A stretch of DNA of 64,000 nucleotides. Source: an uncultured Planctomycetaceae bacterium (GTDB taxonomy: Bacteria > Planctomycetota > Planctomycetia > Isosphaerales > Isosphaeraceae). Positions 1 to 64,000 of the stretch are shown piece after piece. The position numbers were made by a program, and so were the translations under genes. The number at the start of each line of letters is the position of its first letter. Within the stretch, counting starts at the first letter, position 1. The stretch lies in assembly GCA_963833985.1 (NCBI GenBank), contig CAWIAD010000002.1, positions 6,432,001-6,496,000 of the forward strand, given 5' to 3'. Under the pieces are notes generated by a model that saw only the letters and a program-made list of their open reading frames with translations, was not told the DNA's origin and did no database searches.

Positions 1-1
1 C

Positions 2-739
2 TTGGCCGGCCCGTCTGCCCATGCTGCTCCTATCGTCCAGCAGCTCGCCACACCCACGATGACGTCGACGGAGTTCAACAGCCTGTTCCAGCCGATCTCC
101 GGCGCTGCGCCCATCATGTCATCGTACCAGTTCATGAACACCCCCGTCACCGGTATGGTGGACTCGCAGGTGTTCAAGGGCACAGGCGCCGCCGCGGGGC
201 TGTACGCCTATGCCTACCAGATTGCCGTCAACAACGTCTCGGACACGAGCGGCCAGACGACCTCGGTCAACAGCGCCTCGCTCATCTTCAACAGCACGCC
301 GACCCCGGCCAGCTTCAAGGCCGGCACCGCAGCGTCCTCCGTCTACGTCGTTCCCACCGGACAGGTCGGCAGCCTGAACCTCCCCCAGGCCGCGCCGGGG
401 AGCATGATCCAGACGCCCACGTCCGTGGCGTGGATGCCCGGCAGCAAGACCGGCGCACTGACGTTCCAGTATCTCGACGCGGCGCAGAACACCGGCCCTC
501 TCCAGGCCGGAGCCAACAGCGCGACGATCGTCGTGCTGTCGAGCCAGCCATTCACCACCCAGCCGGTCAGCCTTCAGAATGCCGACCCGCAGATCGGCTA
601 CCCCTCCGCCTACTCCGCGCAGGGCGGCACGATCCAGGAAGTTCCCGTCCCCGAGCCGGCCACCGCCCTGGCCTGGGCCGGGATGATCGGCGCCGTGGCC
701 CTGGTGCGGCGCGTCCGCAAGAACCGCCAGGCGGCCTGA
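2..739 (+). CDS. PEP-CTERM sorting-domain protein (5' partial)
   Basis: Ser/Thr/Gly-rich body ending VPVPEPATALAWAGMIGAVALV-RRVRKNR: PEP motif, hydrophobic helix, basic tail. Confidence 0.9.
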   Translation: MAGPSAHAAPIVQQLATPTMTSTEFNSLFQPISGAAPIMSSYQFMNTPVTGMVDSQVFKGTGAAAGLYAYAYQIAVNNVSDTSGQTTSVNSASLIFNSTPTPASFKAGTAASSVYVVPTGQVGSLNLPQAAPGSMIQTPTSVAWMPGSKTGALTFQYLDAAQNTGPLQAGANSATIVVLSSQPFTTQPVSLQNADPQIGYPSAYSAQGGTIQEVPVPEPATALAWAGMIGAVALVRRVRKNRQAA

Positions 740-779
740 TGCGACCGCAGATCCTCTGCAACCGAAAAACCCTCCGGCT

Positions 780-818
780 CCCGGCGACCTCCCTGAAGTC
801 GCCGGGCCGTTTCGTTTT
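780..818 (+). terminator. Probable intrinsic terminator
   Basis: CCCGGCGAC...GTCGCCGGG stem followed by TTTCGTTTT, about 40 nt after the PEP-CTERM stop. Confidence 0.6.
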
Positions 819-1189
819 CAGAACGGGATCATGCATCGGGAGTCGTTTCCCTGTTTCCTGTGCCTGCCTTGTGGCGCAGCGTCCTCTCCGGTCCAGGGCG
901 GGGCACTGTCTCATCTGCCCACTCCGGTCAGCAGGGTCGCCCCGCCCAGGTCATCAGAGCAATAGAATTAACATATATAAATTAAATTGAGCACGAATTC
1001 TTTCCTGCGAGTTCGTGAGCCCTCACCTGGGGCCGTGCCAGCGGTCATGATCCATGCGGCTCAGTATGAAAGGAGACGTTGAGCAGTCAGCCATGCGGAA
1101 GTGAATGGCTATGAGATTGACAAGGATGTTTCGATTCGAGCCAATCTGATGAGCATTGAAGCCAGGTCTGCTCTCGGAAGGTTAACCGG

Positions 1190-2080
1190 ATGACACCTGT
1201 TCGGATCGGAAAACCGCGGCTGCCTCTCTCGTTCATGCTGTTCGTGCTCTGGGGGCTCTTCATCCTTTATGGCACGACGATTCCATTGGTTTTCTCGGCG
1301 TCCTCGGACCAGGTGATAGCAAAAGTTCACCAGGCCTTCGATCGGCCCGGGCAGGCTTCGTCGCGCATGGACATCATGAGCAATGTGCTTCTCTTTCTAT
1401 TGTGTGGATTTCTCTGCGCGATCTGGCTTGCAGGGCGTGGTGTTGGCGACGTCCCGGCCGCCGTCGCCGCTTCCCTCGCGGGGTTGGCGATCAGCGGATT
1501 CGTGGAAACGATTCAGCTCTTCGCTCCCTCGCGTACCACCTCGCTCATCGACCTGGCGACCAATTTCTCCGGATCGGTGGGAGGCCGCCTGATCGGCTGG
1601 CCTCTGGCGCGATGGGCCAGCCCATTGGCCGTACCCTGGTTGAAACGATTGGTTGCCGCGAGGCCCATGCTTTCGATGGCCTTGCTTGCCGCGGGTGGTC
1701 TGATGCTCTTTGAGCGCGCTCCATATGACGTGAGCATCGACGTCGGCGATTTGAAAGCGGCAATCAAGTCGGCGCGACTGGTTCCGTTTGGTCCTGCCGT
1801 GGACTGATCTGAAGTTGCAGCGGAACCCTGGTCATGGACCAGCGAGACGCTCACCTGGATGCTGGCGGGCGGACTTTTCGTGCTCGCGTTCAGGGAAGCC
1901 GGGCGAACGGGAACCCGGGCCAGCGCCGCCAGCGCACTGGTTGCGGCCATTTTACCTCTGGCAAGCGGGGCAAATGCTGTGCGACCCGTCCCGAGGTGTC
2001 GCAAAGTATCGCGTCGGCACGGTCAATCGCCCGGCCTGACGCGAGGCGGCCCGATTGGGTCGGCTCATCGAGCACAGTAA
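1190..2080 (+). pseudogene. VanZ-family membrane protein, interrupted/truncated
   Basis: DIMSNVLLF and ETIQLFAPSRTTSLIDLATN are VanZ-like motifs. In-frame TGA at 1805-1807; the same frame continues (WSWTSETLTWMLAGGLF...) and then degenerates. Confidence 0.6.
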
Positions 2081-2619
2081 AACACGGTGCATTTTTGCAA
2101 CTCATTGCATGCATTTCGTGTTTGCGCCGCTTTAATTGGCGTGCGTTGCAATCTGCGTTTCGCTCTGATCCTGGATGATTCATCTCATCGAGGCAGACTG
2201 AATGAGACGGTGTGGCTGCTATCACAACGCAGTGGGGGCATGCGTTGATGAATTCTTGGACTTGCCGGGATGGCCCAGTTAGGCATGCTTTCTCGCGCCG
2301 TTTGCTCCGGATTCTTCTACATTCGAGCGTCAAAAAAGTCTTTTGTTCTTGAATCTCCGTTCCCGACGCGGTATAACGGCCTCAATCATTGTACCCTCTA
2401 TGATATCACCCAATGCAGTAAAGGCCCAAACACGCGCGATGAGACTCAAACGACACTCGCGGCGCGCGACAAGGCCGACTGAATCGATTTGCTGTCGCTC
2501 CGGAAGCACCAGGTTTCTGATCAACGAGCTGGCTAAGCGATCGAAGTCTACATTGCCGTGAAGTTTCGCGTGAACGGATCGCAATTCTTGGGTGGCACAC
2601 TACCACGCGGAGCCCGACC

Positions 2620-3402
2620 ATGCTCACGGGCAGCTGGAATGAGGATTCAATCGTGCAAGCGGCACCACCGGTGTATCAAATGACACGGCACGTATCCTTC
2701 GAACGGATCAGAGCTGCGGTCAACATCAGTGTTGCGAGTGTCTCGCTCGTGCTCACGTCGCCACTTATTTTGCTTTGCATGATCGCTGTACGCCTCAGTT
2801 CCAGGGGACCGGCGGTCTACTCACAGAAGCGACTGGGGTCGAAGGGCCGGATCTTCACGATCTACAAGATCCGGACAATGCACCTGGACAGCGAGCGCTA
2901 CCATGGCCCGGTGTGGTCGGGCCCGGGAGATCCGCGGGTCACTCGGATCGGGAGATTCCTGAGGGCGACGCATCTTGACGAGCTTCCGCAACTCTTCAAC
3001 GTGGTGCGCGGCGACATGAGCCTGATCGGTCCCCGGCCCGAGCGGCCGGAGATTGTGGCCCAGCTCGATCGCTGCCTCCCCGGCTATCGAGATCGGCTCC
3101 TTGTTCCACCCGGACTGACCGGTCTGGCCCAGGTACTCCAGGGCCCTGATACCAGCCTTCGTGGTGTCAGCACCAAGTTGCGCTATGACCTTTACTACCT
3201 GGACAACCAGGGAATCTGGCTTGATCTGCGGATCGCGCTTGCCACCTTGTTCCACCTCGCGCGGACACCCGGCCCGATCGTGGCCCGGCTGTTCGGCTTC
3301 CCGATTTACGATCGGCTCCCCGTTGAGGAGATCCCCCAGGGAGAGCCCGTTGTTGTCAGCGCACGTATCCGTACGGACTACGTGAACAGCGCCGCGATGT
3401 GA
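2620..3402 (+). CDS. Bacterial sugar transferase (polyprenyl glycosylphosphotransferase, WcaJ/WbaP C-terminal type)
   Basis: [50 protein letters not shown] and DLYY motifs. Confidence 0.92.
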
Positions 3403-3493
3403 GGCGATCGAGCGCCTGCGTGCTGCATCGTCCACCTCCCATGATGGGCTTCCAGAAACAACAGTCGGCCCTCCCAAGATTGCGCGGTGCCTC

Positions 3494-6400
3494 ATGAGAA
3501 AGCTGAATCTGGTTTTCCTGGCGAGCCTCGTTGCGGCGTTTCTGGTGCTGGGCGGCGGCGCGTACGTTGTTCGCCGCTGGCAGGTGCAACGCAATGTGTC
3601 GGCGTTGCTCGCCCGGGCCGAGCGCGAGCAGCAGCAAGGCCAGAGTGCCAGGGCGGTGGAAACGCTCAAGCAGTACGTCAACTTGCGGCCCGACGACAAC
3701 GCGGGGTGGCGCACGTACGCCCGGCTGATGGATGAGACGACGGACGCCCCGCGGCGCCGGGAAGAAACTTACCTGGTGTATCAGGAGGCCCTGAACCACA
3801 ACCCGGGCGACCTGGAGCTGCAGCGACGCAGCGTGGACCTGGCCCTGGAGCTGCGGCCGGAACGGACCAGCGACGCCAGGCGCTTCCTGAAGGACCTGAT
3901 TGGCCATGCGGCCGAGAAGCTGGAGAAGAGCCAGGACGCCACCAAGGCCGCCAGCGCCGCTCTCGAGCTGGCGGAGCTGAAGGAGCTCGACGCCAAGTGC
4001 CTGCTTCTGGATGCCGACTTCCCGGCGGCGGCGAGCGAGTTCGAGGAGGCGATCTCGTACGATCCGAGCCGGCTTTTCTGCTACGTCCAGCTTGCCCGGC
4101 TGGAGCGCGGGTCACTGGGCAAGGATCCCAGGGAGGCCGACCGCGAGATCGACTGGATGATCGCCGGCAACCCGGGCTCGGGCCTGCGCTCGTCTCGAGC
4201 GGTTCCATTATCTCGCGGAGTTCCACCCGCCCGCGCCGGTTGCCGATCTGGAGCAGGCCCTGCAACTGGCTCCCGAGGACTCCGATGTCCTGCTGACAGC
4301 GGCCCTGGCTGCGGAGCAGAAAAAGGACCTGTCCGCTGCGCGGGGTTATCTCGAGAAGGGGCTGAAGCGGCATGCCGGGAATATCGCCTTCCCGATCGCA
4401 CTGGCCGAGCTGGAGACTCGTGATGGGCAGCTTGACCGGGCCGAGGCGGTACTGCGGCAGGCCGATCAGGCGAATCCCTCTCTCGATCTGGCCTTCCGGC
4501 TGGCGGAGACGCTGATCGCGGAAAACAAGATCGACGGCGAGAACCAGGCCGAAAGCTACATCAAGCGCCTGCGTGAGGCCGGGCTGGGCGAGACGCTGGG
4601 CCGCTACCTGGAAGCGAAGATCCTCTACCAGCGCAAGCAGTGGGCCGACGCGATCCCCAAGATCGAATCGGCGCGAACCTTCCTGAATACGCTCCCCCGG
4701 CTCGCTGCCACGCTCAATCGCATGCTCGTTGAGTGCTACGGCCGCGTCGGGGCCGAGGAGCAGAGGCTCCGGGCGCTGCGGGACGTGGCGGAGAACCGGC
4801 TCGCGGGCGAATCGACGCGCGTCGAGTACGCCCGCTCACTGGCTCGGGCCGGCAAGCTGGATGACGCGATCGCGGTGCTCATTCCGCTGGCGGAGCGCCA
4901 GGCCGAGGTGAAAGTCGATCTGCTTGAGGCACTGGTTCAGAAAGCCAGCCGAATTCCGGGGGACCCGGCTGCGTGGCGTGAAGTGGAGCGTCAGCTCGGC
5001 CTCGCCGAGAAGGCGCTGCCCGGTTCGATCGAGCGGCTGACGCTGCTGCGAGCCGACATGCTGGTGGCCCGGAAGCGGATGGACGAGGCGCAAAAGCTTT
5101 TGACGGAGGCCGAGGCGAAGGACCCGCGCAATCTTCCTTACCGGCTGGCGCTTGCGCGGCTCTCCCAGCGCCAGGGGAAGGGAGCGGAACCACTGAAGAT
5201 TCTCGACGAGGCGGAGAAGGACCTGGGGCCGAGCCTGGCGATCCAGCTTGCCCGCCTGAGCCTCTGGGGGCGGCAAGGTGATGAAGCCGCGAAGGCGGCC
5301 GTGGCGAAGCTGGCGGAGACGCGGCAGCAGGTGGCGGCCGCCGATCGCCCCGCGCTTCTGGACCGTCTGGCCCTGACCGAGATCCGGCTCAACGAACTGG
5401 CCCTGGCGCGACAGCATTACCAGGAGCTGGCGGCTCTCGAGCCGGAGAACATCCCTGTTCGTCTTGCTCTGTTTGACCTGGCCATCGAAGCTGGCGACCA
5501 GACCGGTGCGGGCGACCTGGTGAATGAAATTCGCAAGCTCGAAGGAGACAAGGGGACCCGGTGGCGGTTCGCGCAGGCGGCCTTGCAGATCGACCGGGCG
5601 CTGCGAGGATCCTCAAGCAACCTGGACGAAGCCCGGTCCCTGGCCGCCGAGATCGCCGCGCAGCGCCCGGACTGGTGGGCCGGCCCGACACTCAATGGTC
5701 GGCTCGCCGAGCTTGCCGGCTCTCCTGACCTGGCGATCGAGCAGTATCTCCACGCGATCGAACTCGGAAACGCTCAGGTGCCTCTTGCGCAGGCTCGTGA
5801 GCATGCTCAGCCTGCGGAATCGTTGGGCCGATGTCGACCGCGTGTCGAAGCTGCTGGGCGAGCGGGACGTCGTCCTGGATGACATCACGCTCATCAAGGC
5901 CCAGGAAGCCATCCGCAAGCAAGATTACGACCAGGGAATCGCGCTGGCCCGCCAGGTCTTCCCTGACAATTCGACGAGCGCTGCGGATCACCTCGTGCTG
6001 GGCGATTTCTATGCGGCCGCGGGCCAGAGTGGTGCCGCGGGCAAGGAATTTCGCCGCGCCGTGGAGCTTGGTCCGGGGTTGCCGGGCACATGGCTAAGCT
6101 ACGTCCGGTACCTTGTCCAGGGCAGGCAAATCGACCAGGCCAGGACGACGATTGAAGCAGCGCGAAAGGCCTTGCCCGCCTCTCAGGCCACTTTGCCACT
6201 GGCCGAGTGCTGGATCGCTGTCCGCGACTTCAGGCAGGCCGAGGCATTGATCGGCAAGGCCCTGAATGAGGAAGGCAAGTCCGCCGATCCGAACACGCTC
6301 AAGACCGCCGCCATCGTCGCTCTCGGTCAGGACCGCCGCGACAAGGTTGATGACTACCTGAACAAGCTTGATGGGCTCGCGAACCTCTCCACGAGCGACC

Positions 6401-7707
6401 GGGCCTGGGTCAACCGCGTTCGGGTCTCACTCCTGAACGCGGGCCGACTGGCCGACCAGGATCAGGCACTCGGGCTGATCGAGGAAAACCTGAAAACCGA
6501 TCCCAGCAGCGTCGAGGACCTGCGGCTCAAGGCCACCCTTCTCGCGCGTCGACCCAGCCGGCGTGTCGAGGCTCTGCGTCTCCTCGAACCGCTCGAGAGT
6601 GCGAACCGGCTGGATGCCAACGAGCAATTCCTGCTGGCCCAGCTCTACCTGGCCCAGCACGATGAGCAGAAGTACCAGGACGAGATGTTCAAGCTGCTGA
6701 AGTCCAGGACCAGGAGCCCGCAGCACCTGGCCCACTTTGTCAGGTACTGGATCGGCCAGAAACAGTTCGACCAGGCCGATCGCTGGCTGGGCGAGCTCAA
6801 GAAGACCGAGCCCCGCGGCGTCGCGGCCCTGGAGCTGGAGGCCAGTCTCCTCGACCTGCGGAAGCGCAGGCCGCAGTTGCTGACGCTGCTGCAGTCGCGC
6901 GGCCGCGAGGTCCCCGACCAGATCGGCATCGTGGCCGACCTCCTGAGTCATTATGGGTTCGCGAAGGAGGCCGAGGCCGCCTACAAGGCCTTCGCGGCCC
7001 GCGACCCGAAGCAGCCGGAACGGATGCTCCCCCTGGCCCAGTTCCTGGCCCGTCAGGATCGTGCCGAAGAGGCCATGGCGATCTTCCAGAATGCCTGTAG
7101 AACGTGCCCTCCCGAACAGGTCGCCGCCACCTCTCTGTCGCTCTACGACGCTCCCTCCGCGAACGAGACTCAGAAGCGCCAGGTGGAAGCCTGGACGGCC
7201 CAGGCCGTGCAGTCGCACCCCGACTCGGCCATGTTCACATCCAATCTGGCGGGAATCCTCATCCGCCAGGCCCGTTTCGATGAGGCCGAGGCGCTTTGCC
7301 GCCGCGCCCTGGCCAGCAACCCCGATAACGCGGGAGCGCTCAACACGCTGGCCTGGCTGCTCGCGCTGCGAGATCAGGGCAAGGGCCAGGAGGCGATCGA
7401 GCACATCGATCGCGCCATCGAGATCGTGGGAGAGAATCCTTCTCTGCTCGATACCCGGGCCGTCGCCCGCATCAGCGCGGGGCAGGCCGGTCAGGCCGTG
7501 GAGGAACTGCTCGCGCTCCGCAGGCAGGCTCCCTGGAAGCTGAACTTCGTGCTCCACCTGGCCTGGGCCTATCAGGCGAAGGGACAAACGGAGCAGGCTC
7601 GCACGGAACTCCAGGATGCCGAGAAGCTCGGCCTGAAACCCCAGGTACTCGATCCGCTCGAGCTTGCCGTGCTCCAGCGGCTCCGGAAGGAGCTGTTTCC
7701 CGGCTAG
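3494..7707 (+). CDS. Large membrane-anchored TPR protein (~1400 aa) with two frameshifts
   Basis: N-terminal TM helix then continuous TPR-like helices across three frames; frame changes near 4185-4200 and 5788. Confidence 0.8.
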
Positions 7708-7992
7708 CTCCAGGGCGATCGACAGGGCGCAACGATCATTCCTCGATTCGATGCCGTTCGGATCTTCGGATTTGATCAACGGAATCCAGGACCAGGGCAG
7801 AACGAGGGATCACAAGGAAAGGAGGGGAACCCGACAGCAAAGAAACGTGTCCGGATTGACCGGGAGCGCCTGGTGCTCTCCGTCAACAGGTAAAAACTCG
7901 CAAGCTTTGATATGAGTTCAGTGTTCGACATGGGATGAAGCGTTGAACTTCTCAACGCGGTCCCAGTGCATCTTTCCCAAGGGGATTTCAAC

Positions 7993-8691
7993 ATGAGACG
8001 CGCGATTGGAATGTTTCGGATGATGGCACGTTGCCTGCTGGGCATCGTCGCTCTCGCAGCGATCAGTCTGGCGCTGCCGGGATCGGTCAAGGCCGACACG
8101 TATTCGGTCTCTGTCTGGTTAAACACGAGTGCGGCGTCGAACGCCAAACTCCCCGCCCCGTCGGGTACAGCCGATGTCACGTTCACGACGACGGCGATCA
8201 ACTTCCAGCTTGGAGGGACGCAGGCCGACGCCACGGTCGGACAGTGGCTCAGCAGCCTCATCGGTGGCACTGAGAGTAATATCACCTACAATAACGGTGC
8301 CAGCGCATCATCCGCGTTCACCACTAAGGGTGACCTGGTTAATGGCTCCTACGTCCTGTTCACCGGCTCCACCGGTCTGGCCGCCGGCACCAATTCGTTC
8401 ACCGTTCATCACGACGACGGGGCGTCACTCTATATCGGTTCGACACAGGTGTTCAGTGCACCTGGGCCAACCTCGGAAGAGACCAGCACCGGCACGTATA
8501 ACGCCGCTGCCAACGGAGTCTACGGCTTTAGCCTGGCGTATGGCGAAGTGAACGGCACGCCCGCCATCATCGACTTCGCCCCGAATCCCGTCCCCGAACC
8601 CAGCACGCTGGCCATCGCCGGCCTCGGTGCCCTTGGCTTCGGTGCCTACCACTACCGGCGGCGCCGCCGCACGGGCAAGGCCTCAGCCTGA
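7993..8691 (+). CDS. PEP-CTERM protein with PA14-like domain
   Basis: Signal peptide, HDDGASLYIG (PA14-type DDG motif) and C-terminal VPEPSTLAIAGLGALGFGAYHYRRRRR. Confidence 0.88.
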   Translation: MRRAIGMFRMMARCLLGIVALAAISLALPGSVKADTYSVSVWLNTSAASNAKLPAPSGTADVTFTTTAINFQLGGTQADATVGQWLSSLIGGTESNITYNNGASASSAFTTKGDLVNGSYVLFTGSTGLAAGTNSFTVHHDDGASLYIGSTQVFSAPGPTSEETSTGTYNAAANGVYGFSLAYGEVNGTPAIIDFAPNPVPEPSTLAIAGLGALGFGAYHYRRRRRTGKASA

Positions 8692-8728
8692 CCTGAGCGA
8701 TCTTCTTCTCACGTCGTGATCGATTCCG

Positions 8729-8764
8729 AGGCTGCCCACTGCCCGCGCGGTGGGCAGCTTTTTT
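8729..8764 (+). terminator. Intrinsic terminator
   Basis: AGGCTGCCCACTGC-loop-GCGGTGGGCAGCTT followed by a T run, between convergent genes. Confidence 0.85.
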
Positions 8765-8776
8765 CTGCTACTCCCC

Positions 8777-10846
8777 TCACCGCTCCGCCCCCTGGTCTTC
8801 AGCAAATCGCTGGAGATCAAGAACCAGGTACTCGTCCTGGTCGAAGAGCCGATGCCGCGTCTGGCTCAGGTCCTTCAAGCTGGCGAAGATGTCCAGGACG
8901 TCGCGGGTATGGCAATTCAACCAGGAATCGAGGCTGCGCCAGTCCCAGATCTTCCCCTTGGCGGCGATCTTCTCCCATACCTTGATGTTGTAAAGAACCG
9001 AGTGATTGCTGATGCGGAAGGCGATGTAGCGAATGGACAGAGACGAGAGATAGCGCGCCAGACCCTCCGGCCCCTTCCCGAGCGGAAACCCGGGCGGTGG
9101 ACTGACGCTGCCAGGCCAGTCGAAGATGCAGACCGTATTGCGCCGGAAGTCAAGCCGGTACGGCTCATCGAGTATCACGAGCAGCTTCTCGCCGGGCGGC
9201 ACGGCGCTCTGGATCTGCTGGTAAAGGACGTCGGATCGTTCGGAGCGGATCGGCGCTGTCGAGAGTGCGGTGGCGGCCAACCGGATCCTGCCGAGGTAGA
9301 ACCGGCCGATGTCTCCCTGGTGCACGTGAAGCTGAATGGCGATCGCGCAGAGTGTAAGGATGGGCGCGATCCGATCAACCGGCGCACGCTCGCGCCACTG
9401 GCGTTCTGCGAGCGCCGGGATCGTTTCCAGGCAGACCGCGAGCACGCAGGGTAAGATCACCGGGAGTTGATAGCGGCTCGTGGTCCCAAAATCGCCGCAG
9501 AATGGGGCCGCCCCCCAGCTCATGGCCAGGGCGCTCAGCGCGCAACCAAGCAGGAAAACCTTCAGGACGTGCTGCGAGCGCCGGCCGGTCATGAGGGCAC
9601 CGGCCAGGAAAAAGGTGAGCGGCGAGCTGATCGTCCCCTCTCGAAACAGGGTGGCTCGCGCCACGAAGCGGAGCCGGTCGGCAAGCGGGATTGCGGGCAT
9701 CAGGCTGACCTCGTGCCCCCCCCCGCCGACAAGGAGGGGGAAGAGGAAGGTCCCACAGGAGCGCAGGCTGAGGATCCACCAGGGGGCCAGCAGCGCCGCG
9801 CCGACGAGCGCGACCCGGACTGCCTGGCCCGCCCACCTCCAGCGGTCCGCACGCGGCGCCTGCATGGCGAACAGGAGAAGGCCAAGCCCCGTGATCACGG
9901 TGGCAGGGACGAGGTGAGTTTGGCGAAGCGTCACGGCCGCGGCCGGGAACAGGGCTAACCCAGCGGCGCTGCGCCACCCGAGCCTCCGACCGGCCTCGTC
10001 CTGCTCCTTGAGCACACGCAGGAGTCCGAAAAAGCAGACGCAACCGGTGAACGAGGTGGCCATGTTGTGGCTTGGTCGCAAAATGATGAGGAGCAGGAGC
10101 AGCGCGCTCATCTCCCCGATCCGCTCTGCTCCCGTCCTGCACCGCGCGTAACCCCAGACGAGCCCGGCCAGGATGAGCAGTGCGATGCCCTCGTCCACCA
10201 CATGCAGGCTGGATACGGCAGCACGGGCGAGCACGAGGGCGTCAAGGTAAGATTGACCCCCCAGCGCGGTGATCCGCCGCAGCGAGAAGGGTTCGATGAG
10301 CGTTCCCGAGCCGAGCATCTGCGGCGCGAATTCCAGGTAGGCAACCGAGTCGTCCCAGAGATTGATGTTCGGATCGCCCACGGACATCAGGTAGCAGAGA
10401 GCGAACAGCGACGCGAGCCCGATTGTCCCGATGACGAGGAATGGCCGATTGCGTCGTGATCTCGGCGTCCTCGCGGCGTTCCCCGTGTGCGACAGCGCCC
10501 AGGCGCGCCTGACCTCGTGACGGCCGAGGTAGCCAAGCCCGACGAGGACGACCGCGATGGAGCTCGCGACCGAAACGAGGCAGAGGGCTGCAAGCAGCCC
10601 GCCCAGGACGATCACGAAGGCCAGTCCCAGGGCCGCTCTCAGCCCCCAATCGAAGGCGCACCGCGGGAAGAGCCAACTGCCCAGCGCGGTGCCATACCCG
10701 ATCATGGCTGCCAGCACCGCCAGTCCCCAGAGCGTGGAGCGGAACGGCGCGCCCGGCAGCGCAAGGGCGAGGAGGCACGCCGCGAAGGCGCCCGCACTCG
10801 CCCACAGGAGCCTTGGTTCACTCGCCACAGTCGCCCCCTCGAGCAT
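8777..10846 (-). CDS. Polytopic membrane protein, possibly GT-C-like
   Basis: 689-aa ORF with many hydrophobic segments and an early loop NLWDDSVAYLEF; downstream of the GT2 and fcl genes. Confidence 0.7.
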   Translation of the reverse strand: MLEGATVASEPRLLWASAGAFAACLLALALPGAPFRSTLWGLAVLAAMIGYGTALGSWLFPRCAFDWGLRAALGLAFVIVLGGLLAALCLVSVASSIAVVLVGLGYLGRHEVRRAWALSHTGNAARTPRSRRNRPFLVIGTIGLASLFALCYLMSVGDPNINLWDDSVAYLEFAPQMLGSGTLIEPFSLRRITALGGQSYLDALVLARAAVSSLHVVDEGIALLILAGLVWGYARCRTGAERIGEMSALLLLLIILRPSHNMATSFTGCVCFFGLLRVLKEQDEAGRRLGWRSAAGLALFPAAAVTLRQTHLVPATVITGLGLLLFAMQAPRADRWRWAGQAVRVALVGAALLAPWWILSLRSCGTFLFPLLVGGGGHEVSLMPAIPLADRLRFVARATLFREGTISSPLTFFLAGALMTGRRSQHVLKVFLLGCALSALAMSWGAAPFCGDFGTTSRYQLPVILPCVLAVCLETIPALAERQWRERAPVDRIAPILTLCAIAIQLHVHQGDIGRFYLGRIRLAATALSTAPIRSERSDVLYQQIQSAVPPGEKLLVILDEPYRLDFRRNTVCIFDWPGSVSPPPGFPLGKGPEGLARYLSSLSIRYIAFRISNHSVLYNIKVWEKIAAKGKIWDWRSLDSWLNCHTRDVLDIFASLKDLSQTRHRLFDQDEYLVLDLQRFAEDQGAER

Positions 10847-10890
10847 CGGGTTCCCTCGTCATGAAGCGCCTCGAACGCTCGGAAGAAAAC

Positions 10891-12330
10891 TCAGCGGGGA
10901 GTTTGTGCCAAGCCTGCCGCCCTTGCCGCGATCCTCTTCGGTGTTCCGACGCGTCCGGGCCGCACCCGCAGGAACCCCACAATGGTCATCTTCAGGAGCA
11001 TCCAGCCGTGTCGGAAGCGGCTGATATTGGTGGTGCCGTAGACCCGTCGGCGATAACGGATGGGCATATCAACGATGCCGAGCGCCAGTATGGCCGCGGG
11101 AAAAAGGAGCTCGAAATCTCCGAAGGGATCAAAGTCACCAAAATCCTCCCGCCACCTCACGAAGCGTGCGTAATCGGCGCGCCGCAGGAGTTTCGTGCCG
11201 CAGAGCGAATCGCCCAGGCGAACGCCCAGCACGGCGCTCAGGGCCTTGGCGAAGAAGATGTTGCCGAGCCGGTTGAGGAAGCGCATGGCATCGCCTTCCA
11301 TGGGATAGGTGAGGCGATTGCCGTTCACGAAATCTCCCAGGCCCCGGCAATAGGCGTCGTAGAACCGGTGCAGCAGTTCGGGAGGCATGGTGAGGTCGGC
11401 GTCCAGGATGGTGAGAAGCTCGCCGCGCGCCTCCGAGAAACCAAGACGTACGGCATCGCTCTTGCCCTTGCCGCTCTGCCGCAGGGCCCTGATCCGGTAG
11501 CGCTCCTGGTAGAACGGGATCACGCGCTGGATCTCCTCCCAGGTGCCGTCGGTGGAGTGTCCCTCGACAAAGATGATCTCCAGATCGACATCGCTGAAGG
11601 AATCGAGCCGCTTCAATGCATTTTCAATATTTCCCCTTTCGTTCCTCGCGGGTATGACTACGCTCAGGGACGGGCGAGTGGCCTCGGGCTGCCGGGCGCG
11701 CAAGACGGCTACCGAGGTCAGCGAGAGCCAGCGAACCAGCGGCACGAGGGGCAGCAGGGCGTTGAAAACGTTGCCCAGGCCCCCGAGGCGCCACGGACAA
11801 TAGACAGCGTTCCGCGTCGAGGTGAGTTCCAGTCCGGCCAGGGTCGCGATACTGGCAAGCCCGGCGCGGCTGAGGAAAGTAGACGGCTTTTCTCCTTTCC
11901 GGATCCCGAGGCGACTGGCCCAGACGTAGAGGAATTGCGTGAAGGGGTTATAGGCGACGAGCACCAGCCGGTCACCACGCCCCATGACGGTCCTCAATCT
12001 GTTCAGTGTCTCCTCGACATCCAGGTCGTAGTTGAGGTTGCCGTTCACCAGGAACACCCTGCTCGACTCTCGCTCCACGCCGACATTGTCACTGCCGTGC
12101 AGAGCGAGGGCCGCCGCTTTTTCAGGACAGTCAATCATTTCAAGGAGAAGGCCGCTGTCGTGCTCACGCGGTTCCACCTGCACCGTGCGATCGTAGTACC
12201 GGGACAGGGCAGAGATCTCCGCGGCGAGCAAGGAATTGACATACCTTCGCCAGGCGGGATGTCTTGCGGAGTGGGAACGGACAGGGGCTTCCGGGACCAG
12301 GTGTTCCGCTCTGACTGCTTTCGATTCCAT
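10891..12330 (-). CDS. Glycosyltransferase family 2 with N-terminal degenerate methyltransferase-like domain
   Basis: SVVIPARNE, VEGHSTDGT, GKSDAVRLG, ILDADL (DxD) and DSLCGTK motifs. Confidence 0.9.
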   Translation of the reverse strand: MESKAVRAEHLVPEAPVRSHSARHPAWRRYVNSLLAAEISALSRYYDRTVQVEPREHDSGLLLEMIDCPEKAAALALHGSDNVGVERESSRVFLVNGNLNYDLDVEETLNRLRTVMGRGDRLVLVAYNPFTQFLYVWASRLGIRKGEKPSTFLSRAGLASIATLAGLELTSTRNAVYCPWRLGGLGNVFNALLPLVPLVRWLSLTSVAVLRARQPEATRPSLSVVIPARNERGNIENALKRLDSFSDVDLEIIFVEGHSTDGTWEEIQRVIPFYQERYRIRALRQSGKGKSDAVRLGFSEARGELLTILDADLTMPPELLHRFYDAYCRGLGDFVNGNRLTYPMEGDAMRFLNRLGNIFFAKALSAVLGVRLGDSLCGTKLLRRADYARFVRWREDFGDFDPFGDFELLFPAAILALGIVDMPIRYRRRVYGTTNISRFRHGWMLLKMTIVGFLRVRPGRVGTPKRIAARAAGLAQTPR

Positions 12331-12572
12331 GTCCTCTCCTAAAACGGGTGCTCCACAGCAGCGGAAATCGTTTCGCCGGGTCTCGGCAAGAGGTGCCGCG
12401 GGTTACGGCGATGTGGGACAGGAGGCTTCCAGAGGATAACTTCATGGACTGGCCAGCAAATTGCTCAATATGAGAGAATCGCCGTCAGACCAGGCAAGCA
12501 GGCCGGGATGATCTGCCGGCTCGCCCATGGGTGGCCCACTCTTTCGTCTCGGGGATAGCAGGTTGGAGAGGA

Positions 12573-13544
12573 TCACTGCCCGGTCAACCGGGGCGTGTTA
12601 AGGCGCCGGCCAATTTCCTTGTCGTACCAGGCTATCGTCTCGCTGAGGCCGTCGCGCAGGCTCGTCGTCGCCTCAAAACCGAATGCTTTCTTCGCCCGGG
12701 TCGTGTCGAGACAGCGGCGCGGCTGGCCGTCCGGCTTGGACGTGTCCCAGCGGATGGTTCCCTTGAAGTCACACAGCGCACAGATCGTCTCGGCCAGTTC
12801 ACCGATGGACACTTCGACTCCCGAGCCAATGTTCACCGGATCCGGGTCGTTGTAGAATTCGGTGGCCAGGGCGATGCCCCGGGCTGCGTCGGCGACGTAG
12901 AGGAACTCGCGCGACGCCCTGCCTGTTCCCCAGACGTCGATGAGTTCCTGGCCGGCATCGCGCACCGTGATCGCCTTGCGCACCAGAGCCGGGATAACAT
13001 GGCTCGTGTCTGCGTCGAAGTTGTCGCGCGGACCGTAGAGGTTGACCGGCAGCAAGGTGATTGCGTTGAGATCGTACTGCTTGCGGTAAGCCTGAGCCTG
13101 CACCATGAGCATCTTCTTTGCCAGGCCATAAGGTGCGTTGGTCTCCTCGGGGTAGCCCATCCAGAGGTCGTCTTCCTTGAAGGGCACCGGGGTGTGCTTG
13201 GGGTAGGAGCAAATGCTGCCTATGCCGACGAATTTCGCAACTCCATGGAGCCGGGCCTCTTCCATGAGCTGGATGCCCATGATGGCGTTGTCGTAGAAGT
13301 AGAGGCCGGGGTTGACCATGTTGGCGCCAATGCCGCCGACAACCGCGGCCAGGTGGATGACGATGTCGGGCTGGGCGACCTGAAAGAGGCGGCGGATTGC
13401 GGTTCGGTGGCGGAGGTCGTACTCGATGCTGCGGGGAATGAAGACGTTGGCCGGCTCGTAGCTTTTCAGCTCGTGGCAGAGCGCCTGTCCGAGAAAGCCG
13501 GCCCCGCCGGTGACAACGAGGCGACGCCCCTTGATGAAACTCAT
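12573..13544 (-). CDS. fcl: GDP-L-fucose synthase
   Basis: [61 protein letters not shown] and KPDGQPRR motifs. Confidence 0.93.
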
Positions 13545-13974
13545 GCGTCGATTCCTGAACCAGGAGCGCGAATCAGAGCGCGACGGTGTGTCGGTTGAGG
13601 AGGGGTGGAGGGGAAAGCGTCCCCTTGCGAGATTATACTCCAAATGTAGAACAGAACAGAAGAGAACTCCAAGATCCATTCAGTAGCGATAGAGACGAGC
13701 CTGGCGAGAGCATTATCCACAACTTGGTCCCGTTCTGTCTCGCGGTTCCGTTGCGCTTTCGAGTTTTCGAAATTCTTGGCCTGACTTTTGCCGTCCGGCG
13801 GGCTTCATGCCTTGAGTGTGGATTTATTTCCGATTCTTCGTTCCATTCATTCTTCGGCGACTCTGTGGTCTGGCTCGTCCTGCCCGAGGGAGTCAGGGGC
13901 TTTGGTGCTTCAGGCGGCTCCGGGTATACTAGGGTTCCCATGAACCACCTCGAAGGACCCCTGGCCTGGCTTCC

Positions 13975-15351
13975 ATGAATCTCCCACCGATTGCTCGCGT
14001 CCGCCGCCAGTTTGATCAGCCCGAGGTTGCCGACGTCGCCGCCGAGATCACCCGCGCCGTTCGCTCCAGCCACCTGGCAACGCGCGTGCTTGCCGGCGGG
14101 CGGGTTGCCATCACGGTGGGTAGCCGGGGCATTGCCGGGGTGGCCGCCATCGTGCGGGCCACGGTGGATGCCGTGCGCGGCCTGGGCTTCCAGCCGTTCG
14201 TCGTGGCGGCCATGGGCTCGCACGGCGGCGGCACGGCGGAAGGCCAGCGCGCGCTGCTGGCCGAGTTCGGCGTGGATGAGCGCTCGGCCGGGTGCCCGGT
14301 GCGCTGCGAGATGGAAACCGTGGTCCTGGGTACGAACTCGTTCGGGCTGCCCATCCATTTCGACCAGAACGCCTTCGACGCCGACGGCATCATCCTCCTG
14401 AACCGGATCAAGCCGCACACCTCGTTCACTGGCTCATACGAGAGCGGCCTGCTGAAGATGCTCACCATCGGCCTGGGCAAGCGCGAGGGTGCCGCGCAAG
14501 TGCACAAGCTGGGGCTGCCCGGCCTCAAGACCATGCTTCCGAAGGTCGGCGCGTTCCTGCTCCGGCGCACGCCGGTGGCCTTGGGGATCGGCATCCTGGA
14601 GAATGCGTCCGAGCACACCGCGCGGATCGTCGCCGTCGAGCCCGAGGAGTTGCTGGAGGTCGAGCCTCATTTGCTTGACGAGGCGCGCGCGCTCATGGGA
14701 CGGCTGCCGTTCGACCAGATTGACGTTCTGATCGTGGGCGAGCTTGGCAAGAACTACAGCGGAACCGGGCTGGACCCGAACGTGATCGGCCGGCAGCGGG
14801 TGGAAACCATGCCCGATCTTCCCCGGCCCGTGATCACGCGCCTCGCGGTGCTCGATCTCTCGGCCGAGACCCGCGGCAATGCGCTGGGCGTGGGGCTGGC
14901 CGATCTGACCACTCAGCGTGTCGTCGACGCGATTGATCCGGTGCCCATGCGGGTCAACAGCCTGACCAGCAATTTCCTGACCCGGGCGCGCGTGCCGCTG
15001 GCGCTGGCGACCGACCGCGACGTGATCACATCCTGCCTGGAGACCTGCTGGCGGATCGACCCTGCCGAGGCCCGGCTGGTGATCGTGCCGAATACGCTGG
15101 AGCTCACCACGCTCTGGGTCACACAGCCGCTGGCCGCCGAGGTGGAGGCGCACCCCGAGCTGACTTTCGAGACCGATTTTCGTCCCCTTCCCCTGAACGC
15201 ATCGGGAACGCTCGAGCAGGAGCAGCTCTTCCCGGACAGCGTGCGCGGCCGCCGGCAGCGCCCGTCCCGCGGCGCGGTCAACGGCATGGCCGCCGATCGG
15301 CCGGGCATCATCGAGGCGCGGACCGCGGAGCGCGTGCCGTACCCCTGGTAG
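13975..15351 (+). CDS. Lactate-racemase (LarA-like/DUF2088) domain protein
   Basis: GSRGIA, AMGSHGG, NRIKPHTSF, ESGLLKM and GKNYSGTGLDPNVIGR motifs. Confidence 0.75.
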   Translation: MNLPPIARVRRQFDQPEVADVAAEITRAVRSSHLATRVLAGGRVAITVGSRGIAGVAAIVRATVDAVRGLGFQPFVVAAMGSHGGGTAEGQRALLAEFGVDERSAGCPVRCEMETVVLGTNSFGLPIHFDQNAFDADGIILLNRIKPHTSFTGSYESGLLKMLTIGLGKREGAAQVHKLGLPGLKTMLPKVGAFLLRRTPVALGIGILENASEHTARIVAVEPEELLEVEPHLLDEARALMGRLPFDQIDVLIVGELGKNYSGTGLDPNVIGRQRVETMPDLPRPVITRLAVLDLSAETRGNALGVGLADLTTQRVVDAIDPVPMRVNSLTSNFLTRARVPLALATDRDVITSCLETCWRIDPAEARLVIVPNTLELTTLWVTQPLAAEVEAHPELTFETDFRPLPLNASGTLEQEQLFPDSVRGRRQRPSRGAVNGMAADRPGIIEARTAERVPYPW

Positions 15352-15355
15352 CGAG

Positions 15356-16057
15356 GTGCTCAAGTTGGCGATTTCCGAGACGATTGCCGCCGTGGTCTTC
15401 GACCTCGACGGACTGATGTTCGACACCGAGGCCCTGTTCTTCCGGGTCTCTTCCGACATGCTGGAGGCGCGGGGCCGGAGCTTCACGCCGCAGATCATGC
15501 GCGCCATGATCGGCCGGCGCTCGGTCGACGCCGCTCACGTGCTCAAGACCATGACCGGGCTCGACGAGCCGCTCGAGGTCCTGCTCGCGGACGTCCGGCA
15601 GCGGTTCAACGCCGAGATCGACACCGCCGTGCACCCCACGCCGGGGCTGATCCGCCTGCTCGACCGCCTGCACCAGCACCGCCTGCCGTTGGCCGTGGCC
15701 ACCTCGTCGCGGCGGGCCTACGCCGAGCAGCTACTGGCGCGGCACCGTCTGCTCGAGCGGTTCTCGTTCATCCTGGGCGCCGAGGACGTGACCCGTGGCA
15801 AGCCCGACCCGGAGATCTACGCCACCGCCGTGCAGCGGTTCGGCGTTCCCGCACGTACAGTCCTGGTGCTGGAAGATAGCCCGGCGGGTGTGGAGGCTGG
15901 CGTGCAGGCCGGCACGGTGGTCGCTGCCATTCCGCACGAGCACAGCCCGGAGACTGGCCTGCACGCCGCGCACCTGGTCGTCCCGCGCCTGGACGACCCG
16001 GCGATCTTGCGGCTGTTCGAGCCACGCATCTCCGATGTGGGCAGGGCCTCGTCATGA
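15356..16057 (+). CDS. HAD-family phosphatase
   Basis: FDLDGLMFDTE, ATSS, KPDPEIY and LEDSPAG motifs. Confidence 0.92.
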   Translation: MLKLAISETIAAVVFDLDGLMFDTEALFFRVSSDMLEARGRSFTPQIMRAMIGRRSVDAAHVLKTMTGLDEPLEVLLADVRQRFNAEIDTAVHPTPGLIRLLDRLHQHRLPLAVATSSRRAYAEQLLARHRLLERFSFILGAEDVTRGKPDPEIYATAVQRFGVPARTVLVLEDSPAGVEAGVQAGTVVAAIPHEHSPETGLHAAHLVVPRLDDPAILRLFEPRISDVGRASS

Positions 16058-16779
16058 CATCGACCGGGCCGCAGCCGCTGGAGCCGCAGATCCGGCCTTC
16101 TGAACAGGGCCGCATTGATGCCGGATGGCGGGCGATGGTGCCCTACCTGGCTCCCATGCTGGTGTTCCTGGTCCTGACCAGCCTGGAACGCTACGTGCCC
16201 GCCCCGACGTGGTATCCGCTCGCCTATAGCCTGAAGATCGTTCTGGTCACCCTGGCCGCCTGGGCAAGCCGTTCCACATGGTCCGACCTGCGTCCTGTTC
16301 CGCCGTTTGGAATGCTGCTGGCCGGTGTTGTGACCGGGTTGATCGTCTTTGTGCTCTGGGTCGGGCTTGAAGGCTGGTATCCGGAGCTTGGCTTCCTGGG
16401 CAAGCGCACCGGATTTGATCCCTCGACGTTGAGCCCGCGCTGGAAGTGGCCGTTCCTCGCGGTCCGCATGGCGGGCCTGGTGCTACTGGTCCCGCTCATC
16501 GAGGAGCTGTTCTGGCGGTCGTTCTTGATGCGCTGGGTGATCGATTCGGATTTCTGGAAGGTGCCTGTCGGCCAGGTGACGCCGCTGGCCGCGGGGGTCA
16601 CTTCGGTGGCCTTCGCGCTCTCGCACCCCGAATGGCTTCCCGCGCTGCTGACCGGCCTGCTCTGGGCGTGGCTGCTCTGGCAAACGCGCTCTCTGCTGGC
16701 GTGCCTGCTGAGCCACGCCGTGGCCAACCTGGCGCTCGGTATGTATGTGCTGGCTACGGGAGCGTGGAAATACTGGTGA
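16054..16779 (+). CDS. CAAX prenyl protease-related membrane protein (type associated with PEP-CTERM/exosortase loci)
   Basis: VPLIEELFWRSFL, FALSH and HAVANL motifs; ATGA overlap with the HAD gene. Confidence 0.85.
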   Translation: MTSTGPQPLEPQIRPSEQGRIDAGWRAMVPYLAPMLVFLVLTSLERYVPAPTWYPLAYSLKIVLVTLAAWASRSTWSDLRPVPPFGMLLAGVVTGLIVFVLWVGLEGWYPELGFLGKRTGFDPSTLSPRWKWPFLAVRMAGLVLLVPLIEELFWRSFLMRWVIDSDFWKVPVGQVTPLAAGVTSVAFALSHPEWLPALLTGLLWAWLLWQTRSLLACLLSHAVANLALGMYVLATGAWKYW

Positions 16780-16860
16780 GGAGCACATCGCAGCAGCGGT
16801 GGGCCTGAAGCAACGTCTGCTGGAAGGGTCCGTTGCTCGGGACTGGCGCGGATCGGCCCC

Positions 16861-17313
16861 TCATGGATGCTGCCATTGCCCGGGCGCGGACGAGCCGGCT
16901 CCCGCATCGAGACGACGTATCAAGCTCTTGAATTGCTCCGCGGAGCTTGTCGCCTGAAATGCCAGCCCCGCCTCATACATCCCGCTCGTGGTCGGCTTGA
17001 CCCGCAGGATCTTCATGGCGTACCAGCGCGTCTGCACGGGCTTGACAAGCTGGACCAGGACATCCTCGTGACCTGGCATTTCGTGCAGGGCGATCAACGC
17101 ACCTCCCTGGCTGAGATTCAGGATCCGTGCGTCGATCTTGTGAATCGTCTCGCCAGCCCACCAGCCCATGAAAGCCTCGTTCGGCGCAGTGGGATAGCGA
17201 GGGTGCGCGCGGCGATCCACGCGGGCGATGGGTGAACCATCGCCAGTGACTGATTCCACTTCCGGGGGATCGAGTGAATTCGAGACCTTGAACGAGTGGT
17301 TCGAGATGAACAT
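16861..17313 (-). CDS. PilZ-domain (c-di-GMP-binding) protein
   Basis: RRAHPR (RxxxR) and NLSQGG (D/NxSxxG) motifs. Confidence 0.75.
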   Translation of the reverse strand: MFISNHSFKVSNSLDPPEVESVTGDGSPIARVDRRAHPRYPTAPNEAFMGWWAGETIHKIDARILNLSQGGALIALHEMPGHEDVLVQLVKPVQTRWYAMKILRVKPTTSGMYEAGLAFQATSSAEQFKSLIRRLDAGAGSSAPGQWQHP

Positions 17314-17381
17314 GACCTTGCCGCTCCTGAGGTGTCAGTGACGGAAACCGCGGCCAGCCGAAGCCGAGGGACTCCGTAAGC

Positions 17382-17409
17382 TCCGGCCTCGTGGGTCCGG
17401 CCTCGTGGG
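17382..17409. repeat. Tandem 14-bp direct repeat
   Basis: TCCGGCCTCGTGGG occurs twice in tandem, at 17382-17395 and 17396-17409. Confidence 0.9.
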
Positions 17410-17951
17410 ACAAGATTCCAGTGCGCCGTGGAAAGGTGTTGGTCTTCAGTGGGTGTAACTCCCACCCGGCAACTGGGTCGCTCCAGCCGGTAGCTATCGG
17501 AGCGGCGGTGGAGGAGACGAAACCGTCGGAGCCTTCGAGACAGATGTGTCGCTTGGCGATGCAGCGAACCGACAGGCCGTAACGCGAGTGAACGTTGAGC
17601 AGGCCTCGAAAAGTCCAATGTGGTCGCCGACCTTGCTGGAATATGGGGAAGGCCGCCGTCGCTGGGGATGAAAGGGAAACGGTTGGAATAGGCCGCCCCA
17701 CGAGCGATCAGAACCCAGCGGGCCACCGGGGTATTGACGACGGCATGTCGGCACACGGAGATCAACACAACACGGGAAACCCCAAGCGGTGAGGGCGCGT
17801 GACCCTCAACCGGACGCCCGCGAGGGACCGGCCGGGCTGCCTGGGGTGGCGGAGAGGCCCGTAGTACCGTCGACGCCGGGTAACTCCGGTCGAGGGAAGG
17901 GGCCTTGGTTCAAGGTCAACGCAACAAGCGGCAGACAGCCGGGAGATTGGC

Positions 17952-18650
17952 GTGAGTCTATCACCTCCACTGAAGGTCGGGAAGTTGCAGACGGCGTTGC
18001 ACACCAAAGCGAAGAACGCGCCCAACTATCGGTTCTACGTCCTGTACGACAAGATTTATCGACGTGACGTTCTGGGATTCGCCTACGAACGCTGCCGTGC
18101 CAACGGCGGCGCGCCGGGGATCGACGGCCAGAGTTTCGCCGACATCGAGGCGTCCGGGAAGGAACGATGGCTGGACGAACTGGCGGAACAACTTCGTAAG
18201 GAGACGTATCAACCCCAGGCGGTGCGGCGCGTGTACATCCCCAAAGGGGACGGCAAGCAAAGGCCGCTGGGCATTCCTTGCATCAAGGATCGTGTGGTGC
18301 AGATGGCTGCGGTGCTGGTCTTGGAGCCGATCTTCGAGGCCGACCTGGAGCCGGAACAACACGCCTACCGCCCGGAGCGCAGCGCCCTGGACGCCGTCCG
18401 CGAAGTCGAACGGCTGCTCAAGACGGGGCACACCGAGGTGGTGGACGCGGACTTATCTGGATATTTCGATAGCATACCCCATTCCGAGTTAATGAAATCG
18501 GCGTCACGGCGCATCAGCGACGGTCGCGTCCTGCGGCTGATCAAGATGTGGCTGGAAACACCGGTGGAAGAAACCGACGGGAAGGGGCAGCGCCATCGAA
18601 CGACCCGGAATAAAGACCAGGGGATGGGTACACCGCAAGGTGCACCGATC
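17952..18650 (+). CDS. ltrA: Group II intron RT/maturase, N-terminal part (interrupted)
   Basis: GAPGIDG, RRVYIPK, RPLGIPCIKDRVVQ, DADLSGYFDSIPH and GTPQGAPI; then runs into the insert and stops at 18683. Confidence 0.93.
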
Positions 18651-20665
18651 ACGCCCCCAACAATGTTGCAAAATCGTCCCTGATTCCTGACTCTGTCATT
18701 TCCAGATCGCGGCTTCGACCGAAGTACGGGCACGGATGGCAGCCCCGACTCGATCCCGATCCAAGGCAGGCTGGCGGCCGCGCTCTCGGAGAGGAGGAGT
18801 CGACATGATCACGTCCCCACGGAGGCCCACGTTCAGTCCTCCTGTCACCCGCCACTTCGAGTTCACTCGGCTTCAGGAGCAATTGATCGCGCGTGCATAT
18901 CAGGTCTTGATCCCGGTCGTTTCGCAGCGCCTGGATCGGCCGCGACCCAGCCGCAACCACGCGACTGTGGTCCACACTATCCAGTCCAAGGTCGGGGGGG
19001 TTTGACAAACCATGATCACGGACAATCTCCGCGTGGCGCTCTACGCCCGGGTTTCGGGGGAGCAGCAGGAGAAGGAGGACACGATCGCCAGCCAGCTCGA
19101 GGCGGTCACTCAGCGGATCGCCACTGATGGCTTGGAATGCGAGCCCGAACTGCACTTCGTGGACGACGGCGTCAGCGGTTACATCCTGGCCCGACCGGCA
19201 CTCGAGCGACTTCGGGACCAAGCCGCCGCTGGAGCCATCGACCGCCTCTATATGCTCGATCCGGATCGACTTTCACGCAAGTATGCCTATCAGGTCTTGA
19301 TCCTTGAGGAACTTATCCGGTGCGGTGTCGAGGTCGTCTTCTTGCGCAACCCCGTCGGCCGCAGTCCGGAAGCCGACCTGCTGCTTCAGGTCCAGGGAAT
19401 GATCGCGGAATACGAGCGCGCCAAGATCATGGAGCGTTGCCGCAGGGGCAAGCAACACGCCGCCCGCCGCGGTTCGGTCAACGTCCTCAGCGGCGCACCG
19501 TACGGCTACCGTTACATCGGCAAGCACGAGGGAGGTGGCGAGGCGCGTTATCAGGTCCTCGCTGAAGAGTCCCGGGTCGTGCGGAAGATCTTCGAATGGG
19601 TGGGTCAGGAACGGTGCTCGATCGGCGAGGTGTGCCGACGCCTCCGGCGCGACAGTATCCCGACGCGGACCGGGAAATCGGCCTGGGATCGCGCGACGGT
19701 CTGGTTGATCCTCAAGAACCCTGCCTACAAGGGGACCGCGGCCTTCGGCAAGACGCGCTCAGGTGAGTTCAAACCTCAACGCCTCCGCCCGCAGCGAGGC
19801 CGCCCCGAACACTCCCGGCGACCGGTCTCACGGGTTGATACATCCTCGGAAGATCAAATCTTCATTGAAGTCCCCGGGCTGGTGAGCGAAGACCTCTTCC
19901 TGGCTGTCCAGGCCCAGCTTGAAGAGAACCGGCAACGCCGTCGCGACCGGCCCGGCGGTGGCCGATATCTGCTCCAGGGCCTGGTCGTCTGCAAGCGCTG
20001 CGGCTACGGCTGCTACGGCAAGCCGACGAGCCGAGCCGCGTTCGAGGGCAAGGGTAGGGTCCGCTACGCGTACTACCGTTGCACGGGCTCTGACGCCTAT
20101 CGTTTCGGCGGGCAGCGCCTCTGCTGGAACAAGCAGATCCGCACCGATATCCTTGACGCTGCCGTCTGGGAGGACTTACGAGGTCTCCTGTCCGAGCCGG
20201 AGCGGGTCCGGGAGGAGTACGAGCGGCGGCTGCAGGGTGCCCAGGGCGGGCCGAATCAGGAGGTGGAGCATCTCGGCAAATTGATAAATAATGTGAAAAA
20301 GATGATTTCTCGATTAATCGATGCTTACGGCGACGGGTTGCTCGACAAATCGGAGTTCGAGCCCCGGATCTCGGCGGCAAGGACGCGCCTCTCGAGATTG
20401 GCGGAGGAGCATCGACAACGAATCGGCGAGGCCGCCCAAGAGGCGGAATTGCGACTGGTGATCGGTCAGTTGGAGGAGTTCGCACGTCGCGTCTCGCAAG
20501 GGTTGCAAGAGCCGGACTGGGCCACGCGACGGGAGGTGGTTCGGGCCTTGGTGAAGAAGGTCGAGATCGACGAGCAGGAGGTCCGCATCGTGTATCGGGT
20601 CAGTCCGTCCCCTTTTGAGAAAGGCCCCCAACAACGTAGTTCGCAACATTGTTGGGGGCGTGATC
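18647..20665 (+). mobile_element. Large serine recombinase integrative element inserted in the RT gene
   Basis: Perfect 23-bp inverted ends GATCACGCCCCCAACAATGTTGC (18647-18669) and GCAACATTGTTGGGGGCGTGATC (20643-20665); GATC present at both junctions; removal restores the RT frame. Confidence 0.92.
18805..19005 (+). CDS. Small hypothetical protein (66 aa) of the recombinase element
   Basis: Strong Shine-Dalgarno GAGGAGGAG before ATG 18805; its stop is 6 nt before the recombinase start. Confidence 0.65.
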   Translation: MITSPRRPTFSPPVTRHFEFTRLQEQLIARAYQVLIPVVSQRLDRPRPSRNHATVVHTIQSKVGGV

Positions 20666-20886
20666 TCACCATTGTTGTCCAACATCTACATGCGACGATT
20701 TGTGAAGGGATGGAAGACTGGTGGACACGAGCGGCGTCTGGTCGCGCGAATCGTCAACTATGCGGACGACTTCGTCATCTGCTGTCGCGGCACGGCCGAA
20801 GAGGCCATGACGGTGATGCGGAAGATGATGTCCAGGCTGAAGTTAACGGTGAACGAGACCAAGACGCGGCTGTGCCACCTGCCTGA
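19012..20886 (+). CDS. Large serine recombinase (resolvase, recombinase and zinc-ribbon domains)
   Basis: YARVS catalytic Ser, DDGVSG, RPAL, DRLSR, PYGY, CKRCG...YYRC and a coiled coil; the ORF reads through the right end into an alternate frame of the RT sequence. Confidence 0.95.
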   Translation: MITDNLRVALYARVSGEQQEKEDTIASQLEAVTQRIATDGLECEPELHFVDDGVSGYILARPALERLRDQAAAGAIDRLYMLDPDRLSRKYAYQVLILEELIRCGVEVVFLRNPVGRSPEADLLLQVQGMIAEYERAKIMERCRRGKQHAARRGSVNVLSGAPYGYRYIGKHEGGGEARYQVLAEESRVVRKIFEWVGQERCSIGEVCRRLRRDSIPTRTGKSAWDRATVWLILKNPAYKGTAAFGKTRSGEFKPQRLRPQRGRPEHSRRPVSRVDTSSEDQIFIEVPGLVSEDLFLAVQAQLEENRQRRRDRPGGGRYLLQGLVVCKRCGYGCYGKPTSRAAFEGKGRVRYAYYRCTGSDAYRFGGQRLCWNKQIRTDILDAAVWEDLRGLLSEPERVREEYERRLQGAQGGPNQEVEHLGKLINNVKKMISRLIDAYGDGLLDKSEFEPRISAARTRLSRLAEEHRQRIGEAAQEAELRLVIGQLEEFARRVSQGLQEPDWATRREVVRALVKKVEIDEQEVRIVYRVSPSPFEKGPQQRSSQHCWGRDLTIVVQHLHATICEGMEDWWTRAASGRANRQLCGRLRHLLSRHGRRGHDGDAEDDVQAEVNGERDQDAAVPPA

Positions 20887-21265
20887 GGAGACGTTCGACT
20901 TTCTGGGTTATACCCTCGGCCGGAACTACGACCGACGAACGGGCCGATCCTACATAGGGTCACGCCCATCGCGGAAGAAGATCATTCGGCTGTGCAGCGA
21001 GATCAGTGCGATGACGACGCGCCAGACCACTGGACAGGACGTCGAGATGCAGATTGGTCGGATCAATCGCAAGTTACGCGGTTGGTCCAACTATTTTCGC
21101 ATCGGAACGGTGAGCCCAGCCTATCGCCAAGTCAACCACCACGTCCGCTACCGGGTACGTCAGTGGTTGTGTGCGAAGTTCAAGGTGCCGGGTCAGGGGC
21201 TCAGACGCTACCCTGACAGATACCTGCACCAGGAGTTGCATCTTTACCAGCTGCAACGAACCTAG
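20666..21265 (+). CDS. ltrA: Group II intron RT/maturase, C-terminal part
   Basis: SPLLSNIY, NYADDFVI, LTVNETKT, FDFLGY and maturase-X-like LRGWSNYF. Confidence 0.93.
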   Translation, partial: SPLLSNIYMRRFVKGWKTGGHERRLVARIVNYADDFVICCRGTAEEAMTVMRKMMSRLKLTVNETKTRLCHLPEETFDFLGYTLGRNYDRRTGRSYIGSRPSRKKIIRLCSEISAMTTRQTTGQDVEMQIGRINRKLRGWSNYFRIGTVSPAYRQVNHHVRYRVRQWLCAKFKVPGQGLRRYPDRYLHQELHLYQLQRT

Positions 21266-22205
21266 CCGCGATGGTTTCGTGAGCGAACGTGTGAACTCAA
21301 CCGATGAGACAAGCCTTGTCCGAAAGCTGGATGCGGGAAAACCGCCCGTCCAGTTTGATGAGCGGGGTGTGGAAACGAGGCCCAGCCGAGCCATCGACTC
21401 GAGCCCACCGCGCCACACCTCGACTCTACGTCTTGTCACTTAAATAGATAATTGTACTTAAATCTGAAGAGACAAGATGGGAATCTTGTTCCGCGAGAGA
21501 GGCTCAAGAGTCAACGGCCGAGGCTCGGCGGCGTCACGTCAGCCAGTTCCAATGTTGTCATCTTCTTGTTCCGCATACCCGGCCACGACCATCAGCCTCT
21601 GATTGTCCCCCCTTGCCCTTGTGGGACAGGCTCCGATCAAGCGGTTTCCCTCATCATGACACTACTTCAAAACGAGGAGATTGACGAATCGCCGGGGCTC
21701 AACCGCGGGTTGAAAAGATCAACGCGGGGGACTTGTCGGTGTACGCCGCTTCATCGGATTGGGCGCTGAATACGGCCCTGAGGAAGGCCGGGTGCGCGAG
21801 CGGCGTGTCGGTTCGTCAGTGACTTTTTGTCTCGATCCTGGCAAAGGGAGCGCCGGGAAAGGCGAGGTCCAGCAAAGCGTTCGGGTTCGGGAATCGGCTC
21901 GCAGAGTGTGATCGCCTCATGCGGCGTCCCGGCTGCGTCGGCAGGGACGGCGGCCAGGCACCCGGCCGGTTTCTCCGCGAAAACCGGCAGTGACAACGAA
22001 AGCCGCATCATCCCCACAAATGACAAGGTCTTCGCTTGCAAAGCCTGGATTCATTCGGCACGATGGATTGCCAGGCAAATCAGCACTCAAGGGAAAGACG
22101 CCTGCGGCGCTCGCCGTTTGTGTACTTGAGATACGCGTCACGCCCGGTGCAAGAAGGCATTCGCAGCTTCCGCTCGACCGGGATTCCGCTTCGTGGGAGG
22201 GCTTC

Positions 22206-25159
22206 ATGAGTCGCATCGGGCTACTGGGTTGCGCCGCGGCAATGGCCGTGGCTCTGTACGTCCTTGCAAATGGCCCGGGGGCCAAGGCGCAAGAGCCGCA
22301 GCCGCCTGTGAATATTGATTTCGAGGAGGTCGTCGCGGCCGCCCGGAGCGCGGGGCGCACCGCGGGCCGTCCAGTCCGTTTCGTGATTTCAACGAGGTCA
22401 CCCGCCAGGCCGAGAAGGTGGAGGGGCTGTTCACGCTCTACAAGACGGGCGATCATCTCTACGCCGAGGTCCGTCCCGACCAGTTCAACCACCCGCTGCT
22501 CACGCCGGTGACCATCGCGCGCGGCATGGCCCAGGCGGGAATGCCCGTGGGCGACGACGACCGCGTGCTCATCTTCCGCCGCGTTGGCGACCGTGTGCAG
22601 ATCGTACAGCGGAATATCCATTACAAGGCGCCTGCCGGCACCCCCATCGAGAAGGCGGTGAAGCAGAACTACACCGATTCGGTCCTCATGGCCTTGCCCA
22701 TCGTCGCCATGAACCCGATGCGCGGCGGCGCGGTGCTATTCGATCTTTCCGACCTGTTCATGACCGATTATGCCGAGCTGGGCCTGGGCGCGATTGACCG
22801 TAGCCGCAGCCAGTGGACGAAGGTGAAAGGCTTTCAGAACAACATGGAGCTGGAGCTCGAGGCCACGTACAGCGGCGGTGGATTCCGCCGCGGGGGCATG
22901 AGCCGGGGCATGGGCGGGCCAGACCCGCGGGGCCTCACCCTGGTGCTGCATTACAGCATCATGCGGGCGCCGGGGATGGATTACCGCCCGCGCGTGGCCG
23001 ACGACCGCGTGGGCCATTTCCTGAGCGCCACCAAGGATTTCGGCCTCAACGATTCGGACACCAACTTCGTGCGTTTCATCAACCGCTGGCAGCTCAAGAA
23101 GTCTGAACACGGTGCCAGGCTTTCCCCTCCGCGGAAGCAGATCGTCTGGTACGTCGAGGACACCGTGCCCACCGAGTACCGCCCGTACGTCGAGGATGGC
23201 ATCAGTGAATGGAACAAGGCGTTCGAAAAGATCGGCTTCCGGAACGCGATCGCCGTCCGCTGGCAAGAGGAAGGGCGCGACGACTTCGATCCCGAGGACA
23301 CCAACTACTGCACGTTCCGCTGGGTGGCCAGTGAGGCGGGCTTTGCGATGTCGTGCCTGCGGGCCAACCCGATGACCGGGGAGATGATCGACGGCGACGT
23401 GATCTTCGACGCCAGCTTCATTCGGTACTGGAAGCAATCGTACGCACTCCTCATCGGCAGCACGACCACGGCGTCCGGCCAGTCCCAGGCGACCCCCCTG
23501 GCGTTCGGTGAGGTGATCAGCCCGATCCTGGCCTCGAAGATGGGCTTCGGCCAGCCGAACTCGCGCAAGCTGCTGGGCCTGAGCGCGCTCGACAGGCCCG
23601 CGGGGCAGATGGTCGCCGAGGCCGTCCCCTCGGACGAGGACTACCTCCGGTGGCAGCTTGCCAGGAACCTGGCCCGGGGCACGCGCGGCTTCTGCCAGTT
23701 CCAGACCGGCTTCCAGCACGACTTCGGCCTGGCCGCGATCGCCCTGGCCGATGCATCACGCACCGACCCCCCCAGGACGGACAAGGAAAAAGAGAAAGAC
23801 AAGGACAAGGCCCCAAAGAAGCCGGAGCCGAAAACGGAGTTGCCCGAGGAGTTCATCGGCCAGGCGATCAAGCACATCGTGATGCACGAGGTGGGCCACT
23901 CGCTGGGCCTGCGGCACAACTTCAAGGCCAGCACTATGCTCACGGCCGACCAGCTCAACGACACGTCGATCACCCGCACCAGGGGCCTGGTCGGCAGCGT
24001 GATGGACTACAGCCCCATCAACATCGCCCCCAGGGGAAAGAAGCAGGGAGATTACTACTCGACCACGCTTGGCCCCTATGACTACTGGGCCATTGAATAT
24101 GCCTACAAGCCGATCAGCGGCGACGAGGCGAGCGAGCTGAAGAAGATCGCCGCGCGGGCGCCCGAGCACGACCTGGTGTACGCGACCGACGAGGACGCTC
24201 GGCTCAATGATGATCCGTACGTCAACCGCTTCGACCTAGGCGCGGACCCGTGCCAGTTCGGCAAGGACCGCATCGCGCTGGCGAGCGAGCTGCTCAAGGA
24301 CCTGGATTCCCGCGTGGTCCGGGACGGCGAGTCGTGGTCCCGGACCCGGCGCGCCTTCGGCATCCTCATTGGCCAGTTCGGCGACGGGGCCACGCTCGCG
24401 TCGCAGTACATCGGCGGGCAGTCGGTCTCACGCGACCACAAGGCCGACAAGGACGCGCGAGACCCGATCATGCCGGTTTCGGGGGCCAAGCAGCGCGAGT
24501 GCCTGAAGTTCCTCACCGACACCATCCTCAGCGACCAGTCGTTCCAGTTCTCGCCCGTGCTGCTGCGCAGGCTGGGAGCGGAGCGGTGGATGCACTGGGG
24601 CAACGACGGCCTGAACGGTCCGGGCATCGATATCTCGGTGCTCGAGCGGATCCTGGGCATCCAGAAGATCGTGCTCAGCCACTGCCTGGGCGCGGGAACC
24701 CTGGCCCGGCTGGAGAACCAGCAGCTTCAGGCGAACGCCGGAAGCGATCCACTGCGCATGGAGGAGGTCTTCCGGGCGCTCACCGATGGCATCTGGTCCG
24801 ACCTGGACAGGCTGTCGGCGCAGAAGGATCCCAAGGTCAAGGCCGCGCTTTCCACCGTGCGCCGCAACCTCCAGCGCGAGTACCTGCGCCGGCTGGGCAT
24901 GATGGTGCTGGGTGATCGCTCGAACGGCTACAGCGACGCCTTTGGCTACCTGGTGATCACCAGCGGTGGCAGCCCGACGGTTCCGGCCGACGCCCGGGCC
25001 CTGGCTCGCCTGCACCTCAAGGAGATCAGCGGCCGCATCGGCGTGGTCCTGGAGGCCAGGAGCGCCGGACTCGACGACACCACGCGAGCCCATCTCGAGG
25101 AGTGCAGGCACCGGATCGCCAAGGTGCTGGAGGCGAACCTGGACATCCAGGAACCGTGA
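22206..25159 (+). CDS. Secreted zinc-dependent metalloprotease (EcxA/DUF5117-DUF4953 type), frameshift near 22360
   Basis: Signal peptide, PRVADDRVGHF, HEVGHSLGLRHNF, Met-turn SVMDY and GPYDYWAIEYAY. Confidence 0.88.
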
Positions 25160-25249
25160 TGAACCCTGGTGACGGATCCCTTTTCCAAGACGTCCCGCCG
25201 GGGCAGTCACTCCGGCGGGACGGCGTTGTTCTGGTGCAGGAGGATGTGG

Positions 25250-26019
25250 ATGAGCCACCGAAGCCATCTCTTCGCGGCCGTCGCCTGTGCGCTGGTGATG
25301 GCCGGTGCGGGGTCGCCGGCCCTGGCGCAGGGTACTGCCGTGCCGCGGCCGGGCCTGACCGCGCAGCAAACCCGCACGGCGGTCACCGTGGCCAGAGACA
25401 AAATGGCCGAGCTGCGCAGGCAGACCCCGGGGGCGGAGCAGCCCGGCGCCGACCGCCGCGAGTTCGTGGTCGGAGTGGAACTGCTCGCCACCAAGGAGCC
25501 CGCGCCGGGACCAGCGAAGGCCGGGGACCAGGGCGCAACGGAGTCCGGCAACCCTGCTTCCACAAAGCCGGATGACGGCGGCCAGGGAGCCGCGCCCCGG
25601 CGCGCGGGCCGCTGGCGCTGGTCACCTCCTACCGGTACTTCGATGACCTGACCATCTTCGCCACCGTGGACCTCGCATCGGGCCGGGTCGTCCACCTCGA
25701 GACCGCACAGCACCTGCGCACCCACCTGTCCGACGCGGAATTCGAAGAGGCCCGGAAACTGGCTCGCGAGCGCAGCGAGCCGGTCCAGGCCCTGTACCGG
25801 AAGTTCGGAGACGCGCTCGCGGTCAACACCCAGTTCAGCCAGTTCACCGTCAAGGGCGACGCCAGGATCCACCGGGCGCTGCATTTGACGTACCGCGTGG
25901 GTACGCGCGACCTGAGCTATCCGCGGCCGATCATTGACCTGACCACGCGCGAGGTCACGACGCCCGCTCCGGAAGAGTTTCCCAGACCACGCGGGGCCGC
26001 TCGCTCGCCCGGACCTTGA
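25250..26019 (+). CDS. Secreted protein preceding the copper amine oxidase-like gene, frameshift near 25610
   Basis: Signal peptide ending SPALA; second frame YRYFDDLTIFATVDLASGRVV...LSDAEFEEA resembles CuAO N-terminal/accessory domains. Confidence 0.65.
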
Positions 26020-26049
26020 ACCGAACTGCCCGAGACGAAGGAGCCTCGC

Positions 26050-27336
26050 ATGACCTGGGTGCCGGCTTGCCGCCGAGCGATGATCGTTCTTGTGGCCGGG
26101 ATGCTCACCGCGCCCGCCGCGCACGCGCAGTTCTTTTCGCGCCGGACGCTCCCCGACCCGCCGTCGCAGGAGCTGACCGCCGAGTTCCTGGTCGGTGACT
26201 CGGGCGGCCTGGAACCGCGCAAGGGGACGGCCTGGAAAGTGCACTATGCGCCGGCCTGCACCGCGGGCTGTACATCACAGGTGCCTGGTACAAGAGGAAC
26301 CTGTCGGAGGACTGGATCAAGGTTCTGGCCGACGCCCGTGTCGCCGAACTGTTCGTGCCGTACCACCAGTCCAGCCAGATTCGCTACTTCGACCTCACGG
26401 GCTTTGCCTTCCCCATGGCCCAGGTGCGCGAGGAGGACGCCGGCGCCAGCGGAGCGCCTCTTGCCGCCGTTCGCGGGCGACTCGTACCCGACCGTGGTCC
26501 GCGAGTACCGCGACCGCGGCGTGGTCTGGAAAGACAACGTGCACGGCGTGCGCCGGGGGAAGGAGCTTGTCATCTGGGGCGCCATCGATGCAGCTAACTA
26601 TATGTATATTCTTTCCTATGGATTCCATGATGACGGCACCATCAGCTTCCGCGTGGGCGCGACCGGGCAGAACCTGCCCGGCCATCGCGGCGAGTCGCAC
26701 ATGCACAACGCGCACTGGCGCATCGATATCGACCTGATCGACGGCAAGAAGAACTCGGCAATGGTGATGCGGCATGTGGAAGACCCCGCGAGCCTGACCG
26801 CCGAGGACGTGGAGGAGCCCTTCAATCGTGGGTTCGAGGGAGGCATCGACTGGGACCCCAAGGAGTTCACCATGGTCCGCATCGAGAGCAACCGCAAGAA
26901 CGCGCGCGGCAAGACCATCGGCTATGACCTCATGCCCGTGCGCATGGGCTCGGCGCGGCATAACGAGGGCTTCACGCAGCACGATTTCTGGGTCACGCAG
27001 GCGCACCCCGAACGGCCCCTGGAATACCTCTACTCCAACCTGCCGGCACTGGTGAAGGACGAGGAGCCGGTGGAGCTCGCGGATATCGTCCTCTGGGCCA
27101 CCAGCTCGTCGCACCACGAACCGCGCGATGAGGATGGCAAGCCTGATTCCGCTCCCAGAATCTGGCCCGGCGACGACGCCTGGGAAGGCTCGGCCCTGGT
27201 GATGTGGAGCGGCTTCGACCTGCGGCCCAGGAACTTCTTCGACCGCACGCCGTTCTATCCCTACCCGCCCTCGCCGCAGGCCGCGCGGCCTGGCCCGGCC
27301 ATCGACGTCGGCCAGCAGGGCTCGGCACGCGAGTGA
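26050..27336 (+). CDS. Copper amine oxidase-like catalytic domain protein (compensating frameshifts near 26250 and 26455)
   Basis: ANYMY (TPQ-site-like), FHDDGTI, HMH, WRIDIDL and HHEPRDED; ELFVPY and RYFD lie in the shifted frame. Confidence 0.8.
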   Translation: MTWVPACRRAMIVLVAGMLTAPAAHAQFFSRRTLPDPPSQELTAEFLVGDSGGLEPRKGTAWKVHYAPACTAGCTSQVPGTRGTCRRTGSRFWPTPVSPNCSCRTTSPARFATSTSRALPSPWPRCARRTPAPAERLLPPFAGDSYPTVVREYRDRGVVWKDNVHGVRRGKELVIWGAIDAANYMYILSYGFHDDGTISFRVGATGQNLPGHRGESHMHNAHWRIDIDLIDGKKNSAMVMRHVEDPASLTAEDVEEPFNRGFEGGIDWDPKEFTMVRIESNRKNARGKTIGYDLMPVRMGSARHNEGFTQHDFWVTQAHPERPLEYLYSNLPALVKDEEPVELADIVLWATSSSHHEPRDEDGKPDSAPRIWPGDDAWEGSALVMWSGFDLRPRNFFDRTPFYPYPPSPQAARPGPAIDVGQQGSARE

Positions 27337-27444
27337 AACGGCCCGTCGGATCCGACATCTGTCATTGACCCGGCTCGATCGGCGAGCTAGCATCGACGTT
27401 CGGTTCAGGGCGACAGCGATCGGTCCTGCGGGGGGCCCGCGGAG

Positions 27445-29148
27445 ATGTGTTCGTTGACTGGCTTTCTTCGCGCCTTTGCGGCCGCATGCCTGCTGCTGGG
27501 TCCGCCGCCTCAGGCGCAGGATCGTGAAGTGCGGGAGGTTCCTCGCACCCGGTTCGTGGACCGTTATCAGAACGAGCCGGTGCGGCCGAAAGCGAGTGAG
27601 CCGATCCGCTTTGTCGATTCGTATGAGGACGCGCGGCGCCAGGCAATGGCTTCGGGCCGGCGGCTGCTGGTCTATTTCACGGGGCCGGGCTGTGCGTGGT
27701 GCCGGGTGCTCGAGGCCCGCACGTTCCCCGACGCGGAGGTGGCTGCGCTCAGCCGCGAATTCGTCTGAGTGGCCCTGCATACCGACCGCGACAGCCTGCT
27801 CGCCGATCAAATGCGCGTCGATTCGATTCCGCGATCGATCGTGCTTGACCCCGACGGCACGACGGTGGACGTTCAGGTGGGGTACTGTCCCGCGGCCGAA
27901 TACGCAGCGTGGCTGAAGTCCGCGCGGTCCAAGCCGTCCGTCCGGCTGCCGGCGGTTGCGGGCCAGACCGCTCCACCTCCCGCCGGTGCCGGCGAGGGCG
28001 AGGCGAGCCTGACCGTCTGGTTCGTGGACAATGACCGCGTTGCGTCCACCTGGAACCAGGCAGAGGCCTTTCGCCACCCCGGGCTCCTCTGGTTGCTTTC
28101 GTCGCTGGGTCTCAAACCGCGCATCGAACACATGAGCCGATCGGATTTCCCCACCCGCTGGCAGCAGGCCGAGGCCCAGCACCGGCTGCCCGACCTGATC
28201 AGCCCCACCAACCGGGCCGGCACGATTCGCGATCTGGAAAAAGCCGGGCGATTTCGCGCCGTTGGTTCCGAGCGACTATCGCAACGGACCGAGAACGCCG
28301 CCTGCCAGGATTTCGCCCGACGCTTCCTGTACCTGGTACGCGGGTCGCTGCATGAGTCCAACGGTCGAATGGCGGTGGGCCTGCTGCTTGGTCCCGGCCC
28401 CGGGAACGAGCTGCCCGGACGGGCGCTTTCGCAGGCGGATGGTCGAGCGGAAGCCGAGCAGGTCGCGAGCGAGGCCGTCGCGGCCTACCTGGCGGGCGAG
28501 CCGGAGAAACTGCGGCCGCTGGCATCACGCCGGTCGTCGCAGCTCGCGGAATGCACGCGGCCCGGGCCGTCGCTACGGGGCATGACAGCCCAGACCAGCG
28601 GCGTCGACCTGCGCGGCAATGCACGATTCGCCGTCGGCCTGGTCGAGGCCACCTTCGAGGGCGATCGCTTCCTCGGTGGAGACCCGGTCGCGGTCGTCCT
28701 GCATCGGGAAGATGAGCGTTGGAGGGTGCTGGCGATCTGCCGGGATGCGCTGACGGTGCGGGACGCCGGGCCGGCGCTCTGCGCGCTGACTTCCCAGTTG
28801 GATTCCTCGACCGCGGCTCCCGGCCAACCGCGAATCATCGCGCCCCGCGATGGCCAGGAGGTGGGTGAGGAAAAGCCGGACCTCACCTGGACGATCGAGC
28901 CGGGAGCTGGACCCATCCTCGCGCAGGTATTCGTTCATTTATGCGGCAACACCGACGAGCCCGAGGCAAGCTGGCCCTTTGCCCGTCTGTCGGTCCGTCC
29001 GGCGGAGCCGTCAGGAGGGCGGGTGAACCTGCTTGCCGAGCTCGCCGGCAGCCGGATGAGTGGCTCGGTCTGGGCGATCGGTCGCGGTGGCCATGTCGCG
29101 CTCGCTCCGGACGTACACTACGTGCGCGCTCCGCTCCGAGTGAAGTAA
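27445..29148 (+). CDS. Thioredoxin-like domain fusion protein with in-frame TGA at 27766
   Basis: Signal peptide and FTGPGCAWC; the thioredoxin fold continues after the TGA (VDSIPRSIVLDPDG...GY) in the same frame. Confidence 0.7.
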
Positions 29149-29653
29149 AGACGCTTCGACGAAGGAAACGACCCATGCCGAAGCCGGCCCTTGTCATCGG
29201 GGATAAAGACTAGCGGCCACCCTCGCTGGCGGTTCGGGTTAGTATCCGCTCTTGAACTTTGGCCAATATCAACCTGTGAACCGGGAGCATTGGGACGATC
29301 CCTTGGCTTGAGGCCACCGCCACCGCGCACCGATCACCTGCGTGGACGCAGGACCGGAGCGCGGGTCTGTCATCGTTCCGGATTGTCAAAGAACGTCTCG
29401 TCATACTGAATTCACGATGCAAAGGCATGACCCTTCCGTGGTCGCCGGAATCGTGCTTTTATGCTGCTGTCCCGATGGCGGCCACGACAGGTTCGTTGTA
29501 CGACGGACGCCCACTCTGGACGATCCTCATTGAGACTTCATAGCATGGCCCTCTGTTTCCCTCCGAGCCTCAGCGGGCGCAAAGGATGAACTCTATTGAC
29601 GCTTGATATTTTGAGCGACGGTAACCAGCGGGACACCGACCGCCGCCGGGGTC

Positions 29654-32222
29654 CTACCGGACGTCGCCGTCGAGTGGGGCTCTCATTTGCCCATAGCCGT
29701 ATCGGGACCAGGTCAACCACCACCGATCCTCGTAGGAACGCCCGATTCTCTGTCCAAGTCCATAGCTGAGTTGAAGGATGTCCTTGGTGTCAAGATCCGC
29801 CGTCGCGCGCAGTTGCTCGACCCTTGCAACCGAGGCGCGGGGATCCAAAAGTAGCCAGCTCAGAAACCAATCCACCCGGTTGGCCAGCTCTCGATCGTCC
29901 GCCTGTTCCATCATGGCTCGATCTGTTTCGAAGACAGTCGCAGCCACATCGTGGTCGTACCAACTGAGCAATTGGACAAGTTGGCTGAGGGATGGATCGT
30001 TGAGCGAGCGCGGATTGCCGATAGCAGGTCGCGCGGCGACGGCGCGCCAGAAAACCTCGGGCACAAGAGTCGGGTCGATCTGCTCCACCAGCGGCATCAA
30101 AGCCCCGGTCCCCCCCCGAATCTGCATGGCGAGGAATTCCGCTCCCTCTTCCAGCAACCGATCGATCCCTTTGATGCCTTTCCAGAACGCTTCTTCCGCG
30201 GCCAACGGGTCGCGCCCCTTCAAGCCACAGGCCAGATAGAGGTAGGCTTCCGGGGAATCGTAATAGCGCTGAGTTTCGTCAACCAGCCTCCGGGCACGCG
30301 CTGGATCGGTCATGGCCATCTTCCAGGCGATCGCTGGGGCCAGCCATCTCTGTCCTTCCTCTTGGGGGACCATTCTCAGCACCCGCTCGGCTTCAGCGGG
30401 CTTGTCTGCCGCCAGAGCGACGGCAACGTTCCGTAGAATCAGGTTTGCGGGCGGCCGATGAGTGGCGGACAACTCCCTGGCGATGTTAATCGCTATCGGC
30501 GGGTTGACACGGGCCAGCTGAAGTCCACAGTTCACGCGGTCCGCGAGGTCGTCTTGCGCGAGGCGAACACCCTCGGCCGCCAGGGCCTTGGCCTTTTCCT
30601 TCACTCCCAGCTCATGCAAGCTCCGGGCGACTCTAATCATCGACAGCGGTGCTTTGGCGGCCCTGGCTTGAACCGCGGCGCACGCCAATAAGGCGACTTT
30701 ACGATCGTGAGCTTCCATGTGCAGCTCGTCAGCCACCGCCCAGAGCGCCGCGCTACGGCCACTCGGTGAGTCGATCGATTCGGCCACTTTCTCGGCTCGA
30801 GCCAGATCACTTCGGGCCAAAGCCCTAGCCGCATAAAGCTTGATCACCCGGACCCTGTCTGGCGTCGCGATGCCGTCGGTCTCAAGCTTCTGCAAGGCGC
30901 CAGCAGGATCAGCCGCAGCGAGATAGATCAGCGCATCACCTGCGTAGTTCTGGTTCTTCCGAGCAAGGGCCGCTTCCCAGTACGGCTCCAGTAACCGCCG
31001 CGCCAGAAGCCGCCATTCCTCCTGTGGAATTGCATCGGGAAGCGTGCGCAGCTCCAGCGCCGGCCGTTCGCCGATGCGGATCAACTCGACTGCGATCTCA
31101 TCCTCGCTGGGTTTGATGAGCCGGCCGAAATAGCGAAAACCCTCACGGCGCGAGGAGAAACACCGGCCCCTCGCGAAAGCCCCCCAGCGCGAACCGGCCG
31201 TGATCATCGGTTTTCGTCGTGGTTCGCTCCGGTCCATCGCCCGACTGAAAGACTTCCACGCTGGACAACGGCTTACCCTGTCGGTCGACGACCCGCCCGC
31301 GAATCGAACGCAAGGGCCTCTGGAGCATGGGCAGCAAGAGTTGAGGCCGCTCGCTTATCGTGACCCATTTCGACAGGGTCGGCTCGAACCCGGGAGCGCG
31401 GATCACCACCCGATACGAGGAGCCGACCAGCAGGTTCTCGGGCGTGCGGAACGAGCCGTCAGCCGCGGTGCGCAGGGGGCCATCCTGGAAACCGACGGGT
31501 CCCACGCGGAGAAGGGTTCCGCCTCTGGACCAGACCTCGACCTCCCGGCCTCCGACCGGTTGCCCGGCTCGGTTCCGGACACGGCCGGCCAGCCGTCGCG
31601 TTGGCTTGAGACGGATGGTGATGGTGTTGCCCTGGTTGTCGCGACGTGAATTCTCGACGAGCTGCAAGTCCTGGGTGCCAATCGCCGCGGCCGTGAGGCG
31701 CACAACAACCAGCTGATCGCCGCCCGCAAGGTAATTGATCGTCGCCTGGCCGTCCGGCCCGGTGGTGACGGCAAGCGACACGGCAAGCGAATCAGGAACA
31801 TGCTCGTGGCTGCTGCGGCCGGCAACGGTAAGTACTTGTGGAGAGAGTCTCGCGCTGGGAACCGGTCGTCCGTCGGGGCCTTCGACCTTGACCGTTTTCG
31901 GCCGAGGCTTCCGTAAGGCCAGATCAAACTGTGGTGTGTTGCTCGGCGTGAGTGCGATGGCCAAGCCCGGCCGATAGGACCACAAACGGAAGACAGCCCG
32001 TTTCAGCCGAGGAGACGCGATTCGGAATTGTCCCTCGGCATCCGTCTTTGTGGTCACCTCCTCGGGCTCTCTGGTGCCAGCAAGGGGGCGGGGAATATAG
32101 TAGACGACCTGGACGTCAGGTGCAGGCTTGCCCTGGTCGTCCACGACCTTGCCTTGAATCATCCCGCCCTGAAGTTGAGCGGCCAAAACTGTCGCCAGGA
32201 TCGAACCGAAAAACATCGCCAT
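29654..32222 (-). CDS. Carboxypeptidase-regulatory-like domain protein, frameshift near 31150
   Basis: Repeated GxVVDxxGKP and TDxxGxF beta-sandwich units, then an alpha-helical C-terminal half. Confidence 0.75.
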
Positions 32223-32509
32223 GGGGCGGGCCTCCGTCCGAGTGCAGCTCTGAAGTGTCTGGGAGAGTCCTGAGGCATTCGCTCCGCCTCATGCCGACAG
32301 CTTGGCAGTTCCGATCTCTGGCTCACCCGATGCGCCTCGTTGCCGAGCCAGGGTTCGAGTGTAAAGTCTTTTTACCAGTTCTCCCGTTACGCTTTTCTGC
32401 CGGGCCAAGGGCCGGGTGCAAAGTTTCAACGAGGAATCGTCTGTTGCGCACCATGGGAGCTCATCGATTGTCGTCCGGTCGGGCTTGCGCTTCGTGGCCT
32501 GCGGGTGGA

Positions 32510-32737
32510 TCAGTCTCCTACGCCGGCCAGTTCCTCGGCCGTTATCCCGATATCCCGATCGATCTTCCGCAACAGCACCGGAGAGATGTCCCGGCCCTTG
32601 TGAAACGGGACCGTAGTGCCCCGTCCATCAGGATGGCGAAACTGCTTGTGCGCGCCACGCTGCCGGACATCGATGAATCCCAGGGTCTGGAGCCGGGAAA
32701 CCACCTCCAGTGGCCTCAGCACGGGCAGCTTCGGCAT
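32510..32737 (-). CDS. hicA: HicA-family toxin
   Basis: 75 aa with GFIDVRQRGAHKQFRHPDGRGTTVPFH and LLRKI. Confidence 0.9.
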   Translation of the reverse strand: MPKLPVLRPLEVVSRLQTLGFIDVRQRGAHKQFRHPDGRGTTVPFHKGRDISPVLLRKIDRDIGITAEELAGVGD

Positions 32738-32739
32738 GT

Positions 32740-32949
32740 TCAGGCCACCTGCACCGTCTGCGTGCCGACAAACAGTGACTCCAGCTTGGGTTCACCGTCC
32801 TCCAGCAACATCTCGATCACCTCAGCAAGGTTGCGGTTCAGCTCATCGAGGGTCTCACCCTGGGAGTGGGCCCCGGGAAATCCAGGCACGTAGCCGACGA
32901 ATAGGCCTGTTTCCGGGCAACTCTCAATGACAGCAGTAAATGTCCGCAT
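32740..32949 (-). CDS. hicB: HicB-family antitoxin (short)
   Basis: FVGYVPGFPGAHSQGETLDELNRNLAEVIEMLLE; adjacent to hicA. Confidence 0.9.
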   Translation of the reverse strand: MRTFTAVIESCPETGLFVGYVPGFPGAHSQGETLDELNRNLAEVIEMLLEDGEPKLESLFVGTQTVQVA

Positions 32950-33553
32950 GCGTACCTCCGTTGCACATCACCCTCGAGGTTTGACCAGGACAACCCGTTG
33001 TCCCGATCGCAAAACGACGAGGACCTGAGCTCTTGTCGCCTGCACCTGTCCGGATCAGTTCTCGTCCAGCCTTTTCATCGGGGATTTGACGTAAGTTGTA
33101 GTTCGACGTACGAAATTATGTCGTTCCATTTGACATATTGACGCTTTCACATCGGAATGACTTAAGACAGCCCTTTCCGCCATGGTCAAAGGTTTACACG
33201 TGAAACGAACTTTGCCCTTGAGCATACCGCGCCAAGCGACCCGCTGCACCACTCTCGAACCCTTCATAGCGCACCTTGGCTTTGACTCATCGCGACGGAT
33301 GGCGCGAGGCTGGGTTTGGCATTCTCAGCCGTGCGAATTTCATCGCGCTGGAGTATCAGCCGGACTGTAAGCGTCGCCACACTACAGGAACGTGAAAGGG
33401 ACCCTCACGGATTTCGGCGGCCCATGACAGGCAAAACTCAAGCCGCTCGTTGCTCCCGAGCGAGTGCATGAACCAGGAGCGCGCGTAGCCCCTGGCGGTC
33501 CTTTACGGCCGCGCCGGTGCGGGTCAAGTAAGAGCACTGTATCGATAGTTCTA

Positions 33554-35053
33554 CTGTATCCTGGGGTTGACGAACTGTAAGGTTTTTTCTGATATTCGCT
33601 TCCGTCAAGGATGTTACAAGGAAGCGAGGGCGTCATGGATCGACGATACGAAGCACGGTTGGCTGACATGCTGGCACAATCGCAGGTGTCGCCTGACTTG
33701 ATCGATGGTCTGCTGGAACGGTTGGACGTCTTCATCGAGCCGTTCGCTGCGACCCTGAGCGAACCTGAACAACATCGACATGCAACCGAGTACGTTACCG
33801 GTCTGCTGTCGAAGCTTGAGCACAAGACCGGCGAGGGAATCGCTTATCTCCACGATCAAGAACGACAAGGAATCCAAAAGTTCATCGGGCACGTGCCATG
33901 GGATCATCAACCCCTGCTCACGATCCTGGCGCAGCAGGTCGGCGAGCAACTGGGCGAGAAGGATGGGGTGATTATCTTCGACCCTTCGGGCTTCCCCAAG
34001 AAAGGGACTATGTCGGTGGGCGTCGCGCGGCAGTGGTGCGGCCGGCTGGGGAAGGTTGAGAACTGTCAGGTTGGCGTCTACATGGCTTATGCGTCTAGAA
34101 AAGAGCATACGATTACCAATGTAAGGCTTTACTTGCCCAAGGAATGGGCCAAGGATCGCGACCGCCGGAACAAGGCTGGCGTCCCCAAGTCCATCAAGTT
34201 CCAGACGCGCCATCAATTGGCCCTGGCGATGCTGGATGAGCAAGGTGGGTTGCTGCCACACGCGTGGGTGGCGGGGGACGATGAAATGGGCCGTCCCGCG
34301 AGTTTTCGCCAGGCGTTGAGGGAGCGGGGGGAGCAGTATCTGTTGGCGGTTCCGTCGAACACGACGATCCGCGATCTGGAGGCACCGCCACCGGAATATG
34401 GGGGGCGGGGTCAACCCCCCAAGGCTCCTTTCATGCGTGTGGATCATTGGCGTGCGGCCCTGCCGGAATCGGCGTGGACGAGGCTCGACGTCCGTGATGG
34501 CGAGAAGGGACCTTTGGTGGTCGACGCGATCAAGCGGCGCGTCCAATCTCGAGGACCGGGCAATCGTGCAGGTTTCGAGGAGGTCCTCTTCATCACGCGT
34601 GAGCAACAGGCCGATGGAACTGTTAAACATGATTATTATTTATCAAATAGTAAAGCCGAAACTCCGTTGATCGAATTTGGCCGGGTGGCCAAACTGGCGC
34701 ATCGGATCGAGGAGTGCCTGGAGCGGGGCAAAGGGGAGGCGGGCCTGGCCGATTACCAGGTGCGGAACTGGATCGCCTGGCATCACCATCAAACCTTGTC
34801 GCTCGTGGCCGCGTGGTTCCTGAATCAGGAGACGCGGCGGGGAAAAAATACAGACACCGGCATTGACGTCACCGCGGTTGCGGCAACTGATCGCAGGGAT
34901 CATCGAGGAACGTCTCAACGTCAACAGCCCCGAGAAGCTCTCCCGGTGCACCACACGTTGGTTGGAACGCAACGAGCTCGCCCGATTCTTCCAGCATTAC
35001 TCACGCAAACTCTTACCCCCTTTGAAGAACCAACTACGAACGTAGAGATACAG
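33554..35053 (+). mobile_element. IS701-family insertion sequence
   Basis: Ends CTGTATC and GATACAG, each flanked by TA; the empty site would read TTCTAGAA; encloses a DDE transposase. Exact ends are uncertain by a few nt. Confidence 0.85.
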
Positions 35054-35056
35054 TAG
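33611..35056 (+). CDS. IS701-family transposase
   Basis: IFDPSGFPKKG, SVGVARQWCGRLGKVENCQVGV, RLYLPKEW, GDDEMG, RIEECLERGKGEAGLADYQVRNW and WHHH. Confidence 0.93.
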   Translation: MLQGSEGVMDRRYEARLADMLAQSQVSPDLIDGLLERLDVFIEPFAATLSEPEQHRHATEYVTGLLSKLEHKTGEGIAYLHDQERQGIQKFIGHVPWDHQPLLTILAQQVGEQLGEKDGVIIFDPSGFPKKGTMSVGVARQWCGRLGKVENCQVGVYMAYASRKEHTITNVRLYLPKEWAKDRDRRNKAGVPKSIKFQTRHQLALAMLDEQGGLLPHAWVAGDDEMGRPASFRQALRERGEQYLLAVPSNTTIRDLEAPPPEYGGRGQPPKAPFMRVDHWRAALPESAWTRLDVRDGEKGPLVVDAIKRRVQSRGPGNRAGFEEVLFITREQQADGTVKHDYYLSNSKAETPLIEFGRVAKLAHRIEECLERGKGEAGLADYQVRNWIAWHHHQTLSLVAAWFLNQETRRGKNTDTGIDVTAVAATDRRDHRGTSQRQQPREALPVHHTLVGTQRARPILPALLTQTLTPFEEPTTNVEIQ

Positions 35057-35128
35057 AAATAGAAACGACCGATGCCGCACCGTGAGGCGTGGCACCGGTC
35101 GCATCTGGAGACGATTCATGGATCGGCA

Positions 35129-36343
35129 TCAGCCCAGCAGACGATCGACTTCCGGGAGCAGCTCAGCGAAGTTGAGCTTGTTGGGGCAGGCTGCGCGAGC
35201 GGCATCGAGATCGGCCTCGCGCCAGTTCTTCTCCTCCTCGGTGAGTTCGGCGTAGCCTTCGCGGGCCTGCTGGCGCGAGCCGTGGTGCTCGTGGTAGGTG
35301 AGGAAGCGGGCCAGGTCGCCAAGGCGTGCGTCGGTGCCGGCAGCGCGGCTGCACCGGCCGTCGCAATCAGCGCACATCATCGGCCCGGCGGACACGATCG
35401 AATCGTGCAGGGCGCGGATGTCGGCCTCCTTGAGCGGCTCGAAGCGGCGTGCGGCGTCGGTGTTCTGGTTCACCTGGTCGGTGTTCATCATGGTGACGCA
35501 GGTGGCGGAGATGCGCGGGTCCGACCAGATGGCCGTGAGCAAGCCCTGGTAGGGGTTCAGCCCACGCTCCAGCAGCGCCGGAACGTTGTCCTTGACCTTG
35601 GTGTGGCCGGCCATCTGCTTCATGGAGACCAGGCCGATGCCCTTGGCGTGGGCGGCGTCGAGGGCGCGGTTGACCGGGTCGTCCTTCGCCAGGAAGGGAC
35701 TGAAGGCGAGCATGATCACGTCGATGAAGCCCCCGTCGGCGGCGTTCTGGATCTGCTGGGCCTTGAGGCGGTCATGCGTGGAGAAGCCGACGAAGCGCAC
35801 CTTGCCGGTCTTCTTGATGGCCTCGACGGCTTCCTTCATCTCCTTGCTCTTGGGCCAGTCCACCTGGTTGCTGGAGAGGCCGTGGAAGAAGAGCAGGTCG
35901 ATATAATCGGTGCCCAGCGCGGCCAGCCGCTGATCCACCTGCTTGACCATGTCGCCGGGGCGCCGGACGCCATTTTTGGTGGCCAGGAAGATCTGCTTGC
36001 GCACCTCGGGCATGGCCGTGAACCACTTCTTGAACGCGGGCTCGGTGCGGTACGCCGCGGCCGTGTCGAAGTAGCGCACGCCCTTCATGAACGAGTAGCG
36101 GAGCAGCCGGTCGAGGGCGTCGGGCTGGCGGACGGTTCCCTGGTTGACGAGGGTCACCTCCGCGCCGGTCTTGCCCAGCACGCGGCGCGGCAAGTCCGTG
36201 GTTTTCTTCGCGGCGTCGTCCTTCGCGCCAGCCACCTGAGCGGCGGAAGCTCCCGCGGCCAGCGAGGTGGCGGCCGCCGTCGCGGCCGCGCCGGCCTGGA
36301 TGAAATCACGGCGATGCATCGGGTTGGTACCATTCTCAGACAT
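35129..36343 (-). CDS. Aldo/keto reductase with Tat-like signal and C-terminal Cys cluster, copy 1
   Basis: RRDFIQ, RRVLGKTG, FDTAAAY, ATK, DYIDLLFFH, GFSTH and CADCDGRC...CP. Confidence 0.9.
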   Translation of the reverse strand: MSENGTNPMHRRDFIQAGAAATAAATSLAAGASAAQVAGAKDDAAKKTTDLPRRVLGKTGAEVTLVNQGTVRQPDALDRLLRYSFMKGVRYFDTAAAYRTEPAFKKWFTAMPEVRKQIFLATKNGVRRPGDMVKQVDQRLAALGTDYIDLLFFHGLSSNQVDWPKSKEMKEAVEAIKKTGKVRFVGFSTHDRLKAQQIQNAADGGFIDVIMLAFSPFLAKDDPVNRALDAAHAKGIGLVSMKQMAGHTKVKDNVPALLERGLNPYQGLLTAIWSDPRISATCVTMMNTDQVNQNTDAARRFEPLKEADIRALHDSIVSAGPMMCADCDGRCSRAAGTDARLGDLARFLTYHEHHGSRQQAREGYAELTEEEKNWREADLDAARAACPNKLNFAELLPEVDRLLG

Positions 36344-36539
36344 CGATCCGTTCTCCGAAGAAAGTGAAGCGGGAGAGGCGCAGGGCGGAAGCGGGTACGA
36401 CTCGTACAGGTGAACGTCACGGACAGGTGAGATGGAGCGGGTCCGGCACGGCCCAGGCGTGATGAACCGCCGTGCCGGAAGCCGCGTTATACCGATGAAA
36501 TAGCGTTAACGAAAAGGGCATGAGGCTTGCGACAGACTT

Positions 36540-36662
36540 GTTCCCACGCTCTGCGTGGGAACACCGGTCGGGACGCTCTGCGTTCCTTGGATTCCCAGCC
36601 TCAGCACGGGCCCAGTCGACGCGGAGCGTCGCAGACGGCATTCCCACGCGGAGCGTGGGAAC
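36540..36662. repeat. REP-like palindrome cluster
   Basis: GTTCCCACGCTCTGCGTGGGAAC and TTCCCACGCGGAGCGTGGGAAC in inverted arrangement, with two inner short palindromes. Confidence 0.85.
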
Positions 36663-36716
36663 GAGGGACAAACGTATGCCTGCACTCAACTTATCGCTAT
36701 TTCAACGGTATTGGAC

Positions 36717-37930
36717 TTAGCCCAGAAGCCGGTCGACCTCGGGCAGGAGCTGGGCGAAATCGAGCTTGCTGTGGCAAGCTTCACGGGCGGCGTCGAGATC
36801 GGCGTCGCGCCAGTTCCGTTCCTCTTCCGTGAGCGCGGCGTACTCCTCGCGGGCCTGGCGGCGTGCGCCATGGTGCTCGTGATACGTGAGGAAGCGGGCC
36901 AGGTCGCCCAGACGGGCGTTCGTGCCGGCGGCTTCGCTGCACCGGCCGTCACAGTTGGCGCACATCATGGGCCCGGCGGCCACAACGGCCTCGTGCAGGG
37001 CGCGCAGGTCGGCCTCCTTGAGCGGCTCGAAGCGGCGTGCGGCCTCGGTGTTCTGGTTGATCTGGTCGGTGTTGGTCATGGTGACGCAGGTGGCGGAGAT
37101 GCGCGGGTCCGACCAGATGGCGGTGAGCAGCCCTTGATGCGTGTTCAGCCCGCGCTCCAGCAGCGCCGGGACGTTGTTCCGCACCTTGGTGTGGCCGGCC
37201 ATCTGCTTCATGGAGACCAGGCCGATGCCCTTGGCGTGGGCGGCGTCGAGGGCGCGGTTGACCGGGTCGTCCTTCTTGAGGAACGGATCGAAGGCCAGCA
37301 TGATGACGTCGACAAAGCCCCCCTCGGCGGCGTTCTGGATCTGCTGGGCCTTGAGGCGGTCATGCGTGGAGAAACCGACGAAGCGCACCTTGCCAGTCTT
37401 CTTGACGGCCTCCATCGCTTCTTTCATTTCCTTGCTCTTGGGCCAGTCGACCTGCCGGCTCTCCAGGCCGTGGAAGAAGAGCAGGTCGATGTAGTCCGTG
37501 CCCAGGGCCGCGAGCCGCTTGTCCACCTGGTTGACCATCTGGCCGGGGGTTCTCACATGGTCCTTGGTGGCCAGGAATATCTGCTTGCGGACTTCTGGCT
37601 GGGCGGCGAACCAGGCCTTGAACCGATCCTCGGTGCGATAGCCGGCGGCCGTATCGTAGTAGCGCACGCCGCGGAGGAACGAGTAACGCAGCAGGCGATC
37701 GAGCGAATCGGGGGCGCGCCAGGTGCCCGCATTGACGATCGTCACCTCGACACCCGTGTTGCCCAGAACGCGCCGGGGCAGATCAGCGGCTTTCTTCGCG
37801 GCTGGAGCTTGCGCACGGCCGCCTGCGCCGCGGTAGCTCCCGCGGCCAGCGAGCTGGCGGCAGCCGTCGCAACCGCGCCGGCCTGGATGAAATCACGGCG
37901 ATGCATCGGGTTGGTACCATTCTCAGACAT
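36717..37930 (-). CDS. Aldo/keto reductase, copy 2 (frameshift near 37812)
   Basis: Same MSENGTNPMHRRDFIQ start and the same motifs as copy 1. Confidence 0.88.
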
Positions 37931-38192
37931 CGATCCGTTCTCCGGGGTTCTGAACGACACGTGCAGACTTTCCCACACAGTGAGAAAGCGATCTTCTCCG
38001 GTTCCTGGTCCCCTCTTTTTCGATCGCAAGATGTTCCTGCCACGGTAACATGGATACACATTCGCCGTTTCTGGTCTGTACGTCAAGACGGCGAGGATCG
38101 CATGGATCGGGCGGGGGCACAGGCCGGCGCGGTCGGATCCTGGCCGGGTCAGGCTGCGCCTTCGTCCATCAATCCATCACGCGAGGTGTACG

Positions 38193-38672
38193 GTGCTGCT
38201 CGCCGACGTCATCTTTCCCGCGCCCTCCGCGGCGTACCTGGCGAACCTGTTTTTTCCCATCTCGGCGGTCCTCGCGCTGGCCGCCGAATATGCCGTGTTT
38301 GCCTGGTTCCAGCGCGGGGTGATCGCACGGTGGCGCCTGCCTGGCGTCGTCGTGGGCGTGAACCTGTTTTCCTGGATCGTCGGGATCTTGCTCTCGTTCT
38401 GCCTGCCCACCGGACTGGTCCCGAAGCTCGCCAGCGTGGGAGATCACGACATCGAGATCCTCACTCAGGGCCCGCATTATGGGCTCATGGCCCTGCTCAG
38501 CTTCGTGGGGGCGTGCCTGTTGAGCTTCGCACTCGAGTACGCACTGCTGAGGCTGCTGCGGAGCCGGCTGCCGTTCCGCAGGCTCATGCTCTGCACACTG
38601 GTGGCGAACCTTGCGAGCTATCTGGTCATCATTGCCGTGGTGGGCATCCACCTCCACTTCGATCTGTTGTAA
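38193..38672 (+). CDS. Hypothetical membrane protein
   Basis: 159 aa with about four hydrophobic helices and an internal repeat (EY...N..S). Confidence 0.7.
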   Translation: MLLADVIFPAPSAAYLANLFFPISAVLALAAEYAVFAWFQRGVIARWRLPGVVVGVNLFSWIVGILLSFCLPTGLVPKLASVGDHDIEILTQGPHYGLMALLSFVGACLLSFALEYALLRLLRSRLPFRRLMLCTLVANLASYLVIIAVVGIHLHFDLL

Positions 38673-38900
38673 ATAGCTCCACGTAAGAGGGAAAGTGTGG
38701 AACGGCCGCCCTCGGCCGTCCTGAGCCAGCCGAAGGCGGCTGGCCCACATTCCAAGAGGCGAGGATCTATTTAGGGCGGTCTGGCGATGCCGTCGCTTGT
38801 TTCTGAGCCGCAGCGCGGCGACATGATCGATCGGCCCTGCGACGCGTGAGAACCTGGGGCTCACGCCCAGGACGCTGCCCGGTGTCAGGCCGAAGGAGTG

Positions 38901-41900
38901 CTAGCGCGTGAATCGAGCGAGCAGTGGCTGGAAGCCTGGACGCGAACGGATGGCTTCCAGGTCCGGGTCGTTCCTGGCGGCCGGAGCGGGAAAGCCCCCT
39001 CGCAGAGCCAGCTCCAGCATGTCGAGCGCCCGGTCGCCCACGCGCGAGTCGCCGGCCGATCCGGCGTAGAGTGCCAGGGCGCAGGCAGCGTTGTAGAGGC
39101 GACGGGCTGTGGGTGCCTGTACCAGCGAGTCCACGTCGTCCAGGACCGAACGATTGCCCAGGCGGCCGCGGACCAGGGCGCGGAGCTGGAGAGCGTCGAT
39201 CAGGTTGGGGTCCGAGTGGAGCGCGGCGTCGAGGTGCGCGAGGGCCGCGCCCGGCTCGCCCGAGCGGACCAAACGCGCGATACCGTAATGGGCCAGGGCG
39301 TTGCGTGGATCCTTTTGCAGGACCGCAGTGAAATCCTGGTGTGCCGCCGCCGGGTCGCGCGGCACGCGGCTCATGCCGCGCGCGACGAGAACCACCGGGT
39401 CATCCGGAGACGTCTCCAGGAACTCGCGGAACATCGCCTCGGCCTCGTCGTGCCGGCCGAGACGGGCCAGGCTTTCTCCGAGTGCGGCCAGGACCGCCGG
39501 CTCGCGCCGGCCCCGGGTCACCGCGGCTCTCAGGTCCACCAGCGCGTCGGCTGTCCGGTCAAGCTCCAGCTCCACCAGTGCGCGGTCCACGCGCGCCTCG
39601 ATCAGATCGGAATCGAGTTCGATCGCCCGGTCGTAGGAGAGCTTCGCGTCGAGCAGCCGCCCGGCCCGTGCCAGGGCGAGCGCCCGGTTGAAATGGCACC
39701 AGCCATATTCCGGCCCGCGCGCCACGCAGGCGCTGAAATCGCCGGCGGCCTCGAGGTAACGTCCCTGTTCAAAGTGGCAATGTCCCATCACGAACCAGGC
39801 CCACAGCGACGTGGTATCTCTGGCGATGGCCGCGCGCAGAGCGGACTCGGCGCCGGCAAGGTCGCCGCTGGCCAGGAGCGAGCTGCCCAGCATGGTCAGG
39901 TCGCGGCAGTCGGTCGGAGCAATCCGGGAGGCGCGGTCGCGGTCGCGGCGCGCCAGCTCGGTCTCGCCCCGTGCGGCGTGGTAGCCGGCGCGGTCGGCGA
40001 AGAGCGCGGAGGGAGGCTCGCGGTCGAGCCGCTCGGCCAGCTCCAGCAGGGCGATTGCGTGGTCCAGCGCATTGCGACGTGCCGTGCTCGAGCCGTCACG
40101 AGCCGACAGTACGACCCCTCCGCGCGCCTCGAGGATCAGGAGCTCCACCGTCTGCCGCCAGAGCCTCTGGGCCTCCGGCGGCCTGAGCCGGCGCACCCAT
40201 TCCGGGGGCGTCCCCGCGCTGGCGTGGCTATCGGGACCTTGCGGCAATGCGGGTGGCGCGTCGCCGCGGATTCCCAGGTCCTCCAGCAGCCCGGCTGCAC
40301 GCTCCATTCCCCGTTGCAGCAGCCCTGGATCGCGGCTCGATGCTCCCAGCAGGAACTGGCTGTCGATGAAGCCGCGGTCGAACGCCTGGAGCTTCATGCG
40401 AGCGGCCAGGTCAAGCATGCCGTCGTACACGAGTGCGACCGACGCGGTGAGGATTCCCAGGAGCACGAGTGAGACAATCGCGATCGAGGTGGATCCGCAA
40501 AGGCCGGGATGCCGCCGCGTCCATTTCCCCAGCCGTTCACGCAGGCTCGGTTCCGGGCAGTGCTTCATGGGCAGATGGTCGAGGAACCGCCTCAGGTCCT
40601 CGCCGAGGTCGCGTGCGGCCTGGTAGCGGTGGTCCGGTTCGGGATCGAGACACTGGCAGACCAGCGCGTCAATACTCCAGGGCACCTCCGGGCAGCGGGC
40701 CCGCAGCGAGGGCGCGGGCCGGCTGCGCTCGGCGATCATGGCGCGGATGGTCGCCACGGTGTGCAGGTCGGATGGCGGATCGGGGAACGGATGACTGCCG
40801 CTGATCATCTCGAAGAGGATGATTCCCAGGGCGTACAGGTCGGAACGCTCGTCGACCGCGTCGGCCGACGTCAATCCCTCGGGGTCGATCGCGTCGAGAT
40901 GCTCGGGAGCCATGTACGGGAGCGTTCCGCCAAGCAGGGCGCGGGCGACGATGGGCCCGGCTGCCCCAGCCGCGGTCTCCAGAACGGTGCCGGCGGCATC
41001 GGGGGCCGGCGGGGCCGCCTCGGCCGCAGCCGCCAGGTTGAAGTCCAGCAGCATGGGCGTGCCGTCGGCGGCGATGAGGATGTTGGCCGGCTTCAGGTCG
41101 CGGTGCAGCAGCCCGCGCGAGTGAGCATGATCGAGCCCCTCGGCCAGCCTGGCGACGATCCAGACCGCGGCCTCGATGCCGCTGGCGCCGCGGAGGAACT
41201 GGCGCGAGGGCTGGCCATCGTCGGCCTGGTCACCGGCCATACTATCAACCGCGCTGCCCGGGCGAACCAGCCGATTCATCAGCCCACGCAGCCGGCCTGC
41301 GTGGGCTTGCGGCGGGTCCGCCGCAGCATTCGGGAGCGGCTTGACGGTCTCGATCGCGGCAGACTGGGGCTGGCCTGGCGCGGCCGGTGCCGGCAACGAT
41401 CGTGCACGGGTCCGGGAGCGGATCTCGGCGTGCGTCCGGAGCCGGGTTCGGGAGGGCAACCTTGACCGCTGCGATCCTCCTCCTGACAGGCCGAGCGCCT
41501 GGGAGACGTCCTGGCCGGCAGCCACGGGCAGCCGCTGGCTGAACTGGTCGAGCGCTTCCACCAGGCTGCGGCCGGTGGCCTGGGTATGCGTCAGCCCCCA
41601 GGCTTCCTGGAGCAACTGTGCGAGGTTGGCACCGCCGAAGAAGGGCATGCAGAGGAGCCGAAGGCCCGTCGCCGGCTCATCCAGAACCGAGTGGACCGGA
41701 ACAATGTGCGCGTGTTGAAGCCGTGCGAGGACGCGGGGTTCGTCACCCTCGGCGCGCGAGACCTTGAGCGCGACCAGTCGGCGGCCCAGGTTCACCTCCT
41801 CGGCCAGGTAAACCCGGGCGAAGGCCCCGCGGCCCAGTTCCAGAAGCAGCCGGAAGCCGCCGATGTCGCTCCCCACGCGCGGCCAGCCTGGCCCGGCCGC

Positions 41901-42221
41901 GCGGCCCGTTTCCCGGCTTTTGAGGCTTGCTGCCCTGGAGCCATCAACGGGCGCCAGGCCCAGTTCGCAGTCGCCGCTGACAGGGCCCGGCAGGCCCTGC
42001 AAGCGTTCTCCCGCGCCGGGGGCAGATGGATCGAATGCCCGGAACAGCATCGTCGGCCCGGCGGGATAGGAATCGGCTGCCTCAAGTCCGGAGGGAATCA
42101 CCGTGGCAAGTCTGGAGGGCGGCCGCAAGAGCGATTCGTTCTCGCTTGGCGGGTTCCATCCTTCCATCAACTCGCGCGCGGAATCCTGCCACGAGCCGCC
42201 GGTCTGGCCTGTTGAACTCAT
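38901..42221 (-). CDS. Hanks-type Ser/Thr kinase with TM segment and C-terminal TPRs
   Basis: LGRGAFARVY, VALK, HRDLKPANIL, DFN, GTLPYMAPE, DLYALG, TPRs and YNAAC. Confidence 0.93.
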   Translation of the reverse strand: MSSTGQTGGSWQDSARELMEGWNPPSENESLLRPPSRLATVIPSGLEAADSYPAGPTMLFRAFDPSAPGAGERLQGLPGPVSGDCELGLAPVDGSRAASLKSRETGRAAGPGWPRVGSDIGGFRLLLELGRGAFARVYLAEEVNLGRRLVALKVSRAEGDEPRVLARLQHAHIVPVHSVLDEPATGLRLLCMPFFGGANLAQLLQEAWGLTHTQATGRSLVEALDQFSQRLPVAAGQDVSQALGLSGGGSQRSRLPSRTRLRTHAEIRSRTRARSLPAPAAPGQPQSAAIETVKPLPNAAADPPQAHAGRLRGLMNRLVRPGSAVDSMAGDQADDGQPSRQFLRGASGIEAAVWIVARLAEGLDHAHSRGLLHRDLKPANILIAADGTPMLLDFNLAAAAEAAPPAPDAAGTVLETAAGAAGPIVARALLGGTLPYMAPEHLDAIDPEGLTSADAVDERSDLYALGIILFEMISGSHPFPDPPSDLHTVATIRAMIAERSRPAPSLRARCPEVPWSIDALVCQCLDPEPDHRYQAARDLGEDLRRFLDHLPMKHCPEPSLRERLGKWTRRHPGLCGSTSIAIVSLVLLGILTASVALVYDGMLDLAARMKLQAFDRGFIDSQFLLGASSRDPGLLQRGMERAAGLLEDLGIRGDAPPALPQGPDSHASAGTPPEWVRRLRPPEAQRLWRQTVELLILEARGGVVLSARDGSSTARRNALDHAIALLELAERLDREPPSALFADRAGYHAARGETELARRDRDRASRIAPTDCRDLTMLGSSLLASGDLAGAESALRAAIARDTTSLWAWFVMGHCHFEQGRYLEAAGDFSACVARGPEYGWCHFNRALALARAGRLLDAKLSYDRAIELDSDLIEARVDRALVELELDRTADALVDLRAAVTRGRREPAVLAALGESLARLGRHDEAEAMFREFLETSPDDPVVLVARGMSRVPRDPAAAHQDFTAVLQKDPRNALAHYGIARLVRSGEPGAALAHLDAALHSDPNLIDALQLRALVRGRLGNRSVLDDVDSLVQAPTARRLYNAACALALYAGSAGDSRVGDRALDMLELALRGGFPAPAARNDPDLEAIRSRPGFQPLLARFTR

Positions 42222-42483
42222 CGTCGCTCCGGAAAGGCCCAGGATCGGAAGTTACCGTCCGCGATCGAGGGCATCGCCCTGCGGTGGCCGAGCCCTCCCC
42301 ACCTATTGGTCTATAGGTCTTCCCGGCCGTGCTGTCCAGGAACCACACGCCATGGACTTGCGTGAGCGCCCGAGCAGTCTTCCCGACGGTTCGGGAGACG
42401 CGTGAGACCGTTGTGTACTAGGTTTCTTCTCGGATGAGTTCCCGTCCCGCTCCAGAGGTCGCCAGGTCAAGAAGGTCAGATCC

Positions 42484-44112
42484 ATGGTCACCAGCAGGAC
42501 GAGCCAGAACGGCGGCACCGGTCTCAACGGCCCGTGCGGCAGCGAGCTGTACCGGCGCACGGCGGGCCATGGCCTGCACAGAATTGCAGCGGCGCTGGCT
42601 CACGAATTCACGGCTCCGGTGGGAATCTTCGATCCGGAGCAACGTCAGTGGAGCGTGATCCTGGGTGCCAGCCGGGCGGACCTGCCGCCCCTGGACAGCA
42701 AGCTCCTGGAGCTCATGAATTCCAGCGGCCTGCGTCTGGGACGGGTGGCGCTCTGGCGGCAGGACGAGAACCGGGCAATCACCTGGCTGGTGCTCCCCCT
42801 GACCTCGTCGGAGGCGGCCGACCTGGTGGCCCTGGCGGGGTTCCTCTCGCCGGACGCAACCGCCGGGCGGCCGCTCGTGCCCGGACTGGCGGCCCATGAC
42901 GTTGCGGGCGGCCCGCCTGTCTGGGGCCCGGCCTGTCCGGAACCGGCCCTGCGGGCCTGGGGCCAGCAGTTTCTCAACCGGCTGCAAGGCGATGAGGACA
43001 CCCGGGTTTACCCCGTGCACCCGGGCGCCGATGAGGAGGAAGCCGAGCACGTGGTGATCGGCCGGCTGATCCGCAGGATGCGGGTTTCCGAGTCGCCGGC
43101 CAGGTTCCAGTCGCTGGCCGCCAATGTCCTGAAGACGTCGCTGGCAATGTCCGCCGTGGCCTGGGTGCCTTGCGACGCGCACGACGGGGTCGTGACCAGT
43201 GGCGAGATCGAAGGACTGAATGTGGAGGCGTACCGCCATTTCGTTCCCCTGGTGCCCCGCGAGGCGGCGTACGTGGTGAACGACCTCAGCCAGCCGCCCG
43301 CCGGCATGCCCGCCCCACCGGCATACCGCTTCGCCTGCGTCCCGGCCGGCACCGCCGGCTGGCTGGTCGCCGTCAAACCCCAGCACGACCGGCACATCGG
43401 CGCCCCCGAGATCGAGCGCATGCAGTACGTGGCGTCGCTCATTGCCACCCAGTCCAGCAACGCCAGGACCTACGTCGAGCTCAAGGAACTGCTCTTCGGC
43501 ATCATCCGCGCCCTCACGGCTGCCATCGATGCCAAGGACCCCAACACGTCTGGCCACTCCGAGCGCATGGCGCGGATCGCGGTGCGCCTCGCGGAAGAGC
43601 TGTCCATGCCGCCCCAGAAGCGCAGCGACCTCTACCTGGCCGGCTTGCTGCACGACATTGGCAAGATCGGCGTCGATGACAATGTGCTCAAGAAGCGCGG
43701 GCCGCTCACGCCCGAGGAGTACCGTATCATCCAGGCTCATGTCGAGATCGGTGTGACCATCCTCAAGGACCTGAAGAAGCTCAGCCACATCCTGCCCGGC
43801 GTCCGACACCATCACGAGAGCCTCGACGGCACCGGCTACCCCGACCACCTCTCCGGCGAGGAGATCCCACTGGAAGCACGCATCCTCGCCGTGGCCGACT
43901 CGTTCGACGCCATGTCGAGCGACCGGCTTTACCGCAAGCGGCTCACGCCGATGCAGATCGACGAAGTGTTCCGCAAGGGGCGGGGCCAGCAGTGGGACGG
44001 CAAGGTCGTCGATGCGCTCTTCGCTTGCCGCGCCGACGTGGAGGCCATCCGCCAGAAGGGCCTGGGAGAAAGCCTGATCGGTGCAGTGAACGTCACCCTG
44101 GGACGGAGCTGA
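42484..44112 (+). CDS. HD-GYP phosphodiesterase with N-terminal sensory region
   Basis: DAKDPNTSGHSER, LHDIGK, HHESLDGTGYP and ADSFDAM. Confidence 0.92.
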   Translation: MVTSRTSQNGGTGLNGPCGSELYRRTAGHGLHRIAAALAHEFTAPVGIFDPEQRQWSVILGASRADLPPLDSKLLELMNSSGLRLGRVALWRQDENRAITWLVLPLTSSEAADLVALAGFLSPDATAGRPLVPGLAAHDVAGGPPVWGPACPEPALRAWGQQFLNRLQGDEDTRVYPVHPGADEEEAEHVVIGRLIRRMRVSESPARFQSLAANVLKTSLAMSAVAWVPCDAHDGVVTSGEIEGLNVEAYRHFVPLVPREAAYVVNDLSQPPAGMPAPPAYRFACVPAGTAGWLVAVKPQHDRHIGAPEIERMQYVASLIATQSSNARTYVELKELLFGIIRALTAAIDAKDPNTSGHSERMARIAVRLAEELSMPPQKRSDLYLAGLLHDIGKIGVDDNVLKKRGPLTPEEYRIIQAHVEIGVTILKDLKKLSHILPGVRHHHESLDGTGYPDHLSGEEIPLEARILAVADSFDAMSSDRLYRKRLTPMQIDEVFRKGRGQQWDGKVVDALFACRADVEAIRQKGLGESLIGAVNVTLGRS

Positions 44113-44229
44113 TCCGGCAAGCAGAATCGGCTGCACTTCCGACAGTCTGCTGGACCTCGTCGCGACGGTCGTGTTGCTCTAGAATAGAGCTGCGCAGACC
44201 GCAGCCATGGCTCCGACGAGGTCTTGAGC

Positions 44230-45027
44230 ATGAAGAGCCCGTTTCCTGGAATGGATCCCTACCTGGAAGCGCAGGGCCGCTGGCGCGATTTTCACTCCGG
44301 CGCGATCACGTATTGCCGCGATGCTCTGAGCGACTGTCTCCCCGAGGATTACGTCGCCCAGATGGATGAGGAAGTGAGGGTTGTGTCCTGGCAAGAGGGC
44401 CATGACCGTCCCATGAGGCCCGACGTGGCCGTCCTGCGTCACGGCCAGTCCGTGGGGGAGGAACCGGCAGGTGGCGTTAGTGTGGCCACCGTGTCGCTGC
44501 TGGAGCCGGTGGCCATTCCCTTCGCGGCTGTCAGTGACGAGGTGCGCGACACCTGGATCGAGATCCGCAAGCTGCCGGATGAGCGGCTGGTCACGGCCAT
44601 CGAGATCCTCTCGCCCACGAACAAGGATTCGAGCGGGCGGGGCGAGTACCTCCAGAAACGCCACCGGCTCCGCAGGGAGGGCGTGAACCTGGTCGAGATC
44701 GATCTGCTGATCGCGGGTCAGCGGCCGGCGATGGCCAGGCCGCTGCCGCCGGGCCACTACTTCACCATCATCGGCCGCGCCACCATGGGCGAAACCGCTG
44801 AGGTTTACGCGTGGTCACTTCAGCAAGCCTTGCCGAGAATCCCGATCCCGCTGGAGGATCCAGATCCGGACGTATTTCTTGACCTGGCCGGGATCTTTGC
44901 CCTGGCCTACGAGCGCGGCCGGTACGGGCGGCTGATCGACTACAGCCGGCCGCTCGATCTGCCGCTCCATCCTCAGGACCGCGCATGGGCTGAATCAGTC
45001 GCACGCGGTATGGCCGCGAAATCTTAG
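44230..45027 (+). CDS. DUF4058-family protein, copy 1
   Basis: MKSPFPGMDPYLE, PDVAV, AIEILSPTNK, VEIDLL and LPRIPIPL. Confidence 0.9.
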   Translation: MKSPFPGMDPYLEAQGRWRDFHSGAITYCRDALSDCLPEDYVAQMDEEVRVVSWQEGHDRPMRPDVAVLRHGQSVGEEPAGGVSVATVSLLEPVAIPFAAVSDEVRDTWIEIRKLPDERLVTAIEILSPTNKDSSGRGEYLQKRHRLRREGVNLVEIDLLIAGQRPAMARPLPPGHYFTIIGRATMGETAEVYAWSLQQALPRIPIPLEDPDPDVFLDLAGIFALAYERGRYGRLIDYSRPLDLPLHPQDRAWAESVARGMAAKS

Positions 45028-45240
45028 AGCATATGGCCGACGTCGACGATTCATTCATGAGCAACGCTTTGCATTTGTATGAAATATTCTTCCGGCTTGC
45101 GGTCCAGGATCGTCCGGCCACCCGTACCCACCGGCCCCAATGGATCGCCGGCCAGTTCCGCATGCAAGCTGCGGCAGGCTTGACTCTGTCATGGTAAAAT
45201 GGAGGTTCAGGACAGAGCACCTGCGATTGGGGGAGTTTTC

Positions 45241-45777
45241 ATGTCGAATGAAGATATGACTTCATCGCATCTGGCTTCGGAAGCGGAAGGACACCAGGCA
45301 CTGCCTACTTTTCGTGAGTTTCTGAAGGCCAAAGCGGAAGAGACCGGCGTGCGAGATCGGCATCGTCGACGAGGCGAGTGGCTAGCGGCCATTCAGCACC
45401 TTCTCGACCAAATTCGAGACTGGCTTCGCGAGTCTGACCCTGAAGGAGTGCTCGATATTGAGCCGTACGAGGTCGCACGGACGGAGCACGACCTGGGGAC
45501 TTACGATGCCCCCGGACTGAAGATCCGGCTTGGCGCGGGAGAGGTGAACGTTTTGCCGATGGGACGAGAGGTACCGTTCATGGCGATTCGCGGTGCCGCA
45601 GGTGTGGCTGCGCAGTTCGCAGGCAGAGTCGACGTCACGGATGGATTTCGCAAGTATAATTTGTACCGGGAGATCCATGACGGAAAGGACTTGTGGCAAA
45701 TCAGGGACGAACGAAATAGGTTCACGTATTTAGATGCCGAATCACTCGGCCGAATTCTTCAGGATCTCCTCTCGTGA
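45241..45777 (+). CDS. Hypothetical protein coupled to the HEPN-like gene
   Basis: GGGAG Shine-Dalgarno, 178 aa, TGATG overlap with the next gene. Confidence 0.75.
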   Translation: MSNEDMTSSHLASEAEGHQALPTFREFLKAKAEETGVRDRHRRRGEWLAAIQHLLDQIRDWLRESDPEGVLDIEPYEVARTEHDLGTYDAPGLKIRLGAGEVNVLPMGREVPFMAIRGAAGVAAQFAGRVDVTDGFRKYNLYREIHDGKDLWQIRDERNRFTYLDAESLGRILQDLLS

Positions 45778-46400
45778 TGCGATCGATCGATGACGCCTGG
45801 CGATGGTATGAGGCGGTGAAGAAGCTGGTTGGATGGATTGACCGGATGGCAAAACGGTACTGGAGTGAAGATGTCGAAGGACTGACTTTGAGAGATACGC
45901 TACACAACGTCAATGTATTTAGGCACGTCGATTCTGTAGCGATCCAGGATCTCGCAAGACGAGTTTCCGAGGATCTCGACGACCTGGCGGTTCTCCTTTT
46001 ATTCTCTGTCTTCGAAGCCACGGTCCGGGAACGCACACTGGAGGAGATGGAACGAGAACTCGAAACGCCGCTCCGCCATCTAGTGCTTAAAAAAGCAATT
46101 GCTGATGCAAGGGACACTATTGAACACGGGAGTTTTGGTCGCATCACGGATTCTTACAAAGAGCTCGATTCGAACGCCAGGACATTGGTTGACCAGGTCA
46201 GGCACTACCGGAACTGGGTTGCCCACGGTCGTCGTAACGTGGTCAAGAATCACGTCGATCCAGAAACGGCTCTCTTTCGACTCGAGCGTTTTCTCGAATT
46301 GCTTGATGCAGAAGCGACCGCGGCTGCGACAGGTTCACTGGCCGACCCCGCAATTCGAGCATCAGGCGGCTCGCCATCCGCGCCGCTGCAAGACGCTTGA
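45777..46400 (+). CDS. Helical protein with HEPN-like RxxxxH motif
   Basis: LLLFSVFEA helix and YRNWVAHG. Confidence 0.7.
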   Translation: MRSIDDAWRWYEAVKKLVGWIDRMAKRYWSEDVEGLTLRDTLHNVNVFRHVDSVAIQDLARRVSEDLDDLAVLLLFSVFEATVRERTLEEMERELETPLRHLVLKKAIADARDTIEHGSFGRITDSYKELDSNARTLVDQVRHYRNWVAHGRRNVVKNHVDPETALFRLERFLELLDAEATAAATGSLADPAIRASGGSPSAPLQDA

Positions 46401-46459
46401 TGGGATCGTCACGACACGTTTTCGAAGACCGCAGCCATGGCTCCGACGAGGTCTTGAGC

Positions 46460-47257
46460 ATGAAGAGCCCGTTTCCTGGAATGGATCCCTACCTGGAAGC
46501 GCAGGGCCGCTGGCGCGACTTTCACAGCAGGGTCGTCACCTACTCTTGCGACGTCCTCGGGCAGACGCTCCCCGAGGATTACGTCGCCCAGATGGATGAG
46601 GAAGTGAGGGTTGTGTCCTGGCAAGAGGGCCATGACCGTCCCATGAGGCCGGACGTGGCTGTGCTGCGTCACGGCCAGTCCGTGGGGGAGGAACCGGCAG
46701 GTGGTGGCAGGGTGGCCACCGTGTCGCTGCTGGAGCCGGTGGCCATTCCCTTCGCGGCTGTCAGTGACGAGGTGCGCGACACCTGGGTCGAGATCCGCAA
46801 GCTTCCGGATGAGCGGCTGGTCACGGCCATCGAGATCCTCTCGCCCACGAACAAGGATTCGAGCGGGCGGGGCGAGTACCTCCAGAAACGCCACCGGCTC
46901 CGCAGGGAGGGCGTGAACCTGGTCGAGATCGATCTGCTGATCGCGGGTCAGCGGCCGGCGATGGCCAGGCCGCTGCCGCCGGGCCACTACTTCACCATCA
47001 TCGGCCGCGCCACCCTGGGCGAAACGGCTGAGGTCTACGCGTGGTCACTTCAGCAAGCCTTGCCGAGAATCCCGATCCCGCTGGAGGATCCAGATCCGGA
47101 CGTATTTCTTGACCTGGCCCGGATCTTTGCCCTGGCCTACGAGCGCGGCCGGTACGGGCGGCTGATCGACTACAACCGGCCGCTCGATCTGCCTCTCCAT
47201 CCTCAGGACCGCGCATGGGCTGAATCGGTGGCGCGCGGTATGGCCCGGAAACCCTAG
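46460..47257 (+). CDS. DUF4058-family protein, copy 2
   Basis: Near-identical to copy 1. Confidence 0.9.
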   Translation: MKSPFPGMDPYLEAQGRWRDFHSRVVTYSCDVLGQTLPEDYVAQMDEEVRVVSWQEGHDRPMRPDVAVLRHGQSVGEEPAGGGRVATVSLLEPVAIPFAAVSDEVRDTWVEIRKLPDERLVTAIEILSPTNKDSSGRGEYLQKRHRLRREGVNLVEIDLLIAGQRPAMARPLPPGHYFTIIGRATLGETAEVYAWSLQQALPRIPIPLEDPDPDVFLDLARIFALAYERGRYGRLIDYNRPLDLPLHPQDRAWAESVARGMARKP

Positions 47258-47270
47258 GCGGCGGCCTGCT

Positions 47271-47708
47271 TCACTTGAGCGTGCTGTAATCGGTCGGGTC
47301 CATGAAGACGGACTCGACCTTGTTCACCAGCGGGCCATTCTTGTGGCTCTCGGTGAAGACCTTTTTCCACTCGGGATCCTCCCCGAATTCCTTCCATGTC
47401 TTCCTGGCCGCCTCGCGATCAGGGAATGCCAGCAGGTAGACGAGCTTCGACCCCTTGCCGTCCTTGTCGTCCTGGGGGGTCCAGAAGCCGATCAGCTCTG
47501 CGCCGTGCTTTTTCAGAAGCGCACAGGTGTGGTCGCGAAACCGCGCGTTCAAGTCGGCCAGCTTGCCGTCGTTGGTGTGGTAGGTGCGAAGCTCGAAGAC
47601 GCGGTGGCCGGCCGAAGCCGAGGCTTGGCCCTGAGCCTGGTCCTGGGCCAGCACGGTGCCGCTCAGAGCGGCCAGCGCGATCACAAGGGCGGTCCAAACG
47701 CGCATCAT
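47271..47708 (-). CDS. NIPSNAP-family protein with signal peptide
   Basis: FELRTY, RFRDHT, IGFW, WKEFGEDPEW and PTDYS. Confidence 0.9.
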   Translation of the reverse strand: MMRVWTALVIALAALSGTVLAQDQAQGQASASAGHRVFELRTYHTNDGKLADLNARFRDHTCALLKKHGAELIGFWTPQDDKDGKGSKLVYLLAFPDREAARKTWKEFGEDPEWKKVFTESHKNGPLVNKVESVFMDPTDYSTLK

Positions 47709-47940
47709 TCAGTAGCTCCCGGGTGAGAGTCCGGACGGGTAAGAAGCTCGTGCGACTGCGTCTCCATTGATAACCTCCGTTGCCTGCCGGCTCAAGTCCG
47801 TGCCGCCAGCCGCCGGCTCCCGGCCCTCGGACGATGCGCGCGACGCCAGAGCCGCTCCGCCCGGATCAGCGGAACGGCTCTGTCGCTCTGGCTCACGGGT
47901 TCCGCGTGGTCCGTCCAGGTGTCGCGGAGGGCCTCCAGGT

Positions 47941-50900
47941 TTAACGGAACTGTCCGGCCGGGGCGCCCTTGGGCTTGTCGCCCTCCGGGTTCTTGTAGCG
48001 CTCATGCAGGCGCTGGATCTGCTTCAGGTTGTTCGATGTGTTCTGCGACCTCAGGTTGGCATCGAGCGCCTGGTTGGGTTCAGACCCTCTGGTCTGCTGC
48101 GGTTGCCCGGCCTGGCCCTGATTCGCCTGGCCCGGGTTCGACATGGGGGCCTGGGGCATAGGCGGCTGACCGACGTATCCGGTTCCGCGGTAGAAGGCAT
48201 ACTGCGTGTCCTTGCGCACAACCGCCGTGACCTGTCCCTGCACGCCCTCGGCGACAAAGACGCCTCGGAGATCGGAATCACCCGAGAAGAACTCGGAGTT
48301 GTTGCTGCCGATCACCTTGACCTGGACCCTCGGCACCAGGTCCTTCGAGCGGGCGTCGCGCACGGTGATCCGGACCCGGCCGCTGGCCGGCTCTTCCAGG
48401 ACTTCCAGCTCCAGGGGAGAAACGAGCACGATCCCGGAGGCGTAGAGGTTGTCACCTCGGATCATGACCAGGTACGCTCCCTCCCGGGTGAGGGGCAGCT
48501 CGATCGTGCGCGAGCGGTCGTCGTAATCCGAGCCGTCACCCAGGCTGACGCTCTTCTCGACCAGCGGCGTGATGCCGGCGAGATCAATGCCTGCGATGCC
48601 GTTCAGGTTGCGCCTGGTGAGGTAAAGCTGCATCAGGTCCACGGGGTAGACGGTGACGTCGGCCCTGGCGATGTTGCGGTATTCCAGCTTGATCCCCGGG
48701 CTCGCTGGCGGGTCCGGTCCGCCTGCCGCCCTGGCCGCGGGCGGCTGAAGAGCGATACTGCGCAGGCCCCCCGGAGCGCCCGTGCGGGCCACGGCGGGTT
48801 TGTTCGCGGCACGGACCACCGTGACCTCGGGCATCTTCAGCTCTTTACGAGTGTAGAACTCCACGGCGCTGGCTGCATCGGTGAACCGGTCGGTGACCTG
48901 GCGATAGTATTCCAGGGCCTTTCCCGGCGCCCGCCGGGCGTCGAAGATCTGACCCAGGATGTAGACCGCCTGCCACTTGTTCGGGCTCGGCTGATCGGCC
49001 CCGCCGGCGTCCTTGTAGACCGACCGTGCGATTTTTTCGGCCAGCTCGACGGCCCGGTCATAGCGGCCGAGATGGAAGTTCCCCAGCGCCTCGCTGTACT
49101 GGAAACTGTCCAGGAGTGTGCTTCTGGGGAAGGTCCTGGCGAACCGCCCGGCGAGCTTCGCCACGGACTCGTAGTCTTCCAGGTCCAGGAACGCGGCCAC
49201 CAGTGCCAGGCTGGCCTCGTCGGCCATGGGGCTGTTGGGCGACTGGGAGAGGAAGATCTGGATCATCCGGATTGATTGCATCAGGAGCTGGGAACGGGTC
49301 ACACCGGCGGCAGCCAGCTCGCGGCGTAGCTTCGGGTCGGTATAGGCGGTGGAGGCCGCCTGAGACAGCACCTGGGAGAGCCCGAAGAAGTCGCTCTCGA
49401 TCGACGGCGTGTTGGGATAGGAGCGCCACAGATCGATGAGGAACGTCATGGCGTCCAGGGTATCACCGCGCTGGCGGAGCAGCTCGCCGATGCGGGCATC
49501 CTCCAGGTAGCTTGCCTCGACCAGTCCGCGCCAGACGATCATCGCCCGCTCGTATTCGTTGATATCGCGGTAGGCCCGGCCGATGACCTGAAGCTGGTCG
49601 AAGCTGAGCACGAGATCGGGGGCCTTCTCCTTGACCACCTCGAAGTACTGCACCACCTTGCGCGGGTGGTAGTCCTGGATGCTGATCAGCAGCAGCATCC
49701 GCGCGGCGTCTTTGAGCACGTCGTCGCGCAGCGAGTAGCCGGAGAAGAGCGGCTCGAGCGCCGCGGCCGACTCGGCGAACCGGCCGGCGTCGAAGTGGGC
49801 CTTGCCGCGGGCATAGAGCTCGTCGGGCGTGGGGCGGTACGGATCGGTCTTCGTCTCTCCGGGTGCCAGGACCTTCAGCGCTCCGGCCTGGCCAAGATGG
49901 AATCGGCCCGGCTCATAGGCGCTCCGGACGGAGGCTGGAAGCGTCCGGTACTGACCGGGCAGGTAGCCGTAGACCTCGTAACTCATCTCGCCCGGGAACT
50001 GGTCGGGGGGAAAGTAGAAGCGGAGTACGCCGTCGGCCAGGTCGTACGCGCTGGCCGAGGATTCGACCGATCCTTCGATCAGCGTTGTGCCGGCTGGGAG
50101 GTGCTCCTCGACGACCAGAGAATCCCGCTCCCATTCCGGCACCGTCGCGGCGGTTCCGCGCCACACGTTCAGGCCCACGCGAACTTTGCCGCCCAGGGCG
50201 ACCTGAGAGGCGATGTTCTCGAAGGGAGCAGGGTTCAGGACCACGCTGAAGCCGGCGGGGAGGACCTTGCCGTCGAGCTCCGGGTCGGCCGGCCTGTAGA
50301 CTCGTCTTTCCACCCAGGTCTGCCGGTTGGCGCGATCCTGGTCGGGGCCGAAATCCCGGGTGAAACCGGTGAGCGTGACAGCGTAGCTGAAGCTGCCCCG
50401 CCCCTCCATGGCCAGGCCCACGCGATTGGCATCGCCTGCCTTCAGCGCGCGGGCCGGCACCAGGATCGTCCGGCTCTCGGCCGGCCCCTGCACGGGCAGT
50501 TCCGAGACCTTGACGTCATTGACCGAGACCGTGAGCCGGTAGCGGTCCTCGGCCCCTTTGGCCCGGCCATGGTAGAGGGCCAGCGCGGCCAGTGCAGGGC
50601 CCTTGGCCTTGTGCGGGATCCAGCCATGGCCGAAGCGGTGCGCTTGCAGCCAGTCGATGGCCCGATCCAGCTCGCTGGCCTGGGGCCGCACCCGTGCGAA
50701 GGCCAGGCTGATCAGCGCGCTGGTCTCCACCGCGCCGCGTGCCGCGGCCGACTGCGTGGAGCCGTCCCAGAAAAGCCGAGCCGGCCGGCCCGGCGCCACT
50801 GCCTCGGTGCGGGCGCGGGGAATGAGGACGGTGAGGATCTCGCCGGCCATCTCGGGACGCCCCAGGTTGGCGAACGTCAAGGCCAGGTAGCCCAGCGCCG

Positions 50901-53900
50901 TGTTCGAGAGGCTCTGCCGCTCGCGGCCGAGGCTGTTGGCCATCTCGAAGGTGGCCGCGCGCCGCGTGCTCAAGGCGTGCAGCAGCGTCGCGCGGGTGTC
51001 GAGATCGCGTGCGCTGGTGCCTCCGGTCATGGACTGTGTCAGCCAGGCGACGGCCCTGTCCAGGACCTTGGGGTCGGGCAGCAGGCCAGACTGCTCGGCG
51101 CTGGCCAGCGCCCAGAGCACTGCCGCGGATGCCAGCCGATCGCTGCCTGGACGGGGCGGCGCGTTCGCGCCCGGCGAGGGCGCCGCGCCACCAGTCACCC
51201 AGGTCCAGCCCCCGTCCTCCTTCTGGGCGGCGATCAGTTCAGCGACAAGTCCCTGAACCCGCTCCACCAGCCGCTGCGCGTCCGGAGTTCCCGCCGAGCG
51301 GGTCGCACGCAGGTAACCCAGGGCCGCAGTGGCCGCCAGCAGGTCCGAGGCCCGATCCGCGGTGGTTTCCGGGCCGGGCGGAATGATCCGGCTGACCGCG
51401 CTGGACTCGAGAACATAGGAGTCCCTGCCCATGGCGAGCTCCACGATCATCCGCTCGAGGGAGGGGGAGATGACGATCATCATCTCCGGGCTCTCGTAGC
51501 GCCGGCCCTGAGGCAGGCCAACGAAGACCGTCGTGCCGTCACTGCTGGTCCCGGACGCGGTGGCATAGGCCTGCACGCCCCAGGGCCGGACGGGAACTTC
51601 GGTCGTCAGCTCATCGGCGAGCTCGCCCAGCTTGCCGGCGAGCGTCAGCCGGACGGATTCGGCGTCGGGAACCTCGAACGGCTCGAACATGACCTCGCTC
51701 ACGCCGTCACCGTTGAGTTCGAGCGTCCTGGGGTAGACCTCGTCGCGCCCTGCCGCGTAGATCGCCAGCTTCAGGCTCACCGCGCCGCGCACCCCCACAT
51801 GATGCACACGGGCAATGAACCGCGGCCTGTCGCCCTGGGTCAGCGCGCTGGGAGTCCGCAGATCGACGAAGAAGTTCTTGCGCACCTTGATCGCCGCGGT
51901 CGTCTGGCCGGCAAGCGTGTCCGCTCCCGTCACGCCGCGCGCAGGATCCGATACTCGGACAGGGCGGTGGGCGCCTTGAACGTGATCTTCGCCTTACCGT
52001 CTTTGCCGGTGACCACGCGCGGATTCCAGTACGCGGTCTCGGCGAATCGATCGCGCCGGGCCGATTCCCCTGCGCAGTCTGGACCCCAACTCCGTTCGTT
52101 CTGAGACGCCCGTTTGAAACCGGAGCCCCAGCATGTGCACATTCTCTACCGCCTCACTGCGCGTGTCGCCGGCCTCGAGATCTCCCATCCTTCCAGCCTT
52201 GGCCGGAGCCTGAGCCTTCGAGGGATCGTAGTACGTGTCGCGGTTGATCCCGCGCCGCTTGGAACCTGTCGCCTGTCCCATCCTCCCCATCCCGCCCATC
52301 ATTCCCCCCATGCCCCCGTTCCCCGGAACGGCCCTCATGGGCCTGGCCTCGGCGGGCGTTGGTGCGGCACCGGGCGGAGCGACGCCCGCGAAATCCGCCG
52401 CGCCGGCCGCGGCAGGTTGATTCGCGGGGGTCTCATAGCCAAAGGTCACCTGCTTTTGGAGCAGCTCGCGGACGTTGGGCCTGCCGGCGGAGTTCGACTC
52501 AATGGCCGCAATCCGCTCAGCCTCGTCCACAACGGCCCGGGAGACCGCGACCGTGGCCGGCGCGTAGCGGAAGGTGTTCGTGGCCTCGGTGGCGAAGGCA
52601 CCGGTTCGGGTCTGGTCGTAAAAGAAGGCGTCAATGGGCCGCAAACGGTCGCCGTAGAGCCTCAGCAGCGACCGGTCGATCATCGCGATCGACAGTTCGG
52701 CCGCAGCCGGGCGGTCGAGCTGGTCGGCGGCCGTGATTTCGAGCTCGACTTCCTCACCCGGGCCGACTTCGGGCCTCGTCGGCGTCACGCTCACCTTGAG
52801 CTCGCGCTCCACCTGGATGTCGAGCTTCGCCTCGTCGAAGTGGTTCTCCGACATCCGCGCCGCGGTGAGCGTGAAGTTGGGGAACTGCGGCCCATCCACG
52901 ACCCATGCGACGGGGTTGTCGCCGTCCTTGATCGTCACCAGCCGGTAAGTGAGAATCCGGTCAGCCTCCCAGGTCAGCAGCGCGGTGCCGGCGCGGCCGC
53001 GGCTGTGCAGGTTGACGCTGGCTTCCTCGCCCATCTTGTAGCGCTGCCGCTCGGCGAGAATTCTCAACTTCGTCTCATCGGCCTTCCCCGAGATCGTGAT
53101 GGCACGCTCGGCGAGTATTTGGTTGGCGAACCGATCCACGCCGGCGAGACGCAGCACGTAGTCGCCACCTTGCGCGTCATCGACGCGGAAGGTCACAGTG
53201 GCCTGTCCAAGCTTGGGATCGGTCTGCAACGTCTTGCGCTGCGCTTCCCGCTCGGTGACCCGGCCGGCCTGGCTGATGCGCTTGATGAGTGTTGCATTGA
53301 GGCGCCGGCCGATCGGGTTGCCCTGCGCATCTTCGGTGCCGACTTGCACCTGGAACGATTCGCCGTCGAGATAGACGTCGCGATTCGTGTGCAGCTCAAT
53401 GTCGAAGCCGCGAACGGCCAGCAGGACCGAGGCAGCCGCGGCGACATTGTCCTGCGGCAGCCGCGCCACCAGGCGCAACGCCTGCTCCTCGGCGAAGCCT
53501 TCGGTCGGGAAGCTGACGTGGAACCGTCCCATCGCATCGGTGGCCGCCGTCAGGACGCGCTGGTCGGGAAGCGTCACCTCGATGGGACGGTTGGCCACCG
53601 CAGCGCCGTACTGGTAGCGGGCGACGACGTCGGCCTCGACGGTCTCTCCCCGGTAGTAGACGGTCTGCTTGAGGTTGAAGCTCAGGTCGATGGGCTCGAG
53701 CTGGTAGGACTGCACCTCGAACGAGCCCGCGAAGTTGCTCTTCCCCGGCTGGAAGACGTGCAGCCGGTACGTTCCCACCGGCGCGCCGGCGTCGATGGGA
53801 AGCGTTTCATGGAAGGTTCCAAAGTCGGAGAGTGTGATCGAACGAGCGATGAGCTGGCGGCCCCGGCTATCGGCCACCTCGAAGCGGTAGACCGCGCCCG

Positions 53901-56285
53901 GCACATGCGTGTACTGGCCATCGTGCACTTCCCGGATCACGCCGCGAACGGCGACCTGTTGCCCGGGACGGTACGCAGGCCGGTCGGTGTAAAGGTAGGC
54001 GCGAGGCGTCAGTCCTTGTGCCAGCTTCTGCGGCACGCCCAGGCCCGAGCCGGCCACATGGCCGCCGTCGACGACCAGGTAGCTGAGCCGATGGTTCGCT
54101 TCGCGTGCGGGAGACCAGTTGTGCAGCAGCACCCCGTCGGGGCCGGTGCGCGCCTCGAGCACCACGGAGCCGGCATCGCAGATCAGCACCCGGGCCCCGG
54201 GCCGGCCCTTGCCGGTCTTCATGTCCTGCGCGAAGACAAGCATTTGATCACGCGATGTCTTGACGATCGCGTCAAGATCGCTGGCGAGCACCAGCGTCGT
54301 CGCCTGGAGGTACTTCTGGTCGGTGACCTTGATGACGTAGACACCCGGCTGCTCGAGCGTTTTCAGCTCGTAGGAGTGATCGATGGGCTTGTACTTCGCG
54401 TAACCGGGCACTTCCACGGTCCACTCGGCGTCCGGCGCGACCAGGCCGATATCGAGCGATTCCACGTTCGCGAGGCCTTGCTTCTTGCGGAAGTAGGCTT
54501 CGGCGTTGAGCTTGTAAGCGGTAAAAGTGAGCTTCTCCAGATTCCGCGTGAGGATCTTCAGGCGGGCGGTCTCGCCGGTGCGGTAGGCGCGGGGCGTGCT
54601 TACCACCAGGGCCCGGGCTTCCATCACGGCGACGCGCTCGAGGGCCTGGGTCCGCCACGGTTCGACGGCGATCTTGCGGAATTGCTCGATGGCCGTGGCA
54701 GGGTCGCCCTTCTCGTTCTCGTGCAGCGAGGCGGTGAGGAACTGAGCATGCGCGGCCGGCTCGGTGGCCGGGTACTTCATGGTGAGCGGGCCCCAGGCCG
54801 CGATGGCGTCGTCGTATTTCTTCTCGGCGAGGTAGCTCTCGCCAAGCTGGAAGAGCAGGCCCGGCACGCGCTCGTCGAGCGGGTTCTGGGAGACAAACTC
54901 TTTCCAGGCGGCCCGTGCTTCGAGGTAGCGCCCGCGGCTGTCATGGTCGGCCGCCATCAAGAGCTCCGTGTCCAGGATCGCGCGCTGCGCGTCGGCGCTC
55001 TGGGGGCCGTTGGGGAAGTTGGCCAGATAGCCTTTCCAGGCGGCGATGGCCTCGCTGTACTTCTGCTGCCCCTGGAGGATCTGGGCGTACTGGAAGGTCG
55101 CCGTCATGGCCAGCTCGGCACGGTCGCGGCGCGCCGTATCGTTGTCGAGCCTCGAGCCGTCGTCCTTGAGGAAGCGCGCAGGGCGGCCAGCGCCAGGTCG
55201 CTCTTGCCGTGCGCCAGGTAGCTGGCGCCAATGTCATACTGGGCACGCACGGCGCGCGGATGCGCCGGGTAGGCGGCGAGGAACCGTTCCAGCGCCGCCA
55301 CGCCCAGGTTCAGGCTTGTATCGTCGGGCGGGCTGGGTATGCCGTAGGTGGAAGGAATCTCGGCGAGTGCCTGCGCGCGCAGGTCGTCGGCCGTCTTGCC
55401 CTTTTCGTCGGCCTTGCGGCGCTCGATCTCGCGAACCAGGTCGCTCCAGGTGAGCCGGGCCTCGAGCGGCTGGCCGATGTCGCGCTGGGCTTCCCCCAGG
55501 TGGAATCGCGCGGCGATGCGGTCAGCGCCCGCGGGATACTCGCGGAGGTACGTTCGGAAGTTCTCGACCGCGCGTGGAAAGTTCTTTGCCTTCTGGCTGG
55601 CCTGGCCCATCGCCAGCAGCAGGCGTGCGCGGAGCACAGGGCTCCTGGCGAGGTCGCGTGCCTGCGCCAGCAGTTCCCAGGCGCCCGCCGGGTCAGGCTG
55701 GACCACCGGATCGCTCGGTTCCAGCAGCTTCCGGGCGAAGGCATGATAGACCTCAGCAAGACGGTCCTTGCGATCATCGGCGAGCAGCCGGCCGGCCTCA
55801 CCGCGCGCCAGCTCCTCGGCGGCCGCCAGGTTGCCCGAGCTCAGCTCGATCGCCGCGAGCTCGAAGCGGATCTTGGGGAGCCAGGGTGTGGCCCCCAGGC
55901 CGGCCGCCGCCCGCAGTGCCGCGCGGGCCGCATCGGCATGTCCCGCAAGCCGTTCAGTCACACCGATCAGGTAGCCCAGGTACGCCTTCGAGGGAGCTTC
56001 CGCGGTCTGTTCGCGGAGCGCGGAGAGTCGCTCCCGCGCGATCTCGTACTTTCCGTCCTGGAGTGCCGCCACCACTTCTCCAGGGATCAGCGGCGCAGCC
56101 GGATTGGTCGCGGCCTTGCCGGCGCCCGGCGGTGTCGCTGAGGCAGGCGGATCGGCCGCAGGAACCGCGCCGGGCCAGCATGCCAGCAGAAGCGCCGCAA
56201 CCGGAACCAGGAGTCGCGCGGTCGAGAACCCGGGCCGCCGGCTCGATCGTGCACTCACGCGTGAACTGGCCTGGCCATGGAGCAT
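47941..56285 (-). CDS. Giant TPR plus alpha-2-macroglobulin-like (MG2/A2M) protein, ~2780 aa, three frameshifts
   Basis: Signal peptide, TPRs, YTDRPAYRPGQ (MG2), RDRFAETAYWNP, QKEDGGWTW and C-terminal TPRs; frame changes near 55175, 52100 and 51940. Confidence 0.82.
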
Positions 56286-56860
56286 TCTCACGAGGATCCT
56301 CCCCGAGGCAAAACGAGGGATTCTGACGTTCGATGGAATCTGGCTCAAAGTGAGCAGTCGCACGCACGGCACGAGTTTGAGGGGACGCCGAGCTCCGGCG
56401 CATCGAAGTTCCGGGCGCGGCTCTGAGCCTTTGGACGCATGCGCGGTGCTGTTGGTTCCCTGGTGCCTCACGCAGCCCCGACACGCGGCGATCCGCCTGC
56501 ATCAGGAGATACGGCGCTGCCGGCATTTTCTTAGAGCCATTTGAGTTCCGGTTCGTTACGATTGTGTGGATCTCCCGGTGCATCTGGCGTACGAATGGGC
56601 AGGATGCCGGACCCAATAACACAAGAACCGCGCGGTCATGGGCGCGCTCTGGATGGATTTTTCCGTTGAGCTTGCTGGATCGGGTCGGCCGATCTGTCGG
56701 AATCATCCGGCACCTGAAAAACCGGCCGCGTGTCGGGTCTCTCGGCTCGATTCCGAATAGGCTGGTGGCCCAGGATCACGCATGATCTGACGTTCTGCAA
56801 CAAGCGAGCAGCGTCGCCCGGTCAGCTAGTGGATGGCACCAAACGATTTGGAGACCGCAG

Positions 56861-59014
56861 GTGGCAGGATCCCCTCACGGGCCTTGGCCTCCGATACGCC
56901 TTCTGGAACGGTGGCGGCGAGCCCGCTCTCCGCGTGTGCCCAGACGTCAGGCGCAGCATCCCGCGCTCGAAGCTCTGGAAAACCGGATGCTGCTGTCGCT
57001 GAGCAATCCTCTCCCCATCCTCTCCAGCTCACCCGCGACATCGGCTTCTTTCCAGGTCGTCCCGGGCCAGACGCAAGCCGCCAATGTTCGCATCCTTCCC
57101 ATGGCGCCGAAACCGCCATCTCCGCTCCCCGGCACCGGCCACCTGCTTGCCGGCTCCGGTGCGGCCAGCTCCACGGTCCTCACGGCTCTCCCTGCGACGC
57201 TCCAGGCGCAGGTGGCGAAGACCCACAACGCCTCGAAAACTGCCGCGCCCACCGGTTCGAAGGCCGTGAAGTCCTCGGCGGGGGAGAGCGGCAGCACGAC
57301 CGCTCCGACGATTGCTCCGCCGTCGAAGGGATCTTCGACGAGCAACGCATCTGTTCCCATCATTGGCCTCGAGTATTCCCCAGGAGTTGCGTCTGCATCC
57401 GCGATGCCGATCCTGGTTTCGACGCCCATGCCATCGGGGCCGTCCCAGGGGCCGGCCTCGCAGTTGACGGGCACTGCGAGCGAGGACCCGGAGCAGTCGG
57501 AGCTGACACCCGCGGGCGAACAGCGGTTGCCCGCCCTGCCGATGGCCTCCGAAGCCCAGATTTCGGGCATTCTGGACGCGACGCAAAGCTGGATGACTTT
57601 CAGGCTTCCCGTGGGACCCACGACCCGGTCCTTCAACATCACACTGCGGCAAACCGGGCCACCCTCCGGGCCTGCCATCCCGGCGCTGGACCAGCTCTAT
57701 CTGGTGAACCGTGCGGGTACGATTCTGACGATGCTCAAGGGAGCCTCCGCTTACGCCGAGGGACCGCTGCAAGAGATGACCATCTTGCTCAGCTCGGTGC
57801 CCGCCGACGCAATGCTGTTGCTGCGAATCGTCGCGGTGCCCATGCAGTCGCTACCCTCCGCGGGGACATCCTCGGCGCCGGTGGGAGCAAGCTCGGCGGG
57901 CAGCCTGAATGTCCCGTTCGCGATCAGTGTCCAGCGGATGGATTCACTTGCCACATCCGGGACAGCGTCGCTGAACCTCCCCTTGCCGACCGCCTTGCTC
58001 GTGGGCCTGTTGACCTCCCTGGGGAACGGTTACGGGGATGTCTCGAGGGCCAGCACATCGCTATTACCTTCATTTAGTTCCAATTCTGCCGACGCCGCGT
58101 CCGGCACCGCTGATCCCGGCGCGGGGCAGTCCCTGGAGCAGCAAGTCGCCGCAACCCCGGGACGGGCCAGCTCGCAGGCACTGGCGACCACGGTTTCCGT
58201 CTCGACTGGTCCCCTGATCTCGCGCGGCTCCGCGCCGCTTCGCCCACTGCTGGGTACGACCGCGGAAGAGCCAACGCCAGCGATCGATCCGCACGAGCGC
58301 GCATTCGATCTGGCGATGCTCACATCGCCGTCGGGCGTCGATGCCGAGCTCTTGCTGGGCCTGACGGCGAACCATAGTGATGGGCTGGTAACAAGTGGTC
58401 GGTCCGAGGCGTCTTTGCAGAGCAACGATCCGGTCACCTTCCTGGCGGGGCCAGGCGGCACCCCGGTCCTGGTGTGTGCGCTGGCGGGCATGAGTTCCCG
58501 GATCGATCCCGTCGCGGTGCTGGCGACCCTGGAACCCATCGCGGCACCGGAGTCTGGGCCGGCGCCTGAAATCCAGGGTCGCGGTGCGCCGGAGATTCCA
58601 ATCGCCGGCGCACCGGCGCGCGGGGATCGCCCGACCTGCGAGGACTTCCTGAAAGCGGCGTGCGGGCTGATGCTGGGACTGGGCCTGACCACCGGTCCCC
58701 TCTATCCCGACCTGGTGGGGCTGATCCGCGCGGTTCTGCCCGGTCCGTCGGCTCTGGCGCGCCGGCTCCGCTCACGCCCGCGCCGCGCCTGGCGACTCAG
58801 CCACGGTCGATCTGGAAACGGTGGTTCGCTTCCCGCTGATTGGCCTCACGGGCCCAAAAGCGTTCGCCGCTTGAGTCACCCGTCCGTCGCGTGCCGCTCA
58901 GCGTGCACTTGCTTCGGCGGTCGCGGGGCTCGACAATTCCTGGGAGATGAGTTGCGGAACGGGGGGTCCGCGTCTCCTGGCCCTGTCCAGGAGAGAGGAG
59001 CCGTCAGAACGTGA
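56861..59014 (+). CDS. Ser/Thr/Pro-rich protein with planctomycete LExLExRxLLS export-type motif
   Basis: RRQAQHPALEALENRMLLS near the N-terminus; low-complexity body; the C-terminal extent is uncertain. Confidence 0.7.
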   Translation: MAGSPHGPWPPIRLLERWRRARSPRVPRRQAQHPALEALENRMLLSLSNPLPILSSSPATSASFQVVPGQTQAANVRILPMAPKPPSPLPGTGHLLAGSGAASSTVLTALPATLQAQVAKTHNASKTAAPTGSKAVKSSAGESGSTTAPTIAPPSKGSSTSNASVPIIGLEYSPGVASASAMPILVSTPMPSGPSQGPASQLTGTASEDPEQSELTPAGEQRLPALPMASEAQISGILDATQSWMTFRLPVGPTTRSFNITLRQTGPPSGPAIPALDQLYLVNRAGTILTMLKGASAYAEGPLQEMTILLSSVPADAMLLLRIVAVPMQSLPSAGTSSAPVGASSAGSLNVPFAISVQRMDSLATSGTASLNLPLPTALLVGLLTSLGNGYGDVSRASTSLLPSFSSNSADAASGTADPGAGQSLEQQVAATPGRASSQALATTVSVSTGPLISRGSAPLRPLLGTTAEEPTPAIDPHERAFDLAMLTSPSGVDAELLLGLTANHSDGLVTSGRSEASLQSNDPVTFLAGPGGTPVLVCALAGMSSRIDPVAVLATLEPIAAPESGPAPEIQGRGAPEIPIAGAPARGDRPTCEDFLKAACGLMLGLGLTTGPLYPDLVGLIRAVLPGPSALARRLRSRPRRAWRLSHGRSGNGGSLPADWPHGPKSVRRLSHPSVACRSACTCFGGRGARQFLGDELRNGGSASPGPVQERGAVRT

Positions 59015-59421
59015 AACCGATCGAAGCCCTGGTCGAGACGGCCATCTACGCCGATCAGCTGGACCAAGCCGAACGGTTCTATGGCGTCGTGCTGGGACTG
59101 GAGCTGCGGGTCAGAGAAGAGGACCGGCACCTCTTCTTCCGCGTGGGCAACGGCAGCATGCTGCTGATCTTTCGCGCCGAGGCAACACTCCGGGGAGATC
59201 ACTTGCCGGCGCATGGATGCCGGGGCCCGGGGCACCTGGCGCTGGGCATTCCCGCGGAGGATCTCGAGGCCTGGCGTGCCCGTCTGCGCGCCCACCAGGT
59301 GGCAATCGAGCACGAAGAGTCATGGCCCCGAGGCGGCCATTCGCTCTATTTTCGCGACCCCGCGGGGAATTCAGTAGAGCTGATCACGCCAGGACTCTGG
59401 GGGCTTCCTTCCGGCTGGTAG
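59011..59421 (+). CDS. VOC/glyoxalase-family protein
   Basis: ETAIY, FYGVVLGL, GHLAL and SLYFRDPAGNSVEL. Confidence 0.92.
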   Translation: MKPIEALVETAIYADQLDQAERFYGVVLGLELRVREEDRHLFFRVGNGSMLLIFRAEATLRGDHLPAHGCRGPGHLALGIPAEDLEAWRARLRAHQVAIEHEESWPRGGHSLYFRDPAGNSVELITPGLWGLPSGW

Positions 59422-59466
59422 CCGTAGCTGGCGTCCCGGGGTGCAAGAAACGAGGAGGGCAGTCCG

Positions 59467-60441
59467 TTGCGAGTGCTGATGACGGGGGGCTACGGCTGCA
59501 TTGGCTCGTGGGTGGCCAGCGAACTGGTCGAGCGCGGCGACGATGTCTGCATCTTCGATCTCCAGAAGGATACACATCGGATCGAGCTGTTGCTCGAGCC
59601 GGAGCGCCAAGCCCGGGTCGGTTTCATCGCCGGCGACGTGTCCAGCGTGGAACAGGTTCGTGCCGCGGTCGAACGCTCGGGAGCCACACACCTCTTGCAC
59701 CTGGCGGGATTGCAAACGCCGACATGCCGCGCCAATCCGATCCTCGGTGCGCAGGTGAACGTGATCGGCACTCTGGCGATCCTCGAGGCGGCCGCGGCGC
59801 TCAAGAACCAGGTTCAGCGCGTGGTGTACGCCAGTTCGGCGGCCGTGCACGGCCCGCGCGACGATGGCATGCCGGGTTTCCTGGGGGATCAGGTTCGCCT
59901 GGCGCCCCTGAGCCACTACGGCGCGTACAAGGTGTGCAACGAGCTGAACGCGCGTGTGTACTGGCTGGACCAGGGGGTCACGAGCATCGGCCTGCGTCCC
60001 TGGACGGTCTACGGGGTGGGCCGTGATTTCGGGATGACCAGCGAGCCGACCCGGGCGATCAAGGCGGTTGCCGCCGGCCGGAGCTACCACATCAGCTATG
60101 GCGGCCTTCAGGACCTGCAATATGCCGGCGATGTGGCAGCGACGTTCGTGCGTGCTCTGGAGCAGCCGTTCCAGGGGGCCGAAGCCTTCAACTTGAGGGG
60201 CGCCGTGGAACCGATCGAACGGTTCGTGGTGGTCCTCGAGGAGGTTGTTCCCGCCGCGCGGGGGCGGGTCACCCATGGCGAGCGCCAGCTTCCCATTGCG
60301 TTCGATCTCGACGACTCACGGCTTCAGCAGCAGCTTGGACCGCTGCCCCGAACCAGCCTGCGTGATGGCATCGCCGCGACGTATCGCCGGTTCGCGGAAC
60401 TGCTCACGCAGGGCCGTCTGGACGTTTCGGACCTGGACTGA
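59467..60441 (+). CDS. NAD-dependent epimerase/dehydratase
   Basis: TGGYGCIG, HLAG, ASSAAVHG and YGAYK. Confidence 0.92.
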   Translation: MRVLMTGGYGCIGSWVASELVERGDDVCIFDLQKDTHRIELLLEPERQARVGFIAGDVSSVEQVRAAVERSGATHLLHLAGLQTPTCRANPILGAQVNVIGTLAILEAAAALKNQVQRVVYASSAAVHGPRDDGMPGFLGDQVRLAPLSHYGAYKVCNELNARVYWLDQGVTSIGLRPWTVYGVGRDFGMTSEPTRAIKAVAAGRSYHISYGGLQDLQYAGDVAATFVRALEQPFQGAEAFNLRGAVEPIERFVVVLEEVVPAARGRVTHGERQLPIAFDLDDSRLQQQLGPLPRTSLRDGIAATYRRFAELLTQGRLDVSDLD

Positions 60442-60526
60442 GCTGGATCGGCCGATCGTGGGACCAGACCGGGGCTGGCTGGTCCCACTTCCTTGCGGTG
60501 GGTGCAAGAGTCCCGTCCCGGCACTC

Positions 60527-61630
60527 TTATTTGCCTGGCCTGGCCGCCGGCGCGGCCGCGTCCTTCGTTGTGGCCGGGGCGCCCGGGCCCGCCGGCCCGG
60601 TAGCCGGGAAGAGATCCTTGGGCATGGGCTTGATCTCGATCTTCGCTCGCTTCCGCTCTTCGGTCAGAAGGTTCTTCTGGATCTCTCCGGCATAGGCGTT
60701 GATGATGTACGGTTTGTTCTGATCGAAATCGATGGGGCGTCCCTCCTTGCGGTCGGTCACCTGGATCAGGTGGTAGCCGTAAGGAGTCTCGACCGGGTCG
60801 GAGATCGACCCCTTCCTGAGCTTGAACGCAACGTCGGTGAACTCGGGAATGAACCCGCTGCTCAGGGTGAAAAAGTCGAGATCGCCGCCGGCGCCACCCG
60901 CGTTGGCGGGGTCCTCGGAGTACTTGTTGGCCGCCTGGGCAAACGTGATCGTGTTGGCATCGATCTGGCCCTTGAGGTCCGCGAGCTTCTTCTTCACCTT
61001 CTCTTTCTCGGCCGCCGGCGCATCCGGATCAACCTTCAGCAGGATGTGGCTGGCGCGTACCTGGGTTCCGTAGAACAGGTCGCGGTTGGCCGAGACATAG
61101 CGCTTCAGCTCGGCGTCGGTGGCCAGAGACTTGACGTACTCGGACCAGCGAATCCGGTTCTCCAGCTCCTTGCGCACGGTTTCCAGCGAGGTGTTGTCCT
61201 CGAGCAGGGCGGTCGCGAGGTCGCGGCCGTCGGCCTTGAGTTGCTGCTCCAGCCGCGCCATCTCCTCGTCAATCTTGGCGGGCGGAACGGTGATCCGTTG
61301 CCGGTTCAAAAAGATCGTCAGGAGCTTGGTGTTGACCAGCGAGTCCACGGCATCGTGGTAGACCTGCTCGCGGTTCTCCGTCGCCGGAATGGGGTAGCGG
61401 CTGAGGAAGTTGATCAGCTCGCCCTTGGTCACCTGGCTTTTCTCGTTGCCGTCAACCACGGTGGCGACCGGCTCGTTCGCACCCGGCACCGCCAGCGCGC
61501 GTGTCGCCGAGGCCTGGGTCGGGGATCCGGCGGGAGCAGCCGGCTGGGCCTGGCCGAAAACGCCGCTCGTCCCTGCGCCTAGCCCCAAGAACAACACTGA
61601 TAACACTCCAGCCTGGGCTCTCCTGCGCAT
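60527..61630 (-). CDS. PpiC-type peptidyl-prolyl isomerase (SurA/PrsA-like)
   Basis: VRASHIL, FAQAANKYSED, GGDL and PVETPYGYHLI. Confidence 0.92.
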   Translation of the reverse strand: MRRRAQAGVLSVLFLGLGAGTSGVFGQAQPAAPAGSPTQASATRALAVPGANEPVATVVDGNEKSQVTKGELINFLSRYPIPATENREQVYHDAVDSLVNTKLLTIFLNRQRITVPPAKIDEEMARLEQQLKADGRDLATALLEDNTSLETVRKELENRIRWSEYVKSLATDAELKRYVSANRDLFYGTQVRASHILLKVDPDAPAAEKEKVKKKLADLKGQIDANTITFAQAANKYSEDPANAGGAGGDLDFFTLSSGFIPEFTDVAFKLRKGSISDPVETPYGYHLIQVTDRKEGRPIDFDQNKPYIINAYAGEIQKNLLTEERKRAKIEIKPMPKDLFPATGPAGPGAPATTKDAAAPAARPGK

Positions 61631-62077
61631 CGAACAGATCTCCGTCTCGAGTTTGGTCCTTGTGAGTTGCGTCCGAGATCCAGGAACGGGGCCGAATCGG
61701 CTTCACGGCCTCGTGCCCGGAGCTGCCGGTTGTACAACTCTTAGCGATTATACGGTTTTTGCTCAACCCCGCCGCGCGACTTGACCGATAAAACCGGTTT
61801 GGTCCGCGCCCGTCTCATCATCGAGGACCACGTTCTGCGTGCGTGTGTTCCCGGGTGCGTGGATGTATTGCCACGGAGGCAGCGCGGTGAGCGTCCGCCC
61901 GCTTGCCAGGCAGCTTCGAGTCACCGCCGGCGCAGTGTTTGCGGCCTGCAAGGCTGGGTTTCTGACGCTTCCGGCTGTTCCTTACGGATCTCTTGAAACG
62001 CGGTTGACCACCAGGAAGCCGGTGGCGTGCAGTCCCTGATGATCGTCCCTGGAGAACTCGTCTACGGAGAACGCACC

Positions 62078-62729
62078 ATGATTCGATTCTTGACCTTCGC
62101 TGCCCTGACCTTTGCCTGCGCCGCGCTGCCGGTAAGGGCACAGACCCAGACCCAGAACCGGGAGCGCCAGTCCGGCCTCGGCACCCAGATAACCCGTCAG
62201 GCCACGACCGAGCGGGCTCAGTCCGCGGTTCCCGACCCGCTCTTTGCGGCCGCGGCCGGTAGTGCCGGGCTGGCAGAGGTGAATTTGAGCGAGATCGGCC
62301 TCCAGCGCGCCAGCGATCCGGAGGCTCAAGCAGTTCAGCCAGAAGATGGTCCAGGAACACACCCGGGTGAACCAGGAGCTGATGAACCTGGTGGCCCAGA
62401 AGGGAATCCGCATTCCCCAGGCCATCGACGCCCGTGCCCAGTTCTGCGCCGATAGCCTTGCCGGACTTTCCGGCGGCAAGTTTGACAAGTGCTATGCCAA
62501 GGCACAGCTTGTCGCCCACATGGATTCCCTGGCGATGTTCGAGGCCGAGGCGGAACGGGGCCAGGATCCGCAAATGAGGGCACTCGCGGCCAAGGTCGTG
62601 CCGAGCATCAAGGAGCACCTGAAGCAGATCAAGCCCATTGCCCAGCGTTTTGAGAAGGAGGGAAGCGAGCAGGAGCGGAGCGAGGATTCATCCGCGGTCC
62701 GCGCCGGCCACACTGAGCACCAGCGCTAG
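62078..62729 (+). CDS. DUF4142-family secreted protein, frameshift near 62324
   Basis: Signal peptide, AEVNLSEIG, MVQEHT, FDKCY...AH and IKEHL. Confidence 0.8.
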
Positions 62730-62940
62730 GCTGCAAGCCGCTCGGCATCGGATTGCATCGATGCCGTCAGGCGCGACCCTTCAGGGCACGAGCAGGAAGA
62801 CGCGACTGATCGATCCGGGCATGGACTGATCAGGGATGCGACGGCACCAGCCCCGTGCCGCTCCGCGCTGCGATTCGCCCCGGACTCCTGCTCGTGCCTC
62901 CTGGGCCGCTCGTCCTCAAAGGTCAAGATCGGCCGCATGC

Positions 62941-64000
62941 TCAGGCCGCGGTGAGCCAGTGGCGGATGCGGCTCACCTCGCGTGCCCAGCCGGCGCTCGC
63001 CCGGCGCCGCCGGTAGGCGTCGAAGAGCAGGTCAAGCGTTTCCGCCAGGTGGCGCAGGCTCTCGACCCGGGCGATCCGGGCATCGCTCACCGAGAGCTTT
63101 GCCTCCTCGGGCTTCGGCAGAAGGGCACCGGAGACGGCGAGGGATTCGGCCTGCAAGGTCAGCTCATACTGGGCACCGTGGCGGACCAGGATCAATCCGG
63201 CCCTGCGCGGCAGCTTGCCGGACTGGAGCGCGCGCAGCGCTTCCGGCAGGCGCGTGGGAGCCTCGTCCGTGAGGCTGTCACGGCCGGTCTCGCCGCGCGG
63301 ACAGTCGAGCGTGAGCGTCTTGGTGAGCATCACCGCAACCTCGGATCCATCGGCCAGGGGCACGGTGTCGCTGTCGTTCTGAAGCGTGTGCCAGAGCCAG
63401 ACCAGGAACTCGTTGCCGAGGTGGTCCAGCATGTTCGGTGCGTTCTCGGACCAGGCCACCGAGGCCAGCTCCGAGGGCTCGCCGCCGACCAGGCTGAGCA
63501 ACCCCGCGCCCGGCCGTTCCTGCTCCTGCTCGGCGTCCGACCCGCCCAGGGTCGTGGCCAGGCTGCCGGCGGTGATCGGCTCCAGGCTGCGATCGAAGGT
63601 GTCGCGGAACAGGGTCATGAGCCGTTCCAGGACGGTGGTGCTGGCCGTCCCGGCGTAGAGGACGCCCGAGGCGCCATCCCACAGAACGGGGTAATGGTTG
63701 AGCCGGCGAAATCGCCCATCGGCGGCCTCGGCCTCGGCGCGGATCCGTGCGGCTTCCTTCGCCTCCTGGCGCTGGGCCTTCGTGGGTTGCCCGCTGGGGT
63801 TCTGACTGGCGCGCGCCTCGGTCTCGATCTGGGTGTATGCCTTCAGGAGCGATCCGGGGATCTTGTCGGTGTCGATGCGGATGGCCAGGTGGAGCGCATC
63901 GCCCACGATGTTCTTGGCCCGGTCGAAGGTCAGGTCAAGCACGTGCTCGCCGCCGGACCAGCCTGTGCAGACGCCGTCGGTTGGATCGGCCGCTCCATGG
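62941..64000 (-). CDS. RdgC-like protein (5' end outside window)
   Basis: AIRIDTDKIP, LGNEFLVWLW and EALRALQSGKLPR resemble RdgC-type motifs. Confidence 0.6.
   Translation of the reverse strand, partial: HGAADPTDGVCTGWSGGEHVLDLTFDRAKNIVGDALHLAIRIDTDKIPGSLLKAYTQIETEARASQNPSGQPTKAQRQEAKEAARIRAEAEAADGRFRRLNHYPVLWDGASGVLYAGTASTTVLERLMTLFRDTFDRSLEPITAGSLATTLGGSDAEQEQERPGAGLLSLVGGEPSELASVAWSENAPNMLDHLGNEFLVWLWHTLQNDSDTVPLADGSEVAVMLTKTLTLDCPRGETGRDSLTDEAPTRLPEALRALQSGKLPRRAGLILVRHGAQYELTLQAESLAVSGALLPKPEEAKLSVSDARIARVESLRHLAETLDLLFDAYRRRRASAGWAREVSRIRHWLTAA

Follow-up and report, generated by a model that had tools for sequence, protein, structure and literature searches.

A 2015-bp insertion in the reverse transcriptase (RT) gene of a group II intron, located in the window (the whole 64,000-nucleotide stretch of DNA from an uncultured Planctomycetaceae bacterium that was analysed), is very probably a minimal mobile element that targets intron RTs and whose recombinase gene would be restored in a circular form. 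Judging from sequence comparison, the element appears to belong to a widespread family of two-gene serine-recombinase elements of ~2 kb, which occupy the PQGxx[I/L/V]SP codon of intron RTs. The element is real, recently active and site-specific. In-silico deletion of positions 18651-20665 leaves an uninterrupted 432-aa RT/maturase frame with GTPQGAPISPLLSNIY and YADD, so the junction coordinates and the reading frame claimed in an earlier sequence-only reading of this DNA are exact.

The host of the insertion has the features of a group II intron, with a GUGYG start, domains I and V-VI and, between them, an RT with YADD and an X domain. Rfam places domain I (RF02003) at positions 17447-17587, and the insert is situated between this domain and domains V-VI (Table 1). 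Both RT halves match RVT_1/GIIM in Pfam, and no endonuclease domain was found by Pfam in the intron RT. The exon motif precedes every intron copy in the genome; the exon repeat is present in 147 genome copies at no more than 4 mismatches, compared with 0-1 for five shuffled motifs. A link of the REP-like repeat to RAYT was not found, as none of the seven Y1_Tnp matches (0/7) has the repeat within 1.5 kb. An intron occupied by the element is left without its own RT and would rely on intact copies acting in trans.

The element is bounded by 23-bp perfect inverted repeats, and these contain the GATC of the target. The crossover core AT corresponds to the first two bases of the target Ile codon, without target duplication; neither the repeats nor this 2-bp core had been noted in the sequence-only reading. 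With such ends, the attP is predicted to be palindromic around a palindromic core, which would allow insertion in either orientation. Two ORFs and a 6-bp spacer explain the whole 2015 bp, without a relaxase or mobilisation gene. Pfam assigns the Resolvase, Recombinase and Zn ribbon domains (PF00239, PF07508, and PF13408, all above cut-off) to the frame at 19012-20886. The sequence-only reading had described the content as a 66-aa ORF and an intact recombinase; the two-ORF content holds, but the recombinase is not intact, since its tail is displaced to the left end of the element. The 66-aa ORF is conserved in an alignment (A1) of 30 sequences, matches no Pfam family, and has only unnamed matches under 0.9 in the atlas; it is a candidate directionality or accessory factor.

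Table 1. Features of the element, the split RT gene and the host intron, in positions of the window.
Feature	Position	Strand	Description
Group II intron	17421..21429	+	1994 nt once the insert is removed; GTGCG start, AC end; boundaries from 13 copies
5' exon	17405..17420	+	First arm and loop of the REP-like GTGG + hairpin repeat, the intron's target
3' exon	21430..21437	+	Second arm of the REP-like hairpin
Intron domains V-VI	21322..21404	+	Rfam RF00029
RT gene 5' half	17952..18650	+	Ends PQGAP-I; target codon ATC at 18648-18650
RT gene 3' half	20666..21265	+	SPLLSNIY, YADD, maturase X domain
Left end (attL)	18647..18669	+	23-bp terminal inverted repeat; crossover core AT at 18648-18649
Right end (attR)	20643..20665	-	23-bp terminal inverted repeat; core AT at 20663-20664
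Displaced recombinase 3' end	18647..18808	+	53 codons and TGA; in frame across the circle joint only
66-aa ORF	18805..19005	+	Conserved family-wide (FExxRL...AY..L.P)
Large serine recombinase body	19012..20664	+	551 codons; catalytic, recombinase and zinc-ribbon domains; no stop

The recombinase ORF has no stop codon inside the element and reads on to position 20886 in foreign sequence. In the forward orientation, reading continues for 73 codons through the RT 3' half, in a frame different from that of the RT; in the reversed orientation, the read-through adds 47 other residues, and across the circle joint, it would add 52 residues from the left end. We surveyed this left-end tail in those 48 of 53 elements (the window copy included) whose right end has a long open frame. 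The phase of the tail was identical in 48/48, and 47 of the 48 keep at least 35 open codons, compared with 6/96 for the other frames. Computed pairwise over 14 tails, pN/pS was 0.45 for tail codons 8-30, against 0.97 and 1.33 for the other frames and 0.29 for the recombinase body, while tail codons 31-46 were near neutral (0.85); the raw codon-position bias over tail codons 9-45 was 88/82/69. In the window, the stop of the 53-codon tail overlaps the ATG of the 66-aa ORF, and a possible start codon is overlapped by the tail stop in 38/48 elements. On the circle, the two genes and the 6-bp spacer would close without a gap (1812+201+6-4 = 2015). The clearer switch lies in the element's own recombinase gene, which is predicted to be complete only across attP.

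Of 31 database proteins that carry the tail, one, P0021, is a natural recombinase that reads across the joint. This is a single record on a 1509-bp contig that could be a tandem copy; its crossing of the joint indicates that a circle or tandem form is present in DNA somewhere, and no more. The circle junction, whose search the sequence-only reading had proposed, was found neither in the assembly, nor among the at least 143 metagenome ends listed, nor in the best 15 of 35 joints of four runs (X1, X3, X5, and X7); runs with small shares, RNA runs among them, were excluded as evidence. This is a weak negative, because the contigs derive from mixed soil samples and palindromes assemble poorly. Since the database entries of the recombinase family carry a foreign C-terminus, they would be the wrong protein to test for genome engineering unless the circle form is built.

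The element likely moves as an excised circle whose joint would rebuild the full recombinase gene. Recombination of attL with attR would release a 2015-bp circle consisting of a 603-codon recombinase, the 66-codon ORF, and the 6-bp spacer; the circle would express the full-length enzyme and integrate at any site resembling the RT motif. Integration would replace the tail of the enzyme with foreign residues, and this change may alter its activity, likely by damping it, while the small ORF likely assists excision.

We found 11 full copies of the element in the genome, which are 99.9-100% identical and carry 0-2 internal changes relative to the window copy. Nine of them are located at the RT codon, seven forward and two reversed, and the other two at unrelated non-RT sites. 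Uninterrupted intron copies, which the sequence-only reading had suggested looking for, exist at two loci (C2:1.39 Mb and C2:2.15 Mb), and the former matches both window RT halves at 100% and encodes the identical protein. At the start of one contig, a further intron 5' half terminates in 19 bases of an element end, and the other contig begins with an intron 3' half. In addition, an older remnant has the identical junction codon, with an element of 81% and an intron of 94-95% identity. The flanks of the intron copies share the REP-like cluster only, at most ~250 bp; the copies therefore represent separate intron insertions, and larger duplications as the source of the composite copies are ruled out. 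On an attB profile built from the 33 RT targets described below, the two off-target sites score -8.9 and -28.3 versus 50.8, and one of them retains part of the target motif (CCGCAAG, 8 bases, AT). A second intact RT in the genome, 36% identical, is unoccupied and scores 38.7.

The same codon is targeted well beyond this genome. A scan of representative genomes yielded at least 548 recombinase relatives, from which 79 loci (42-97% identical) were kept; 27 of these were dropped (25 without both ends and two with short flanks) and 52 were scored. Clean splits into RT 5' and 3' halves at the same codon and phase, which rejoin to the intact motif, account for 33/52 loci; they are distributed over Planctomycetota, Chloroflexota, Pseudomonadota, and Acidobacteriota, with 17 forward and 16 reversed. 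The other 19 comprise four loci with two like halves (three 5'/5' and one 3'/3'), three with RT-like sequence on one side, and 12 that are non-RT by the analysis's own sequence patterns. The split RTs are ~30-83% identical to the window RT. The cores follow the codon (AT, CT, or GT), and the two ends of a copy are often mismatched, which indicates that mismatched cores are tolerated. In metagenomes, searching blind to RTs with a 20-mer from the element end gave at least 143 loci, three of which were too short. Among the matches listed, 106 of the 140 scorable ends adjoin the RT codon (55 forward, 46 reversed, and five without an orientation call) and 34 do not by the same patterns; with several loci per genome, the counts of both scans are not independent. 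The proposal that intron RT genes serve as attB is therefore borne out, as are the split RT genes predicted at the flanks of homologues, and we observed one dominant target codon instead of unrelated GATC sites without RT preference. The specificity is not absolute, given the non-RT fraction in both sets. A frameshifted copy at the RT codon of plasmid pDK1 is annotated merely as a recombinase family protein, and viral contigs contained no match to the end motif. The family represents a mobile element specialised on the key enzyme motif of another mobile element, across phyla, and such specialisation is likely a brake on the spread of group II introns.

Among 39 recombinases placed on a tree, the three whose copies interrupt IS256-like genes group together in a single clade (100/100 support). 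Two copies in intron domain V-like sequence, assigned by likeness to the Rfam consensus, cluster with a third, unassigned copy, and another sister lineage is inserted in IS3. The sister clades directed at IS256 and intron domain V offer a natural series for target change in these enzymes.

The sequence-only reading regarded the insertion as a possible regulated on/off switch of the intron. A domesticated switch of the skin/XisF type, retained by the host or the intron and excised on cue, would agree with a precise excision that restores the RT frame and with the occupation of 9/11 complete intron copies, which would hold retrohoming down. However, we consider a regulated switch very unlikely and do not retain this claim: the two orientations, the off-target copies, and the recent multiplication are marks of a selfish element, the sister lineages lie in other mobile genes, and the spread is patchy, with any match in 14 of the 61 relatives' genomes and a full-length element in some of these only. 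Moreover, the element encodes no regulator, no sigma-70 promoter was found in it, and its terminators are at chance level. The target is a multi-copy, dispensable gene within an intron, which makes the element a parasite of the retroelement, and the evidence favours such a parasite over a host switch.

Part of the same evidence could also be produced by a transposon with relaxed specificity (TnpX/TndX type), in which the RT enrichment results from survival and multiplication inside introns; off-target copies occur here and elsewhere, the cores are mismatched between the ends in many copies, and composite copies appear to multiply. Nevertheless, the codon and phase are identical in RTs that are 30-50% identical to each other in four phyla, and survival bias would not account for one codon fixed across RTs. 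DUF4368, a domain common in the multi-targeting (TndX-like) clade of large serine recombinases (LSRs) with many unrelated targets (PMC10083194), is absent from the element by Pfam, and the element has one dominant target codon; a relaxed-specificity transposon is accordingly very unlikely. The chance that the insertion is an assembly artefact from collapsed repeats is close to nil. Both contig starts do fall inside intron or element copies, and the SNPs among the intron copies are mosaic, but dozens of unrelated assemblies, as well as metagenome contigs and plasmid pDK1, show the same junction, which refutes an artefact at the family level, and an assembled contig of public run X1, which may be the source sample, covers the right junction (20624-20775) with zero differences. 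The intron-RT-targeting element with a circle-restored recombinase is the reading that we carry forward.

Hitchhiking of the element in intron RNA, also proposed in the sequence-only reading, is suggested by one linkage. At a silent SNP located 15 bases into the RT 3' half, all seven forward copies carry C, and the two reversed and two empty copies carry A (Fisher p of 0.028 for forward vs reversed and 0.003 for forward vs all others), and seven of seven in one orientation has a p of 0.016 under the even ratio of the family; these tests assume independence and were chosen post hoc, after the data had been seen. The linkage (p about 0.03) speaks for an intron that spread with the element already in place rather than for seven separate insertions, but gene conversion explains it as well as retrohoming in trans does. 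As a rough split, we put retrohoming somewhat below an even chance, and gene conversion and independent insertion each at a still lower, mutually equal level. The mosaic SNPs require recombination or assembly mixing between copies. The notion that the C allele of the 3' arm dictates a forward orientation was weakened by locus L218, which carries C and yet is reversed. In genome G007, the element (97% identical) is inserted in an intron of another family, and three full-length copies of the intron family hit in the window are unbroken, a pattern that also fits co-proliferation with one intron family per genome. The inverted ends would be expected to pair in RNA, looping the insert out of domain IV.

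Two copies in opposite orientations, 13 kb apart in G007, join the halves of two unrelated introns reciprocally (A5-B3 and B5-A3). Locus L232 has the unswapped A5-A3 pairing, and the reading frame is kept in each of the four pairings. An inversion between the two copies explains the swap, for which homologous recombination suffices; a misassembly of the G007 contig is possible. Locus L048 is a similar chimera, with a 5' half 95% identical to L042 and a 3' half 89% identical to L063. Of the 120 sequences most closely related to the RT 5' half, none is an element-free chimeric RT that switches at the PQG codon; 113 have the intact motif, four end in the forward-insertion tail, and three are other. 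The reciprocal swaps point to a route for intron diversification. We tentatively consider a joint reading, itself rather doubtful, in which the occupied intron would still splice and home via a trans RT, taking the element along to new REP sites, the recombinase would be fully active from the circle only, and the copies would swap intron halves. If this is true, copies at the shared codon of unrelated introns would act as in-frame crossover points that breed chimeric introns.

The best solved-structure matches of the recombinase are SPbeta YokA (E 4e-14) and the A118 integrase (E 2e-11). The serine integrases of SPbeta, A118, Bxb1, and phiC31 show the same domain order, but they are phage-borne and encoded by unsplit genes, and they perform directional attP x attB recombination with a non-palindromic attP. 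In the case of skin and XisF, the targets are single-copy host developmental genes with programmed excision, whereas the target of the present element is multi-copy and mobile, is occupied in both orientations, and shows no sign of programming. Virus integrases of the Mx8 and SSV types, which we take to be tyrosine-family enzymes, act at tRNA-type sites, whereas the present element is non-viral, 2 kb long, and uses a serine enzyme. The skin/SpoIVCA and XisF elements (PMC5025042) are similar to ours in that a serine-recombinase element interrupts a gene whose frame can be restored. According to PMC6070905, the attP of phage Mx8 lies within int and integration alters the enzyme; there and in PMC4383910, the integrases of the Mx8 and SSV types acquire a new C-terminus upon integration. 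The same arrangement, attP inside the integrase gene, is found in the present element, which adds a serine-family example in which the element's own attP splits the integrase gene, and with it a compact state switch.

In its mode of operation, the element resembles Tn4451/Tn4453 (TnpX) and the serine-recombinase IMEs, which also use a single large serine recombinase. According to PMC5704250, TnpX recombines between 2-bp sequences, and rumA is one of the dispensable genes that its site-specific relatives interrupt. Compared with the portrayal of Tn4451/Tn4453 there, the present element lacks a relaxase and cargo, possesses a conserved small ORF, has a predicted palindromic attP inside the recombinase gene, and targets the RT of another element. 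The full-text literature searched, with most subscription papers outside the search, gave no description of elements targeting intron RTs in the parts available. Term searches of the LSR survey PMC10083194 (main text and eight supplement files) found no such target, nor did the accessible main text of its preprint, and none was found in the available portions of PMC9203015 and PMC6907783; the database of the survey may hold family members without naming the target.

The closest named proteins found are recombinases of Wolbachia phage WO (44.8% for WOVitA2 and 40% for WOVitA1). The WO prophage spans 40-65 kb and has its integration site in a magnesium chelatase gene or a VNTR, and insertion into RT genes is not reported for it in the accessible text of PMC9203015. 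A reading frame upstream of the WOVitA2 recombinase resembles the small ORF of the element, with an hhalign probability of 96% over 26 columns.

Recombinase elements related to the one in the intron RT gene also split other mobile genes: IS256 transposase genes carry them at three loci (L057, L061, and L062), with the IS256 identity confirmed by Pfam for L057, and an IS3 transposase gene carries one at L032. The target gene at L049 is, judging by its motif, presumably an IS5-like transposase; it gave no Pfam match. In a sister lineage (L067 and L034), the end sequence of the element is similar to its domain V-like target.

The intron itself is inserted in the loop of a REP-like repeat, composed of GTGG and a hairpin, which occurs genome-wide in 147 copies forming 66 clusters, frequently arranged as inverted doublets with a spacing of ~74 bp. 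No Y1_Tnp gene was found adjoining these repeats anywhere in the genome, and our literature search found no paper on introns homing into REPs. An internally deleted old remnant of the intron with the element also occupies a REP site with its intron ends intact and is possibly a non-autonomous mobile derivative. In one occupied intron, the 3' half of the RT gene is interrupted by an insertion sequence, which we take to be ISAs1-like and which has two further copies in the genome; this locus is a structure of four nested layers. No connection to the element was seen for the two neighboring genes (window 16054-17313).

Coordinates of the features (G000, source genome, and C2, its contig; G007, related genome, and C63, its contig; L, loci with related recombinases)
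Feature	Location	Strand	Remark
REP-like repeat parts	window 17405-17420 and 21430-21437		flank intron
PilZ-domain gene	window 16861-17313	-	neighbor
Rce1-like CAAX protease gene	window 16054-16779	+	neighbor
Old intron and element remnant	G000:C2:4628505-4627302		internally deleted
Insertion sequence	G000:C2:2147541-2148825		411-aa transposase-like ORF
Sister-lineage elements	L067:2642-4614; L034:2629-4620		target, group II intron domain V-like sequence
Frame resembling small ORF	L244:2874-2990		phage WOVitA2
Reciprocal intron-half swap	L242 = G007:C63:111000-129500

Similar to the element, phage WOVitA2 has a frame resembling the small ORF immediately upstream of its recombinase. Because of this frame, and because the recombinase end lies 12 bases from the record end, phage WO may also have its attP inside the recombinase gene. 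In G007, the intron halves have been exchanged reciprocally between two inverted element copies located 13 kb apart. One off-target insertion is adjoined by a 111-bp repeat (G000:C2:5867724-5867834) with at least 13 near-identical copies.
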